Below are positions 1 through 64,000 of a stretch of DNA of 64,000 bases, in pieces. A program made the translations under genes and the position numbers. Each line of letters starts with the position of its first letter. Position 1 is the stretch's first letter. The notes under the pieces are model-generated. The model had not been told where the DNA came from. It was given only the letters and a program-made list of their open reading frames with translations, and ran no database searches. The stretch lies in assembly GCA_965214605.1 (NCBI GenBank), contig OZ243961.1, positions 3,456,001-3,520,000 of the forward strand, in the 5' to 3' direction. Source of the DNA: an uncultured Candidatus Binatia bacterium. GTDB lineage: Bacteria > Desulfobacterota > Binatia > Bin18.

Positions 1-1
1 A

Positions 2-526
2 ACCCTAGGTATTGACTACACCGGGACCGATATGAACAAAGCCTTCGAACGTTTCAAAGCCTTGGCCGACAAGAAAAAGAACGTCTATGATGAAGACCTG
101 ATTGCGATCGTGACCGAGGAGACCGTCCGCCTGCCGGATAAATACGAACTGCTGTATCTGAACGTGACTTCATCGAGCATGGCGGTACCCTACGCCACGA
201 TCAAAATGAAGGTGGACGAAGACGAGATCGTCGATAGTGCAGCTGGCGACGGCATGGTTGACGCCTGTTTCAAAGCGGTTACCAAGATTGCTGGCCTTGA
301 ACCAGAACTCGAGCGTTACACGGTCAAGTCGATTACGGGCGGAGCCGATGCCCAGGGCGAAGTGTCATGCCTAATCCGTGAGAACGGCACATCGGTCAAC
401 GGTCAGGGAGCTCACACCGATATTATTATGGCCAGCGCTTTGGCCTTTATTAACGCCCTGAATAAACTGGCCCACCGCGAGCGCTATTATCAGAATCAGA
501 CCGCGACTGGGCGGATGGGGCCCTAA
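2..526 (+). CDS. leuA: 2-isopropylmalate synthase, C-terminal regulatory domain (5' truncated by window edge)
   Basis: Frame open from base 2; motifs AFERFKALADKKK, GDGMVDA, ITGGADAQGEV, DIIMASA; directly upstream of leuB. Confidence 0.93.
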   Translation, partial: TLGIDYTGTDMNKAFERFKALADKKKNVYDEDLIAIVTEETVRLPDKYELLYLNVTSSSMAVPYATIKMKVDEDEIVDSAAGDGMVDACFKAVTKIAGLEPELERYTVKSITGGADAQGEVSCLIRENGTSVNGQGAHTDIIMASALAFINALNKLAHRERYYQNQTATGRMGP

Positions 527-564
527 CCGCCCGCCGTGCCCCACAGGAACAGTAAGGAGGCAGA

Positions 565-1638
565 ATGGCCCACAAAATTGCGCTCTTTGCCGGCGACGGC
601 ATCGGCCCTGAAGTCATTGGCGAGGCCCTGGAAATCCTGAAGGTCATCGAACAACGGTTTGGCCTGACCCTGACCTATGAACAAGCCTTGGCTGGCGGCT
701 GCTCGATTGACGCCCACGGCGTGGCGCTGACCGACTCAGCACTCCGGGTAGCGACAGAGAGTGACGCCGTGCTGCTCGGGGCAGTTGGTGGCCCCAAGTG
801 GGACGACCCACAGTCCTCGGTCCGCCCTGAGCAGGCTATCCTGGGGCTGCGCAAAGAGCTCGCCTTGTATGCCAATCTCCGCCCCCTCCAGGTCAACCGC
901 CATCTGGTACATGCTTCCACCCTCAAACCCGAGGTGCTGGATGGGGTGGATCTGATCGTTGTGCGCGAGCTGACCGGCGGGGTCTACTACGGCCGACCGA
1001 GCGAGCGTCGGACCGGACCGTCTGGACGTGAGGCGGTCGATACGATTTTCTATACTGAGGGCGAAGTCGAGCGCGTGATGCGGACCTCCTTCGAACTAGC
1101 CCGCAAACGCCGCAAGAAAGTCACCTCGGTTGACAAGGCGAACATTATGGCCACTTCACGTATGTGGCGCGAGGTGGCCCATGAGGTGGCCAAGGACTAT
1201 CCGGACATTGAATATGAGGACGTCTTGGTTGATGCAATGTCCATGCATCTCATTCGCCGGCCGCGCGATTTTGATGTGATTGCCGCGGAGAATATGTTTG
1301 GCGATATTTTGACCGACGAGGCGTCGATGATCGCCGGCTCCATGGGCCTGCTGCCCTCGGCCTCATTGGGCGAAGGCAGCAGGGGCTTGTACGAACCTAT
1401 CCACGGCACTGCGCCGGATATTGCTGGCCAAGACAAAGCCAACCCCCTGGCCGCCTTGCTGTCCACCGCGTTGATGCTGCGCCTGTCCTTTCAGCAGGAA
1501 GAGGCCGCTCAGGCAATTGAAGCCGCGGTCGATACGACTCTGGCCGACGGCTACCGCACGCCCGACATTGCGCAGCCCGAGTGCCGCGTAGTCGGCTGCA
1601 AGGAAATGGGGCGGCTGGTGCGCGACCGATTACCATAG
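565..1638 (+). CDS. leuB: 3-isopropylmalate dehydrogenase
   Basis: [47 protein letters not shown] motifs; AAGGAGG RBS. Confidence 0.98.
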
Positions 1639-1959
1639 AGAGGAGTCGAGAGAAAACTACTCACCGGTACGGACGTGACACTAGCTAACAAATCAGACAA
1701 GAGAGATGAGGAAGAGAGGGTTAGCGTCTTCGCCGCCGTTCTCAATCCTCCGTAGGCAATCCTCTAGCATTCTCATGGAAGGGCGCGCTCCCATTCCGCA
1801 TAGCAGATTGCCAAAAGTTGAGCGCCCTTGTTGGTAAGCCTCTGAGAGATGAGCGAAAAGTCCGAGTCGATATCGCCCACCATTGCCTCCTGCCCTCTTC
1901 CGACAGCCAAGTACTGGGACTCAAGCCCGTGCATCAGGACGCCCGAAAGCTCGTCGCTC

Positions 1960-2220
1960 CCTCCGCGAATAGCCCAAGCGCCCCGTCCTTCTTGATGAAC
2001 TCGTCGCGCAAGTCGACAATGATCAGCCGCCCCCAGGTGAATGGGGGACTTCAGACGAACATTGTCGTCGATGTATTTGCCTGCAAGATCAAGGCCCAGG
2101 CGCGTCATGTCCTTCAAGTGGTGGTCAGGAGGCTTGCCGAGTCGACCCCTTGGCGCATGCCAGCGAGCATGAGGTCATTCCGCAGCGACTTCACCACACG
2201 GTTGATCTGGGCGGATGTGG
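1960..2220 (-). pseudogene. Frameshifted fragment of an ATP-binding protein resembling MADS-system MAD8 (HerA/VirB4-like)
   Basis: Joining frames gives QINRVVKSLRNDLMLAGMRQGVDS / PDHHLKDMTRLGLDLAGKYIDDNVRLK / RLIIVDLRDEFIKKDGALGLF; family recalled from memory. Confidence 0.5.
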
Positions 2221-2284
2221 GAATTTCGCTGGCCGACATCGTGAACGCAGAAACCATCGCAGTCACAGAGGTGAAGCTGCCCAG

Positions 2285-2360
2285 GGACGAATGTCACGTT
2301 TTCCAGAAAGGCGTTCCACTGGCGTTGCTTCTGCTCATCTTCAGCGAACACGGGGATGTC
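2285..2360 (-). pseudogene. C-terminal fragment resembling AbiEii/AbiGii nucleotidyltransferase toxin
   Basis: Peptide FAEDEQKQRQWNAFL resembles the C-terminal tail of this family; short match only. Confidence 0.4.
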
Positions 2361-2461
2361 CGAGGAAGCCAAAGCCCGATACGTCAACGGGGAGTACGTT
2401 CGTCTGACTGACTACGTTCCCAAGCGCTGCGACCGATGCGCGCGATCATAGCTAGACCAGG

Positions 2462-2991
2462 ATGCGCGCTTTCCTGTCGGGGCGCCTCCGTCTGCAGGCG
2501 TGCTCGCCATGCCCGCGGGCCGAGTGTGGTCCCAGCGCTGGCGTGAGACGCCGGGTCGGTACCTCTCCGGCCGCATCCCGGCCATCGTTCTGGAGCTGGA
2601 GAAGGCCACGGTGTGGAGATCGCACGGCTCGTCGAAAAGGGAGAGCGCTAGGCGGAGATTGCACGTCGGCGCCGAGAGGCTCAATACGGAACGGTGGCGG
2701 CGCGAAGGGGAGGTGCGGCGGGCCATGAAGGACAGGAGAGAGGCACTGCTCGAGATCGTCGACGTTTGGGCGGCAGCGAAGCGACTCGAAGAGTGCTGTG
2801 CCGATGTCGAACGCCGTGCACAGGATTTACCTGATGAGCAACGAGAGCGCACAATAGAACGATCTCGACGGGCGCGCGGATTGCTCGACAGAACCAACGC
2901 GCTGGAGCGATTCGACGCATGGCGGGCGCCAGAGAGTGATTTTCTCGGGAAATATTCACTCGACCAGCGACGCACTTCTGGACTAGCCTAA
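2462..2991 (+). pseudogene. Frameshifted C-terminal remnant of a mobile-element-associated hypothetical coiled-coil protein
   Basis: SGRLRLQA / WSQRWRETPGRYLSGRIPAIVLELEKA...ALERFDAWRAPE across two frames; the stop codon lies inside the IS terminal repeat. Confidence 0.45.
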
Positions 2992-4739
2992 ACTTCTAAT
3001 GGCGGGTAAGTGGTGACCGATGATTGTGGCGTTGAATTATGCAAAGTCGGAGGTTCAGGGGCTGTTTACACGGCTTGTTTAGGTGGGGAGGGGGAGGCCA
3101 AGGAGTTCGCAGGCCCGCTGCTGCACGGTCGTGGGCAAGCTGGGGTGGGCCAAGGGGTGAGCCGCGCCGCGCCGGCGCATGGTGTGTCGGGTCCGGGTGG
3201 CCAGCGGCGCGCGCCGACCGGCGACAGGGGCCCCCTGGAGGGCCACGGTCTTGAGGAAGCGAAACGCCCGGTCGTGCTGGGCCAGTTGGGTGTAGGCCCG
3301 CACCGTGTCCGGTGGGTTGAGGGCCTGGGCCGGCAGGGAGGTCTGGAGGACGGCCCCCCCATCGAGACGCGCTTCCCAGGCAATGGCCTGGGCTTTAGGG
3401 ATGTCGGTCCTGGCCGTTGCGGTGAGGGTGAGCTCGAAGGGCTTGGCCATCTTGAAGCGCCCCAGCCCTGTGCCGCCCCGAAGGCGGATACGGTCCTGGC
3501 CGCGCCGGGTTGCCCAGGCCATGGCGGCGCGCGCGGTGACCTGCAGCACTGCCGCGCGCTTGTGTGCGCGCTCCTCGCCTAGCAGCGGGGTCAAACAGGC
3601 GATAAGGCGCGCGCCAGGAAACGCCGTCTGGGCCACCTCGGTTCGGGCCGTGCGGGCGCACCGCGCCCGCGGACCCTTCCCGCGGGCCAGCTTGCCGCTG
3701 GCCTCACTGCCCAGCGCGCTGCTCCCGTCCCAGCCGTCGCCCTCACGCAGCGCTTCGTCGAGGCACGCGCGGGTGAGCAGCCCGCGCGCCCCGACCAGCA
3801 CCACGCGCTACCGGCGCTTCGGCCGGCAGCGCTGGGCGCTCTGGGCGGTCCGGGAGGCGGGGGCGTCGGGGTGGCCCTCATAGCCCTGCCCAGCTAGCGG
3901 GCAGCCCTGAGCGGTGCACGACCGCCCTGAGACGATCTGCCGCTTGCCCTGCTGGTCATCCGCGAGTGCCCCCGCGGCGGGCAAGGCGCTACCCTCGCCC
4001 TGCGACGTAGCTGGAGGTGACGGCGTAGAGTCCCCGCGTGCCGGCGCGGCAGGGGACGGTTGGCCAACGCGCGTGCGAGGCGTCCCGCACGCGCGACCAC
4101 CCCATCCATGGCGGCCTACCGCTCCTCGGCACTGCTGTCGGTGACCTGGGACCCATCGCGCCCAAGAGCGCGCCGCCATGGCGGCGGTCCAAAGCCCGCG
4201 CAGGGGCCAGCTTCGAGACCGGGGCCCATCCCCGCGCGGCGACCAGGGCGCTACCGCGGGGGCGGTCGGGACTGGGGCCCGGGGACAAGCGGCGCTCCAG
4301 GTCACGGGCCTGGAGCGTGCCCACGGTGGCGCAGACCTGGCCGTGGGGTAGGCGGCGCAGAAGCTCGCAGGAGGGGTCGGCGGGCAGCAGTCCGGCTAGT
4401 GCCTGGCAACGCATCTCAATGACAGGTTCAGGGAGGAGGGAGAGATTGCCGACAGTCTAGGTCTTGCCCTGGCCGCCTTCGCGCCGGGACCTTCGCAGAC
4501 GATCGGTCTTGGAGAGGCGGCCCTTGTCGTGGCGCGGTGGCGTGGCGACGTGAACCGGCCCCCTTTCTCGATGTCAGGGGCCACAAATCCGCGCTCTGTG
4601 GAGGGTCGTCAAGACCTCATGGCCGAGTTTCGTGTCGCCAAAGGCACCTGGAATAGTGGCTTGTTGTCAAAGAATTCCTCATAAAAACACTATGTTATCG
4701 GCGATCTGATCCCCAAACTTCATCAGAAGTTCAGCCTAG
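2983..4739 (-). mobile_element. Degraded IS1634-family insertion sequence
   Basis: Transposase remnants in several frames (LPHGQVCATVGTL, APVSKLAPARAL, VRAYTQLAQHDRAFRFLKTV, QQRACELLG); visibly higher GC; imperfect 16-bp inverted ends CTAGCCTAAACTTCTA (2983-2998) and CAGAAGTTCAGCCTAG (4724-4739), 13/16 match. Confidence 0.75.
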
Positions 4740-5130
4740 TGCTTCTTTGTCTCTCAACGATAATTTGCTTGCCGCCTCCGGTCCCGACCCTTGGGATGAC
4801 ACGGAAGCGGTGCCTCGCATCGCCCCAATCTGTCGTAAATGCCGGAACGCCTTGCCTCAATCGGGTTGTCCTGGACCCTTTTGGTCTCCTCGTCGGCGTG
4901 GCGTCCCTCGACGTCTTTCTCCTGAGACCTGAATATCTCGACAATGACGCTGGACCTCTGCAAGACAGCAGGAGGAAGAACGGATCCGCTGGTTGATGAA
5001 GGTGGACTTCCCGGCCTTTGCTTTCCCTTCCCCCATAAGTCCCGGCCGTTTTCCAAATCTTCGATGCCGCTTTTTAGGAAATCAACATCGGTCCCATCCT
5101 CGGTGTCACCGCAAAAAAAGAGCAAGCGCT
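4740..5130 (-). pseudogene. N-terminal remnant of a dynamin-family GTPase, cut at the IS boundary
   Basis: GEGKAKAGKSTFIN (P-loop) followed after a frameshift by LPPAVLQRSSVIVEIFRSQEK. Confidence 0.5.
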
Positions 5131-5394
5131 GACATCTATCCAGAACCGAGGTTTCCCTCTCATCCTAACTGCCATCCGATTACTATTCCCGCTCCCGATT
5201 CTGGTCTCCGTTTCCGATCTACGAGGATATCTCTGAGCGTGGGATTCCAGATTTGTCCGATACTATGGCTCTGACACCTGACTAGGCAAGACGCCCGCTC
5301 ATCGTACAGGTTGAAAGATTGCCAATGAGCGCACGTACTCTCCTAGCGCACGACACTTCCTCAGTCATAGACGGAGCAAGACAAGGGGAAGAGG

Positions 5395-5958
5395 TTACTT
5401 GAGCAGCAGGTCATACCAGTGAAACGCCACTACAACCAGAGCGTGGGTAATGTCTCCCCGGCGGATGAGGTCTGGAATATCGGCCAGAGGGACTAGGACG
5501 ACCTCAGTTTCTTCGGTGGTGTCGAAGTGGGTGTCAAAACGCTTGTGAGCGTTGGGGGCGAGAAAGCTGTGGCAGCGGTTGGCCTGAATAGCCGGGTTAG
5601 GGTGGATCGCGCTCAAGGAGATCACTTCATCCGAGTCATAGCCGGTCTCTTCCTGCATCTCGCGCCGTGCGGCATGGAGCGGAGAGGGATCTTCAGCGTC
5701 AACCATACCGCCCGGAATTTCTAGGGTCATGGCCTCGACCCCGTGCCGATATTGACGAATCAACACAACCTGTTTATCCGGGGTGAGCGGAATGATGTTC
5801 ACCCAGTCGCCAGCCTCTAAGACGTAGAAGTCGTGTCCCCGGCCGGTCCGGGGCGAGCGTTTATGGTCTTCCCGGAGCGAGAAGATCCGACACGAATAGA
5901 CGGTCTGGGAGCGGAGGCGTTGCCAAGCTTTGAGCGTTCTAGAGGCGCGGGAACTCAT
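5395..5958 (-). CDS. NUDIX hydrolase (ADP-ribose pyrophosphatase-like)
   Basis: QYRHG...LEIPGG...AARREMQEETG Nudix box. Confidence 0.92.
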   Translation of the reverse strand: MSSRASRTLKAWQRLRSQTVYSCRIFSLREDHKRSPRTGRGHDFYVLEAGDWVNIIPLTPDKQVVLIRQYRHGVEAMTLEIPGGMVDAEDPSPLHAARREMQEETGYDSDEVISLSAIHPNPAIQANRCHSFLAPNAHKRFDTHFDTTEETEVVLVPLADIPDLIRRGDITHALVVVAFHWYDLLLK

Positions 5959-5973
5959 GTCTTGGACTGCCGA

Positions 5974-6390
5974 CTAGAAGAGGCGACGATATTCAATCGC
6001 CGGACACCGGTCCATGACGACCGTCAGTCCGGCCTGTTGGGCCTTGCCGGCCGCGGCCGCGTCAATAACGCCGAGTTGCAACCACAGGATTGAAGCCCGT
6101 GCCGCAATGGCCTCATCGGCAATCTGGGCGACAAACTCCGAGCGGCGGAACACGTCCACCATATCAACCGGCTCAGGAATATCGCTCAGGCTAGCATAAC
6201 AGGGCTGACCAAGTATCTCTCGGCAGTTGGGGTTGACCGGGATCACGGTGTGGCCCCTGGCCTTGAGTAGGGCAGCGATCCGGTGGCTGTCCCGGTCCGG
6301 GTCCGGGGAACAACCGACCACAGCAACGGTCTTGGGTATAGCTAGAATGTCGTAAATCTCGGTATCCGATGGGTTTTCAAAAGGGTGCAT
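5974..6390 (-). CDS. CoA-binding protein (YccU-like)
   Basis: VAVVGCS, VIPVNP, DMVDVFR, LWLQLG, VVMDRC motifs. Confidence 0.92.
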   Translation of the reverse strand: MHPFENPSDTEIYDILAIPKTVAVVGCSPDPDRDSHRIAALLKARGHTVIPVNPNCREILGQPCYASLSDIPEPVDMVDVFRRSEFVAQIADEAIAARASILWLQLGVIDAAAAGKAQQAGLTVVMDRCPAIEYRRLF

Positions 6391-6877
6391 AGGACAAGCG
6401 TAGCAGATCTGCGAAGGAGTTTTCTAGACAGCGGCGAATCTCGACCATGCGGGCCCGAAAGGCATCTTCGCCCTGCATGGCCGGGTCGTCAATATCGCCC
6501 TCCTCGCCAGCAAACTCTTTAAGGGTGTAGGCCGGTTTGCCCCCGGCTTCTGGATAGGCGTCGAGCATCTCTTTCTGCTCCTGGGTCATGGTCAGAATCA
6601 GGTTCGCCTCATCAATCAGATACCGGTGACGTTTGAGGTCGGTCGAGACAAAGTCTTCGGCTTGCAGGTGAATCCCGTGTTCACGCAGGATCAAGCGTGC
6701 ATCGAGCGAAGCGTACATTCGATCTCGGGCGTAAATCGCAATGCCACCAGAACGAATAGTGATGTGCGTCACATTGCGATCCTTGAGCATTTTTTCAAGT
6801 AGAGAGTGGGCCATCACGCTCCGGCTGGTGTTGGCGTGACAGACGATCAGCACACGGTAGGGTTGTGGTTGGGTCAC
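6377..6877 (-). CDS. Low molecular weight protein tyrosine/arginine phosphatase family
   Basis: VLIVCHANTSRS (C-x5-R-S P-loop), LILTM, DIDDP; GTG start chosen after the upstream SDR stop. Confidence 0.85.
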   Translation of the reverse strand: MTQPQPYRVLIVCHANTSRSVMAHSLLEKMLKDRNVTHITIRSGGIAIYARDRMYASLDARLILREHGIHLQAEDFVSTDLKRHRYLIDEANLILTMTQEQKEMLDAYPEAGGKPAYTLKEFAGEEGDIDDPAMQGEDAFRARMVEIRRCLENSFADLLRLSYAPF

Positions 6878-6939
6878 TGAGCTCTGGAAGAGACACGGCG
6901 GCCATACTGCAGCCGGCCGCTGTGTCTGAGGTGGGTCAC

Positions 6940-7869
6940 TTAGGTTTTGAGTGCTTTGAACACCGAGCCGAGATCTTCTTTTGCCGTCGCGCCTTTGGCC
7001 AGCTCGACTTTGAGCACATCGCCCAACTCGTCCGGTCCCCAGTCCCCGAGCTTTTTGACCTTTCCCGCAGAATGCCAGCCCTTCATCAGCCACACACAAC
7101 CGCCGCCGACACGGAAGACCTCACCGTGGACCTGAGCCGCATCATCGCTCGCCAGCCAGGCAACAAGCGGGGCGACGTGGTGGGGGCTGAAGTAATCGTG
7201 CTCGCCCTCTTTAGCGTCCATCAAACCGGCCGTCTGGGGTGTGGCGTCAACCGTCAGGCGGGTACGCGCCAGCGGGGCAATCGCGTTGCCGGTCACGCCG
7301 TATTTCTGCATCTCGCGGTCGACGATAATCGCCAGAGTAGCCACCGCAGCTTTGGCCGGGCCATAGTTGGGCTGGCCAGGGCTGCCCAGAAGTCCGGCGT
7401 CCGACGAGGTGTTGATCACCCGGCCGTTCAACACATTGCCCGCTTTATGTTGCTCGCGCCAATACTCGCAAGCGTGGCGGCTGCAGTTGAACGTGCCTTT
7501 CATATGCACGTTGATGACCGCATCCCACTCCTCTTCTGACATATTAAAGATCATCCGGTCGCGTAGGATCCCGGCGTTGTTCACCAGAATATTGAGGTGT
7601 CCAAAGGTATCAATTGCTTGCTCGATAATCCGCTTGGCACCCTTGAAATCGGTCACGCTCTCGGTATTGGCAATCGCGTCTCCTCCGGCGGCTTTGATTT
7701 CGTCGACGACTTGTTGGGCAGGACCGACGTCTGAGCCGGTTCCGTCGAAATGGCCGCCGAGGTCGTTGACCACCAACTTGGCCCCGTGTTTGGCCATAAG
7801 CAGCGCTTCTTCGCGACCGATACCCCGGCCAGCGCCAGTGACGATCGCAACCTTGCCGTCTAGCAACAT
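6940..7869 (-). CDS. SDR family oxidoreductase
   Basis: TGAGRGIG, NNAGILRD, YGPAK catalytic motif; AAGGAG RBS. Confidence 0.95.
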   Translation of the reverse strand: MLLDGKVAIVTGAGRGIGREEALLMAKHGAKLVVNDLGGHFDGTGSDVGPAQQVVDEIKAAGGDAIANTESVTDFKGAKRIIEQAIDTFGHLNILVNNAGILRDRMIFNMSEEEWDAVINVHMKGTFNCSRHACEYWREQHKAGNVLNGRVINTSSDAGLLGSPGQPNYGPAKAAVATLAIIVDREMQKYGVTGNAIAPLARTRLTVDATPQTAGLMDAKEGEHDYFSPHHVAPLVAWLASDDAAQVHGEVFRVGGGCVWLMKGWHSAGKVKKLGDWGPDELGDVLKVELAKGATAKEDLGSVFKALKT

Positions 7870-8002
7870 AATAGGCTCTCCTTATTACGACATGGGCATG
7901 ATGAACGAAGGATGAGAAACGTCTCTTGTCTGCCTGACTTCCTCAGATTTGTCAACAGGTTTAGGGGTGGTCCAGAGCCGGGCCGGAAGAGACGAAAACA
8001 AG

Positions 8003-8032
8003 AAAAGGGGGAAGAAGGCTTCCCCCTTTTTT
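8003..8032. terminator. Rho-independent terminator after glnA (potentially bidirectional)
   Basis: AAAAGGGGGAAG-AAGG-CTTCCCCCTTTTTT hairpin with A/T tails. Confidence 0.8.
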
Positions 8033-8062
8033 AACCCCCGTCAAGTGGGCTGCCGCTTTGAC

Positions 8063-9475
8063 TTAAACATCGTAATACAAGGAGAACTCATACGGGTGGG
8101 GGCGCAGGCGTAGCGGATCAACCTCGTTTTCCTGTTTGTAGTCAATCCAGGTCTCAATCACGTCTTGAGTAAAGACATCGCCTTTGAGGAGAAACTCATG
8201 ATCGTTTTCCAAGGCGTCGAGAGCTGCCGGTAATGAACCGGGAACAGAGGGCACGTTGGTCAGTTCTTCGGGCGTGAGCGAGTAGATATCCTTATCGAGC
8301 GGGTCGCCCGGATTGAGTTTTCGCTCTACACCGTCGAGCCCGGCCAGCAGCATGGCTGAGAAGGCGAGATAGGGATTGCTCGACGGGTCCGGAAACCGGA
8401 CTTCGATACGTTTGGCCTTGGGGCTTGGTGAGTACACCGGGATACGGACCGCAGCCGAGCGGTTCCGAGACGAGTAGGCCAAGTTGACCGGAGCCTCAAA
8501 TCCGGGGACCAGACGGCGATAGGAGTTAGCGGTGGGGGCGACAAAGGCGCATAGGGCCGGGGCGTGAGCCAGGATGCCGCCGATGTAGTTCAGGCCGAAT
8601 TCGCTGATTCCACCATAGCCATCACCGGCAAACAAAGGACTGCCGTGTTTCCATACCGACTGGTGGGTGTGCATGCCTGAGCCATTATCACCAAAAATCG
8701 GTTTGGGCATAAACGTTGCGGTTTTGCCGTGCCGCTTGGCCACATTCTTGACAATATACTTATACCACTGGATCGCGTCGGCCATTTGGACCAGGGGCAG
8801 AAAACGCATGTCGATTTCGGCCTGTCCGGCGGTCGCAACCTCGTGGTGGTGCTTTTCAATCCGGATCCCGATATGCTCCATTGTCCGGATCATTTCGGTT
8901 CGAATGTCTTGGTAGGAATCCAGTGGAGAAACCGGAAAATATCCCTCTTTGTGACGGGGTTTGTAGCCCAAGTTCGGCGCTTCCTCTTGACCGGAATTCC
9001 AGGCGCCCTCAACCGAGTTGACGTGGTAGTAGCCCTCATGCGCGTTCTGGTCGAAACGGACGTCGTCGAGGATGAAGAATTCGGGCTCCGGCCCAAAATA
9101 GGCCACGTCGCCAAGACCGCTCGATTTGAGATACGCCTCGGCCTTACGGGCGATATTCCTCGGGTCGCGCGAATAGTCCTCTTTGGTGATCGGATCAACA
9201 ATATTGCAGATCAAGGACAAGGTCGTGGTTTCACAGAACGGATCTATGACCGCTGTGGTCGCATCTGGGATGACGAGCATGTCTGATGAATCGATCGACT
9301 GCCAGCCACGAATCGAAGAACCGTCAAAGCCAAGCCCGTCTTCGAAGATCTCTTCTTCGTATTCGCTCAGCGGGATGGAAAAATGCTGCCAGGTACCGAT
9401 AAAGTCCATGAACTTGAGGTCCACAACCTCGGCCCTTCTCTCCTGCGCTAAGGCAACCGCTTCTTGGGGTGTCAT
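8063..9475 (-). CDS. glnA: Type I glutamine synthetase
   Basis: [55 protein letters not shown]; start reset to MTPQE (AGGAGG RBS). Confidence 0.98.
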
Positions 9476-9521
9476 ACGTTTCCTATCCTCCTGTACTGCA
9501 GTGCTTTTGGGGTCAATCAGA

Positions 9522-9896
<375 letters not shown>

Positions 9897-9934
9897 CTAG
9901 TGTAAAACGACCGGCTTGTAAAGCATCTAAAAGA

Positions 9935-9951
9935 AGCAAGAAGAATACCAA
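9935..9951 (-). promoter_or_regulatory. Sigma54 (-24/-12) promoter for glnB-glnA
   Basis: Minus strand TTGGTATTCTTCTTGCT, GG-N10-GC spacing. Confidence 0.8.
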
Positions 9952-10012
9952 ACACCTCGGCAGACAAATGGGTGGTTTTTTGGAAAACAGCCTATTTGTC
10001 GAGGGCGAGAGT

Positions 10013-10047
10013 TGCCTATTTCTCAGGCAGCGCTCTTTTTTTAGGCA
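10013..10047. promoter_or_regulatory. Two adjacent NtrC-type enhancer-binding sites
   Basis: 17-bp TGCCTATTTCTCAGGCA and CGCTCTTTTTTTAGGCA, 60-100 bp upstream of the sigma54 promoter. Confidence 0.6.
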
Positions 10048-10691
10048 GAAGAGTTAGGCTCTTTACGCGCCACTTCTTTCGTGCCGGAGCTGGGCCGAAA
10101 TGGAGCCTCTTGGCCCTTCCACAAGCGCCTTATGTTGTCGCGGTGGCGCATGATGATGAGCAGGACAATGACCGAGACACCAAGCAGGTAGGGTCTGGGA
10201 TAGGCAAAAAGGGCCAGCAGAGGTGGCGTCGTGAGTGCTGCAGCTAGGGACGCCCCAGAAACAATCCGGCTGGCGGCAAAGGTAACGATAAACACGACCA
10301 GAGCCACCAGGGTCGCTAACGGGGCTAAGCCCAGCAGGATACCGAGACCGGTAGCGACTCCCTTACCCCCTGAAAAACCCAAGAAGATCGAAAACATGTG
10401 GCCGACAACAACCGCTACGGCTGTCGTGGCGTGAACGGTCGGTCCCAGGTCAAGCATCCCTACCACCAACACCGGGATCAACCCCTTTGCCATATCCCCC
10501 ACCAAGGTCAGGATGCCGGCTGTTTTACCCGCAGTGCGGGCCAGATTGGTTGCGCCGATGTTGCCACTACCAGTCTCACGGACCGCAATGCCTAGACGGC
10601 GACCGATGAGTTCACCGGTGGGGATTGAGCCGCACATATAGGCGATGACGAAAGACAGCAGGCAGGCGACGCAGGCGAACTCTTGCAGCAT
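10041..10691 (-). CDS. plsY: Glycerol-3-phosphate acyltransferase PlsY
   Basis: GSIPTG, GSGNIGATN, DMAKG, GHMFS, GGKGVAT, RHRDNIRRL; start reset downstream of the tRNA. Confidence 0.95.
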   Translation of the reverse strand: MLQEFACVACLLSFVIAYMCGSIPTGELIGRRLGIAVRETGSGNIGATNLARTAGKTAGILTLVGDMAKGLIPVLVVGMLDLGPTVHATTAVAVVVGHMFSIFLGFSGGKGVATGLGILLGLAPLATLVALVVFIVTFAASRIVSGASLAAALTTPPLLALFAYPRPYLLGVSVIVLLIIMRHRDNIRRLWKGQEAPFRPSSGTKEVARKEPNSSA

Positions 10692-10731
10692 GGAGTAGCC
10701 GATAAGAGGAAGACTAAGGATGGAGGAAAGA

Positions 10732-10808
10732 TGGTCGGGGTGACTGGATTTGAACCAGCGACCCCACGGTCCCGAACCGTGTGCTCTACCAGGCTGAGCC
10801 ACACCCCG
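10732..10808 (-). tRNA. tRNA-Pro (anticodon CGG)
   Basis: CGGGGTGTGGCTCAGCCTGGTAGAGCACACGGTTCGGGACCGTGGGGTCGCTGGTTCAAATCCAGTCACCCCGACCA; 77-nt cloverleaf with encoded CCA. Confidence 0.97.
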
Positions 10809-10900
10809 ACATAGCCAGAGATCTCCTCCCTTCTAATAGCGTTTGATGGGGAAGAGGGTCAAGTAGGGGATATTGAGAAGAAGGAAATGTCACAACTTGA

Positions 10901-11335
10901 TCAGTACAGGGGACAGGATAACAGGGGGCCTGCTGAGGCGAATCCGTTCTGTGCCAGTAGCTCTTGGTCTGGTTGGTCGGATTGTCCCCACAGCTGTTGA
11001 CAGCCCCGCTTGCAGGCCCGGGCCTTGGCAAAGTCGAGCAGGGCCTGAGCGATGTCTTGGCTTGCGGTGGGACGAACGATCATGTCGAGAAGCGCTTGCC
11101 AGCCGGACGATCTGAGTGTCCGTACATAACACACCAGCAGCATACCCTGAACGGCGCCGGCCTGTTCGGCGATGTAGAAGTCAAGGGTCGGATCACTCGC
11201 CAGGCGTCGCCAGTGGCGGGTTTCGGCTCGGCTAATTGGCCCAGGCGTGCTTGGGGTGGTGAGTATCCGCAGGGCGGGTATATCGGTTCGTTTTGCGCGG
11301 CGTATACGGAGTCTGTCGTCCGGTCGCTGAGCCAT
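10901..11335 (-). CDS. GNAT-family N-acetyltransferase-like protein
   Basis: IRRAKRTDIPAL, FYIAEQAGAVQG, IAQALLDFAKARACKRGC pattern. Confidence 0.65.
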   Translation of the reverse strand: MAQRPDDRLRIRRAKRTDIPALRILTTPSTPGPISRAETRHWRRLASDPTLDFYIAEQAGAVQGMLLVCYVRTLRSSGWQALLDMIVRPTASQDIAQALLDFAKARACKRGCQQLWGQSDQPDQELLAQNGFASAGPLLSCPLY

Positions 11336-11490
11336 AGCCCGGAGCACCCTAGCATAAAGCCCGCTTGCAGGGAAGGAATGCTAAGGGTCCTGCCCGCACC
11401 TCGCTGTTTGCCGCTCTTTACGTTTGGAGTATGACCGTTTAGGTTTCAGACATCTCGACTGGCCATGCTCTTGAAGCACTTTTGGATCCC

Positions 11491-12789
11491 ATGCCTGCTC
11501 AGTCTCACCGCCTGACCATTGATCGCCTATCCCACGGTCCAGCTGGCATCGGTCGGATTGACGGAAAGGTGGTTTTTGTGCCCGGCACGGTGCCCGGCGA
11601 TACGGTTGAGGTGGTGATTGAGGAGGACAAAAAGACTTACGCTGTCGCCCGTCTTGTCTCCGTCGAACAGCCCTCAGCCCAGCGCCGGCAAGCCCCGTGT
11701 CCCTATATTCCTCGGTGTGGCGGCTGTCCCTGGCAGCATATACGCTATGATGAGCAACTCCGAGCCAAACAAGCGCTGGTCGAGGAGCAGATGCGACGGA
11801 TTGGCGGACTGATCAAGCCACCGGTTCTGCCCATTATTCCCAGTCCCCAGGAGTGGTCCTATCGACACCGTATCCGGCTACGGACCGAGCCGCCGGCCCG
11901 GTTGGGCTTTTACCAGGCCCGCTCACACGACTTGGTTGAGATTGAGTCGTGCCGTATCGCCGGGGAGACGAACCCACAACAGCTGAGGACGGCCCGCCAA
12001 TGGTTGGCCGTGTTGCGAACGACCGTACGGCGGCTTGAGCTGTTGAGCGGCGAGGTCAGAGCTGGCCTCGAGGCGTCTCGAACCGTGCTCGTCGGTAATG
12101 CCGAGGGGCCGTTCCAAGCCGCCGATGCTGCGACGTGTCGGCGTTTTCTGAACAAGCACTCCGAGCTTGGCGGGCTGGTGCTGTTTGGCCGCGGCTGGCG
12201 CCGTGAGTGGGGCCAGATTGGGATTAGCCTGGACCTCGGCGTTGATAATCTGCGGCTGTCTGTCAGCAGCGGGGTCTTTACCCAGGTGAATCTGGCCGGC
12301 AACCGGATCCTGATTGAAACCGTGCTGCGACTCGGCGACTTCAGCCCCCACGACCGTGTTATCGAACTCTACTGTGGGGCTGGGAATCTGAGCCTCCCGA
12401 TCGCCTCTCGGGTGGAGGGGCTGACTGGGATAGAGCGGGATCGGGTGGCGGTTGCCAATGCCCGCGCAAATGCGGCTCGGTTCGGTTTTACCACGCTGCG
12501 TTTTGTGCATGCCTCGGTACGCCAGGGCATCGACGCTCTACTCAGGAGCGGACAGCGGGCCGACGTCCTTGTCCTGGACCCGTCCCGGGCCGGAGCCGCC
12601 GATATTATCGACCGTCTGCCGCGGCTGGAGGCGCGTAAGATCGTCTATGTTTCGTGTGATCCAGCCACTCTGGCCCGGGATATACGTCACCTCGGACAGT
12701 ACCGCTATCGGCTTGCCGCCCTCCAACCCATCGACCTTTTTCCCCATACCCACCATGTGGAGACGGTTGCGCTCGCCGTATTGACTTGA
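11491..12789 (+). CDS. rlmD: 23S rRNA (uracil-C5)-methyltransferase RlmD/TrmA family with TRAM domain
   Basis: TRAM N-terminus, CPYIPRCGGCPWQH Fe-S motif, FTQVN, LYCGAG, YVSCDPATLARD, DLFPHTHHVE. Confidence 0.92.
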   Translation: MPAQSHRLTIDRLSHGPAGIGRIDGKVVFVPGTVPGDTVEVVIEEDKKTYAVARLVSVEQPSAQRRQAPCPYIPRCGGCPWQHIRYDEQLRAKQALVEEQMRRIGGLIKPPVLPIIPSPQEWSYRHRIRLRTEPPARLGFYQARSHDLVEIESCRIAGETNPQQLRTARQWLAVLRTTVRRLELLSGEVRAGLEASRTVLVGNAEGPFQAADAATCRRFLNKHSELGGLVLFGRGWRREWGQIGISLDLGVDNLRLSVSSGVFTQVNLAGNRILIETVLRLGDFSPHDRVIELYCGAGNLSLPIASRVEGLTGIERDRVAVANARANAARFGFTTLRFVHASVRQGIDALLRSGQRADVLVLDPSRAGAADIIDRLPRLEARKIVYVSCDPATLARDIRHLGQYRYRLAALQPIDLFPHTHHVETVALAVLT

Positions 12790-12809
12790 AGATGTCCACT
12801 CCCTATGCT
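12781..12809 (+). promoter_or_regulatory. Sigma70-type promoter
   Basis: TTGACT-17 nt-TATGCT upstream of the 12886 ORF. Confidence 0.55.
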
Positions 12810-12885
12810 TCCCAGCTCCAGTTGAGAAATTCCAGTGTGTGGCAGAGGACGTAGCAATAGGCTGCGTATGAGTTGGAGGCATGCC

Positions 12886-13152
12886 GTGTCAACGACGACC
12901 CAAAAGAGCCCAAACCAAGAAAGCCCAAAACGACCAAAGGTCACCCTTATTCCTGGCAGAGGTATCTCCCAGACGATTAACTATTTGCTCGAAGACCGCA
13001 GTGAGCTGGAGTGGCTTGTCGCGGTTGGACGCAATAAAAAAGGCGAGATTTTCTTCTACGATACTGGCGGGGATATTATTGAGGATCTCGGCGCGCTTGA
13101 GTATTTAAAACAGCGTCTTACACGCTCTCACCTCAGTGAAGAGTGGGAATAG
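12886..13152 (+). CDS. Hypothetical protein (88 aa)
   Basis: GGAGG RBS before GTG; globular-looking composition; own promoter. Confidence 0.65.
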   Translation: MSTTTQKSPNQESPKRPKVTLIPGRGISQTINYLLEDRSELEWLVAVGRNKKGEIFFYDTGGDIIEDLGALEYLKQRLTRSHLSEEWE

Positions 13153-13196
13153 AGAGGTGAGAGTCGGGCCGCGTATCAAACCGTAGACAGGTCCTT

Positions 13197-13595
13197 TTAG
13201 TCATCCGGAGCCTCGGTCGGCTGCCCGGCAATGATCTGCTCGCCCTCAATTGTGAGCGGCACTCTGGCTAAGAACTGTCCACACGGCGGACCAAAAATAC
13301 ACTCGCCAGTATCCGGCTCATAGGCCGCGCCGTGGGTGGCGCATAGGATATAGCGGCCGTCTTCATTCAGCAACTGATTTTCAACCCAGTCCATCGTCAT
13401 CGGGACGTGGCGGCAGCTGTTGACATAGGCAAACAGCTCACCCTTGTAGTTCACGATGAAGCACTCGGTTTCTCGTCCGTTTACCGTGCGAATGAATTTC
13501 TTGGTGCACCCGGGTTTTATTTCGCCCAGCTGAGCGACGACCCGTCCCCTCGTGTAGAGCAGTTCGCTTTGCCCGTCATCGTCCTGATACGCCAC
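13197..13595 (-). CDS. Rieske 2Fe-2S domain protein
   Basis: CRH and CATHG Rieske ligands, GECIFGP. Confidence 0.93.
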   Translation of the reverse strand: MAYQDDDGQSELLYTRGRVVAQLGEIKPGCTKKFIRTVNGRETECFIVNYKGELFAYVNSCRHVPMTMDWVENQLLNEDGRYILCATHGAAYEPDTGECIFGPPCGQFLARVPLTIEGEQIIAGQPTEAPDD

Positions 13596-13680
13596 CTTGG
13601 TCTCCCATCTTGCCCGACTGTTGTAACATAGCGGTCAACATAGCATAAGGAGGCGAAGGCAAAAGTCGGGAGAAAGGCGG

Positions 13681-14316
13681 ATGGCAAACGGCAAACGGCA
13701 AACGGCAAAACGAGCGGTGGGCGGATTAGCGGCAGGTCTAGCGCTCTGTTGGGCGTTGGTTGCGAGGGCCCAAGATGGTGCTCCGGTGCCACCGTTGGAA
13801 GCCGGTCTGGTGCTGACCTTGCATCCGATTTTTGTCCATTTTGCGGTGGCGCTGACGGTATGTGGCTGTGTGCTGGACTGCGCGGGCAGTCTGTGCCGTC
13901 AGCTCAACTGGCAACGGCTTGGACGCCCGAGTTTCTTTGCCGGAGTTGGGGCTATGGGCTTGGCTGTGCTGAGCGGTTGGATCGAACAACAGCTCCCCCA
14001 GCCGAACAGTGTTTTTGATGCCCAGATTCAGGATTTGCTCATCTATCACGAGTACCTTGGATATGGTCTCCTCGGATTTTTTCTTGTGCTGGCGGTGATT
14101 CGGGCTCAGATCGATGAGCGTCTACCGCTGTTTTTTGTGATTCTGACCGGGGTCGGACTCGGCGGACTTGTCCTTCAGGGGCATTGGGGAGGGGAATTGG
14201 TGTACCGCTACGGGACGAGTGTGCGAGCCGTACACATCCTGAGCCAACCACACTCCGAGTTGAAAAACAAAACAGCCCCCAAGAACGCCTCCGGGGCTGT
14301 TGGGGGGCAAGAATAA
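13681..14316 (+). CDS. DUF2231-like membrane protein
   Basis: LHPIFVHFAVAL, four hydrophobic helices, GHWGGELVYRYG. Confidence 0.8.
   Translation: MANGKRQTAKRAVGGLAAGLALCWALVARAQDGAPVPPLEAGLVLTLHPIFVHFAVALTVCGCVLDCAGSLCRQLNWQRLGRPSFFAGVGAMGLAVLSGWIEQQLPQPNSVFDAQIQDLLIYHEYLGYGLLGFFLVLAVIRAQIDERLPLFFVILTGVGLGGLVLQGHWGGELVYRYGTSVRAVHILSQPHSELKNKTAPKNASGAVGGQE
14262..14301 (-). terminator. Rho-independent terminator after the CDGSH gene
   Basis: Minus strand AACAGCCCC...GGGGCTGTT followed by TTGTTTTT. Confidence 0.65.
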
Positions 14317-14322
14317 AGGGTC

Positions 14323-14526
14323 TTAGCCCGCAGTTTCTTCAGCCACAAATCCACACGTCTGGTGCGTGCCATCACAAAACGGTTTATTGGAGGACTGACC
14401 GCAGCGGCACAGGTACATGGGGTCTTCTTGGCCGGTATATTCAGCCCGCTTCTGATCGGTAAGTTTTGCGCCACCACGCACCTCATACGGACCGTTTTTC
14501 AGTGCACGAATCATCACATCTGCCAT
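14323..14526 (-). CDS. CDGSH iron-sulfur domain protein
   Basis: LCRCGQSSNKPFCDGTH motif; AAGGAGG RBS. Confidence 0.93.
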   Translation of the reverse strand: MADVMIRALKNGPYEVRGGAKLTDQKRAEYTGQEDPMYLCRCGQSSNKPFCDGTHQTCGFVAEETAG

Positions 14527-14655
14527 ACATTTCCCTCCTTAGAAGTATGAAAAAGTGCCCTATCGGTTCGGCGTCTGGATTATGGCATACCTCCTGCCGA
14601 GCTGCAATCTCTGGCCTATGTGTCCGGGACTTCTAGCATATGAATTGTTGAGGAT

Positions 14656-15786
14656 TCACTCGCCCTCGTCCTGCGCCGGGTGCGGCTCGGGCGATAGGCC
14701 GAACGGCTCAAGCGACAGGCTAGTCTGGCCGGTCGTAATCAGCTCGCTGATCAGCCGACCGGTAATCGGGGCCAGGAGAATACCGTTGCGATGATGGCCG
14801 GTGGCCAGGACAACGTTGTCCAAACCGGGTGCCCGCCCCAATATCGGTCGCCGGGTCGGAGAGTAGGGGCGCAAGCCCGCCCAGCAGCGGCTGAGTGGGG
14901 CTTTGCCGATACCTGGGACCACGCTGTCGGCCCATTCGGCTAAGCGCCGAATCGCTTCGACTGTCACGTCCTTGTTATAGCCGATAAATTCAACCGTAGA
15001 GCCAAGAATGATCTCACCGTCCTTGCGCGGCACCAGATAGCGGTCGCCGCTTGAAATGACATGACGGAGTTGGTCTGTGCGAAGGGCCAGCATTTGTCCC
15101 TTAGCTGGCCGGACCGGGATCGTCAGGTCAAACAGCGCGCCGACTTGGCCGGACCACGATCCGGCCGCGATCACAACGGTATCAGTACTCACCCAGTCGT
15201 TTCCGATCCGAATCTCACCGACCCGCCCGCTGCGGATACGAACTTCGTTAACCGTTGTCCCTGTGTGGAGGCTGACCCCACGTTGCCGTGCAGCTTGAGC
15301 CCAGGCTTGGGCCAGCTTGCCGTTGTGTAGGTGGTGATCTGCGGCAAAATGGACGGCCGCCCGCAAGGCCGGCGTGAGGCTTGGTTCGCGGTGCCGGGCC
15401 GCTTCGGCCGATAGCCAGCTCACGGCGTGGCCCTGTTCGTAGCGAAGTTCGTACAAGCGTCGGTAGTGCTGCTCGTCCGCTTCGGTCAGCAGAATCTCGA
15501 GCACACCGGGGGTTTGGTACTCAATATCGATCCCGGTACGTTCTTCCAACTCACGAATAAGGGCCGGATAGAGGGCCTGGCTCGCGCTTTTAAGCCGATA
15601 CATCGGACCGCTTTTGGACCCGCCACTGGTTGCGGCCAGTATCCCGGCCGCGGCTGCCGACGCTTCTTGGCCGCCCTGATTCTTGTCCAGCAGCCAGGTG
15701 CGGACGTTTTGCCCCGCCAGGTGATAGGCCACCGAGATGCCGATGAGACCTCCGCCGATAACGACGGCATCTGTTGCGATTGCCAT
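14656..15786 (-). CDS. thiO: Glycine oxidase ThiO-like FAD oxidoreductase
   Basis: IGGGLIG, ASAAAAGIL, PAKGQ, YLVPR, WAGLRP, GHHRNGILLAPITG. Confidence 0.85.
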   Translation of the reverse strand: MAIATDAVVIGGGLIGISVAYHLAGQNVRTWLLDKNQGGQEASAAAAGILAATSGGSKSGPMYRLKSASQALYPALIRELEERTGIDIEYQTPGVLEILLTEADEQHYRRLYELRYEQGHAVSWLSAEAARHREPSLTPALRAAVHFAADHHLHNGKLAQAWAQAARQRGVSLHTGTTVNEVRIRSGRVGEIRIGNDWVSTDTVVIAAGSWSGQVGALFDLTIPVRPAKGQMLALRTDQLRHVISSGDRYLVPRKDGEIILGSTVEFIGYNKDVTVEAIRRLAEWADSVVPGIGKAPLSRCWAGLRPYSPTRRPILGRAPGLDNVVLATGHHRNGILLAPITGRLISELITTGQTSLSLEPFGLSPEPHPAQDEGE

Positions 15787-15824
15787 AGCCGGTTATTGTA
15801 ACGAGGGGGTGCAGAAAGAAAAGA

Positions 15825-16688
15825 TCAAGACGACCCCGTGGTGAAGGCCGGGAGCCGGCCGCTGAGCAGGCCGCCGAGCTCGGCGGCCGCAATACGCAGG
15901 CCCAGATAAAAGGCCCCAAACAGACCATACATCGCGCTGGCCTCATCAAAGCGCATCTCATATACCAGCTGCTTAAAGACCCGTGGGTCATCGGCAAACA
16001 GATCTACGCCCCACTCCCAGTCGTCAAAGCCGACCGAGCCGGAAATAATCTGATTGACCCGACCGGCGTAGCGTCGGCCAACCAAACCGTGTTCACGCAT
16101 CATTTTCTGTCGCTCAATAATCGGTACGTGGTACCAATTGTGGACCTCTCCCCGTTTTTTATCCATCGGGTAGAAGCACAGATAGCGGCGGGCCGGGATA
16201 GCAGGCGCAATACGCGCGGCCATGGCCCGACGCTGGCGTTCGAGTTCGGCCTGTACCGCCTCGTCCCACTCCGGCGTATATGCCTGAAGCCCTTGCTCGT
16301 GTAGCGCCGTGTACAGCCGCACCGAGGCTTCGTATAAGCCCAACTCAACCGTTGACACATACGAGGTGCTCGGCTCAAGAAATTCTAGGAGTTTCAGCTG
16401 GGCGAGGCGCAGTTCGACCGCATTTAACTCATCCAAGCTGGACCGGAAATGGACTAGCATCAGATCGCCCTTGTGACCGAGTTGAGAGAACACGGCACTG
16501 GTGTCCGAGCCTTCCATCTCGGTCAACACGCGGGCGGCGTCTTCTACCACCGCCTGCTGCTCGGTAGCTGGCACGGCTTTCCAGAGCGACCAGCGGATGC
16601 GAAACATCTGGTGCAGAATCGCAGACCCGTCAAGGGTGAGCGGGACAGGGGGGAGAAAAGGGGGGGGGTGAGCGTGATCGGCTGTCAT
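15825..16688 (-). CDS. chdC: Coproheme decarboxylase / chlorite dismutase family (ChdC/HemQ)
   Basis: LGHKGDLML, FYPMDKKR, MMREHG, GFDDWEWGV, YEMRFDEASA. Confidence 0.88.
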   Translation of the reverse strand: MTADHAHPPPFLPPVPLTLDGSAILHQMFRIRWSLWKAVPATEQQAVVEDAARVLTEMEGSDTSAVFSQLGHKGDLMLVHFRSSLDELNAVELRLAQLKLLEFLEPSTSYVSTVELGLYEASVRLYTALHEQGLQAYTPEWDEAVQAELERQRRAMAARIAPAIPARRYLCFYPMDKKRGEVHNWYHVPIIERQKMMREHGLVGRRYAGRVNQIISGSVGFDDWEWGVDLFADDPRVFKQLVYEMRFDEASAMYGLFGAFYLGLRIAAAELGGLLSGRLPAFTTGSS

Positions 16689-16762
16689 ACGCGCTTCCTC
16701 ATTGTGTCACAATCTTTATCTTTCATCTAACGGCTGTGGTATGAGCTGTCAAAAGGGAAGCA

Positions 16763-18715
16763 ATGAGTTCGGTGAGAAAAAAATCTCATGAGCCGGGCAG
16801 AAGTGGGAGTTGCGGCTGGGTGTCGGATTGGCAGACGTTCTGGACCACGAGGCGTGCTGACATTTTTCAGGCTGTGTCTCGCTTTGTGCCGAACGCGGGT
16901 CGCGGCCAACGCCAGGCTTGGCGCGACTCAATTCGTATCTTGCAGCAGAGTCTGAGGCAGGTGCCCGAGTCGGTCCAAGATTTGAGCGTCATCCTCGAAT
17001 ATGCACTGTCCCGCCAAGCGCGCCGGGCCGATGCGATTGTCTGCGGTAAGGGCAGCCTTGCCGTGCTTGAGTTTAAAAGTAAAACCAGTCCCAGCCGGGC
17101 CGACTTAGATCAAACCCTGGCCTATGCCCGCGACCTCAGGTGCTATCATCGCCAGTGCGCCACACGACCTGTGCGCGCCGTCTTGGTGCTGACCCGAGCC
17201 AAGCAGTCCTATCAAGAACTTGACGGTGTGACGCTTGTTGACCCTGACCGGTTGATCACGGTGCTGTCTCACCTCGCCCAAGGTTCGGCCCCGGCGATTG
17301 CCTCACGCGCCTTTCTCAATGACGAGGCCTACGCGCCCCTCCCGAGCCTCGTACAGGCCGCCCGCCATCTGTTTGCCCAGCGGCGTATTCCTCCGATGTG
17401 GCGGGCGGCCGCGGCCACAGACCCAGCTGTTGAGTGTCTGGCAACAATCGTCCGCCAGGCTGCGCAAACAAAAACCCGCCGACTAGCATTGCTCACCGGT
17501 GTTCCTGGATCGGGTAAGACCTTGGTCGGCCTGCGGCTCGTCCACGCCCGCTTTCTTGATGATGTGGCGGTCTCACGCGAACTGGACCTCCCCGCCCCGG
17601 CCGTTTTTCTGTCCGGCAATAGGCCCCTAGTCCAGGTTCTCCAACACGCCTTGCGCGAGGCTGGTGGCGGAGGCCGGGTGTTTGTCCAAGATCTGAAAAA
17701 CTACGTCAAAACCTACACCGCAAAAAAATTGGCGGTTCCACCCGAGCACGTGTTTGTCTTTGACGAAGCCCAACGCGCTTGGGACGCCGAGCAGGTAGCG
17801 CGCAAGCACGGGTATACGGACCCGGTAAGGTCCGCGCGGTCCGAACCCGAGCATGTGATTGCATTTGCCGAACGTGTTCCAGACTGGTGTGTGGTAGTGG
17901 GGCTGATAGGAGTTGGACAAGAGATTCACATCGGCGAGGAGGGTGGTCTTCAGCAGTGGCGTCTGGCCGTGACCCGAGCCGGTGAGCCCGGCCGCTGGCA
18001 GGTTCATGTGCCTCCGAGTCTGATGGACGTGTTCACCTCCAGTTTTGCATTTGAGGTTCGGACACACTTAGACCCCGTCCTCAATCTTGATACCGAGCTG
18101 CGCTACCACCTAGCTCCTCAGATCGCCGCCTTTGTTGAGGCGCTAGTGGATTCAGAGGGCCAGGCTCAGGCCGACACATCGGCCGTGCAACTGGCAGACG
18201 TCGCGTTTCAGCACGGCCACCGCTATCTGATCACGCGCGATTTGGCAGCGGCAAAAGCCTATGCCCGGGCGCGTTACGCCGATGCACCAACGGCGCGTTA
18301 CGGGCTGCTGGCCTCTTCGAAAGATCGCGATCTGGTACACTATGGGGTGGATAATACGTTCCGCACGACCCAGCGTTTGCACGTTGGACGATGGTATAAC
18401 CAGCCCGCCGACGCCCCAGATTCGTGTTGCGCCCTTGATCAGGTAGCGACCGAATTTGCTGCCCAGGGTTTAGAGTTGGACCTCGCCATTGTTGCCTGGG
18501 GGACGGATTTTGTACGTCGCTCTGGCCGCTGGTCGATTGAGCGGGCGCGCGGTTTTCGCCGCCCCGTACGCGATCCGTTTCAGCTCCGACAGAACGTCTA
18601 TCGCGTATTGCTGACCCGGGGACGGGACGGAACGGTGATCTACCTGCCTCCGATCGCCTTTCTGGATGAAACCTGGGCCTATCTCCAACAGCTCGGTCTG
18701 CGGCCGCTGGCCTAA
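16763..18715 (+). CDS. DUF2075 (Schlafen group 3-like) helicase with N-terminal nuclease-like domain
   Basis: LEY..RADAIV..VLEFK nuclease-like motif; GVPGSGKT; FDEAQR; QGLELD; YRVLLTRGRDG. Confidence 0.88.
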   Translation: MSSVRKKSHEPGRSGSCGWVSDWQTFWTTRRADIFQAVSRFVPNAGRGQRQAWRDSIRILQQSLRQVPESVQDLSVILEYALSRQARRADAIVCGKGSLAVLEFKSKTSPSRADLDQTLAYARDLRCYHRQCATRPVRAVLVLTRAKQSYQELDGVTLVDPDRLITVLSHLAQGSAPAIASRAFLNDEAYAPLPSLVQAARHLFAQRRIPPMWRAAAATDPAVECLATIVRQAAQTKTRRLALLTGVPGSGKTLVGLRLVHARFLDDVAVSRELDLPAPAVFLSGNRPLVQVLQHALREAGGGGRVFVQDLKNYVKTYTAKKLAVPPEHVFVFDEAQRAWDAEQVARKHGYTDPVRSARSEPEHVIAFAERVPDWCVVVGLIGVGQEIHIGEEGGLQQWRLAVTRAGEPGRWQVHVPPSLMDVFTSSFAFEVRTHLDPVLNLDTELRYHLAPQIAAFVEALVDSEGQAQADTSAVQLADVAFQHGHRYLITRDLAAAKAYARARYADAPTARYGLLASSKDRDLVHYGVDNTFRTTQRLHVGRWYNQPADAPDSCCALDQVATEFAAQGLELDLAIVAWGTDFVRRSGRWSIERARGFRRPVRDPFQLRQNVYRVLLTRGRDGTVIYLPPIAFLDETWAYLQQLGLRPLA

Positions 18716-18797
18716 AGCCCGCGCTTTCTTCCGGGCGTTGCCCTGTGCTAGAGTCCGACAGTATTCTGTCTTGCGATATTTTAAGGAGGGGACAACA

Positions 18798-20012
18798 ATG
18801 GCGAGACCTCTGGATGGCATCCGAGTGCTGGACTGGACAATTTTTCAGCAGGGACCGGTGGCAACCATGATGCTCGGCGACTTGGGGGCCGAGGTGATTA
18901 AAATTGAAGAGCGGGTTGGGGGTGATCCTGGTCGTGGAGTGATGCAGATTGCTGGCAGTAAAACCGGTGGCACAAAACGCAACTACTACTTTGAGGCCAA
19001 TAACCGGCAGAAAAAGAGTCTGACCCTTGATCTCAAAAAACCCCAGGCCCGGGAGATCGTCTATCAACTGGTCAAAAAATCTGACGTTTTTGTCCAGAAT
19101 TTTCGCAAAGGCGTAGCCGCCAAGCTGGGCATCGATTACCAGACCTTATCCCGCCACAACCCCCAGCTGATTTACGCTAGTGCGACCGGCTACGGTCCCA
19201 ATGGACCGGACTCCGGGGAGCCGTCGTTTGACTACATGGGTCTGGCCCGTTCCGGAATCATGAATACGGTCGGAGAGCCGAACATGGCCCCGATGAATAT
19301 CACCGGCGGTATCGCTGACCAGATGGGCGCTATCATGCTCGCCCACGGTATTGTTGTGGCACTGTTAGCGCGCGAACGTTTGGGCGTTGGCCAAGAGGTG
19401 AACACCTCCCACTTGGGCAGCATGATGGCTCTCCAGGGATTGAATCTGGCCTGTCGTCTGACCCTGGGCAAAGAGTTTAAGCGCTTCTATCGGACCGAGG
19501 CGGTCAATCCGCTCTGGAATCACTACAAGTGTCAGGATGAGAAGTGGCTTTGTCTGGCCATGCCGCAGGCCGACCGGTACTGGTCGGATTTCTGCAAAGC
19601 ACTGGGTATCTCCCACCTTGAAAAAGACCCGCGTTTCGAGACTATGCGGGCCCGGGGTAAGAACGCCAAGGAGCTGATCGGCATTCTGGACGAGATCTGG
19701 GCCGGTAAACCCCGCGATGAGTGGATGCGCATCCTGAAAAACGGCGGTGACTTTATCTATACCATCGTCAATAGCATCAACGATCTGCCCGACGATCAGC
19801 AGATGATCGACAACGACTACGTGGTTGACTACGATCATCCGTCCTGGGGACCGAGCAAGATTGTAGGCTCGCCGCTCATCCTGAGCAAAACACCGGCCGA
19901 TCCCAAGGCACCGGCGCCCGAGTTTGGGGAGCACTCGGAGCGGATTCTGATTGACCTCTTGGACTATTCCTGGGAACAGATCGGTCAGCTCAGAGAGCAA
20001 GAAGTGATTTAG
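18798..20012 (+). CDS. CaiB/BaiF family III CoA-transferase
   Basis: PLDGIRVLD, LGDLGAEVIKIE, NRQKKSLTLDLK, FVQNFR; AAGGAGG RBS. Confidence 0.95.
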   Translation: MARPLDGIRVLDWTIFQQGPVATMMLGDLGAEVIKIEERVGGDPGRGVMQIAGSKTGGTKRNYYFEANNRQKKSLTLDLKKPQAREIVYQLVKKSDVFVQNFRKGVAAKLGIDYQTLSRHNPQLIYASATGYGPNGPDSGEPSFDYMGLARSGIMNTVGEPNMAPMNITGGIADQMGAIMLAHGIVVALLARERLGVGQEVNTSHLGSMMALQGLNLACRLTLGKEFKRFYRTEAVNPLWNHYKCQDEKWLCLAMPQADRYWSDFCKALGISHLEKDPRFETMRARGKNAKELIGILDEIWAGKPRDEWMRILKNGGDFIYTIVNSINDLPDDQQMIDNDYVVDYDHPSWGPSKIVGSPLILSKTPADPKAPAPEFGEHSERILIDLLDYSWEQIGQLREQEVI

Positions 20013-20873
20013 CATCTAGGCCGAGGAAGAGAGCTTGTGTACCATGGAGAGGCCCTGGCTGTGGTTGACGTGCGGATGCCTGCGTCTTTGTCTTGCATCT
20101 GCCTGAGCTGGTGCGGGACAAGGAGTATATCTTGAGCGGCATTCTGGCGAACACCGTCGATGTCTACTGAGGTAGAGACGGACGAGGGTGGTCAAAACCT
20201 TTGGGTAAGGACAAGGGCCGCTCTCTGCCGTGGCCTCCACCCTCCTGCCCACAATCCGGGGAATAGACCTCAATCAGATCATGGCCGTTGTTGATCTGGA
20301 GGCAGGCCAAGAGGTGCTACGCTCTGACTTCTCATAATGAGCGGGCAGGACGAGAGCGCTTGAGGCGCATCCTCACGGGTCTCTTCTTCGCTCAAGAAAG
20401 AGCTTGGCAAATATGAGCTTCTTGAGACCCGCCTGCGGTTCGTTGACGTCGAGGGATGAATATCATGTGAGCAGTGATTATGACGTTCCGTCCCTCTCAA
20501 GAGCAGACTATGACAATTGGGCTTGGATTCTGGACAGATCGAGGTTGGCAGCGACGGCAAACCGTGTAGGTGCGGATTTGCCAGGACTTCTGAGGATAGG
20601 GAGAAGAAGCTGGTAGCGTTCGCATCCGACCTAGCCTGGCAGCGGCAGGTGGCGGAGCAGATATGGAGGAAAGGGAAGGGGTAATTGATCGGGACACAGG
20701 TCCAAGAGTAGCGCATTGATAATGGGGTGTCGGGAGGCTGCCCGGTCTCCGGTTCGCCAATCATCCTCTGGGCCTGTTTGAGAAGCACGGTATCGCAAAA
20801 TCGGGAACTGAAAGTCTTCAGCACTGGCAAGCGGCGTGCCTGGCTGTCTCGGCTATGAAGACAGGCAAGAGAG

Positions 20874-22604
20874 CTAGGGATCATTCACAAAAGCCCCCGA
20901 CCGGTAGAAGGCGCGAGTGACATCGGAGGAAAACGGTCTCCTGGTGGCAAAGGTTGCCAACAGAATCCTCATGGTTGACTTCCTCGTCGAGGTGAGGGGT
21001 AGCGCCAGAGAGCGATGGGCAGAGGTGTACCCTCTCCACAGGGTGCTGGTCTGTGAGACTCCTACTTCCCGGGCTGGGGTCAGCCGACTACGGGTGAACA
21101 GATCTAGCGACAGGTCGTGGTTGTAGCGCGACTTGTTCACGGTTGAGACCGTCGTGCGCTTGAGCTGATAGTCGATCCATGAGCGACCGAGCAGAATCGG
21201 AACCTCGACGTTGGGGGTGCCTTGGACGTGACGCGGGTGACCGTAGCTGTACAACAACGTCTGCCAGTGGGCGCCCTCGGCGTCAAACATGAGAGCGTAG
21301 AGCGGGACTGAGGTCTGCCGATCTACGTACAGCACACGGCGGCTATAGGGGTGGTCAGGACTGCGGGGGAGGGTTTCTAGCACGTACACCTGACGCAGCT
21401 CCCACGGATCGGTCGGATAGCCCCCGCCGGTTCCCCCAAATTGTGCCACCCGACCCCGAACAAAGCCCGGCGCCAGAGCCAGTTGGGTCGTCATCAAACG
21501 CCAGGTAAAGGTCGGGATTTGCTCGCCGACAACATCCTCGGCAACCATGGTAAAGCCCAAGGCCGAGGCTTCGGGGGTAGGACCGACGGTGGTGAACTGT
21601 CCGCTGCTGGCCACGGCCATCCACTGGCCGATGGGACGCTGATCGGTATGACAGCGATGGCGCAGGAAGCTTATGCTAGGGCCCGCCGGATCAGAGGTCT
21701 GCTCAAAAGGAAAGCTGAACAGCTGAACATACTCTTTGGCCACGATCCCGCTGTTTTGCCAAGCCGGGACGTTATATTCCTCTCTGGCACGGTACATGCC
21801 AAACGCTTGGGCTGAGTGGCTGGAAAAGGTGTACTCGGCCTCGCTTTTGCCATCGCGTGAAACCGTATCGGTCCACTGTTCAATACGGTCGCCGCTATCC
21901 CGGTAGCGAATGTTCCAGGCGGCTTTGAGCCCGGCTTGGGGGTCTGCCATATCTAGAACCGCAAAAGGTAAACCGGCCCGATACGCCTGAAGCTCAGCGC
22001 CACCGTCTCCAAGTCGAACCTGAGCGCCAAAGCCCAGGGTGGCTACGGTATAGGTGGTGCTGGGCGGGAGGTCGGTCGTTTCTTGGACCATGATAGAGAA
22101 ATCGCCGTTGGCAACGTAGTGGAGGAGCTGGGGCGGCAACAGGTCCTGAGCAGCCTGCCAGTTATCGGCCGAGATCTGAATACCCGGAGTGATCGTCTTG
22201 ATTAACGGCGTGCCGCGTGTGTAGGGATAAAAGCTGGCCAGCACCTGGCCTCGAAAGGCCACATTGCCCTGTCCGCTACCGTGCTTGTCAGCCAAGCTAC
22301 GAGCGATCAACAGCTCGTGTTCGATCTGTTGCTGGGATAGAGCAAATTCCGTGCGCAGACGGCTGCGCGTGGCGGGATCAAGGCGGCTATAGCGCTTGAG
22401 GCTCTCTTCGTACTCTACGATCGCCTCAAGGTGGCGACCCTGTTTGAGATAGGTCTGGGCGGTGTTGTAGGTGTTAAACGCGAGCAAAAAATCGTTCATG
22501 CCGAGCGCGCCGGCGCGTGGTTGTGTAGGCGAGTGTGAGCCACACGCACCCAGCAGACTGACGCTTAGCAGAGCAAAGATCCGTAAAAGAGTGGCGTAGC
22601 GCAT
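20874..22604 (-). CDS. Lipoprotein with TPR-like helices and a DUF1329-like domain
   Basis: Lipobox LLGAC; ISADNW..DLLP, GLPF..DPQAG..AWN, WELRQVYVLE..HPYSRRVLYVD; AAGGAGGAGG RBS. Confidence 0.75.
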   Translation of the reverse strand: MRYATLLRIFALLSVSLLGACGSHSPTQPRAGALGMNDFLLAFNTYNTAQTYLKQGRHLEAIVEYEESLKRYSRLDPATRSRLRTEFALSQQQIEHELLIARSLADKHGSGQGNVAFRGQVLASFYPYTRGTPLIKTITPGIQISADNWQAAQDLLPPQLLHYVANGDFSIMVQETTDLPPSTTYTVATLGFGAQVRLGDGGAELQAYRAGLPFAVLDMADPQAGLKAAWNIRYRDSGDRIEQWTDTVSRDGKSEAEYTFSSHSAQAFGMYRAREEYNVPAWQNSGIVAKEYVQLFSFPFEQTSDPAGPSISFLRHRCHTDQRPIGQWMAVASSGQFTTVGPTPEASALGFTMVAEDVVGEQIPTFTWRLMTTQLALAPGFVRGRVAQFGGTGGGYPTDPWELRQVYVLETLPRSPDHPYSRRVLYVDRQTSVPLYALMFDAEGAHWQTLLYSYGHPRHVQGTPNVEVPILLGRSWIDYQLKRTTVSTVNKSRYNHDLSLDLFTRSRLTPAREVGVSQTSTLWRGYTSAHRSLALPLTSTRKSTMRILLATFATRRPFSSDVTRAFYRSGAFVNDP

Positions 22605-22712
22605 AGCGACCTCCTCCTTTGGCTCTATTGCCGTGTCTATGAGCGGCTGTCAGGCAGCTCTCCTTGTTGCTCTGCGTTCTTCTAGTATGGAGTATCGGCC
22701 GTCACTCCGTCC

Positions 22713-25151
22713 TCATTGTCGGGAGGAAAAGTTTTCCGTCCCGACAGGCGCTGGGTGCAGCACAGTCTTGTGCTGGGTGACGGCTTCAATCTTCTCCCGC
22801 GAGTACGGGAGGGGGAAGTAGCGACCTGCGGCCCACATGGCGGCAAGGTCTCGGTAGTGTTCGTCATCCGGATTGCCGGACTGGCCGGGCGCGTTGATAC
22901 CCAACGAGCGATCCCAGTCCGACAGGTCGGCAATAATCCGAAAGGACGCTCCAGTCTCTTGGGCCGCGTTATTGTCGCTGTTGTTAAGTGTATACCTATC
23001 CCCTCCCCGGGCGATGGGACCAACCTCAAAGCGTTTGGCATATTCGGGGGTAACCGCTCCACTGAGAGGATGGCGTATCAGGATATGATGATACTGGGCT
23101 TGGCCGTAGGTCCAGGCCTGCGGCTCAGGACCGAACCGCTCTGTCAGATTCTGGACGGCTTGTTCCAAACTTGTCAGGACAAACTGGTCGCGGCCGGCGG
23201 TAGGATCTTGGCCATAGCGGCTGTCCGGGGCAAGCAAACTGTTGATCACGGGCTGGAGAACTATGGTGGGGAAGTGTTCGTGCAGAGCCTGGGGGACTTG
23301 GCGATCAAGAAAATTTTTCCACAGGCGCTCCTGCCAGGCGGCGTAGATGCCAGCGGCGACCGAGTCTTTGGCCAGGACATAATTCCAGGCGAGCAGTGTT
23401 TCGATCGCCTGCTGGACCGGCAGCTGGTCGGAGTGTAGACCGCTCAGCAGGGGGACGAGCGTCCGGGCAGGAATGGATAGCTCGTCGTTTTGAAGCCGCA
23501 TCATATCCATAGTAGTGAAGTTCCTGCGGCTGTCTAAAACCTCCTGAGCACGGGCGAAACGGTACGGCTCAATCCAGAAATAGCTAATCGGATAGGGGTA
23601 GTTGGGCGGCAGGTTCTCCTGGTTGGCAGTGGCCCAGAAGCCCTGGGGCGGATTGAAGACATGCGGAAGTTGTTTGATCGGTAGATAGCCGGCCCACTCG
23701 AACCGGCCGTCACCCGGAACCGGCAACAGGCCGTTCCAATTCGGCCGGAGAGGAACAACACCAACGGCCTGCCACCCAATGTTTCCCTCCACATCGGCCC
23801 AAACCATGTTTTCTGAGGGAGCGCGGGAGTAGGCACAGGCTTCCCGAAACTCTTCCCAATTGTTGGCCTGGTCCATACGTAAACTGGCCAAATACGGCGC
23901 GCCGCCAATTTCCAGCCAGGCAGCCCGCAGACCATAAGCGCGGTGCGTGTCGGGGTCGGCCTTCAGAATCGGGCCGTGGAGGGTGTAGCGCAGCTCAACC
24001 CTGACTGGCTCTTGGCCTTTGATCTGGATCGTCTCCGGGTAGATCCGCATGTCTTGCCACTCGCCCTGGTAGCGGTACTGGTTTGGATTGTCGGGGTTGG
24101 TCTCGTATACGTACAAGTCTTCCGCATCGGTTGGAAAGATAGTCAGTCCCCAGGCTCCGTATTCGTTGTGGCCGATCGATACGCCAGGCAGGTGCGGCTC
24201 ACCACCACCAATCACGTTCCAGCCCGGGGCGACCAAATGAACCCAGTAACGGAGCGACGGGGCAGTGATAGCTCGGTGCGGATCGTTAACCATAAAGGGC
24301 TGACGGCTCAGGGTGTGAGAGCCCGCAACGACCCAGTTGTTGCTGCCCTCTCCTTCGGAGGTCGCAGGGCTGCTTTGGAGGGGGGGTGGGGAGGGCGTGG
24401 CACGGGCGGCAGGATCAACAATATCCTCAGGCTGAAACTCCACTCGCTGTCGGGCGGCGGTGTAATATTTGCCGACGTCGGCCGGTATGGCGCTGAGATC
24501 GAGGCCCTCGGCAACGGTCAGATCGGGCTTGCCGGGATGGAGGTTTAACATCTCACGTGTTTTGTCCGGTCCGAGGCTGGGCAGGACAGTGGCTATACGA
24601 AGTTCGGTCTGGAAATTCAGAAAAATACCGCCCAAGCGAGACACTACGATTTCCGGGGTCCAGGCTTGGGGTCTGATGCCGAGCAGGTGAAACTCGACAG
24701 GCAGGAGTTCGGGCTGTTGTCGGGTCTGTTCGATGTAGGCGTTAATGCCTCTGACGAAAGCGGTGATAATCTGCTCACCCTGGGGATGATAGTAGTACAT
24801 ATCGAGGCGAAGATCGCCGCGGGGTCGCAGCAGCCGAGCACCAATGTCTCGGTCGAGCGCCTTTGGGCCTTGAATCTCTGCCATCGTACCGGTCACTCGA
24901 CGACGCCAGATTTCGAGCTGGAAAAGACGGTCCTGGGCAGCGTTGTAGCCCTGGGCAAAGAACAGGTCGTCCTGATTTTTAGCGTAGATGTGAGCAACCC
25001 CCCAGCGGTCGGAGAGAATTTCGACCGGTTCGTTGAGGCCGGGGACCTGCAAGGTGGCGGTTTGCTCCTCGGCTCGGAGAGCGGGGAGCGGGAGGCTGAG
25101 GATGACGGCAAGGAGGCTCATGACGACGGATTGTACACCACCAGGCTTCAT
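22713..25151 (-). CDS. Penicillin acylase family Ntn-hydrolase (secreted)
   Basis: Signal peptide, DRWGVAHIYA, QDRLFQ, GSNNWVV nucleophile, NDPHR, PGQSG. Confidence 0.95.
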   Translation of the reverse strand: MKPGGVQSVVMSLLAVILSLPLPALRAEEQTATLQVPGLNEPVEILSDRWGVAHIYAKNQDDLFFAQGYNAAQDRLFQLEIWRRRVTGTMAEIQGPKALDRDIGARLLRPRGDLRLDMYYYHPQGEQIITAFVRGINAYIEQTRQQPELLPVEFHLLGIRPQAWTPEIVVSRLGGIFLNFQTELRIATVLPSLGPDKTREMLNLHPGKPDLTVAEGLDLSAIPADVGKYYTAARQRVEFQPEDIVDPAARATPSPPPLQSSPATSEGEGSNNWVVAGSHTLSRQPFMVNDPHRAITAPSLRYWVHLVAPGWNVIGGGEPHLPGVSIGHNEYGAWGLTIFPTDAEDLYVYETNPDNPNQYRYQGEWQDMRIYPETIQIKGQEPVRVELRYTLHGPILKADPDTHRAYGLRAAWLEIGGAPYLASLRMDQANNWEEFREACAYSRAPSENMVWADVEGNIGWQAVGVVPLRPNWNGLLPVPGDGRFEWAGYLPIKQLPHVFNPPQGFWATANQENLPPNYPYPISYFWIEPYRFARAQEVLDSRRNFTTMDMMRLQNDELSIPARTLVPLLSGLHSDQLPVQQAIETLLAWNYVLAKDSVAAGIYAAWQERLWKNFLDRQVPQALHEHFPTIVLQPVINSLLAPDSRYGQDPTAGRDQFVLTSLEQAVQNLTERFGPEPQAWTYGQAQYHHILIRHPLSGAVTPEYAKRFEVGPIARGGDRYTLNNSDNNAAQETGASFRIIADLSDWDRSLGINAPGQSGNPDDEHYRDLAAMWAAGRYFPLPYSREKIEAVTQHKTVLHPAPVGTENFSSRQ

Positions 25152-25319
25152 TTTTTCTGCTCGCGTAGGAACTATACAGGATGAACGGGCAAGATACCTT
25201 TCTGTGCTACGGAGCTTAGCCAATTGTTTGCTGGGTGTCTACTTCAGCGATGATGAGCGGCCCACGGATAGTGGAGCAGCCTGCATCAATCCCCACAAGG
25301 AGCCCGTCAACACCACCCG

Positions 25320-26440
25320 CCACCTAGGGCGCACTCAAGGGCGCCGTCATACAGAGTTTTAGCGTTTTCGGTACCACGGAGATGGCGACAAAACACGTTC
25401 CTCTTTGTCTCAACCACAAGGTACGGCCACTCGCCCTCTTCAGCATCAATCGCAATTGCCTAGTCCGGGTTGCCGCTGCCGAGCGGTGTTGACACGGAGA
25501 ACCATACCACAGAGCTTGCTATACACCTTAACTGTTTTGCTCTTCTCAAGCTGGGTCGGTAAAACCGCGCTTAGTGTCAGACTCATCAATGACCTGCTCG
25601 TAGACCGACTTTGCGGTGTTGGGCAGGTTCTTTAGGGAGCCGCTCAGCTCTTTCGTTTCAAAGAGTTTCTGCGCGTAGCATTCATCCCCGCTGGTATTTG
25701 ATACCGCCTACCAGGGCTTGTCGCTTACAGTGATTGAAGGCTTGAGCGGCAGGCAACTGCTGGGGACTGCGCTTGAAGTCATCCAGCCCCGTGCACAGTT
25801 GAAAGCTGTACCGCGTTGGCTGCGTCCGGTTCCGAAGTTCGGTCAGCACGTCGGGGAGATCAGTAGCCACCTCGGCCAGCGCCACGCTGGCCGCCCCGGT
25901 TGTCTCGTTTGCCTCCACGCCCGGCTGACCGAGGGCAAGGTCGCCTTTGCGCCACTGGAGTCGGGGTCTTGGTATCGCCGGCGCATTGTGATGCGCTCTG
26001 GCGCCTTAGTAGGTCCTTGTTGTCGATCGCTATGCGATAGGTCTTGTACTTGCTGCGCTTCCAGATGGCCTTGAACTTCGGTCTGTAGAGCACTGGCCTG
26101 ACGCAGGTGGACCTCCACGGTGATCGTCGGCATTCTTGACCTCAAGTCGCCCGGCGATCTTACGCAGCACGACGGTGATCTCCGCCCATTGAGGTGCGAA
26201 CTGATCAAGAAGGCTGAGCGGCTCGTCCTTGAGCGCCTGAGGGAGTCGTATATCTATCCCTACGCGTCAGTGAAGCCGTAGTGCCTGTTCAGCTCGAAGA
26301 TTGTAGGCAGGTAGACATAAGTCTCACCAGTTCCTGTCTCCATCTCCACGGTGAAGTCGCTGGAGTCCAGAGCTGCAGAGGGCGGCAAGCCACTGCGGAT
26401 TTGGACGGCGTTCAGGTTTTTGAGGATCTTATCACTCCGA
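25320..26440 (-). pseudogene. res: Type III restriction endonuclease (Res) remnant
   Basis: FTVEMETGTGETYVY..IFELN, LPDVLTEL, KSVYEQVI, STPLGSGNPD*AI..VVETK across several frames with stops and deletions. Confidence 0.85.
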
Positions 26441-26619
26441 AGGACGGCCAGCCGGCTACCGAGTTGTCGGGAAAAGCGAGCCACCGCTTGGCGTGCCGCA
26501 GGGTCTTATGATGGTGAACTCGGTCCGGCATATCTCCTAGCCCCGGAACAGGTCGCCTCTCTAGCCTGGATAAAGTCGGGCTCACAGTGGAGTTGTCTTG
26601 CTTCCCTCAATCCCTGGAC

Positions 26620-27690
26620 TTGACCATATTTGCCTGGATACGCTCTAACAAGTGAGCGCGGTCGATACGCCTTTGGGTGACCGCTGTCTCCAAGAGTTCC
26701 GTGACATGCAATTTCGTGAGCCGTCGGTATCGGCCTCTCTTAATTGCGGTCATAACGCGACGAGCGACTCGTCCCTTGTCTATACGATCGCCGGCTGCGG
26801 CTAGTGCCAGCGCCGCCTCTTCGACTTCGGTATCCGTTTTGTTGCCGCACTGCCAATAGGGTGTTCTCTTGGGTGCGGAGGTCTGCGGTCACAGCATCAG
26901 CCGGAATCTCGTCCGCCGTCCACGTCTTGTTTTTCGACCACTTCGCGCGCGTGATTTTGCGGGCCAGGAACAGAGGCTATGCTCCCAGATCGCTGATAAC
27001 ATCTCGAATGTACTCGCGAAGCCACGGCTCGGGCTCGTGATGCGTCCTGAGGATATCCGCCAAATCCCCTCCCCATGATTCTGCCGCCTGCACGGCGGCG
27101 TCTCTCATTTCCACATTCTCCATAGCCAGACCGGCACGAACGAGGCCAGCGTGCCATGAAGCAGTCCCCGGGCTGCTCTGACGCCCAAGGCAACGCAGAA
27201 CCGATCAAGACTCGGGCGCGCTACGTCCAAAGAGATATCCCTCAACCATTCGAGAATGTGCCGGTCTTCGCTGGATCGCAATGCCTCCCGAATGACCTTC
27301 TCGGCTAGATGCTCTATTCCGTCCTCAAGAGGCTCGGCCTCGAAGACCGCGTTGAGCTTGGTCGCAAGCCGTTCTTGCTTCCCGGCTTTTGACGAGGGGC
27401 TCTTTATCCAGGAGTATCGAAAACAGATTCCCGCCAAATGACATGTCAATCGGAACTCCAGGGGTCCGATCGAGGAATAGTTTGCGCACAAGATCCAGTT
27501 CCACTTTTTTCAACAACACAGCGCCTGAAGAAGTTGTGAGCGATTCCTTCCCCTGGATGAATAGGGGTGGTGGGATGTCAGAAGAGCTGGATGATATCAA
27601 AATCAAGAATGAACGCGCAGCGGTTCGTCGGATCTGGTATCGTACCCTGGGCCAGAATAAGGCACCCACCGTCCTGATAGAAATATTCAA
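26620..27690 (-). pseudogene. Remnants of two or three accessory hypothetical genes between mod and res
   Basis: Fragments FLARKITRAKW..ADAVTADLRTQENTL, FEAEPLEDGIEHLAE..ILEWL, FILDFDI interrupted by frameshifts. Confidence 0.45.
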
Positions 27691-27699
27691 CGCGGTCGG

Positions 27700-28334
27700 A
27701 CGTCAGCTCGGCGTGCCCTTCGGCAATTCCGAAAGCTAGCGACTCAAGGTTTTCCCTAGTGATGCTCTTGTCGAGGCAGGCGATCAACATGCTCTCATCC
27801 ACAGAGCGCGCGAACCTACAGGTCGAGTCCGAGCTTGGGCAGCAGCTCATGGAGAAGGTCCTGCTCGCTTCGATTTGAAGTGCTCAACGGCGTCGAGCAG
27901 GGTTTTTCCGGAGCATTGCGGTCTGGATCCCAGACGCCAATGTTGGAGGTATCAAGCTTGAAGACGCGGAAGCCAAGGTCGCCAGCAAACATGAAGTTCT
28001 CGTTTTTGGTTTTCTCGACGGCATGGCGGAGGCATTCTTTGGGCAGTTCAGCTATATTTCGAGACTTACAGAGCTTGTCGCAGAAATCGGCGGAGGTTTT
28101 CTGATTCTTATTCGTTGGGTCGAGGGGCTCTGAGAGCTGGACGAGAATGTCCCGCCAATTCCCTCCATCAACTGCGTTCTGCCACATTGTTGCGCGATCC
28201 GTCGTCCCTGAACCGGTGAAGAAGTCAGGAACAATGCCTTCTTCGTGCGTTCTTTGCTCAATCATTTTTTGGAGGTTCTCGGTAACAACGTCCGCCGAGT
28301 GCGTTTCCGGATCCTTGACGGTGATCTTTTTCAC
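27700..28334 (-). pseudogene. mod: Type III DNA methyltransferase (Mod) remnant with large internal deletion
   Basis: MKKITVKDPETHSAD, DFFTGSGTT, ILVQL, DLGFRVFKL, RSEQDLLHELL; no DPPY motif left. Confidence 0.85.
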
Positions 28335-28462
28335 AGGTCCTCTCGGTTCACAATCTTAGGGGGACGCTCCTTCAGAAATTCTATGGCTTTCAGAAACAGA
28401 ACACAGACGACCAGCATACTCACCCGATCTCGCGCTATTTGGAGACGCCTGGCAAGCGTCGG

Positions 28463-29716
28463 TTAGGCCGGGTCTTCGGTCAGGATAGGATAGGGTCGGA
28501 GGACATCTTCGAGTGGATAGGAGTAATCAAAGAAGGAGAGAGTGCGCAGCAACACCCGATCAACAACCGCGTCGGGACACGAGGCGCCGCAGGTGAGGGC
28601 GATATCGAGCGGGCGGCTAGCCGGTAACCAGCCCATCGTGTGGGTGATTTGGTGGGTGTCCAAAAGAAAGTGCCGAGCCATGTCCGCGGACACAATGTCG
28701 TCGGCGTTTTGGATGAAATAGGTCGGCATGGCCGCCTGGCAGAGCTCGACAATATGGGAGGTGTTGGAAGAGTTATAGCCGCCGACAACTAGGCCGAGGT
28801 CGGCGCCGCGCTCAATTAGCGCATAGGTCGCGTTCTGGTTTTCGTTGGTCGCATAACACAGGGTATCTGAGGTGTCGGCAAAGGTCTCGGCCAAATGGTC
28901 TTGGCCGTAGCGGTCGGCTAGGGCTTGGCTCAAGACCTGGCTAATTTCCCGAGTTTCTGAGGCTAACATCGTGGTTTGATTGACCACGCCGAGCCGTTCG
29001 AGGTGTCGGCTTGGGTCAAAGCCAGGGGAACATTTATGCCCAAAGTGGTCGAGAAAGACGTCCTGAGTCATCACTCCGAATTTTCCCCGGATGATATCAC
29101 CGAGCAGCTGGGCTTCGGCTAGGTTGAGGACAACCACGGTCGGCGCATTCTGGACGCTGTGAGAGAAGGTCGCCCGGGTTTCCTCGTGGGCAGCTTTGCC
29201 ATGCACAACAACCGTGTAGTGGTTGGTGCCGAGCTGGGCGCTGCGCTTCCACACCCGTTCGACAAACGGACAGGTTGTGTTGTAGGTGTAGGGGTCGAGG
29301 CCCCGGGTCGCCAGGCTGGTCTGGATTTCGAGCGTCGTCCCAAAGGCCGGGACGACCACGATATCGTCCGGCTTGAGCTCGTCCCAGGCAACGAGCTGGC
29401 GGCCTGAGGAGGAGAACAAAAAACGCACCCCGCGATCCTTCAGGTCCTGATTCACGTCAGGATTATGAATCATCTCGCTCAGAAAGAAGATGCGCCGGTC
29501 CGGATGTGCGGTAAGCGTCTTGTAGGCGATTTCAACCGCGTTCTCAACGCCGAAGCAAAACCCGAAGTGACGGGCCAGAATAAAGCGTACCGGACCGAAG
29601 TCGAGCAGGCTGGGGCTTAAGTCTTGTTTGCGCGGATCTTGCAGCTGACGCGCCTTTTTTACCCGCGAGATGATCGGGCTCGTATAAAAGTCTGGGATAT
29701 CAAAGTGGCGGGCCAT
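28463..29716 (-). CDS. ispH: 4-hydroxy-3-methylbut-2-enyl diphosphate reductase
   Basis: FGFCFGVENA, TTCPFV, NQTTM, DTLCYAT, GGYNSSNT, GASCPD. Confidence 0.95.
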   Translation of the reverse strand: MARHFDIPDFYTSPIISRVKKARQLQDPRKQDLSPSLLDFGPVRFILARHFGFCFGVENAVEIAYKTLTAHPDRRIFFLSEMIHNPDVNQDLKDRGVRFLFSSSGRQLVAWDELKPDDIVVVPAFGTTLEIQTSLATRGLDPYTYNTTCPFVERVWKRSAQLGTNHYTVVVHGKAAHEETRATFSHSVQNAPTVVVLNLAEAQLLGDIIRGKFGVMTQDVFLDHFGHKCSPGFDPSRHLERLGVVNQTTMLASETREISQVLSQALADRYGQDHLAETFADTSDTLCYATNENQNATYALIERGADLGLVVGGYNSSNTSHIVELCQAAMPTYFIQNADDIVSADMARHFLLDTHQITHTMGWLPASRPLDIALTCGASCPDAVVDRVLLRTLSFFDYSYPLEDVLRPYPILTEDPA

Positions 29717-29795
29717 AGCTATTGACGCGCGCGTCCTCTTGTGACCGGACGGTGCTAGCAGATTCGGGTCTGGTTCGCAACTGAGCGCGGCGTAT

Positions 29796-30668
29796 TTAGC
29801 CGTATCGAGCGATCACCTCGTCGGCAAAGCGTTCCAAGGCCGCGTCAGCGCTAGTGTCACGCAGGGCATGGACATTGATCAACAACCGGTCCACCCCCAG
29901 CTCTTGATGGACTGACAGGCTGTCAATACCTTGTCGGTAATAGTCCCAGTAAGCGGTGATTTCAAGCTCGGCCCGATTTCGTCCTTGACGGCGACATTCT
30001 TCGTCGAGCGCTCGCATATGTGCCCGGTACTCCTCCACATCCTTGCCGATCACGTACCAGCCGTTGCCGTACTGCACGGTACGTCGAATGGCAGGTGCGC
30101 TAACCCCGCCGATAACCAACGGCACCCCGCCAGCCTGGGCTGGCTTAGGGCGCATCATAAAGCCCTGCCAGCGCACAAATTCGCCCTGAAAATCGACCTC
30201 TTGTCCGGTCCAGACGGCTTTCAGGGCGGCTAGATACTCGTCCGAGCGTTTGCCGCGACGCGCAAACGGTGCGCCAATGGCGGCAAACTCCTCTTGCAGC
30301 CAGCCAATGCCCAGACCGAGCATCAGGCGTCCCTGGGACAGGTGATCGATTGAGGAGGCCCATTTTGCCAGATAGAGGGGGTTGGTCTGGGGTAGAATAT
30401 TGACCCCGGTGCCGAGCCGCAGACGGGTTGTCGCCGAGGCGATAAAGGTCAGGGCGACCAGCGGATCAATAATTGAGGCATCGGGCCGAAACGGCAGCTT
30501 GCCACTGGGATTATACGGATACACCGAGTCATAGTGTCTGGGAATAATGACGTGCTCGGCCGTCCAGACCGACTCATAGCCGAGCCGTTCCGCCTTTTGC
30601 ACGAACGGAATCATGACCTGCGGGTCAGTGAACTCCCCTAGGTTGATGGGAACGATACCGAATTTCAT
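29796..30668 (-). CDS. LLM class F420-dependent oxidoreductase
   Basis: AERLGYESVWTAEH, LRLGTGV, IDHLSQGRL, GIGWLQEEF. Confidence 0.92.
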   Translation of the reverse strand: MKFGIVPINLGEFTDPQVMIPFVQKAERLGYESVWTAEHVIIPRHYDSVYPYNPSGKLPFRPDASIIDPLVALTFIASATTRLRLGTGVNILPQTNPLYLAKWASSIDHLSQGRLMLGLGIGWLQEEFAAIGAPFARRGKRSDEYLAALKAVWTGQEVDFQGEFVRWQGFMMRPKPAQAGGVPLVIGGVSAPAIRRTVQYGNGWYVIGKDVEEYRAHMRALDEECRRQGRNRAELEITAYWDYYRQGIDSLSVHQELGVDRLLINVHALRDTSADAALERFADEVIARYG

Positions 30669-31524
30669 AACCGCTGCCTCCCTTACTTGGGCTCGTGTCG
30701 CTAGTAGATAACATCAAACGCTTGTCTATTACTGGCAAAAACGTTCAGGTCAACCCGGCCGCTGATCGCGGTAACTGGCCCTCCGGCACCGTACTGCTAG
30801 CGGGTCTCGCGGTCGCGGAAGGAGTCGCGCGCTGCTAGGAACAGCTCTCTGCTTCATGTCCGCCGTTCAAGGCTGAGCCCCTGTCGAGACGCGTCGGAAA
30901 AATCATACATGGCGGAGATGACGGGTCGAGTCTGATGAGACTGTTCGATGAGGAGTCCTCCTCCCCCCCCCAACCCACGCTGAAATTGGGTCGGCGTCGG
31001 GGGGCTTTGATGTGCCACCGGACTCCAAGTCAACCGCTGGGCAAAAGGGCTCCAGCCTTGTGGAGAACGGGGTCTATAGAGTGTTCGGCCTATTTTGCAC
31101 CGGACGTACGCCGAGAGAAAAAATGGGAGGGGTCCCGTTTGAAGCTCAGCAGGGCGCAAGTGCGGACAAACGGGCGGTTGACCTCAGCACTCCCCTCTGT
31201 GGCCTTCATGTATACGCCGTCAACCCCGACCAGCCGATGTGGCCCTGGTTGCGGGAGACATCAAGCCCGCGAAGCGGAGAGGTGGTGCTGCTTGGGCAGT
31301 ATCCACACTCCGGCTAGGTAGAGTCGGGCTCCACCGCCGAGGAGCCCCCCCTCCGACCCCAGCGCCGACACTCCTGGCAGAGTGCGCCCGACAGCTCTGC
31401 CCGACAGCGGCTGGGGCGACACGCCCACAAAACAATCGGTGCCGCTTGTCCACGCCCCTCCTCTCGCTGGCTGACAAGGACCCAGCTATGGTAAAGAGCA
31501 GAAACGGTAAAGGAGGATAAGGGC

Positions 31525-32487
31525 ATGGCAATTTTGATTACGGGCGGAACAGGATTTCTGGGTCGGCATTTAACCCGCCATTTACTAGAGCATGGTGAGC
31601 AGGTGGTGATTTTTGACGCGGTTCCCAATCGGCGGGCCGTGGCCGGGGTCGCCGATCAGATAAAGATCATCCAGGGCGACGTGATGGAACCGACGTCTCT
31701 CATGGACGCCATCCGTTCCAACGATATCGAGGGGATTATTCATCTGGCCTATTACCTGGGGACCGGCGGGATGCGCAACCCGCTGCCGTCAATTAACGTC
31801 AACTGTATTGGGACGACAAACATCTTTGAGGCGGCCCGGCTCAGCGGTCTCAAGCGGGTCGTGTATATGAGTTCGGTTGCCGTGTATCCCATGCGGACGA
31901 CTATGAGTGGCCCAGCCCTAGACGAGGACGCGCCACCAAAACCCGACGCCAATAATCCGGGTGGCCTGTACGGAGCGTGCAAGCTGTTCAACGAGCACAC
32001 GGCCGAGTATTACGCCAACGCCTACGGCCTGGAGCCGGTTGGGATTCGGCCGACTTCGGTGTTTGGTGAGGGGCGCGGCCAACGACGTGGAGCGGCCGGA
32101 GACCACTTTATGGTCTTGCCCGAACTCGCTCTGCTCGGACAGCCGGTCGTCATGCCGCCTGACGAACAGATCGCGGATTGGCTGTACGTCGCCGACGCCG
32201 CCGAAGTCTTTCGACTCGGCTATCACGTCCCCACCCCTTCCCACCGTATCTTCAACATGAGCGGACCGAGTCGAAAAACAGGCGAGATTACCGCCTATCT
32301 CCGTGAGATTCTACCTGGCGCCGATATTTCGGTCAGTGATAAACCGTTTGTGATGACTTCACTATTCAACACTGACCGCCTGCGTGATGAGCTTGGTTTC
32401 ACGCCTCAGTATACGGTTGAGAAGGGTATCCTGGCCTATCTGAACGATGTCAGACGGCGCGAGGGTATGCCCCTGGAGCCACGCTAG
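31525..32487 (+). CDS. NAD-dependent epimerase/dehydratase (extended SDR)
   Basis: TGGTGFLG, IIHLA, YGACK; AAGGAGG RBS. Confidence 0.93.
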   Translation: MAILITGGTGFLGRHLTRHLLEHGEQVVIFDAVPNRRAVAGVADQIKIIQGDVMEPTSLMDAIRSNDIEGIIHLAYYLGTGGMRNPLPSINVNCIGTTNIFEAARLSGLKRVVYMSSVAVYPMRTTMSGPALDEDAPPKPDANNPGGLYGACKLFNEHTAEYYANAYGLEPVGIRPTSVFGEGRGQRRGAAGDHFMVLPELALLGQPVVMPPDEQIADWLYVADAAEVFRLGYHVPTPSHRIFNMSGPSRKTGEITAYLREILPGADISVSDKPFVMTSLFNTDRLRDELGFTPQYTVEKGILAYLNDVRRREGMPLEPR

Positions 32488-32506
32488 CCCGAGACGAGGA
32501 AGCAGT

Positions 32507-33592
32507 ATGGACTTTGGGGTCAGTTTTCAAACCCATATCCAGCACAGCTGGAAGCATGCAATACTGGCCGAGCAGATGGGCTTTTCGCACGCTTGGTTTA
32601 TCGACAGCCAAATGCTGGCGTCCGACGTCTATGCCTGCCTGGCCCTGGCGGCCGAACATACCCAGACAATTCGCCTGGGCACGGCAGTGGCCATCGCCGG
32701 GACGCGGATTGCGCCGGTCATTGCCCACTCGATTGCCAGCATCAACCAGCTCGCACCGGGCCGGCTCATCCTCGGTCTGGGCACCGGCCACACCGCCTGG
32801 CGAGCGATGGGCATGCCGCCGGCTCGACTCGACGACTTCCGGCACACAATCGAGGTGTGTCGAAACTTGTTGGCTGGACATAGCGTTGACTATCACGAAC
32901 GTGGCCGGACCCGTACGATTCGCTTTTTCGACCTGGAGCACGGCTATGTCAACGTGCAGGATCCGGTACCCATCTACGTGGCGGCCGCCGCACCCCAGGC
33001 GTTAGCCGTGGCTGGGGAGCTGGGAGACGGGATCATTACCATCAGTGTCTTGTCTGCAGATATGCTCCGATCGACCCTGGCTGGTACGGTTCAGGGACGG
33101 CGGGCGGCCGCCGCCGGACCGGCATGGCCGGTTGTCACGGTTGGTGTGTCATGCGTTTTACGACCTGGTGAAGCCCTGGACAGCCCACGGGTGGTGGCGC
33201 GGGTCGGCCCGCGTATCGCGGTTGGCCTGCACTTCGGCTACGAAGCGGTCAAGCGCGGCAAGCCCGCCCCGGCTTCTACACAGGCCTTTCTGACCCCTGA
33301 CTACCAAGCCTATCTTGACGAGCGCTGGCAGGAGATTCACGCGACCCACTCGCGCTTCCTGCATCCTGGCGAAGAGAAGTTCATCACCCCGGAGGTCGTC
33401 TCCACAATGAGCCTGACCGGAACGCGAGAGGAGATTATCGCCCGTATCAGGCAGCTTGAGGCGGCCGGACTGAGCCAAATAGTCATCTCTCCCCCGTGGG
33501 GCTATGTTGAGGAGAGTATCGTCGAGTTTGCCCAGGAGATTATCGCCCATTATGAGGCAGGCTCCCTTGCCCTGGCTCGTCAGAAGGCTTAA
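32507..33592 (+). CDS. LLM class flavin-dependent oxidoreductase
   Basis: AEQMGFSHAWFIDSQM, IRLGTAV, NQLAPGRLILGLGTG; start reset to MDFGV. Confidence 0.92.
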   Translation: MDFGVSFQTHIQHSWKHAILAEQMGFSHAWFIDSQMLASDVYACLALAAEHTQTIRLGTAVAIAGTRIAPVIAHSIASINQLAPGRLILGLGTGHTAWRAMGMPPARLDDFRHTIEVCRNLLAGHSVDYHERGRTRTIRFFDLEHGYVNVQDPVPIYVAAAAPQALAVAGELGDGIITISVLSADMLRSTLAGTVQGRRAAAAGPAWPVVTVGVSCVLRPGEALDSPRVVARVGPRIAVGLHFGYEAVKRGKPAPASTQAFLTPDYQAYLDERWQEIHATHSRFLHPGEEKFITPEVVSTMSLTGTREEIIARIRQLEAAGLSQIVISPPWGYVEESIVEFAQEIIAHYEAGSLALARQKA

Positions 33593-33636
33593 GCTCGAAG
33601 AGACCAAGCCCGAGGAAACGCAAAGGAGAGCGGTAT

Positions 33637-34464
33637 ATGGCAGACCAGAATTATAGTCGGCCTGAGATGCTGGTTGAGACCGACTGGCTGGCCGAGCATC
33701 TCCAAGACGCCAATCTGTGTGTCGTTGACTGTGATAACCGTGAGGCCTACCGCCGGGCGCATATTCCTGGGGCGCTGATGTTTCGCGGCCACCACTATTT
33801 AAAAGAAAAAGAGGGGGCGCTGCACCTTATGGGGCCCGAGCAGTTTGCCGAAACCATGGGTGGAGCGGGGATCGGGGATGATACTGTGGTAGTTGCCTAC
33901 GACGGATTCAGTGGGCTGTACGCCACCCGTCTATGGTGGGCGCTCAACCATTATGGCCACACCCAGGTCACTGTCCTAAACGGCGGCTGGGACGCTTGGT
34001 TAGCCGAAGGACGGCCGCTGACGAACGCGCCCGCCAAACGCGCCCCGGCGCGTTTTAGCCCGCGAGTGAATGAGGAGTTGATCGCCCGTTGGGACTATGT
34101 CCAGGACTTGATCGCTCAGCCCAACCGGGTGCTGCTCGATGTACGATCTGACGGTGAATGGACCGGGGAGAACGCACGGGGCACAAAGCGGGGGGGACGT
34201 ATCCCTGGCGCCGTTCATCTCGAATGGCTGAACGCTGTTGATAATCAGACCAAAAAGTTTAAACCCGCCGCCCAACTGCGAGCCATGTTTGCTGAGGCCG
34301 GAATCACCCCTGAATCAGAAGTCGTCACCTATTGACAGGGTGGGATCCGTGCGGCGCACGGACTCTTTAGTCTGCGTTTAGTCGGTTTTGACAGGGTTCG
34401 GAACTATGACGCCTCGTGGGCCGAGTGGGGCAATCGGGAAGAATTACCCCTCGAAAAGGACTAG
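33637..34464 (+). CDS. Tandem-rhodanese sulfurtransferase (SseA/TST type), probable selenoprotein with UGA=Sec at residue 233
   Basis: HIPGA, LNGG..W, LDVRS, GRIPGA; VVTY-TGA-QGGIRAA continues in frame to NYDASWAEW..PLEKD-TAG, 275 aa in total. Confidence 0.88.
34346..34362 (+). promoter_or_regulatory. Bacterial SECIS-like hairpin
   Basis: TCCGTGC-GGC-GCACGGA perfect 7-bp stem; G-led loop begins after 17 intervening nt from the in-frame TGA. Confidence 0.72.
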
Positions 34465-34679
34465 CGAGTGAGGAAGGGAATTGCCGCTAGGGCGAGGGCA
34501 CCGGCGGCGAGAATAGCCCCGATCCCCCAGGCCGGTGCCCGGTGACGGTCGAGCGCCGCGCCACAGTAGATGCATTCGGACAGAAACGAGCCACCGGTCA
34601 CATACACCCGGTTCCACTTGTGGCACACCGAACACCAGGGCTTTGGACGCCCTTGAAAAAAAGTCGCGAACTGAACCAT
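34461..34679 (-). CDS. Small zinc-ribbon protein with C-terminal transmembrane helix (72 aa)
   Basis: CSVC...CIYC pairs, hydrophobic tail; AAGGA RBS before ATG. Confidence 0.55.
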   Translation of the reverse strand: MVQFATFFQGRPKPWCSVCHKWNRVYVTGGSFLSECIYCGAALDRHRAPAWGIGAILAAGALALAAIPFLTR

Positions 34680-34764
34680 AAACGCTATCCTTACTAGGAA
34701 GGTCAGTTCCAGACTAGCATACACCGGTGCCAGCGTCGAGGTCGGGGAGTCTACCACTGCCCCT

Positions 34765-35601
34765 TTAGCGACGCTTTTCCGCTCGGTGCTGCTTTGTGAG
34801 GTGGGGGGCCACCACGGCCATGAGTTGGGGATGAAGGAGGCGGTTACTGGCAACGAGTCCTTGGAGCAGGGTGGTGACTTGGTTGAAGAGTACCGGCTTT
34901 CCGCCCAGGGTGGTGAGCATGCCTCCAGCCTCTTCGATCAGCACGGTGCCAGCACACAGATCCCACTCATTCTTTGGCACGAGGGTAAAAGTCGCGTCGG
35001 CCTCACCCTTGGCAATTGTGGCTAGCTTATGCGCCATGCCACCGGCTGGCCGGACGTGAAACAGAGACCGAAACGGCCTCCATTCGCCCCGTTTTGTTTC
35101 TGAGCGGCTAGACAACACCGTCGCATCGGCCAAACGCTCCGTCGGGCTAACGCGCAGCGGTATATCGCCTGTGGCGGCCTCTGTTTGGACCCAAGCCCCC
35201 TGGCCGCGCACGGCCCACACCAACTCGTCTAGGGCCGGGTAGTAGATGACACCCAGGAGAGGCCAACCATCCTCAATCAGGCCGATTGAGACGGCGAACT
35301 CGGGGATTTTGTCAATAAACTCTTTGGTCCCGTCAAGCGGGTCAACAACCCACACGCGGCGCTTGGACAGCCGGGTTGGGGAATCGATGGTTTCTTCTGA
35401 CAACCAGCCGTCGTGCGGAAAGGCGTGGTGGATCATCCGATGGATCTCGTAATTGGCCTCGCGGTCGGCAACGGTGACCGGGCTGTCGTTGTGTTTGTAC
35501 TCTACGCGATAGTTCGTCTCATACAGCGCCCGAATCAGCGCGCCAGCCGCACGGGCAGCAGACATGGCCGTAGTTTTTTCGTGCTCCAGCCGGTCTGTCA
35601 T
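34765..35601 (-). CDS. cysQ: 3'(2'),5'-bisphosphate nucleotidase CysQ / inositol monophosphatase family
   Basis: PVTVAD, LSEE, WVVDPLDGTKEF, EWDLCAG. Confidence 0.88.
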   Translation of the reverse strand: MTDRLEHEKTTAMSAARAAGALIRALYETNYRVEYKHNDSPVTVADREANYEIHRMIHHAFPHDGWLSEETIDSPTRLSKRRVWVVDPLDGTKEFIDKIPEFAVSIGLIEDGWPLLGVIYYPALDELVWAVRGQGAWVQTEAATGDIPLRVSPTERLADATVLSSRSETKRGEWRPFRSLFHVRPAGGMAHKLATIAKGEADATFTLVPKNEWDLCAGTVLIEEAGGMLTTLGGKPVLFNQVTTLLQGLVASNRLLHPQLMAVVAPHLTKQHRAEKRR

Positions 35602-35607
35602 TGGCCC

Positions 35608-36585
35608 TTACATCCCTAAGACATAGGCAAACATGAGCGGGACGACGATTGACGCGTCGGATTCGATGATATAGCGTGGAGTCTCTACTCCAAGTTTGCC
35701 CCAGGTTATTTTTTCATTCGGTACTGCTCCTGAATACGAGCCGTAGCTAGTGGTCGAATCGCTGACCTGACAGAAGTAACTCCACAACGGAGTTTGGGTG
35801 CGGTGAAGATCTTGAATTAACAGCGGGACCACGCAGATAGGGAAATCTCCGGCAATACCCCCGCCGATCTGATAAAAGCCGAGGGCGCTTGTCCGGCACC
35901 CCTCCTCATACCAGTCGGCCAGAAAGGTCATGTACTCGGTGCCGCTGCGGACCGTCTGGGGGCTTTTGAGCTTGCTCGTTATACAATGGCTGGCAAATAC
36001 ATTACCGGTGGTTGAATCTTCCCACCCCGGCACCACAATGGGCAGATTTTTCTCCATAGCGGCCATCAGCCATGAATCTTTGGGATCAATCTGGTAGTGG
36101 GCCTGCAAGGTGCCGGAGCGTAAAATCTGATAGAAGTATTCGTGCGGAAAATAGCGCTCGCCCCGTTGTTCGGCCTTGAGCCACACGTCGAGGATGGCCA
36201 TCTCTACCCGTCGCATGGCCTCATCTTCGGGAATGCAGGTGTCGGTGACCCGATTCATATGTCGTTTGAGCAGGTCGGCCTCCTGGGCCGGGGTGAGGTC
36301 GCGGTAGTGGGGCACGCGTTCATAGTTGTTATGGGCGACTAGGTTAAAGACATCCTCTTCGAGATTAGCTCCGGTGCAGGATATGGCATGCACGCAGTCT
36401 TGGCGGATCATCTCGGCTAGAGACAACCCGATTTCCGCCGTACTCATGGCGCCAGCCATTGCCAGCAGCATCTTTCCGCCTCGGTCGAGGTGCCGCTTAT
36501 AGCCGTCTGAGGCCTCAATTAGGCTGGCTGCATTAAAATGACGGAAGTGGTGTTTGAGAAAGTCAGTCACCGGCTGGCTGCTCAT
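35608..36585 (-). CDS. Deoxyhypusine synthase family protein
   Basis: AGAMSTAE, TGANLEED, GGGIAGDF, YGSYSGA, EKITWGK; start reset to MSSQP. Confidence 0.93.
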   Translation of the reverse strand: MSSQPVTDFLKHHFRHFNAASLIEASDGYKRHLDRGGKMLLAMAGAMSTAEIGLSLAEMIRQDCVHAISCTGANLEEDVFNLVAHNNYERVPHYRDLTPAQEADLLKRHMNRVTDTCIPEDEAMRRVEMAILDVWLKAEQRGERYFPHEYFYQILRSGTLQAHYQIDPKDSWLMAAMEKNLPIVVPGWEDSTTGNVFASHCITSKLKSPQTVRSGTEYMTFLADWYEEGCRTSALGFYQIGGGIAGDFPICVVPLLIQDLHRTQTPLWSYFCQVSDSTTSYGSYSGAVPNEKITWGKLGVETPRYIIESDASIVVPLMFAYVLGM

Positions 36586-36663
36586 ACGCTCCTGCCTCCT
36601 TCGAACAAGCTGGGTTTGGTCGCCTCGGATCACCCACAGGCTAGCATCATGCCTCCGCACCAG

Positions 36664-37692
36664 CTAGCCCGAACTATCCTCATTGGCGCAGGATGCTGAC
36701 CGGTCGAGGCAGGCGCATAACAGCTCGACAGCAGCCTGGGAAGAGGGCTCAGCACAAGCCTGGCGGAGGAGCCGTCCCTGGGGGGTCGCCGCCAGGGCAG
36801 TTCGCATCAGACGCTGAAAATCGAACTGGGTCCGGGGACGGATGCGGTATAGCAGCCGGAGGAGGGCCAGCCGAAGAGCATACGCGTCTACGGCTTCTCC
36901 AACCCGCAGTTCGGGAGGCTGGTAGGCGCGAGTTTCGTTCAGGTAGTGGTCCGTTTCGGCCGGAACGTACTCCCTAATTGAGCGGCCGGCCGCCAGCATG
37001 TCCCGAATGGCGGTGGCTGACAGATCCTTGATCGCACTCGTTGACGCGGACAGGGGAAAAAAGTGGACAGCTGGACCAAAGCCCTGATTTTCCGGCTGGG
37101 CCAGCAGTTGGTAGAAAGCAGTCTGATCCAGCCCGCCCCGATTCGCGACGATCAGACAGGCCAGGTCGAACAGCTCGTGGAGGGCGGCATCTCTATCTTG
37201 ATAATAGCGGGGGTCGAGAATCTGTACCAGCTTGTCCATCCCGGTCAGGAAATACAGATTGGTGTCTGCGCCCAACAAACGGCGAAAGGCCTGGGCCTGT
37301 TCGACGTACAAGCCACGGTTGACCAACGCCACGCTTATCGACGATCGGCTCTCGGCGTACAGGGACAGCAGCACTAGGCGATCCTCAAGTCCCAGGCCGG
37401 TCACCCGTTCTTTATCGACGGTAAACGTGGCTAGGCTCAGAAATACCTGATCGAGCTGCCAGGTCCGGCAGACCTGTTCGGCCAGCTGACTGTGGGCCAG
37501 GGTGAGAGGATTGAACGAGCCGCACAGAATACCGATTCGGCGATAGGACTGGGTCGATCCAGACGAAATGACCCGCACCTGGAGTGGTGCGCTAGGGGCT
37601 AGGCTGGTGACGGTCTCACGCAGGGAAAACAGCCGGTCCAGGTCATAGGCCGCCCCTCTGACCTGGACCGGGCTAAGGGATAGCTGGCTCAC
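36664..37692 (-). CDS. Nicotinamide/nicotinate mononucleotide adenylyltransferase-like protein
   Basis: GSFNPLTLAH, GMDKLVQILDPRYY, LSATAIR; start approximate. Confidence 0.8.
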   Translation of the reverse strand: MSQLSLSPVQVRGAAYDLDRLFSLRETVTSLAPSAPLQVRVISSGSTQSYRRIGILCGSFNPLTLAHSQLAEQVCRTWQLDQVFLSLATFTVDKERVTGLGLEDRLVLLSLYAESRSSISVALVNRGLYVEQAQAFRRLLGADTNLYFLTGMDKLVQILDPRYYQDRDAALHELFDLACLIVANRGGLDQTAFYQLLAQPENQGFGPAVHFFPLSASTSAIKDLSATAIRDMLAAGRSIREYVPAETDHYLNETRAYQPPELRVGEAVDAYALRLALLRLLYRIRPRTQFDFQRLMRTALAATPQGRLLRQACAEPSSQAAVELLCACLDRSASCANEDSSG

Positions 37693-37818
37693 ACTCAAAG
37701 TTCTCCACGGTCGAGAGCTTATAGTCCTGCGGCTGGTAGGGCAAGTTATTGAGGTTGGGTCGCGGTGGGGTGGCCTTCCTGATTGACCGGGTCTTCTCCT
37801 CCGTGATAAGGTCTGAGA

Positions 37819-39633
37819 ATGTCTGCACGGCTGCGGTCGGGGGCGCCTTTGTGGCTCTCCATTCTCCTTTTTGGCAGTGTGTCCGTGCTGTCGGCCTGTT
37901 CTGCCCACCGCCCTGCTCAGCCATCTCGTCCAGCCTCCGCTCCTGTCCTCGCGCCGATGGGGCACACCATCCCGGGTAGCCCGGTCGCTCTTAGCCCTAA
38001 GGAGCGTGCCCTAGCCCATTTTCTCAAGAGCCGCGTGGCCCAGATGCGCGGCGATTATGACACAGCGGTGAGCAGCTTGGCCACAGCAGTCGAACTCGAC
38101 CCCGATACGTCCCTGTTACGCTTTCGCTTGGCCAAGCTGTACGTTCGGATGGGCAAGACCGACCTGGCCCTTCAACACTGTCGGATTGTTGTCGAACAAG
38201 AGCCCAAGGATCTTGAGGCTCAGATGTTTTTGGCTGGTCTGCTGTCTTCGACGCGTCAGGAAGACGAGGCCGCGGCTGTCTATGAAGCCGTCCTTGCGGG
38301 GCAGCCTGATAGTCAAGAACCGTATCTATATCTGGGGACCTTGTACGCCACGCAAAAGCGCTTTGAAAAAGCTGCTGAGGTGTTGTCGACCCTGGTCGAG
38401 CGCTATCCGCGTTCGCTGCTGGGCTATTATTACCTGGGCCAGATTTCGGCTACGGCCGGTCAGCTTGACACGGCCGAAACCTACTACAAAAAGGCCCTAT
38501 CGCTGAACGAACGCTCGGAAATGGTGATGCTCGACCTAGCGCTCGTGTATGAGATGCAGGATCAGGTTGACCGCGCCCGTGAAACCTATCAGCAGGCGCT
38601 CGACTACAACCCCGACAGCGAACAGGCGCGCAAACGTCTGGGACGCTTATTGCTTGAGGAAAAAGATCTCGATGGCGCCCTGGAGCAGTTTCGCGAGTTG
38701 GAAAAGATCCAGGAGAGGATTCAGACCGATCCCCAAGAGACTCGGCTGCGTATCAGCCTGATTTACAGCGAAAAAGGTGAGTACGACCGGGCGATCACCG
38801 AGTTGAATCTGGTCTTGACCGCCCAACCCGACAACAGCCAGGCTCGCTACTTTCTGGGCGTCATTTTGACCGAAGCCGAGGAATACGACAAAGCCGTCAC
38901 TGAGCTGCTGAAGATCTCGGACGATACCGACTACTACGCCGATGCGCGTTTGTATCTGAGCTATATCTATCGGCGCCAAAAGAAGCTGGCCCAAGCGATT
39001 GTTGAGGCCGAGCATGCCTTAAGGGTGAAAAAGGATGACCTTGAGGTAATGGAATATCTGGTCGACCTGGAGCGAGAGAACGGTAATCGCTCCCGGGCGA
39101 TTGAAATTCTCAAAAAAATGATCAGCTTGGTCTCCACCAATGACGTCTATCATTTCACTCTAGGAGTGCTCTACGGCGAGCAAAAAGAGCAAGACCTCTG
39201 TGTTGCCTCTATGCAAAAAGCGATCGAGCTCAACCCCGAGAACTCCGCAGCCCTAAACTACCTAGGCTATACCTGGGCCGAACAGGGGATCTACCTCGAT
39301 GAGGCCGAGCATCTGATTCGCCGGGCACTGAAGGTTGAGCCCGACGACGGATTTTATATCGACAGCCTAGGCTGGGTGTATTACCAGCGTGGGCAGTATC
39401 ATGAAGCCGTCAACTACTTAGAGCGGGCTATTGAACTGGTCAACGACAACTCGACCATCAGCGAGCATCTGGGCGACGCGTACCAGAAGGTCGGCAGAAT
39501 CAGCGAGGCGTCCCGCTTTTATCGGGCAGCCCTGGATCAGGCGACCGAGAACGCTCAGCGTCGACGCCTGCGAGAGAAGATTGCCACGCTGGCCCAGCAC
39601 GGTCAGGAGAGGCGTTCTTCTGAGCTTGAATAG
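37819..39633 (+). CDS. TPR-repeat lipoprotein
   Basis: Lipobox LSAC; many TPRs; ALNYLGYTWA, DSLGWVYY, EHLGDAY. Confidence 0.92.
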   Translation: MSARLRSGAPLWLSILLFGSVSVLSACSAHRPAQPSRPASAPVLAPMGHTIPGSPVALSPKERALAHFLKSRVAQMRGDYDTAVSSLATAVELDPDTSLLRFRLAKLYVRMGKTDLALQHCRIVVEQEPKDLEAQMFLAGLLSSTRQEDEAAAVYEAVLAGQPDSQEPYLYLGTLYATQKRFEKAAEVLSTLVERYPRSLLGYYYLGQISATAGQLDTAETYYKKALSLNERSEMVMLDLALVYEMQDQVDRARETYQQALDYNPDSEQARKRLGRLLLEEKDLDGALEQFRELEKIQERIQTDPQETRLRISLIYSEKGEYDRAITELNLVLTAQPDNSQARYFLGVILTEAEEYDKAVTELLKISDDTDYYADARLYLSYIYRRQKKLAQAIVEAEHALRVKKDDLEVMEYLVDLERENGNRSRAIEILKKMISLVSTNDVYHFTLGVLYGEQKEQDLCVASMQKAIELNPENSAALNYLGYTWAEQGIYLDEAEHLIRRALKVEPDDGFYIDSLGWVYYQRGQYHEAVNYLERAIELVNDNSTISEHLGDAYQKVGRISEASRFYRAALDQATENAQRRRLREKIATLAQHGQERRSSELE

Positions 39634-39649
39634 GCTGTAAGCGCGGCCG

Positions 39650-40492
39650 GTGTGGGCAAATCAGATGGCCCCGTCCTTCTTTTTCTTTCCGATCTGGCTG
39701 ACCTGCATGTTGCTGGGAGGGGTGTTAAGTGCCTGTAGTGTCCGTCCCCGGCCGGCGCCGTCCCCACCGCAGCCTGTTGTGAGCGCCCAGGCTTTACTCG
39801 GCCAGCTGCACGCCAGGCGCCAGGCGCTTGATCGTGTACGTGGCTTAGCCCGAGTGAGCCATGCCGGTCCACACGGAAAAGGCAGCGCCAGGCAAGCGAT
39901 TGCGGTTGCTGCGCCGGACCGATTCCGGTTTGAGCTCTTCTCTCCGCTCGGCATGACCGCCCTTATCAGCTGTAACGGTCAGATCCTGGCCGCCTATTTC
40001 CCGCAGGACAAGGTGTTGTACCGGGGCCAGGCCGATCCTTTTACGATTGCCCGCTTTACCCGGGTCTTGTTGTCCGCCCGGGAGGTAGTTGATCTGTTGC
40101 GCGGCCTGCCCGTTCTGCCCATGCCCGAGGCCGCTTGGGCGGTGTCTTTCGACCATCAGTACGGCTGGCACCGCCTGGAGCTGGCCGTCTCCGAGGTCGC
40201 GACACACCGGGTGTGGTTTGAACCCACAACGTCGCTCCTGCGACGCTGGGAAAAACACACGCCGCAGGGACGGCTTGTGAGCCGGGTCGACTTTAGCCGC
40301 TACCGGCAAATCCAGCGTCAAGAATTTCCGTTTGAAATTAATCTGTCTGATTTGTCCAGCGGGCAGCAGGTGACGGTTGTCTATGAGCAGGTCGAGCTCG
40401 CCCCGGTCTTGTCCGATGGGCTGTTCGATCTGGGCTCGATTCCCGGAGTCCAGGAGGTCCGGATTGATCCGGGGAATGTTGAGCCGCGCTAG
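39650..40492 (+). CDS. LolB-like / DUF4292 lipoprotein
   Basis: Lipobox LSAC; PDRFRFELFSPLG; directly follows the TPR lipoprotein. Confidence 0.72.
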   Translation: MWANQMAPSFFFFPIWLTCMLLGGVLSACSVRPRPAPSPPQPVVSAQALLGQLHARRQALDRVRGLARVSHAGPHGKGSARQAIAVAAPDRFRFELFSPLGMTALISCNGQILAAYFPQDKVLYRGQADPFTIARFTRVLLSAREVVDLLRGLPVLPMPEAAWAVSFDHQYGWHRLELAVSEVATHRVWFEPTTSLLRRWEKHTPQGRLVSRVDFSRYRQIQRQEFPFEINLSDLSSGQQVTVVYEQVELAPVLSDGLFDLGSIPGVQEVRIDPGNVEPR

Positions 40493-40523
40493 GACCGTGT
40501 GTCGCTGGCCTGACGGGGTGGTG

Positions 40524-41606
40524 CTAGGATTCTCCGTCCGGTTCGTCCTCTCCGCTTGACTCGGTTACCGGTATCACACTTTGTGCCGCCCCTGCCCGTT
40601 CGAACTCTGGGACCTTCTTGACCACAAAGTCGACCGCCCTGCCCTCATCAAGCGTTTCAAAGGCAACCCCTGGCTCTACATCGCTACAGTGAAAGAAATA
40701 GTCCTGCCCGTCAGCACCTTGGATAAAGCCAAAGCCGCGTTCGGCGACCTTTTTCTTCACTAGGCCTCTGAGCGGCGCACCGAGCTGGATCTGTGGACCG
40801 GCCACGGCCGGCGTGTCGTTACCGCTCAGATACTCGTGCTGGGTTTCCTGCCGCTGCTGAGCGAACGCTTCCCGACACGCGTCACAGAAGAATTTCTGGC
40901 CCTTGCGAGGGTGGAAGGTCGTCCACACACGGCGGTCGCCGACATGGCCGGGCGATTGGCAGTCAAGTTGGTGGCGTTCGTATTTGAGTTCTAGACGGTG
41001 CAGTAAGTCATCTAGCCAAATAACATCAAAATCTTTGACCCCGGCTTCGTCCCGAGGGTCGGCAAACTCGGGCGCGCAGCTCCCTTGGATGCTGACCAAT
41101 GCGACCTGTTTGCCTAGCCGCCGGACATGCTGAAAGACCGGTTTGAAATCCTGGTCGCCAACCACAGCGACGGCAATATCGTAAGCGTTGGGGATGGCGG
41201 CGTAATACAGAATGGAGGTGGCGAGGGAAATATCGACGCATTTTTCTTTGGGCTCGAACGGGTCGCTTGGGTCTCGATCAACCCGCCGCAGGCGTCGGCC
41301 CCGAAAATTGATCGGAAAGGTTTCTAGCTCATAGTGATACTCTTCTTTGAGCCGGAAGAAAAAATCGAGGCGCCGCTGGACGACCTCGCGGTCGTTCGGA
41401 TCATAGTTGTCGGCGTAGCTGCCAAATAAGTAGGTGCGGACGACGTGGACATCTAGCTCGTTGAGCTGACTCCGGAGCTCTTCGGCCAAGACCTGGGGCA
41501 GACGGCCAAAATCGAGCTGAAAGTCGCCTTTGCCGTACGAATCAGCTAGACGGGGCGTGTTTGAGTACAGCCACGTCCCGTCAATAAATAGCATTATTTT
41601 GAGCAT
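40524..41606 (-). CDS. NYN (LabA-like) RNase domain + Zn-ribbon + cold-shock domain protein
   Basis: FIDGTW, EKCVDISLA, GDQDFKP; CQSPGH..FFCDAC; RGFGFI..DYFFH. Confidence 0.88.
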   Translation of the reverse strand: MLKIMLFIDGTWLYSNTPRLADSYGKGDFQLDFGRLPQVLAEELRSQLNELDVHVVRTYLFGSYADNYDPNDREVVQRRLDFFFRLKEEYHYELETFPINFRGRRLRRVDRDPSDPFEPKEKCVDISLATSILYYAAIPNAYDIAVAVVGDQDFKPVFQHVRRLGKQVALVSIQGSCAPEFADPRDEAGVKDFDVIWLDDLLHRLELKYERHQLDCQSPGHVGDRRVWTTFHPRKGQKFFCDACREAFAQQRQETQHEYLSGNDTPAVAGPQIQLGAPLRGLVKKKVAERGFGFIQGADGQDYFFHCSDVEPGVAFETLDEGRAVDFVVKKVPEFERAGAAQSVIPVTESSGEDEPDGES

Positions 41607-42084
41607 TCTCAGTTTTCTTCGGGCCGCTATTGCCGTTCCCGTCCTGGAGATAGATGAGAGCAAAGCCCACCTGGGAGAGGTTGAAGGTTTTATTCGTCCG
41701 GGTATGTATCGAACCCGCGCCCTGGCCAAACCCAGACAGTTCGGTCGCCCAGTCCGGATAGGCGTTGAAGGTGTTCACATGTTCGACGTTTTGAACCGGC
41801 AGTAAAATGACGGCATGGGCACCGATCTGGCAGGCTTCGAAGCGAATCAGGTGTTGCATCCGAGACAGCTCGTCCTGTTCGTTCCCGTACGACCAGATTT
41901 GAGCAATGGTTTCGTGGGCTCTGTCGGGCGGGGCTTGGAGCATCGCCATTTGACAATCGTGAGGACGGGGGTCGGGGTAGATCGGAGCGGTTCTCTGTAC
42001 CCAGGCCACCGGTTTTCCCTTGGGCGAACAACCCGCCAACAGACATCCCGATACTATCAGCAAACAGCAGCAGATGAGATGCAT
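41581..42084 (-). CDS. Hypothetical lipoprotein
   Basis: Lipobox LAGC; EACQIGAHAVI motif; AAGGAAGG RBS. Confidence 0.65.
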   Translation of the reverse strand: MHLICCCLLIVSGCLLAGCSPKGKPVAWVQRTAPIYPDPRPHDCQMAMLQAPPDRAHETIAQIWSYGNEQDELSRMQHLIRFEACQIGAHAVILLPVQNVEHVNTFNAYPDWATELSGFGQGAGSIHTRTNKTFNLSQVGFALIYLQDGNGNSGPKKTENAQNNAIY

Positions 42085-42110
42085 GGCTCGCCTTCCTTGC
42101 GAGGCTGAGG

Positions 42111-42671
42111 TCAGCCTGTCACCCCCACCATAAACCGCCCTGCAGGTCGGTGCAAGCGCAGCTCCGGTCCGGCAGTAGCAACAGAGGAGAGATGGACAAT
42201 AAAGGCACACGCTACGTCAGCCGCTTCGGGCTGACGTACAATGACTTCAATCTGCCAGCTGTCGGCGTACAGCCGCACGCCACCGCTCGACCGATAGCGC
42301 CCCTCTCCTAAGGACACGGCAACGAGGGTTGTGGTCGTGCTGGTCGGTTTCCCCAGAGCTGGCAGCGGGGTGAAGACAAACACTACACGGCTCACCGTGG
42401 TCGGCGGCTGGCCGGCGCTATCCCGGACAGATGCAGTATAGGTGGGCGTGCCGTCCTGCTCGTAGCTCAGGGTGAAGCGGACCCGCAGGTCGTCGCAGGT
42501 CTTGGTCTGCGCTTGGGAGGGGGGTGGAGGACGAAAACTGGGCTGTGAGGACGCGGTACACGAGACGAGCAGGCCACACACCAGACTCAGCACACAACGG
42601 AGCGGGTGTGGGGAAGCGGGCAGCCCGCAGCCCGTCAGGCTGCTAAGCTCGGTTTGCCTGGAGAAGGCCAT
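42111..42671 (-). CDS. FixH/YtkA-like lipoprotein
   Basis: LVSC lipobox-like; VRDSAGQP, GEGRYR, WQIEVIV Ig-like pattern. Confidence 0.55.
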   Translation of the reverse strand: MAFSRQTELSSLTGCGLPASPHPLRCVLSLVCGLLVSCTASSQPSFRPPPPSQAQTKTCDDLRVRFTLSYEQDGTPTYTASVRDSAGQPPTTVSRVVFVFTPLPALGKPTSTTTTLVAVSLGEGRYRSSGGVRLYADSWQIEVIVRQPEAADVACAFIVHLSSVATAGPELRLHRPAGRFMVGVTG

Positions 42672-42679
42672 AGGAGGGC

Positions 42680-44011
42680 TTACGAGGCTCCGACGGACAC
42701 CGCGTCGGGCAGCTGATGAGCAGTCTGCCAGGCGGCCAGGTCGCGCAGCGCCCGTTGGGCCAGAATGGACTTTTTCTGGCGTCCTTGCAAGCGACGCGAG
42801 AGCGGGGGAAACAGGCCGTAGTTGATGTTCATGGGTTGAAACTCACGGCGTTCGCTGCTGGTGATATAGGTGAATAAAGCGCCCAACGCGGTCGTTGCCG
42901 GGGCACCTAGGAGCGGGGCTCGCCGGGCGTACCGGGCGGCGTTCAGCCCCGCTAGCAGGCCGGCCGCGGCCGACTCCAAATAGCCTTCCACTCCAACCAT
43001 CTGGCCGGCAAAGAACAGGTCTCCGCGGTCTCGAAACTGGAGGGTCGGTTTGAGCAGCCGGGGCGAGTCAATAAAGGTGTTCCGATGGAGACTGCCGAGG
43101 CGCACAAACTCGGCCTGCTCCAGACCTGGGATGGTACGAAACACCCGGCGTTGTTCCGGATAGCTCATCTTGGTCTGAAAGCCGACCATCCCCCACAAAC
43201 TGCCAGCCCGGTCGTCCTGACGGAGCTGGACAACCGCATAGGGCTGCTTGCCTGTTCGCGGATCGCTCAGGCCGACCGGCTTCAGCGGCCCAAAGGCCAG
43301 GGTGTCTCTGCCGCGTCGTGCCATCTCCTCAATCGGTAAGCAGCCCTCAAAATACACCGCCCGCTCGAACTCTTTGGCTTCCACCTTGCGCGCCCTCATA
43401 ATGTCGTCAACAAGGCGGTAATACTCCTCCTGATTCAGCGGACAGTTCAGATAGTCGTCGCCGCCACGATTATAGCGGGAGGCCCGAAACACCACCTCCC
43501 GATTGATAGAGGCGGCCTGAATTATTGGAGAAATGGCATCGTAAAAATACAGATAGTCACTGCCAAATAAGGCCTGGAGCCGGGCAGACAGAGCGGGCGA
43601 GGTCAAGGGGCCGGTGGCTACGACTGTGACGCCATCCGGTAGGCTGTCGACTTCTTGGCGCCGGATTTCAATCAGCGGATGGCCGGTCAGGGCCTCGCCC
43701 ACCGTATGGGAGAACATCTCCCGATCTACGGCCAGCGCCTGGCCGGCGGGTACCTGCGAGGCATCCGCAGCGCGCATAATCAGCGAACCCAAGTGGCGCA
43801 TTTCCTGTTTGAGCAACCCGATTGCGGTTGTCAACGATACGCTGCGCAAAGAATTTGAACACACCAGCTCGGCAAAGCCGTCCGTTTGGTGCGCCTCGGT
43901 CGGCCGCACCGGCCGCATCTCGTGCAAACATACGGCAAGGCCGGATTGAGCGATTTGCCATGCGGCTTCGCTTCCGGCCAGCCCGCCGCCAATGACTGTG
44001 ATGGCTTGCAT
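42680..44011 (-). CDS. trmFO: Methylenetetrahydrofolate-tRNA (uracil-54) methyltransferase
   Basis: [44 protein letters not shown]. Confidence 0.97.
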
Positions 44012-44079
44012 CGTCTGTCAAAGCTCAAAAAATGGGCCCATCATCACAATGAAGTATGTCCTCCATTGCATGCCTCTCT

Positions 44080-46530
44080 TCACCCCGCCACCTGATCCAT
44101 GGCCGGCTCGGTTGCTGTCGGGACCTCCTCGACCGACACAGTGTAGTCGCACTCGTCCCGGAAACAGCGTCGGGTCGTGCCGGTCCGCTTGGTCGTTTTT
44201 TCGACTACAAAGGGCGCCTGGCACCGCGGGCAGGGCGTGGCCACGGGCTTATCCCACAGCGCAAATTCGCATTTGGGGTAGCGGTTACATCCGTAGAAGG
44301 TCTTTCCGCGTCTGGACTGCTTCTGCTGGAGCTCACCCTCCTGACAGTCCGGACAGGCGATACCCAAGGATACGGCCGCGGCCTGGCCTAACTTTTTTAT
44401 CGCCTTACACTCCGGGTAGCCCGAACAGCCGAGAAACGCGCCATACCGACCAGAGCGGACCTGCATGGGTCTGCCACACTCTTCACAGGTCTCGTCGGTT
44501 AGAGTCTCGGGCAGAGCTTGGGGCACAATGTCTCCCTGTTCGTTGCGGCTGAAGTTGCGGGTTGCGGTGCAGTCGGGATAGTTTGTACAGGCTAGAAACT
44601 CGCCGTTGCGTCCCCATTTGATGATCATCTTCCCATCAGCGCATTCCTGGCAGGCGAGATCGGTCGTCGTGCCTGCGCCGACATCACGCATTTCTTTGGC
44701 GGCTTTTTCAAGTCTGGTCGAGAAGGGAACGTAGAAGCGCTCCATGGCCTGTTGCCAGTTTTCTTTTCCCTCCTCAATTTTATCCAGAATTTCTTCCATG
44801 CCGGCGGTGAACTCGGCGTTCAGAATATCGGGGAAGGACTCGACTAGGAGTTCGGTGACCAGCATGCCGAGGTCGGTGGGCCGCAAGCGCCGCTGCTCGT
44901 CTTCATAGACGTACTCTTTGTTGAGAATCGTGCTCATAATTGCAGCGTAGGTCGACGGGCGGCCAATCCCGTCCTCTTCAAGCTCTTTGATCAAGGTGGC
45001 CTGGGTAAAGCGGGGCGGTGGCTGGGTGAAGTGTTGATTGGGTGCCACTTTCAGCAGGGTTAGAATTTCCCCCTCAGTCAGCGGCGGAAGCTGCTTCTCT
45101 TCGTCTTTGTCGGCGTTGGTTTTATCGTCTGTGCCTTCACTATAGACCCGCAGGAACCCATCGAAGCGCATGACTTGACCACTAGCTCGGAACAGATAGT
45201 CATTGACCGACATATCAACGCTGGTCAGCGCGGACGGGTCATTGACCAACATATCAACGCTGGTCTGTTCAAACTGGGCTGGGGCCATCTGGCTGGCCAG
45301 AAAACGGTTCCAGATCAAGGTATAGAGTTTGAGTTCTTCTGGTTTGAGATACGGAGCGACGGACGTAGGGGTGTAATCCAACGAGGTCGGACGAATTGCC
45401 TCATGGGCCTCTTGCGCGCTCTTTGCCGAACGGTAGATGTTTGGTCGCTTAGGGACATATTGGGCGCCATAGGTTACAGTCAGATACTCACGCGCGGCCG
45501 CTGTCATCTGGGGCGAGATGCGCGGTGAATCCGTCCGCATATACGTAATCAGGCCAACCTCCCCCTCAGCTCCGAGTTTAACCCCCATATAGAGGCGCTG
45601 AGCAATACCCATTGTCCGGCTGGGAGCAAAACGCAGCTTACGGGACGCTTCTTGCTGGAGGCGCGAGGTGATGAATGGCGGGGCTGGCTTCCGGCGTTTA
45701 TTGCGTTTGGTCACAGTGGTGACCTTCCAGTCGGCACCGTCGATCCGCTTCAGCAGCGCTTGGGCCGCATCTTCAGTGCCAATCCGGACGCTTGCGGTGT
45801 TCGCCCTCTGAAGGCCGTCTACGGCCAGCAGTCCGTTGGCATCGAGCACCTGTTTGGCTGTGGCCTCCACCCGCAGATCGCCGACCTTGGCCAGTCGAGC
45901 CTCAAAGGCAGGGGGCAGCTGGCCCTCAAGAGTGGCAGTGATCGACCAGTATTCGACCGGCTCAAAGGCACGCAGGACTTGCTCGCGTTCGCTAATGATC
46001 CGGACCGCCACCGATTGGACGCGCCCGGCCGATAATCCCCCGCGCACTTTTTTCCACAGAAGCGGGCTAATTTTATACCCAACCAGGCGATCCAAAACAC
46101 GGCGCGCAATCTGGGCGTTGTAGCGTTCACGGTTGAGTTCCTTTGGGTTGTCCAGCGCGTCTTTGACCGCCTGTTGGGTGATTTCGTTGAGTAGGATACG
46201 GTAGATTTTAGTGTCTTTTAAGCCGCTTTTACCCCCTATTTTTTCGGCGATATGCCAGGCGATGGCTTCTCCTTCTCGGTCGGGGTCAGAGGCCAAAAAA
46301 ATCTGCTGTTTGCCCTTGGCCGCTTTGCGCAGCTCCTTAACCACCTTGCTTTTGCCGTGAATGACCTGGTATTGGACGGCAAAGCCGTTATCCACATCCA
46401 CCCCCAGCTTACTCTTAGGCAAGTCCATGATATGCCCAACCGAGGCCTTGACCTGGTAGCCACGTCCCAGGTATTTGCCGATCGTTCTGGCTTTAGCTGG
46501 AGATTCCACAATCACCAAATTTTTCACCAT
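44080..46530 (-). CDS. topA: DNA topoisomerase I
   Basis: IVESPAKA, DPDREGE, SAGRVQS, ITYMRTDS, QEAHEAIRPT, GIGRPSTY, C-terminal Zn fingers. Confidence 0.98.
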   Translation of the reverse strand: MVKNLVIVESPAKARTIGKYLGRGYQVKASVGHIMDLPKSKLGVDVDNGFAVQYQVIHGKSKVVKELRKAAKGKQQIFLASDPDREGEAIAWHIAEKIGGKSGLKDTKIYRILLNEITQQAVKDALDNPKELNRERYNAQIARRVLDRLVGYKISPLLWKKVRGGLSAGRVQSVAVRIISEREQVLRAFEPVEYWSITATLEGQLPPAFEARLAKVGDLRVEATAKQVLDANGLLAVDGLQRANTASVRIGTEDAAQALLKRIDGADWKVTTVTKRNKRRKPAPPFITSRLQQEASRKLRFAPSRTMGIAQRLYMGVKLGAEGEVGLITYMRTDSPRISPQMTAAAREYLTVTYGAQYVPKRPNIYRSAKSAQEAHEAIRPTSLDYTPTSVAPYLKPEELKLYTLIWNRFLASQMAPAQFEQTSVDMLVNDPSALTSVDMSVNDYLFRASGQVMRFDGFLRVYSEGTDDKTNADKDEEKQLPPLTEGEILTLLKVAPNQHFTQPPPRFTQATLIKELEEDGIGRPSTYAAIMSTILNKEYVYEDEQRRLRPTDLGMLVTELLVESFPDILNAEFTAGMEEILDKIEEGKENWQQAMERFYVPFSTRLEKAAKEMRDVGAGTTTDLACQECADGKMIIKWGRNGEFLACTNYPDCTATRNFSRNEQGDIVPQALPETLTDETCEECGRPMQVRSGRYGAFLGCSGYPECKAIKKLGQAAAVSLGIACPDCQEGELQQKQSRRGKTFYGCNRYPKCEFALWDKPVATPCPRCQAPFVVEKTTKRTGTTRRCFRDECDYTVSVEEVPTATEPAMDQVAG

Positions 46531-46619
46531 TTTTCAGACCCTTCCGTTCCCCATCCATGTCCTAGTACGCTCCCTCTTGCAACCATAGCTGCTTTCTCAG
46601 TCTCGAACCGGCACCTCGT

Positions 46620-47400
46620 GCCCGGGGGAAGGAGGCGGACAGGTGGATAAGAATCCCGTCGAGTTCCAGTCTCAAACACCCGAGCCGGCCCAATTCCACT
46701 TCTGGCGATCAATACATCCATATGCATGCAAGGGCTCCCTGTCAAACAGCTTCACCTAGCAGCTCACCGTCGGGCTCAAAGGTCCAACATAGGCTGGCTG
46801 AGACTGGACAGATATAGGCTCGGATCCGTCTTGAAACTCGGCCCGACCGGTTGCGATCGGGAAAATGGCTGCGGGGTGGCTGCCCGGAAGGAAAGATCAC
46901 CGTGCTGTGCTGAATCATGTCTTGTGCCGGGGCCGATGCTCCAGACCCATCACCTCCGCTCCACTCAGTGTCCGTCCCCCAAGCCTTGAGTGCCGCGTGG
47001 GGTGGCTCTGGGCCAGCCCACTGACCACAGTCGCCCGTCCGTGAGTGAAATGATGCGCCCTCGTCCTGCGACTCTAAGCTGCCAGCGATATACACAAAGG
47101 GCGGCGGAGCGCGTCTGTAATTCTCCGGATAGCTCGAATTGGCGGGGGTCACCAGGCGCTTCTCAACCCTAGCGCTATACTCCAGCTCGGTGTCGACCGT
47201 CCCCTACTAAATCAAAGCCAGCAACGGTCCAGACGGCGAGCTCCGGCGTCTGTCGACCGTGCCACAGATGTGGCAAAAACGGCCTGAGGCGCATCAAAGT
47301 GCTCACGCAGCATTCGGACAGGGGACATTTGCCCACCAACCACCCCACGCACCGAATGCAGGGTCAGCCCTTTGCGCCACTGCGCCGGCTGGTACGCGTT
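46620..47400 (-). pseudogene. dprA: DNA-processing protein DprA remnant
   Basis: Fragments YPEN..PPPFVYIAG, VVSGLA, HFPDRNR, HMDVLIARSG in different frames; position directly upstream of topA. Confidence 0.75.
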
Positions 47401-47839
47401 TCCGTGAAGGCTGGGGCACTTCTTCAAGCCCGCTGGACTCTCGGCGGCTACGGTTGTGCGGGGCGGTGGGTGCGGCAACCCTTTCGACCTCTGTGTCGTG
47501 CCTGTCGCGGAGCCTCGGCCGGGCGTCGTTCCCCTCCTCCTAGATAGTGAGGTTAAAGCGGGCGGCCTGGTCCGGCACTATCTCAAAGCGCCTGACGCTT
47601 TCTTTGGAATTGCGGTCCACGATTTGTGGAGAACATGCCCAAGCAGCGAGAAGAGGCGGCAGTGCGCTAGGCACTCGCCAAATGCTCGCAACGCTCCGCC
47701 AAGGGAAAGATCGTCTTCACATCCTGCCGTGTCGAGGCAGCAGACCTTTATGTCAAAGTGCTTCTGGACCGCTTGAAGACCATTTGATACAAGTCCAGAC
47801 CATTAATGAGGGTGCAAACGCACCGCTTTCTCAACCACT

Positions 47840-49558
47840 ATGCTAACTATTCAGCAGCTACTCGAAGAAAAGACAACCCAAGCCTTAGCCGCAGCCAGCG
47901 GGACCTTGGCCCCCGCCCTGGTCAACCCGGCGGCCAATCCGAAATTTGGCGATTATCAGGCCAACGGGGTGATGGCGGTTGCCAAGATGCAAAAGACAAA
48001 CCCCCGTCAGCTTGCCCAAGAGGTTAGCGCTCGGCTGAGTCGTGATGAAATTCCGGCTACCTGGGAGATCGCCGGGCCTGGCTTTATCAATTTTCGCCTC
48101 GACCCCGACTGGCTCGGCCAAACTGTTCTCAAGGCCGCGCTTGATGCCCGGTTGGGGGTGGAGCCCGCGGCGCAGCCGGAAACGATTGTGATTGATTTTA
48201 GCGCGCCCAATATTGCCAAACCCATGCATGTGGGCCACATCCGCTCGACAATTCTGGGCGACGCCCTGGCACGCATCCTGCGCTTTATCGGCCATGGCGT
48301 GGTGACGGACAACCACGTTGGTGACTGGGGCACCCAGTTTGGCATGCTGATCGTTGGCTATCGGACCGTGTTGGACAAAGACGCCTACCGCCGCGATCCG
48401 CTCAGCGAAATGGAACGTATCTATAAGGCCGTGCAGGCTCGGACCAAGACGGATCTGGCGGTCGCCGATCAGGCTCGCCAAGAGCTGGTCAAGCTGCAGA
48501 AGGGCGATGCTGAGAATACGGCCCTGTGGCAAGAGTTTATGGATATTTCGCGCCGAGCTTTTGAGCGACTCTACCAGCGGCTCAATATCAGCTTTGACCA
48601 CTGGCTGGGCGAGAGTTTTTATAATCCAATGCTGGCCGGCGTGGTGCAGGACTTACAGGACAAGCACATTGCCCGACCTAGTGAGGGGGCGGTGTGTATC
48701 TTTTATGACGATGACCCCCAGCTGGCCGACCGCCCGTTTCTGATCCAGAAGTCGGATGGGGCGTTCCTGTATGCCACCACTGACCTGGCGACGATTCGGT
48801 ATCGGATCGAAACGTTTCGACCGGACCGCATTGTGTACGTAACCGATGGCCGCCAGCAGCTGCACTTCAAGCAACTGTTTGCTGCTGCACGTAAGTGGGG
48901 CTATCAGCCCAAGCTCGAACATGTTTGGTTTGGGACCATCCTGGGCGAGGATGGTAGGCCGATTAAGACCCGCGAGGGTGAGCCGGTCAAGCTCAAAGCT
49001 CTGCTCGACGAAGCCGTACAACGAGCTCTGGCCGTGGTCCACAACAAAAACCCGAGCCTCTCTGAGACCGAGCGGCAAGAGGTCGCCCGAATAGTTGGGC
49101 TCGGGGCGGTGAAATACGCCGATTTAATGCAGAATCGTACGGCCGACTATCGCTTCAGCTGGGATAAGCTGCTGGCTTTTGAGGGCAACACGGCCCCGTA
49201 TCTCCAGTACGTGTATGCCCGCATTCGTTCAATTTTTCGGCGCGGTGGCTTGACCGACTGGCAGCCTACGGCGGACATGGACATCCGACTCCAAGCAGCG
49301 GAAGAGCTAGAGCTGGCCAAACAGATGATTCGCTTTGGCGATGTTTTGCTCGAAGTCGAGCGCGCCTACAAGCCCAACCTGCTGGCCGGTTTTTTGTACG
49401 ACTTGGCCGCCAAGTTCAACCTCTTCTACCAAGCTCACCAGGTGCTGAAAGCGTCTCCAGACCAACGGCCGACCCGTCTGTTGCTGTGTGCGCTAACCGC
49501 CCGCTATTTGAAGACGGGTTTGGATCTGTTGGGCATTGAAACTCTAGAAGCGATGTGA
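47840..49558 (+). CDS. argS: Arginine-tRNA ligase
   Basis: FGDYQAN, PNIAKPMHVGHIRS, GDWGTQFG, YATTDLA, GNTAPYLQY. Confidence 0.98.
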   Translation: MLTIQQLLEEKTTQALAAASGTLAPALVNPAANPKFGDYQANGVMAVAKMQKTNPRQLAQEVSARLSRDEIPATWEIAGPGFINFRLDPDWLGQTVLKAALDARLGVEPAAQPETIVIDFSAPNIAKPMHVGHIRSTILGDALARILRFIGHGVVTDNHVGDWGTQFGMLIVGYRTVLDKDAYRRDPLSEMERIYKAVQARTKTDLAVADQARQELVKLQKGDAENTALWQEFMDISRRAFERLYQRLNISFDHWLGESFYNPMLAGVVQDLQDKHIARPSEGAVCIFYDDDPQLADRPFLIQKSDGAFLYATTDLATIRYRIETFRPDRIVYVTDGRQQLHFKQLFAAARKWGYQPKLEHVWFGTILGEDGRPIKTREGEPVKLKALLDEAVQRALAVVHNKNPSLSETERQEVARIVGLGAVKYADLMQNRTADYRFSWDKLLAFEGNTAPYLQYVYARIRSIFRRGGLTDWQPTADMDIRLQAAEELELAKQMIRFGDVLLEVERAYKPNLLAGFLYDLAAKFNLFYQAHQVLKASPDQRPTRLLLCALTARYLKTGLDLLGIETLEAM

Positions 49559-49565
49559 GACTGCC

Positions 49566-50411
49566 ATGTTGGTTACCCGTTACACGCCCGACCCCGTCTC
49601 AATTGCCTATGATATCGTCGGCCGCGGTCCACTGCTTATCTTTCTCCATGGCATCGGTGGCAACCGCACCAACTGGACCAGCCAGCTCGAATCCTTTGGC
49701 ACGCGTTTCTGCGCGGTGGCCTGGGACGCCCGCGGCTATGGTGACAGTCATGATTTTTCCCAGCCCTTACGCTTCAGCGATTATGCCGATGATCTGCTGC
49801 GTTTGCTGGATCACCTCAAGGCCGAGCGGGCCCACCTAGTTGGTCTGTCCATGGGGGGGATGATTATTCAGGACTTCTATCGGCGGTATGCCGAGCGGGT
49901 CGCCAGCCTATCCTTGGTTGATACCTCGGCTGGTTTTGGCGGAGCACCCGAGGAGGTTAAACGCGACTTTCTGGCCCGCCGTCTTGATCCTTTAGAACGG
50001 GGTCTCAGCCCGCAAGATATAGCCCCGAGTGTAATTGAGGTGCTGGTGGCCGAGAGTGCTTCTCCTGAGGTGCGGGCAAAACTCCAGGCTTCACTGTCGG
50101 CCCTACGGGTCGAGCCATACAAACAAGCCCTACACGCAATCGTAACGACTGATTTTCGACCGGTGTTGCCACGGATTAGCGTGCCGACCCTGGTTATTGT
50201 TGGCGAGGAGGATCGGGTCACACCGCCCCAAGCCTCAGAATTTTTGGCCAGCAGTATCGCTCGTGCCTCACTGGTGAAAATTCCCGATGCCGGTCATCTA
50301 ACCAACCTTGAACGCCCCGAGGCGTTTAACGCCGCCCTGGCAGCCTTCCTTGAACGGCAAACAGGAGAAGCGTCGGTGGTGTCGGCGGGCCGAGGAGATG
50401 AGGATGGGTGA
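49566..50411 (+). CDS. Alpha/beta fold hydrolase
   Basis: LHGIGG, DARGYG, GLSMGG, GEED, AGHLTNLE. Confidence 0.93.
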   Translation: MLVTRYTPDPVSIAYDIVGRGPLLIFLHGIGGNRTNWTSQLESFGTRFCAVAWDARGYGDSHDFSQPLRFSDYADDLLRLLDHLKAERAHLVGLSMGGMIIQDFYRRYAERVASLSLVDTSAGFGGAPEEVKRDFLARRLDPLERGLSPQDIAPSVIEVLVAESASPEVRAKLQASLSALRVEPYKQALHAIVTTDFRPVLPRISVPTLVIVGEEDRVTPPQASEFLASSIARASLVKIPDAGHLTNLERPEAFNAALAAFLERQTGEASVVSAGRGDEDG

Positions 50412-50554
50412 ACAGCCCGGTTAAGAACGCGCCACGGAAATCGACGTTCACTACCCCTGATTTCCCGAAGCCTTCTCCTCACAGGTCTAAGGAATACTAG
50501 CCCCCCGAGACGGTCTTAGACCACAATTTGCGGGGCTGTCCGATGAGAGCACGG

Positions 50555-50800
50555 GCCACGTATCGAAGAGATGAACAAAGGCCGAGTAGAGACCACCCCC
50601 TCCTCTCCAACCCGTCTCTCTACATCTGGGTTGATGAGCACATGTGCCGCTTGGTCAGCGACACCTATACCGAAGCCAACCGCTAGAGTCCTGAGCATTT
50701 CAGAGCCTTTGCCCGTATGTATTTCGCCCCCAAGCCGACCTCTGGCCGACCTCGACTAGACGCCCAAGATTCTCGGCTTCGTCAGAGCAGATGGTGCGGT
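50555..50800 (+). pseudogene. Amidohydrolase-2 family remnant
   Basis: RIEEMNKG / LSNPSLYIW..CRLVSDTYTEANR*SPEHFRAFA with stop and frameshift. Confidence 0.45.
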
Positions 50801-51150
50801 ATGCTGATTAGCAGCTGCTCTTCAGAGCAGACTCTGGAGGAGCAGTGTGTTCATCGTATACAGATTGACTCCGCATGGGGAGCGTGTTGCATTTTTGGTC
50901 GGTCTCCCTCTGTCTGAAGAGAGTTAAGAACAAGATTGATGACAAGACTGCGGGTTGCAGGAGTCATAATGGAACGTGTCAACCGGCATGGGGGCACGGC
51001 TCATAATCCGGAAAGGAAAAAGAGACTCTGCCAAGAAATAGCAAAAAACACGAGCCTATTCCGCAGCGCTTCTCACAGAGACGTTCACCAACGTCTGTTG
51101 ACGGAAAGATTAGCCGCGGCGGGACAGGAGGATTGATCGTTCGCCTGCTC

Positions 51151-52218
51151 TCATTTCGAGGGCGCTTTCCAGATCCCCCGATCTTGCATCAGCCTAATCT
51201 GTCTGTCGATGACCTCCGTCTTGTACTCGGCGTGCTTGCCGGGGATGCGGCCGAGATAGCGGTTCTTAGGATAAATGGACTGCTCATAAATAAGCTGGGC
51301 CATCTCGGCCCGGACGTCTTTCAACCAATTCGTCACCTGAGCTGTGGCCCGGTGGTGACGCAGGGCTTCGATGTCGATAACACCTCTTACATATGTCGAG
51401 CCGTTGGTGTCGCGCTGCTTCCCGATAATTGTACCCTTGTAGTCAACGACCATGGATTGGCCGCTGCCGGCGTCGATCGGTGTTTGACTGTCCGGATAGA
51501 GATAATAGCCGCCGATATTGGGCGCCACCACATACATATTGTTTTCCAGCGCGCGGGCCCGGTTGGAGATCTCAAACATGTCGTTTTGGGTGAACGGACC
51601 GGGCAGGGAAGCCCGGTAGACCACCTCGGCTCCGTTCATGGCTAGCCCGCGGCCGTTCTCGGGGTAATTGCCCTCCATCGCCATCATGATCCCCAGCCGC
51701 CCAATCTCAGTGTCAACGACCGGCCAGAAGGCGTCTAGCGTGCGACCGTACTTATCAATCCACCAGTCGAACAAATCGTGTGGCGAGACCGAGCGCTCGC
51801 ACGGCAGCAGGGAAGAGATCTTGTAGTGTTTGAGAAGGAGATCGCCGTTCGGGTCGAGAATAAAGCCGACATTAAAAAACAGGGTTGGCCAGTCTCCGTG
51901 CCGAGCCTTGGCCTGAGCCATGATAAACACCTGCCATTGGCGGGCTAGTTCGGCTAGCTGGTCGGTTTCGGGACCAGGAATATCAATCGCACACGTTCGA
52001 GCGAATTCGGCGTGGTCAACATCCAACACCTCATCGGTAAAACCCTGGAGAGCCCCTTCCGGAATGGCCAACAGACGAACCGGGATATCAAGGTTTGACA
52101 GCCAGAACGCGGCTTTCGTCAGACTTTTAATATGTTCGATGTTTTTCTGCATATCTTCGCGCTTCCGAATACCCCAAAACGTGGGCACTAATCCGACAGC
52201 GTTGTACGGTTCAGTCAT
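51151..52218 (-). CDS. Nitrilase-superfamily carbon-nitrogen hydrolase, catalytic Cys replaced by Ala
   Basis: PEGALQG, FNVGFI, KHYK, RLGIMMAMEGNYPE, NGAEV, RALENNMYVVAPN; GGAGG RBS. Confidence 0.88.
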   Translation of the reverse strand: MTEPYNAVGLVPTFWGIRKREDMQKNIEHIKSLTKAAFWLSNLDIPVRLLAIPEGALQGFTDEVLDVDHAEFARTCAIDIPGPETDQLAELARQWQVFIMAQAKARHGDWPTLFFNVGFILDPNGDLLLKHYKISSLLPCERSVSPHDLFDWWIDKYGRTLDAFWPVVDTEIGRLGIMMAMEGNYPENGRGLAMNGAEVVYRASLPGPFTQNDMFEISNRARALENNMYVVAPNIGGYYLYPDSQTPIDAGSGQSMVVDYKGTIIGKQRDTNGSTYVRGVIDIEALRHHRATAQVTNWLKDVRAEMAQLIYEQSIYPKNRYLGRIPGKHAEYKTEVIDRQIRLMQDRGIWKAPSK

Positions 52219-52512
52219 GCGTATCCTCCCTGTTGGCAGCTCTGAAGATACAAGACTGCTCAGGGCTTGTAAAAGCATGGCGTACGCCATGAGGTGGACG
52301 ATGATGACTGCCTCATCAGAAGGAGACCATCATTCACCTTTCTGGTCATAGCCAAAGGCACCCCTGAGCATACAGATGGAAAAGACACGTAGCTGATCAA
52401 GACCTCCTCATGACCCCCTACTCACCGGGAATCAAGACAGGCTGGCCTCGCGGTTTACCGGAAGATAATGAGGCTGTCCGCCCGCCACTGGAGGTCATCA
52501 AAGGTGGACCAG

Positions 52513-52710
52513 AGAGCTGGGTGGAGATAGACCTCCCGGCTTAACATCCATCGGAGTGTGGCTGGCCGGGGCACCTCAGTTGTCCGGCACTCTATTTCGG
52601 CCAACACCCGTAGAGCTGGGTGGAGATAGACCTCCCGGCTTAACATCCATCGGAGTGTGGCTGGCCGGGGCACCTCAGTTGTCCGGCACTCTATTTCGGC
52701 CAACACCCGT
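52513..52710. repeat. Perfect 99-bp tandem duplication (2 copies)
   Basis: AGAGCTGGGTGGAG...CCAACACCCGT at 52513-52611 and 52612-52710. Confidence 0.95.
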
Positions 52711-52877
52711 CAGGGGTGCAGTACGGCAGCGAGTACTGCCGGACCTACGTAGGACCGGGCAGCACGCCAAAATTAAAGAGTACGCCGGCACCGACAAGGC
52801 GGCTAGGCGCCACTAAGTTGTTGGTGTTGGGTCCGTGCCAAGAGGCTATACCGACTGAACGGAAAATGATCACTTCA

Positions 52878-54029
52878 TCAGGAAGAGATGGGCGTGTATC
52901 TTTCCTGGAGGCCAAACAGCTTAGCCGCATCACCCATCACCATCTGATATACCTCGTCTTCGGGCACGCCGGCAAAGTCCTTGGCAATTTGGCGCTGAGA
53001 CTTCGGAAAGGTGCCCTCGGTATGCGGATGGTCGGCTCCCCACATCAGGCGATCGACGCCCATAAGCTCACGGGTCAGAATCCCCCGGCGCGATCATCTT
53101 CAAACGTCGCCCAGAATTGCCGCTTAAAATAGGTGCTAGGGGGTTCGTCGAGCTTAGGCTGCAGCCAGTGACGATGATCTTCACCACTAGTGATCCATCA
53201 GACGCAGGATGCACGCAATTCCCCCGATTCCCCCTCAGAGATAATGAACTTGAGCCGGGGATGGCGCTGGGGGGGCTCCGCTCCAAATCAGCTCGGTCAA
53301 TGCGTTCATGGGCTGAAACGCCTTCTCGTCCATAAAAGCATACCGGGACCATTCTTGCGCGCTTTGACAACGGTTGAGGCACCGATATCTGCGGCCGTGC
53401 CCGAGTGGGCGACAGCCGGTAATCCGATCTCTTCCAAACGCTTCCACAGTGGCTCGTAGTCCGGATGGATATACGGCTTGGTCAGCACCGCAGCCGGGAT
53501 CATGAATGCCCTGAGGCCGATCTTGGCCGTCCGTTCGGCTTCTTCGGCCGCCCATTCCAGGGGGCCTTGCATGGGCAGCATCGCCGCTCCGAGTAAACGC
53601 TGCGGGGCGTAGGAACAGAACTCGCTGAGCCAGTCGTTGTACACCCGGACGGCGGCGCGCTGATACTCGGCGTTCGCAATGCGGTAGAACATCAGACTCC
53701 ACTGGCCCGGATAGATTATCTCGGCTCGGAGATTCCAGATCCTGATCTTTGAGCCGTCGGCGTGGATCTGAGGCACCTGGGCGGGTCTCTGAGTGACGGG
53801 CAACCGGGGATTCGACTTTGCCCGCAATCTTGCTCTCCAGAGCTGCCCCGTCAAGGCCGACGGTGACCGGATTGAGCCCATCGACAACGTAGAAGTCGAT
53901 CGCCTTGTGGGTTTCGATCTGGGGGGCCCGGTCGCGAAAGCGGAGTGCTATACGGCTGGTCCACGAATCGGCCGGTTCGACCACATGACCATCGGCTGAA
54001 ACGTATCCGCTAGCAAGGCTGCTTGACAT
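52878..54029 (-). pseudogene. Amidohydrolase family protein, frameshifted
   Basis: SADGHVVEP, RLKDQDL / IIYP, YNDWLSEFCS, PLW..H / PSTYFKRQ, LMWGADHPHTEGTFP in three or more frames. Confidence 0.88.
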
Positions 54030-54177
54030 GATGCACGACTCCTTCTTGTGTGAACACTCAATGATCAGCGCAGCTAAAAACTCTCTGTCATCCCAGAGCA
54101 GCGGTCTCTTTTTTGGCAAGATAGCACAAGAGACTGACTCAGACAGCCGACTAGAGCGGCTGGAACGGTTGGGCCAT

Positions 54178-54206
54178 TTGACTCTCTGTGAGCGCCCGGC
54201 TATAGC
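54178..54206 (+). promoter_or_regulatory. Sigma70-type promoter
   Basis: TTGACT-17 nt-TATAGC upstream of the EthD gene. Confidence 0.5.
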
Positions 54207-54256
54207 TCTGCAGTCAGCAAGAAGCGGCTGATGGGGTCAGCCCATGAAGGGAGAAA

Positions 54257-54610
54257 ATGATGGTCAAATTTGTTGCTTGTGTCCGCCGTAAAACGGGAAT
54301 GACAAGGACGGAGTTTCAGGATTACTGGAAAAACACCCACGGCCCACTCGTCCGCAGCGTGCCCGAGTTTTGGGCTTATGTCCGCAGATATGTCCAAGGC
54401 CACACGATGAGTGACTCTGTTCCGGGCTTCCCACCTCAGGACGAGGCCCCGTTCGACGGCATTGCCGAGCTGTGGTTTGACGGCGTCGAAGATATCGACA
54501 AAGCTTTTAGTCATCCCCGCTATCTGGAAATCATTCGGCCGGATGAACTGAAATTTGTCGACTTTGCCAATTCCAGGATCTTTGTTGTCGAGGATACGGA
54601 GATTTCGTGA
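54257..54610 (+). CDS. EthD domain protein
   Basis: RKTGMTRTEFQDYW..HGPL, RRYVQ, FDGIAELWF, PDELKFVD. Confidence 0.9.
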   Translation: MMVKFVACVRRKTGMTRTEFQDYWKNTHGPLVRSVPEFWAYVRRYVQGHTMSDSVPGFPPQDEAPFDGIAELWFDGVEDIDKAFSHPRYLEIIRPDELKFVDFANSRIFVVEDTEIS

Positions 54611-54667
54611 GCGCTAAGCTGGAGCAGGTGACTCCCCGCCCCAGCGGCTCACTTAGGTTCCACAGTC

Positions 54668-55534
54668 CTATAAGCCCAGAATCTCACGCTTCATTGCCGC
54701 CCGAATATGACACGGGCTGCCAGCCATCTCAGAAATCCTCAGATCGGCCGCCACGCTGGCCAGCATTGCCGCTTCGGTCATATCGGCCTCGGTCCGCACA
54801 ACCAGCAGACGGGCCAGTTCGTCCAAGGCCGCCCGCGCCGCTGCTTCAGCCGTCTCGCCGCTGCCCATGGTCTGGACTTCATTCTGGGTGACGACGATCG
54901 GCTGGCTGAGAGGCAGTTCGGTGACGATATGGCAGCGGAGAGTTACTTCTGCAGCGATCTCGACCGCCGAGGCGGTGGCCTCGCCATCACCCATCCTGGC
55001 GTGCACGTCTTCGATGGTCAGCAGCCCGCCCTCAACAAACACCGGCAAAAAGATTGTTGAGCCAATCCCCAGCTGGCTGTTGCTCAGCTGACCGCCGAAA
55101 TCCCCACACGCTCCGCTCGGCTGGGAGCCTGAGGCAGGCGCCAGTCCAATTTTGCTGATATTCGGGATGAATGGCAGGCTCAGGGTGTCGCTGTAGCGAA
55201 TGCGATTGCCCTCAATTGGGACAACTTTTTTCCGAAACTCGACCTGGTCTTTGAGCAGGCCGAAGCCTGGAATTGCCACTATATAGCCAAACCCCTGGGA
55301 GGCTTTGATGTCCAACACTTCCACGGCCAGCACTTGGCCGGGCTGAACGCTCTCAATAAAGACCGGCCCGGTCATGACGGTCAGCTGCTCCATGGGCCAC
55401 TGCCCGCCCTCGTTCCAGTCTCGAAAGCGGTCATTGGTTTCCATCACAAATACTTCCCCAGGCTTAACTGTGGCAGCCGCAGGGTGGTCGGCGTCAAACG
55501 TCCGCACGATATGCTCTTTGCCAATGGTTTGCAT
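54668..55534 (-). CDS. Acetamidase/formamidase family protein
   Basis: TGPVFIE..PG, LPVFVEGGLL, DVHARMGDGE, AVE; AAGGAGG RBS. Confidence 0.9.
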   Translation of the reverse strand: MQTIGKEHIVRTFDADHPAAATVKPGEVFVMETNDRFRDWNEGGQWPMEQLTVMTGPVFIESVQPGQVLAVEVLDIKASQGFGYIVAIPGFGLLKDQVEFRKKVVPIEGNRIRYSDTLSLPFIPNISKIGLAPASGSQPSGACGDFGGQLSNSQLGIGSTIFLPVFVEGGLLTIEDVHARMGDGEATASAVEIAAEVTLRCHIVTELPLSQPIVVTQNEVQTMGSGETAEAAARAALDELARLLVVRTEADMTEAAMLASVAADLRISEMAGSPCHIRAAMKREILGL

Positions 55535-55558
55535 CACAGGCCTCCTTCTCTGTGGCGA

Positions 55559-55978
55559 TTAGTCGGCGATGGCGTCCAGCCCGGCTTGGGAGCAGGCAAT
55601 ATCTTCGTCAACCGTCCCGCCACCGACTCCGATCCCGCCGATTACTTCGCCGCTGACCACGATCGGCAGGCCGCCACCGACCAGGGTCGCACGTGAGAAG
55701 TGAGAGAGGCCGACCACCAGGGACAGATCGTCCTTGATACGGCCGTACAGATCTTTCGTGCCGACGCCGAACAGCGCCGTAAATGCCTTGCGTTGGCAGC
55801 CTTCAATCCCGAGCAGGAGTGCCCCGTCCATACTGGCCAGGGCCTTTAGATTTCCCCCGCTATCGATCACCGCCACGTTCTGTTTGCAGCCCAGTTCCTC
55901 AGCTTTGGCAACCGCCGCGGCCACCATCTTGGCGGCAGTCTCATACGATAACATCTGTCTGGCGTATGTTTTGGCCAT
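55559..55978 (-). CDS. GlcG/HbpS family heme-binding protein
   Basis: AVIDSGG, MDGA, KAFTA, GGGLPI..GGIGVGGG..ED; start reset to MAKTY. Confidence 0.9.
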   Translation of the reverse strand: MAKTYARQMLSYETAAKMVAAAVAKAEELGCKQNVAVIDSGGNLKALASMDGALLLGIEGCQRKAFTALFGVGTKDLYGRIKDDLSLVVGLSHFSRATLVGGGLPIVVSGEVIGGIGVGGGTVDEDIACSQAGLDAIAD

Positions 55979-56146
55979 AGACGTTCCTCCTTTACTGTTA
56001 TAGGGGGGATGATCTCTCTCTGAGTCATCGCCGTTCACCCTTTCCGTACCCCGCTCCTGTGCCAGCGTCAAGCTTGTCCGGATAGCGGTTGGTTTGACAA
56101 AAGCGGCCGAAGCGCAGAATAATTGCCGGTAAACGGGAGATCTGCC

Positions 56147-56767
56147 GTGTTCTGTATTACCGCAATCCAGCACGCTCTGGCTCAGCGCGCCCCAGCCCCG
56201 GATCCGTCTCAACTCGACCGCAACCGGACCGCGGTGGCACTGGTCTTAGCCGGCTCCGAGCCCGACTTACACCTGTGTATGATCCGTCGGGCCGACCGCA
56301 CGGGTGATCCGTGGTCGGGGGATATGGCGCTGCCGGGTGGCCGGGCTGCGCCGGAGGATATCAGTTTACAGGAGACGGCGGAACGGGAGACGTATGAAGA
56401 AGTCGGTCTCGTCCTCGCTCCCACCCACCGGTTGGGAGCACTGGCCGAAATATCGATCCTGCTACGTGGCCGGGACCGGCTGCTGTTCCTAGCACCGTTT
56501 GTGTATTACCTGGGACCGACCCTTGCGCCGTTTACTCCTAACGCCGAGGTCGGAGAGGTCTATTGGATAGCGCTGGCGCATTTGTGGAACGAACACAACG
56601 CCACCTCGCTCAATCTACCGACCCAGGACGTTTCGTTATGGTACCCGGCGATTGGTTACCGTCAGCAGATAGTGTGGGGTATTACTCACCGGGTGTTAAT
56701 GCTCTTTTCGGACGTCATCGGACGTCCCTTACCGCATTTGGAAGCCATCCCGGGCCTTGGTCACTAG
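56147..56767 (+). CDS. NUDIX CoA pyrophosphatase-like protein
   Basis: WSGDMALPGG, AERETYEEVG, NAEV, IVWGITHR. Confidence 0.88.
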   Translation: MFCITAIQHALAQRAPAPDPSQLDRNRTAVALVLAGSEPDLHLCMIRRADRTGDPWSGDMALPGGRAAPEDISLQETAERETYEEVGLVLAPTHRLGALAEISILLRGRDRLLFLAPFVYYLGPTLAPFTPNAEVGEVYWIALAHLWNEHNATSLNLPTQDVSLWYPAIGYRQQIVWGITHRVLMLFSDVIGRPLPHLEAIPGLGH

Positions 56768-56803
56768 GCGGCCTGCGGGGCGGCTATTTGGAGGCAGACA
56801 AAC

Positions 56804-59035
56804 ATGGAGATCGTCGGCTATGCTGACCAATTCAGTGTCGCTCCGGGTGAAACGATTCGTTTTCATGTCAGCTGTAAACAGCAGCGGTACCAGGCCGATA
56901 TCGTGCGTCTAATCCACGGGGATCCCAACCCGCGCGGACCGGGCTTCAAAGAGACACTTGTTCAGACGACGGTAAGCGGCGAGTATCCGGGTCGTGAGCA
57001 GGTGATCCACACCGGCTCACATGTCGTCGTGCCCGATGCGCCTCTGCTGCGCCTGCACGACAGTTTCAGCCTGCAAGCCTGGATCTATCCCACCACACCG
57101 CAGAAAGCCCAACAGGGGATTCTTACCAAATGGTCGGCCGCCGACGGTGGTTATGCTTTAGTCCTTGATGAGGGTGGGGTTTTAGCCTTGTGGGTGACCG
57201 ACCTCCAAGGCCGCAGACAGCAGGTACGGGGTGCTACGCCGCTACGAGCGGGAGAGTGGTATTTTGTGGCGGCGACCTTTGACGCCCAGATCGGGACACT
57301 CGCGATCTACCAGGAGCCGCTGCGCACCTGGCCGCGCGATCCGACCCGGGGGATGGAGACCGCCCCGACCAACATCCGGGCGATACAAACGACGGCGGCC
57401 GATTGTGTGATAGCCGGTATGTGGCAGCCTGGAGCCGACGGGGAGTCCCGGGTTGGACGACATTTTAACGGCAAGATCGACCGCCCACGCGTCTTCCAGC
57501 GGGCTCTGAGTCAGGAAGAACTGGTCTCGCTGCAGCGCGGAGCCTCGCCGCTCACCTTTGGCGACGCTCTCGTTGTTGCCTGGGATTTTTCGGTTGATAT
57601 GGCCTCGTCGACAGTGATAGACACCTCACCCCACGGCTTGCACGGCCGGACGGTCAATATGCCTGCCCGGGCGATGACGGGCTACAATTGGAGTGGACAG
57701 GAAACCCACTTTCGGTATGCCCCGCACGAGTACGGGGCGATTCATTTTCATGATGACGATCTTGAGGACGCCGGCTGGGAGGTGGATTTTGTCTGGACGC
57801 TACCGATCGATCTGAAAAGCGGGGTGTATGCCGCGCGCCTGCGTACTGAAGGGGGCGAGGACCATATTCCGTTTTTTGTGCGTCCACCAAAGGGCAGAGC
57901 CACGGCGGACATCGCCTTCCTCGCTCCCACCAACAGTTATTTGGCCTATGCCAACGAGCAACTCGCCGAGCTGTCGCTGGACCTGTTTCCCAATCAAAAG
58001 AAGGGTGAGCTTGCGCCGGACGACCGCTACCTCAGAGAGAATCGCCTGCTGAGCCTATACGATAGTCATGCCGACGGCAGCGGAGTCTGCTATTCCAGCC
58101 GGTTGCGGCCTATACTCAATATGCGCCCGCGCTACCACATGCAGCTTCTTAGCTCTCCGCACCAGTTTCCCGCCGACTTACACCTGATCGACTGGCTCGA
58201 AGCTAAGAGCCATGCCTATGATGTGATTACCGATGAGAATCTGCACGCTGAGGGGCTGGACCTACTCGCCCCCTACAAGGTCATCATCACTGGCAGTCAT
58301 CCCGAGTACTGGTCCGGGCCGATGCTGGACGCGCTGGAAGCCTATCTGCAAAACGGTGGACGGCTGATGTATCTGGGTGGTAACGGTTTTTATTGGGTTA
58401 CCTCGTTTGCTCCCGGCCGTCCTCACGTTGTTGAGGTCCGGCGTTGGGGCGGGACCCGCAGCTGGCAGGCCAAACCCGGCGAATACCACCACAGCACTAC
58501 CGGAGAACCCGGTGGTTTGTGGCGTGATCGAGGCCGAACGCCCCAGCGCCTAGTCGGCGTTGGCTTCACCACCCAAGGCTTTGATATCAGCGCCCCATAC
58601 CAGCGCCAGTCCGACAGCTTTGATCCGCGCGTGGCGTTTATTTTTGAGGGGATCGGAGCCAAAGAAGCCATCGGCGACTTTGACACTCTAGTCCTCAACT
58701 ACGGGGCGGCCGGTTTTGAGCTGGACCGGGCCGAGCGTTCTCTCGGCACCCCCGCCCACGCCTTGGTCCTCGCCTCCTCGTCCGGCCACTCGGATGCCTA
58801 TCAGCACGTGGTCGAAGAAGTACTCGCGAGCGATTCAAAACAGGGCGGTACGGTTAACCCCAAGGTCCGCGCCGATATGGTGTATTTTGAATACCCCAAG
58901 GGCGGTGCGGTCTTTTCGGCGAGCTCTATCGCCTGGTGCGGAGCCCTCTCTTACAACCAGTATAATAACAATGTGTCGCGGATTACCGATAACGTCTTGC
59001 GCCGATTCGCCGCCCAGGGCCCACTGTCCGAATAA
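56804..59035 (+). CDS. N,N-dimethylformamidase large (beta) subunit family with LamG insertion
   Basis: LIHGDPNPRGPG, IHFHDDDL, SGVYA, YLAYAN, SLYDSHADGSG, GSHPEYWS, YLGGNGFYW, GFELD. Confidence 0.93.
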   Translation: MEIVGYADQFSVAPGETIRFHVSCKQQRYQADIVRLIHGDPNPRGPGFKETLVQTTVSGEYPGREQVIHTGSHVVVPDAPLLRLHDSFSLQAWIYPTTPQKAQQGILTKWSAADGGYALVLDEGGVLALWVTDLQGRRQQVRGATPLRAGEWYFVAATFDAQIGTLAIYQEPLRTWPRDPTRGMETAPTNIRAIQTTAADCVIAGMWQPGADGESRVGRHFNGKIDRPRVFQRALSQEELVSLQRGASPLTFGDALVVAWDFSVDMASSTVIDTSPHGLHGRTVNMPARAMTGYNWSGQETHFRYAPHEYGAIHFHDDDLEDAGWEVDFVWTLPIDLKSGVYAARLRTEGGEDHIPFFVRPPKGRATADIAFLAPTNSYLAYANEQLAELSLDLFPNQKKGELAPDDRYLRENRLLSLYDSHADGSGVCYSSRLRPILNMRPRYHMQLLSSPHQFPADLHLIDWLEAKSHAYDVITDENLHAEGLDLLAPYKVIITGSHPEYWSGPMLDALEAYLQNGGRLMYLGGNGFYWVTSFAPGRPHVVEVRRWGGTRSWQAKPGEYHHSTTGEPGGLWRDRGRTPQRLVGVGFTTQGFDISAPYQRQSDSFDPRVAFIFEGIGAKEAIGDFDTLVLNYGAAGFELDRAERSLGTPAHALVLASSSGHSDAYQHVVEEVLASDSKQGGTVNPKVRADMVYFEYPKGGAVFSASSIAWCGALSYNQYNNNVSRITDNVLRRFAAQGPLSE

Positions 59036-59149
59036 GACGGGAGGGACGTCCCTACATTTTGGCACTGGGCTGTTTCTTGTTGGGCTGCTCGACTCTGCAC
59101 GTGCCCTCAAGCTATCGCCCTCTTTGGTTGGATATGATCCGCCACGGCT

Positions 59150-59575
59150 GAAACCGCACGTCGCTTATTGCTGAGTGGAGTCATTCCGGTCAGGCTGATG
59201 CCGAGGGCTTTGGCGACGAGGCTGGCCGCTTTCTCTAGAGCAGCGCGGGGAGGATTTCTGACCTGTTGGCATCAAGCCAACCGGATGGATTTATGTGGAC
59301 CCCAGATGAGGCGCGGTCGTGCTCGTCGCGATAAAACCATAGGCCCAACTCTGAGGGGCTGAGGTCTTGAGCCATTTGCACAGTTCAATCAGGACAAAGT
59401 TCTCCCACACGGCTCCGGCGAGGGAAAAAGGTGCCGAGGGAATCTGAGCCTACGTTTAAACGAACGAAGCCAGTATCGCCGAAGTATAGCTTCGGGGATT
59501 TCACTGGCCGTTTGCCAATATTGGCAAACGGCTCAAGCTGGATGATTTGGTTGCTGGCCTCAAGCACGGAGAGCT
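59150..59575 (-). pseudogene. AAA+ ATPase / DUF4143 C-terminal remnant
   Basis: LEASNQIIQLEPF.NIGKRPVKSPKLYFGDTG then GAVWENFV in a shifted frame. Confidence 0.65.
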
Positions 59576-59599
59576 ATTGACTGGCTATTGTTTGGGGAA

Positions 59600-60610
59600 G
59601 CTCCGCCCAAAATCTTTGGCTCGCTCGGCCAGCCGGGGCTGATGAGAGGCTGCAGCTTAGGCCGGCAACATTTCGCCGCTCTGTTCAATCGTGATTTCGG
59701 CGGCGTCCAGCTCCAGCTTCTCGACATGGCCGTCTGAGCCTTCGTACATCTGAGCCGCTCAGGTGACAGCGTCTCTTCCCTCAAGCTACAGTTCTGTCTG
59801 GAAGTGGCCGCCGAGTAGGCCAATATACACTGCCTGGCGAAGCGCGGTCCAATAGCCTTCGGTCGGGTAATCACGAGAGGACAGGTCCTCAGAATCGTAG
59901 CCCGCAACGTCTCAAAGCATGCAGGCCGTATCCTCCGCCCGCCCGGACAGTAGGCTAACCATATCAAAGGTCCGGTTGACTGACATCACCCCTCGGTTGC
60001 TGATCCGAGCAACCGTTGGACGCAAACCGCACGCGTTGTTTAAGGCCGCCGGGATGCGGACCGACCCACCCGCGTCGGTGCCTGGGCTGGCCGCTGCCAT
60101 ATGCACGGCCCACCGCCGTGCCTGAGCCCCCGCTGGAGCAGCCTGGAATCTAGCTGCCTAGGAGTTGTGACACGGGCCATGGTGTGAATTGCGCATTGTG
60201 GCGCCAATCGTCCATTCGTACATCTTGCCCAGAATACCGGCTCCGGCCTGTCGTAGTCGGGGCGCGGCCTCAGCGTCTGTTGCCGCGATATTGCCCTGCA
60301 AGAAGCGAATGCCGGCCGCCAGGTGCACGCTGGCAACAGTGTAGTTGTCTTTCAGGGCGATGGGGACGCCGTGTAGAGCGTCTACGGCAGCGTTTTCAGC
60401 CTACGTTCGCTTGGAGGCCGCCTTTGCGGCTGGCCTGGCCTCCTCAGCCATGACCGTGAAGGAGATCCTTAAGCCGGCAGCGAGTGCTTCACCGCCCTAC
60501 CAGAGAGCGGTCACAACAAGTCCGACCGGGGAGAGTTAAGGAGTCTGGGTCAAACCCGCAATATCAGTAATGCCTAGCTGGACGAGGTTCGGATGGTGTT
60601 AGAGCGTCAT
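59600..60610 (-). pseudogene. Amidase-signature family remnant
   Basis: LHGVPIALKDN, GTDAGGSVRIPAA..GLRPT, IGLLGGHF with multiple stops and frameshifts. Confidence 0.8.
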
Positions 60611-60694
60611 CCTTTGCTGTTGCCGTCGTAGTGTTGACGAAAGGCGGCTTTTGTTCAACGCTTGTATCACGTTGAGAGCTGAGGAAGGGTTTTG

Positions 60695-61819
60695 ATGCTC
60701 AGTCGTTTTGTCATTATTGGAGCGGGGATTGCCGGTGCGTCGGTGGGCTATTGGTTATCCCAACACGCATCGGTCCTCGTGCTCGAACGTGAACAACAAC
60801 CGGGCTATCACACCACCGGGCGCTCGGCGGCCATGTTCATCGAAACCTACGGGCCGCCGCTGGTCAGGGCCCTGACGGTTGGCAGCCGGGCGTTCTACGA
60901 AGACCCGCCGGCTGGCTTCAGCGAATCTCCTATTCTGAGCCAACGTGGCTTGCTGCTAATCGGGACTGAGGGCCAGCGCGCTCAGCTCGATGAAGCGTAT
61001 GCAATTGCGCGTGAGGTCGGCTCTGAGGTGGTGCGGCTGTCGCCGGACGAGGCTCGCGACCGGGTACCGGTGCTGCGGACCGACTATATGGCTGGGGCCA
61101 TCTACGAGGCTGCCCCGAGCGATATTGATGTGCATGGCCTGCACCAGGGATTTTTGAGCGGAATCCGCCGCAATGGCGGGCGGGTGCTCACCTCGGCTGA
61201 AGTGACCGGTCTGAGTCGTCAGACCGGCGGCTGGTGGATCGAAACCTCGGCTGGCGACTTTGAGGCTGAGAGTGTGGTCAACGCTACGGGGGCGTGGTGC
61301 GATGAGATTGCTAAGCTGGCCACAGTCCCCCTGATCGGTCTCGTGCCCAAACGGCGTAGTGCCTTTACCTTTGCCCCGCCTGAGCGGCTGGACATCCGTG
61401 CCTGGCCAACAGTTGTCGGGGCTGACGAGGCGTTCTATTTCAAACCCGAGGCGGGGATGTTGCTTGGCTCACCGGCCAATGTCGACCCGACCTTTCCCCA
61501 CGATGTGCGGCCCGAAGAACTCGATATTGCGACCGGCATTGCCCGTATTGAGGCGGCGACCAACCTGCGCATCCGCCGCCCAGCCCGAACCTGGGCCGGC
61601 CTGCGCTCCTTTGTGGCCGATGGTGAGTTAATCGGTGGTTTTGATCCTGGTGCCCCAGGCTTTTTCTGGCTGGCCGGGCAGGGCGGCTACGGCATCCAGA
61701 CTGCGGCAGCTATGGGCCAGGCATGCAGTGCCATCCTGCTCGGCCAGCCGTTTCCCGAACCGCTTGTGAAGCTCGGTGTTTCCGCTACCGAGCTTTCTCC
61801 ACAACGTTTGCGTGGCTAG
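60695..61819 (+). CDS. FAD-dependent D-amino acid dehydrogenase family (DauA-like)
   Basis: IGAGIAG, YHTTGRSAA, WAGLRSF, GQGGYGIQT. Confidence 0.9.
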   Translation: MLSRFVIIGAGIAGASVGYWLSQHASVLVLEREQQPGYHTTGRSAAMFIETYGPPLVRALTVGSRAFYEDPPAGFSESPILSQRGLLLIGTEGQRAQLDEAYAIAREVGSEVVRLSPDEARDRVPVLRTDYMAGAIYEAAPSDIDVHGLHQGFLSGIRRNGGRVLTSAEVTGLSRQTGGWWIETSAGDFEAESVVNATGAWCDEIAKLATVPLIGLVPKRRSAFTFAPPERLDIRAWPTVVGADEAFYFKPEAGMLLGSPANVDPTFPHDVRPEELDIATGIARIEAATNLRIRRPARTWAGLRSFVADGELIGGFDPGAPGFFWLAGQGGYGIQTAAAMGQACSAILLGQPFPEPLVKLGVSATELSPQRLRG

Positions 61820-62321
61820 GCTGTGCGGCTTGCTCTCTTCCCAGGTTTTCTCCCAAGAAGAGAGATCGGCCAAGCGCTAGGGCTGCTTACTCGACCACAC
61901 CAGCCGGGATGAGCGGTGCGCCAAGGGTAAAACCGATGACCAGCAATAATAATTGCCCTGTCTTTCCTTGTGGTGATTCGGACAATAGCACAGTCTAGGA
62001 GTTTAGATTGGCAGAGCGCCGTCCAACACCCCGCCCGCGTAAAGAAAACGTCTGAGGGCATCTCGAAAGACCACCAACAAAGCCCGCGGCCACACTAACT
62101 GTCCGCCGCTACCGGCCGGCTGGTCTCAGCCCCACATCCACACCCTACCGCTGGTCCGGTAACATACGTAGACTCAGAAGGATTTGTTCACGTCAGCGGC
62201 GACCGGCATATACCGCCGGGCTCCATCCGGCATAGAGTGGAGTACCGGCAATTTCTCTCACCTCATTTCGTGTCTTCTCCTGTCATTGACGAGTCGGGTG
62301 GTCTGGCGATAGGGTATAGGT

Positions 62322-62843
62322 ATGATTGCGCCTGCTTTCGACACGCACAAGGCCGTCAAGGCGCTCCAAGAAGCCGGAGCGGCCGAATCCTTGGCTGAAG
62401 CCGTAGTGGCAACCGTCGGCGCGGCGATGGGCGAGAGCATAAAGACAAAGGCTGACCTGACCGAAGTGAAGGCTGGTCTGACCGAAGTGAAGGCTGACCT
62501 GACCGAAGTGAAGGCTGGTCTGACTGCAGTGAAGGTTGACCTGACTGCAGTGAAGAGTGAGATAGCCAGTGTGCGGACCGAGTTGACTGGCGAGATAGCC
62601 AGTGTGCGGGCCGAGTTGACTGGCGAAATAGCCAGTGTGCGGACCGAGTTGACTGGCGAGATAGCCAGTGTGCGGACCGAATTGACTGGTGAGATAGCCA
62701 GCGTGCGGGCCGAGTTGACCGACGTAAAGGCCGAGTTCAAAGCCGACGTAGCCGGGCTGGAAGTTCGCTTATACCGTCAGTTGTGGGTTCTTGGGGTTAG
62801 CATTGTCGGGCTGACGGTCACGTTGATGAAGCTACTCAACTGA
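62322..62843 (+). CDS. DUF1640/CCDC90-like coiled-coil membrane protein with internal repeats
   Basis: FDTHKAVKALQEAG, TKADL neck, repeat stalk, C-terminal TM helix. Confidence 0.85.
   Translation: MIAPAFDTHKAVKALQEAGAAESLAEAVVATVGAAMGESIKTKADLTEVKAGLTEVKADLTEVKAGLTAVKVDLTAVKSEIASVRTELTGEIASVRAELTGEIASVRTELTGEIASVRTELTGEIASVRAELTDVKAEFKADVAGLEVRLYRQLWVLGVSIVGLTVTLMKLLN
62448..62720 (+). repeat. Intragenic tandem repeats: 5 x 21 bp then about 5 x 33 bp
   Basis: AAGGCTGACCTGACCGAAGTG-like units at 62448-62552; GAGATAGCCAGTGTGCGGACCGAGTTGACTGGC-like units at 62559-62720. Confidence 0.95.
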
Positions 62844-63394
62844 GCCGTGCAGGCCAATATGTCAGACTAATGGAGCGTGATCCCCGACAGCCTGCCCGTG
62901 TAAAGAAAGCGCTCGAAGCCCTCTTAGGACAGTACTGGATATGGAACTTTTCGAACTGTCCGACTTAGACCACCAACAATTACACCAACGACCGATGAGA
63001 TGACAGGTGAAAGAAACACTTTTTGATCTGACTCATCAATATATCGCTGAGCGAGTTTGATACAGTCCTTAAGGTCCGGTTCGTTCGTGGTTCAGACGCA
63101 GGTGGGAGGCGAGAAAATCTTTGGTTATGCCTTCCCTACGAACAAGCTCGCTAAACGCTGCTTTCCAGAGCGATGCCCCAATGTCGGCTATACTGTCGCA
63201 GATCATGTCTGCACGCTCGCTCTCCTTCAACGCGGGAATCAGCACTTCCTTGCCGGATGTTATTGTACTCTTCGTCATCAGAATACCGGCCGTCCGGATA
63301 TACAGAGAAGTCATCGGTAATTGAGATTCTGCTATTGTTCATAGCGCCTCGCTGTAGGCCCTCAAGTTCGTCTCTGCGTGAACAGGAGGACCTT

Positions 63395-64000
63395 TCAGTC
63401 AAAGTTATGAGTATCCAGGTAGTCGCGGATACGGCCCAGGGCGGTTTCGATCCGCTGGGCGGATTGAGCGAAGCACAGCCGGAAGTGGGCCTCGTTGCCG
63501 GGTCCAAAGGTAAAGCCCGGAGCAAGGCCCACGTTTTTTTCGGCCAGTAGGCCCTGCACGAACTCCAGGCCGGAACGCAGTCCCCGGACGTGGGGAAAGA
63601 CATAGAAGGCGCCTTCTGGCTCGCTCAGCTCAATACGCGGGTGTGGGGCTAGAATCTGCATCACCAACTCGCGCCCGGCCCGGTAGCGCTCGCGCAGTTC
63701 CTGCACAAAGGGCTCACCCTGGGTGAGAGCGATAATGCCGGCGCTCTGGATGAAAGGCGGAGCACCGGTATTGGAGCACTCGGAGAATGCGGCCATCTGC
63801 TCGCCATAGCCGGCCGGTACAACCATCCAGCCCAGCCGCCAGCCGGTCATGGCGAACGCCTTGGAGAAGCCATTGATGACAATCAGCGGATCGTCTGGCG
63901 CGGCTATGGACAGAAAAGAGGGGGCAACGTCACCCTCAAAGACGTTGCGATGATAGACCTCGTCGGCGATAATTACGATGTTCCGCTGACGGCAGAAATC
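63395..64000 (-). CDS. PLP-dependent class I/II aminotransferase (5' truncated by window edge)
   Basis: IIADEVY, INGFSKAFAMTGWRLG, PEGAFY, APGFTFG, FRLCFA. Confidence 0.93.
   Translation of the reverse strand, partial: DFCRQRNIVIIADEVYHRNVFEGDVAPSFLSIAAPDDPLIVINGFSKAFAMTGWRLGWMVVPAGYGEQMAAFSECSNTGAPPFIQSAGIIALTQGEPFVQELRERYRAGRELVMQILAPHPRIELSEPEGAFYVFPHVRGLRSGLEFVQGLLAEKNVGLAPGFTFGPGNEAHFRLCFAQSAQRIETALGRIRDYLDTHNFD

Follow-up and report, generated by a model that had tools for sequence, protein, structure and literature searches.

A UGA codon, very probably read as selenocysteine, at the catalytic position of a tandem rhodanese from an uncultured Candidatus Binatia bacterium

An uncultured Candidatus Binatia bacterium carries, in a stretch of 64,000 nucleotides of contig OZ243961.1 (as a whole hereafter the window), a sulfurtransferase gene that standard gene calling ends at a TGA. 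The locus raises the question of whether that TGA is where the protein stops or is instead a codon for selenocysteine (Sec), in which case the recorded protein would be only a part of the enzyme. Translation with genetic code table 11 gives an open reading frame at 33637..34335 of 232 amino acids that ends ...SEVVTY before TGA 34333-34335, exactly where a first-pass annotation of the sequence had seen it stop. That annotation had also proposed that the same frame continues past the TGA to a TAG, that it there completes a second rhodanese domain with a YDxSWxEW block, and that residue 233 is selenocysteine. With TGA translated as U, the frame does continue, running QGGIRAAHGLFSLRLVGFDRVRNYDASWAEWGNREELPLEKD to TAG 34462-34464, and the product has 275 residues with U at position 233; translation and structure alignment alike bear out the completed second domain. 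We conclude from the comparisons set out below that the gene very probably encodes a tandem rhodanese of the SseA/TST type whose catalytic residue is selenocysteine. The features of the locus are collected in Table 1.

Table 1. Features of the rhodanese locus, in positions of the window
Feature	Position	Strand	Basis and remarks
AAGGAG, Shine-Dalgarno-like	33623..33628	+	8 nt 5' of the ATG; seen in the sequence, function putative
Full coding sequence, predicted Sec-containing tandem rhodanese	33637..34464	+	275 residues, U233, true stop TAG 34462-34464; translation with TGA as U, Pfam, alignment to 1UAR, frame kept in relatives
N-terminal rhodanese domain, residues 15-123	33679..34005	+	Best Pfam stretch
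UGA, predicted selenocysteine codon (U233) at the catalytic-cysteine position	34333..34335	+	Aligned with the Cys of 1UAR and of Cys orthologues
Active-site loop U-Q-G-G-I-R, CxxGxR-type cradle of tandem rhodaneses	34333..34350	+	Translation and alignment to solved rhodaneses
42 codons past the UGA, end of the catalytic rhodanese domain including YDASWAEW	34336..34461	+	In-frame conservation in 39 relatives, alignment to 1UAR
Predicted SECIS hairpin UCCGUGC-GGC-GCACGGA	34346..34362	+	Core 34347-34361, loop 34353-34355; fold, RNAalifold, frozen codons, match to selD

A UGA in the column of the catalytic cysteine

The 275-residue product contains two stretches that match the Pfam family Rhodanese (PF00581; E = 4e-35), and solved tandem rhodaneses align with it over the full length, with E values from 2e-48 (1UAR of Thermus thermophilus) to 1e-35. 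Two rhodanese domains in one chain are the mark of tandem TST/3-MST enzymes of the COG2897/SseA type and, judged by these domains and alignments, the product is a tandem-domain rhodanese sulfurtransferase of the SseA/TST type. Residue U233 falls in the column of the catalytic Cys of the solved rhodaneses (YCRIAERSSH in 1UAR), where it is the first of the six residues that form the active-site loop of the C-terminal domain (U233-QGGIR, as against C-RIAER of 1UAR) with Sec standing in place of Cys, and the YDxSWxEW block near the C terminus is common to the product and the solved rhodaneses. The N-terminal domain (residues 15-123) presumably carries no catalytic residue, as in tandem rhodaneses generally. 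Termination after residue 232 would deprive the product of its active-site loop together with the end of the catalytic domain. We give the product no substrate class, because its best NCBIfam model, the 3-mercaptopyruvate sulfurtransferase equivalog NF008557, scores 143 bits, well under the cut-off of 250; on the same score we do not file it as a 3-mercaptopyruvate sulfurtransferase.

A trivial account of the TGA would be a mistake of assembly or sequencing, with TGC or TGT as the true codon; the first-pass annotation had named an assembly error as something that would undo its proposal. We have found nothing that speaks for such an error. A TGA is present at this position in 117 loci among the matches listed in our searches, and more than 100 independent assemblies share it. 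Contigs from two studies cover the whole gene with 0 differences from the window, and either of them may be the window's source. An error is hardly conceivable in the face of this recurrence. Contigs of other organisms in the same sequencing runs match the window only over 34318-34367, that is, over the UGA and the hairpin described below, and diverge from it on both sides.

Selenocysteine machinery and a hairpin just past the UGA

The genome to which the window belongs (4.37 Mb, 99.99% complete) was searched, as the first-pass annotation had suggested, for selA, selB, selC and selD, and all of them are present, each over its curated cut-off. The tRNA-Sec scores 72 bits against Rfam RF01852 and is called by ARAGORN as tRNA-SeC with anticodon tca; selA (583 bits) adjoins it, and selB (382 bits) adjoins selD (388 bits). 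This selD contains a single in-frame TGA and is thus itself Sec-containing. We can exclude a genetic code in which TGA is simply a sense codon, since elsewhere it serves as a common, ordinary stop: of 2149 open frames that are 300 codons or longer, 870 end in TGA. A Sec-containing formate dehydrogenase was also looked for, and no match to PF00384 in the genome has an internal stop. Among the 61 related genomes described below, selA is over its cut-off in 56, including 18 of the 23 genomes of the class without a TGA rhodanese, which weakens the idea that the rhodanese is the Sec machinery's sole or main client. In G029, a relative that is 97% complete and carries the TGA form, selA gave no match at E <= 1e-60.

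Immediately 3' of the UGA, the sequence TCCGTGC / GGC / GCACGGA can form 7 perfect pairs around a loop of 3 nt at 34353-34355, and 17 nt (34336-34352) separate the TGA from that loop. The first-pass annotation had described this stem, its G-led loop and the spacing at 34346-34362, and all of its coordinates are correct. Folded alone, the 17-nt hairpin has an energy of -9.9 kcal/mol (z = -3.08), equalled by 1 of 200 shuffles. Longer contexts are not clearly better than their shuffles (z = -1.90 for 40 nt and z = -0.91 for 60 nt), and for this reason folding energy by itself is not compelling; we dropped it as the main evidence, and the case that the hairpin is more than chance is made by the comparative data. 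RNAalifold, run on 105 distinct sequences, finds an invariant 6-bp stem as the sole conserved structure, with neither a conserved lower stem nor compensatory changes in that set. Compensatory covariation is absent because the stem pairs never vary, and support for the structure therefore comes from frozen synonymous sites instead of paired changes. A search of the hairpin against Rfam gave no family match near threshold.

The hairpin has the form expected of a bacterial SECIS element. The bSECIS model (PMC13188914) has an apical loop of 3-9 nt, a stem of 4-16 bp, a UGA-to-loop spacing of 16-37 nt and a minimum free energy <= -7.5 kcal/mol, and it calls for G at loop positions 1 and 2, most often as GG or GU. 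Measured against these published values, the GGC loop of 3 nt, the stem of 6-7 bp, the spacing of 17 nt and the energy of -9.9 kcal/mol of the rhodanese hairpin all fall within the model. The genome's own selD offers a second comparison: its Sec codon lies in the motif GUAGK and is followed by GGUCC-GGC-GGACC, and the GGC loop occupies nt 21-23 counted from the U of the UGA in both selD and the rhodanese gene. The exact 15-nt core of the rhodanese hairpin is present in a single copy in the genome, at the rhodanese gene itself, and copies with up to 2 mismatches show no excess over chance (12 forward and 16 reverse, vs 10 and 9 in the control). A scan of the genome for TGA codons with a GGC-loop hairpin 3' of them, at offsets 19-21, is not discriminating: it gives 26 open-frame matches vs 19 when the reversed genome is scanned as a control, and among its matches the rhodanese and selD alone looked like genes.

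It could be argued that the UGA is read through without selenocysteine, whether by near-cognate suppression or with Cys or Trp inserted, and that the hairpin serves only to stimulate read-through or to pause the ribosome. Misinsertion of Cys for Sec when selenium is limiting, known from other systems, provides a precedent, and the residue inserted at position 233 is here read from sequence comparison. Against such a reading, the genome keeps a whole dedicated Sec machinery and uses TGA as a frequent ordinary stop, the loop and spacing of the hairpin are those of the SECIS element of the same genome's selD, and the recoded site is the column of the catalytic Cys, a classic Sec/Cys pair. The nucleotide pattern of the hairpin in relatives, described below, bears on the same issue.

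Sec and Cys forms in relatives and selection on the hairpin codons

We searched 61 related genomes, G000 included, which comprise 36 other genomes of the family, 1 of a sister family and 23 more distant genomes of the class. They contain 39 matches at 55-100% identity, each with exactly one TGA over its full length, and every match listed at 41% identity or less is without an in-frame stop. The TGA form is present in 35 of the 36 other family genomes and in the one sister-family genome (1/1), and is absent from all 23 of the more distant class members; the exception within the family (G023, 84% complete) has Cys-type matches only. These related genomes are not independent observations. All 39 extracted loci have the TGA within YUQGGIRAAHG, followed by 41-42 codons that are conserved in frame, and in 4 of the first 30 loci extracted the true stop is itself a TGA. 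The reading frame is thus conserved on both sides of the UGA, as is looked for in a selenoprotein, in all 39 TGA-bearing matches with their one stop each. Candidatus Binatia relatives of the protein are found at ~73-77% identity.

Were the TGA a true stop, the gene would be a truncated or decaying rhodanese of 232 residues without an active-site loop, and the downstream frame would be a remnant. Gene calling with table 11 does yield that 232-residue product, and in a large protein database at least 68 of the best 120 matches have records that stop at ...TY and are 223-262 aa long. Moreover, Sec insertion in bacteria is generally incomplete, so that some truncated product probably forms as well. 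Nevertheless, the 41-42 codons past the TGA keep an open, conserved frame in 39 of 39 relatives and in TGA forms of several phyla at protein identities down to 42%, with none of the frameshifts or stops expected of a decaying remnant. The truncated protein would be left without its catalytic loop and the end of its domain, and the synonymous sites past the TGA are under selection, as we describe below. We therefore regard termination at this codon as the full account of the gene as extremely unlikely, and return to the reading of the UGA as selenocysteine.

Homologues with Cys at the same position provide the counterpart that a Sec/Cys pair calls for, namely an in-frame UGA aligned with Cys in homologues. 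Full-length Cys orthologues with the motif YCQGGIRAAH are found at 72-73% identity (P0003, P0005 and P0006). A scan of one genome per species, in which the peptide YxQGGIRAAH(G) was fixed, any synonymous codon was accepted and TGA, TGC or TGT was allowed at the variable position, returned at least 80 loci (97 stretches), of which 78 have TGA and 2 have TGC among the matches listed; these loci include Dehalococcoidia, SAR202, Chloroflexota, Binatia, Entotheonella and Methylomirabilota. In a midpoint-rooted FastTree phylogeny (105 Sec forms, 38 Cys forms), Sec and Cys sequences are interleaved as several blocks, and the Cys orthologues at 72-73% identity are placed among the Sec forms of Binatia. 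The tree fits repeated switching between Sec and Cys within what would be one orthologous subfamily. An alternation of Cys and TGA accompanied by a conserved hairpin, which the first-pass annotation had suggested looking for in homologues, is accordingly found, with TGA as the rule in close relatives.

With regard to the gene neighbourhood, 16 of 29 family loci have an F420-type luciferase-like oxidoreductase close by on the upstream side, as does 1 of 80 scan loci among the matches listed. We draw no function from this neighbour because the partner is not conserved across phyla.

The hairpin codons are constrained in a manner that is specific to the UGA-containing genes. A codon alignment of 30 orthologues contains 113 columns in which a degenerate amino acid is invariant, and only 7 of these use a single codon: Tyr232 (TAT) and the six consecutive hairpin codons 237-242 (ATC CGT GCG GCG CAC GGA). 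In the same 30 orthologues, 2-6 codons occur in each of the adjoining columns of Gln, Gly, Leu, Phe and Arg. We then have 117 TGA loci that represent 105 distinct 72-nt sequences, some genomes having been reached twice and the species-scan part consisting of the matches listed. Among these matches the first five hairpin codons are nearly or fully invariant (ATC 116, CGT 116, GCG 117, GCG 117 and CAC 117), and the last is GGA in 102, GGC in 10, GGG in 3 and GGT in 2. The 15-nt core is exact in 115 of the 117 TGA forms among the matches listed, a sample conditioned on the peptide YxQGGIRAAH(G), as are all of our pattern scans, and no census; the two exceptions, L092 (CGC) and L099 (ATA), have one stem mismatch each. 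Since the Sec forms of the pattern set are 42-89% identical to the window's protein and the core is near-invariant, the RNA core is better conserved than the protein.

Conservation of this kind might reflect the peptide or codon bias, and Cys forms encoding the same peptide serve as the control. Scanning for the Cys-form pattern in 401 genomes, drawn from the class of one Cys-form genome, matched only that genome; because no further Cys sequences were obtained in this way, a metagenome scan for the same peptide was adopted, which gave at least 73 distinct sequences from at least 80 loci. In 73 Cys forms among the matches listed, the three Ile codons are used 38, 23 and 12 times, all six Arg codons occur, each of the four Ala codons occurs at both Ala positions, and the two His codons are used 39 and 34 times. 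The exact 15-nt core is present in 1 of the 73 Cys forms among the matches listed (L169, with TGC and an intact hairpin), which is plausibly a recent change from Sec to Cys, and all six stem pairs are possible in 2 of the 73. As Cys forms use all of the synonymous codons, the freeze of the hairpin codons is tied to the UGA and neither to the peptide nor to codon bias.

What is being selected can be narrowed further. There are 2304 synonymous encodings of IRAAHG, and the natural one ties with three others for the most stable fold (-10.2 kcal/mol). The four differ only at loop nucleotide 1, and that nucleotide is G in 117 of 117 TGA loci among the matches listed. The stem can thus be explained by stability, and the loop G, which is invariant even though it has no effect on stability, argues for sequence-specific recognition of the kind expected for SelB as opposed to a mere roadblock to the ribosome. 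Together with the machinery and the selD match noted above, this makes read-through of the UGA without selenocysteine highly unlikely in our view. The proposal that residue 233 is selenocysteine is supported instead, on five counts: the UGA itself, the kept downstream frame, the alternation of Cys and Sec, the UGA-linked selection on the hairpin at the RNA level, and the full Sec machinery.

Proposed mechanism and relation to known systems

If residue 233 is selenocysteine, the mRNA hairpin CCGUGC-GGC-GCACGG would be bound by SelB carrying Sec-tRNA(Sec). This core starts 11 nt past the UGA, which places the start of its GGC loop 17 nt past it. SelB would then deliver Sec to the UGA in the ribosomal A site, in place of termination by release factor 2. 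The enzyme would hold the transferred sulfane sulfur on selenium (Se-S-) within the loop U-Q-G-G-I-R, as against the cysteine persulfide of the Cys enzymes. We infer SelB binding, the incorporation of selenium, the involvement of a sulfur donor and acceptor, and a catalytic advantage of Sec; candidate advantages would be a lower pKa, a better leaving group and resistance to irreversible over-oxidation. IRAAHG leaves essentially one encoding that folds with a G-led loop, so that the catalytic loop and the recoding signal could be mutually locked. A more far-reaching proposal, which we consider rather unlikely, is that one 15-nt core with such a locked loop extends across at least 4 phyla, and that aerobic uncultured lineages (SAR202, Binatia and Entotheonella) widely use the Sec form as an Se-S carrier that resists oxidation, goes unseen in annotation and may handle selenium besides sulfur. 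Should that proposal be true, a possible role of the enzyme would be the supply of selenium to SelD.

The kind of protein described here is already known. The 2005 study of Sargasso Sea metagenomes reported, in the portion available to us, a new predicted selenoprotein family named 'rhodanese-related sulfurtransferase' (COG2897) with 3 sequences and a SECIS element in a figure, and the corresponding portion of the GOS study has the same name under cd01449 (8 sequences) and COG2897 (1 sequence). Reviews of 2022 and 2026, in the parts consulted, list the rhodanese-related sulfurtransferase, that of 2026 as form 4 with the motif UxxG. The published family, as those portions describe it, shares with our gene an SseA-type tandem rhodanese with Sec at the catalytic Cys, UxxG (here UQGG), a small G-led hairpin just past the UGA and many Cys homologues. 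Our protein has UxxG at the Sec of a PF00581 protein whose best structures are of the SseA/TST type, which is how the published portions define the family, and its tandem SseA-type architecture and UQGG motif lead us to file it in the COG2897/cd01449 form 4 family, a comparison made by published description only. The family has thus been catalogued as a predicted selenoprotein since 2005, and the gene is a further member of it. The first-pass annotation had remarked that Sec rhodaneses were predicted before and that pipelines usually truncate them, and in these two parts the remark holds. The counts in the published descriptions are small (3 from the Sargasso Sea, 8 + 1 from GOS), and Binatia and Chloroflexota are not named in the portions available to us. 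A literature search of limited scope that paired selenocysteine with SAR202, Binatia or Binatota yielded nothing on the subject by title.

What we add is the strict link of the UGA to a near-invariant 15-nt SECIS core, the control of Cys forms and the matching SECIS element of selD; near-invariance of the core across phyla and the Cys-form control were not found in the portions of the published accounts of the family available to us. The finding leaves the known kinds of selenoproteins unchanged, and its value lies in annotation and in an experimental test case. The gene is cut at the UGA in most database records (the at least 68 of the best 120 matches noted above), and as recorded a whole clade of sulfurtransferases is without its active site. 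The TGA rhodanese is near-universal in the window's family (35/36) and, among the matches listed, common in Dehalococcoidia/SAR202, Entotheonella and others. No experimental characterisation of a Sec rhodanese was found in our literature search of limited scope, and a conserved, compact gene with a minimal SECIS element would for that reason be a good test case for selenium at a persulfide-carrying active site.

The hairpin resembles the SECIS element of the Escherichia coli fdhF type in that it lies in the coding sequence right after the UGA and has a small G-led loop followed by G or U. The fdhF SECIS element has a bulged U and a GU in its loop. The rhodanese hairpin differs from that type in its GGC triloop, its perfect stem of 6-7 bp, and the absence of both a bulged U and a conserved lower stem. 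A minimal upper stem-loop of 17 nt has been described for bacterial SECIS elements (PMC11431864).

On the protein side, rhodanese selenoproteins of a single domain are also known (NCBIfam NF041203, rhodanese_LYCAU, with CxU, and COG0607 forms). They too have the rhodanese fold with Sec in or beside the active-site loop, but they are ~126 aa long and have one domain and a different Sec motif, unlike the tandem product described here. Membership of our product in NF041203 is rejected, the match being weak and in the wrong domain (35 bits vs a cut-off of 115, at residues 102-128). The solved tandem rhodaneses with which we compared the product are 1UAR, the Mycobacterium SseA/CysA-type thiosulfate sulfurtransferases 3HZU, 3P3A, 3HWI and 3AAX, RhdA of Azotobacter (1E0C) and the bovine enzyme 1RHD. 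All of these use Cys, and the loop that reads CRIAER in 1UAR reads UQGGIR here, with what is very probably selenocysteine at its head.

Conservation of the UGA and hairpin segment

We find that, in three metagenome runs, the depth summed over contigs goes up by a factor of two to twenty in only those bins that cover window positions 34309-34364, which hold the UGA of the rhodanese gene and the predicted SECIS hairpin just 3' of it. Contigs from other organisms in these runs match the rhodanese gene in the UGA and hairpin segment alone, and the rise in depth is an independent sign of the strong conservation of this segment. Among the 73 distinct Cys forms listed from the metagenome scan (homologues with TGC or TGT at the Sec column), a single one, on metagenome contig L169 (TGC; match 301-330), still carries the complete hairpin sequence. 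A very recent change from Sec to Cys is a plausible origin of L169.

Neighbours of the rhodanese gene

The gene upstream of the rhodanese appears to encode a luciferase-like oxidoreductase of the F420 type; its NCBIfam matches all fall under the cut-off. A luciferase-like oxidoreductase lies near the rhodanese in 16 of the 29 loci from the window's family, and is essentially absent near it in other phyla among the scan loci listed. The small ORF downstream has no match in Pfam or NCBIfam; its conserved core, about 50 residues long, stands beside the rhodanese in 17/29 family loci and, among the matches listed, in 1/80 loci from the species-genome scan.

Neighbours of the rhodanese gene, and Sec machinery genes elsewhere in the same genome (G000)
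Feature	Coordinates	Strand	Position
Luciferase-like, F420-type oxidoreductase	window 32447-33592	+	ends 45 nt upstream of rhodanese start
Small ORF	window 34461-34853	-	convergent on rhodanese stop
selD and selB, adjoining (loci L010, L017)	G000:C1:1899798-1902715		outside window
tRNA-Sec and selA, adjoining	G000:C1:3624480-3625952		about 104 kb past window end

The Sec trait in this and other genomes

G029, a relative whose genome is 97% complete, carries a rhodanese of the TGA form, at 67% identity, and a search for selA at E <= 1e-60 gave no match there, which may reflect either an assembly gap or real loss. Both Dehalococcoidia genomes that contain the Cys-form loci L080 and L136 (G061 and G062) have a selB match above the cut-off despite their Cys-form rhodanese, but of the 581 positions in the model these matches span no more than the first ~345. 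Loss of Sec from the rhodanese need not be accompanied by loss of the Sec trait.

In the window's own genome selD is a selenoprotein gene too, with U in the motif GUAGK, and its UGA is followed by a hairpin (GGUCC-GGC-GGACC) whose loop lies at the same offset as that of the rhodanese.
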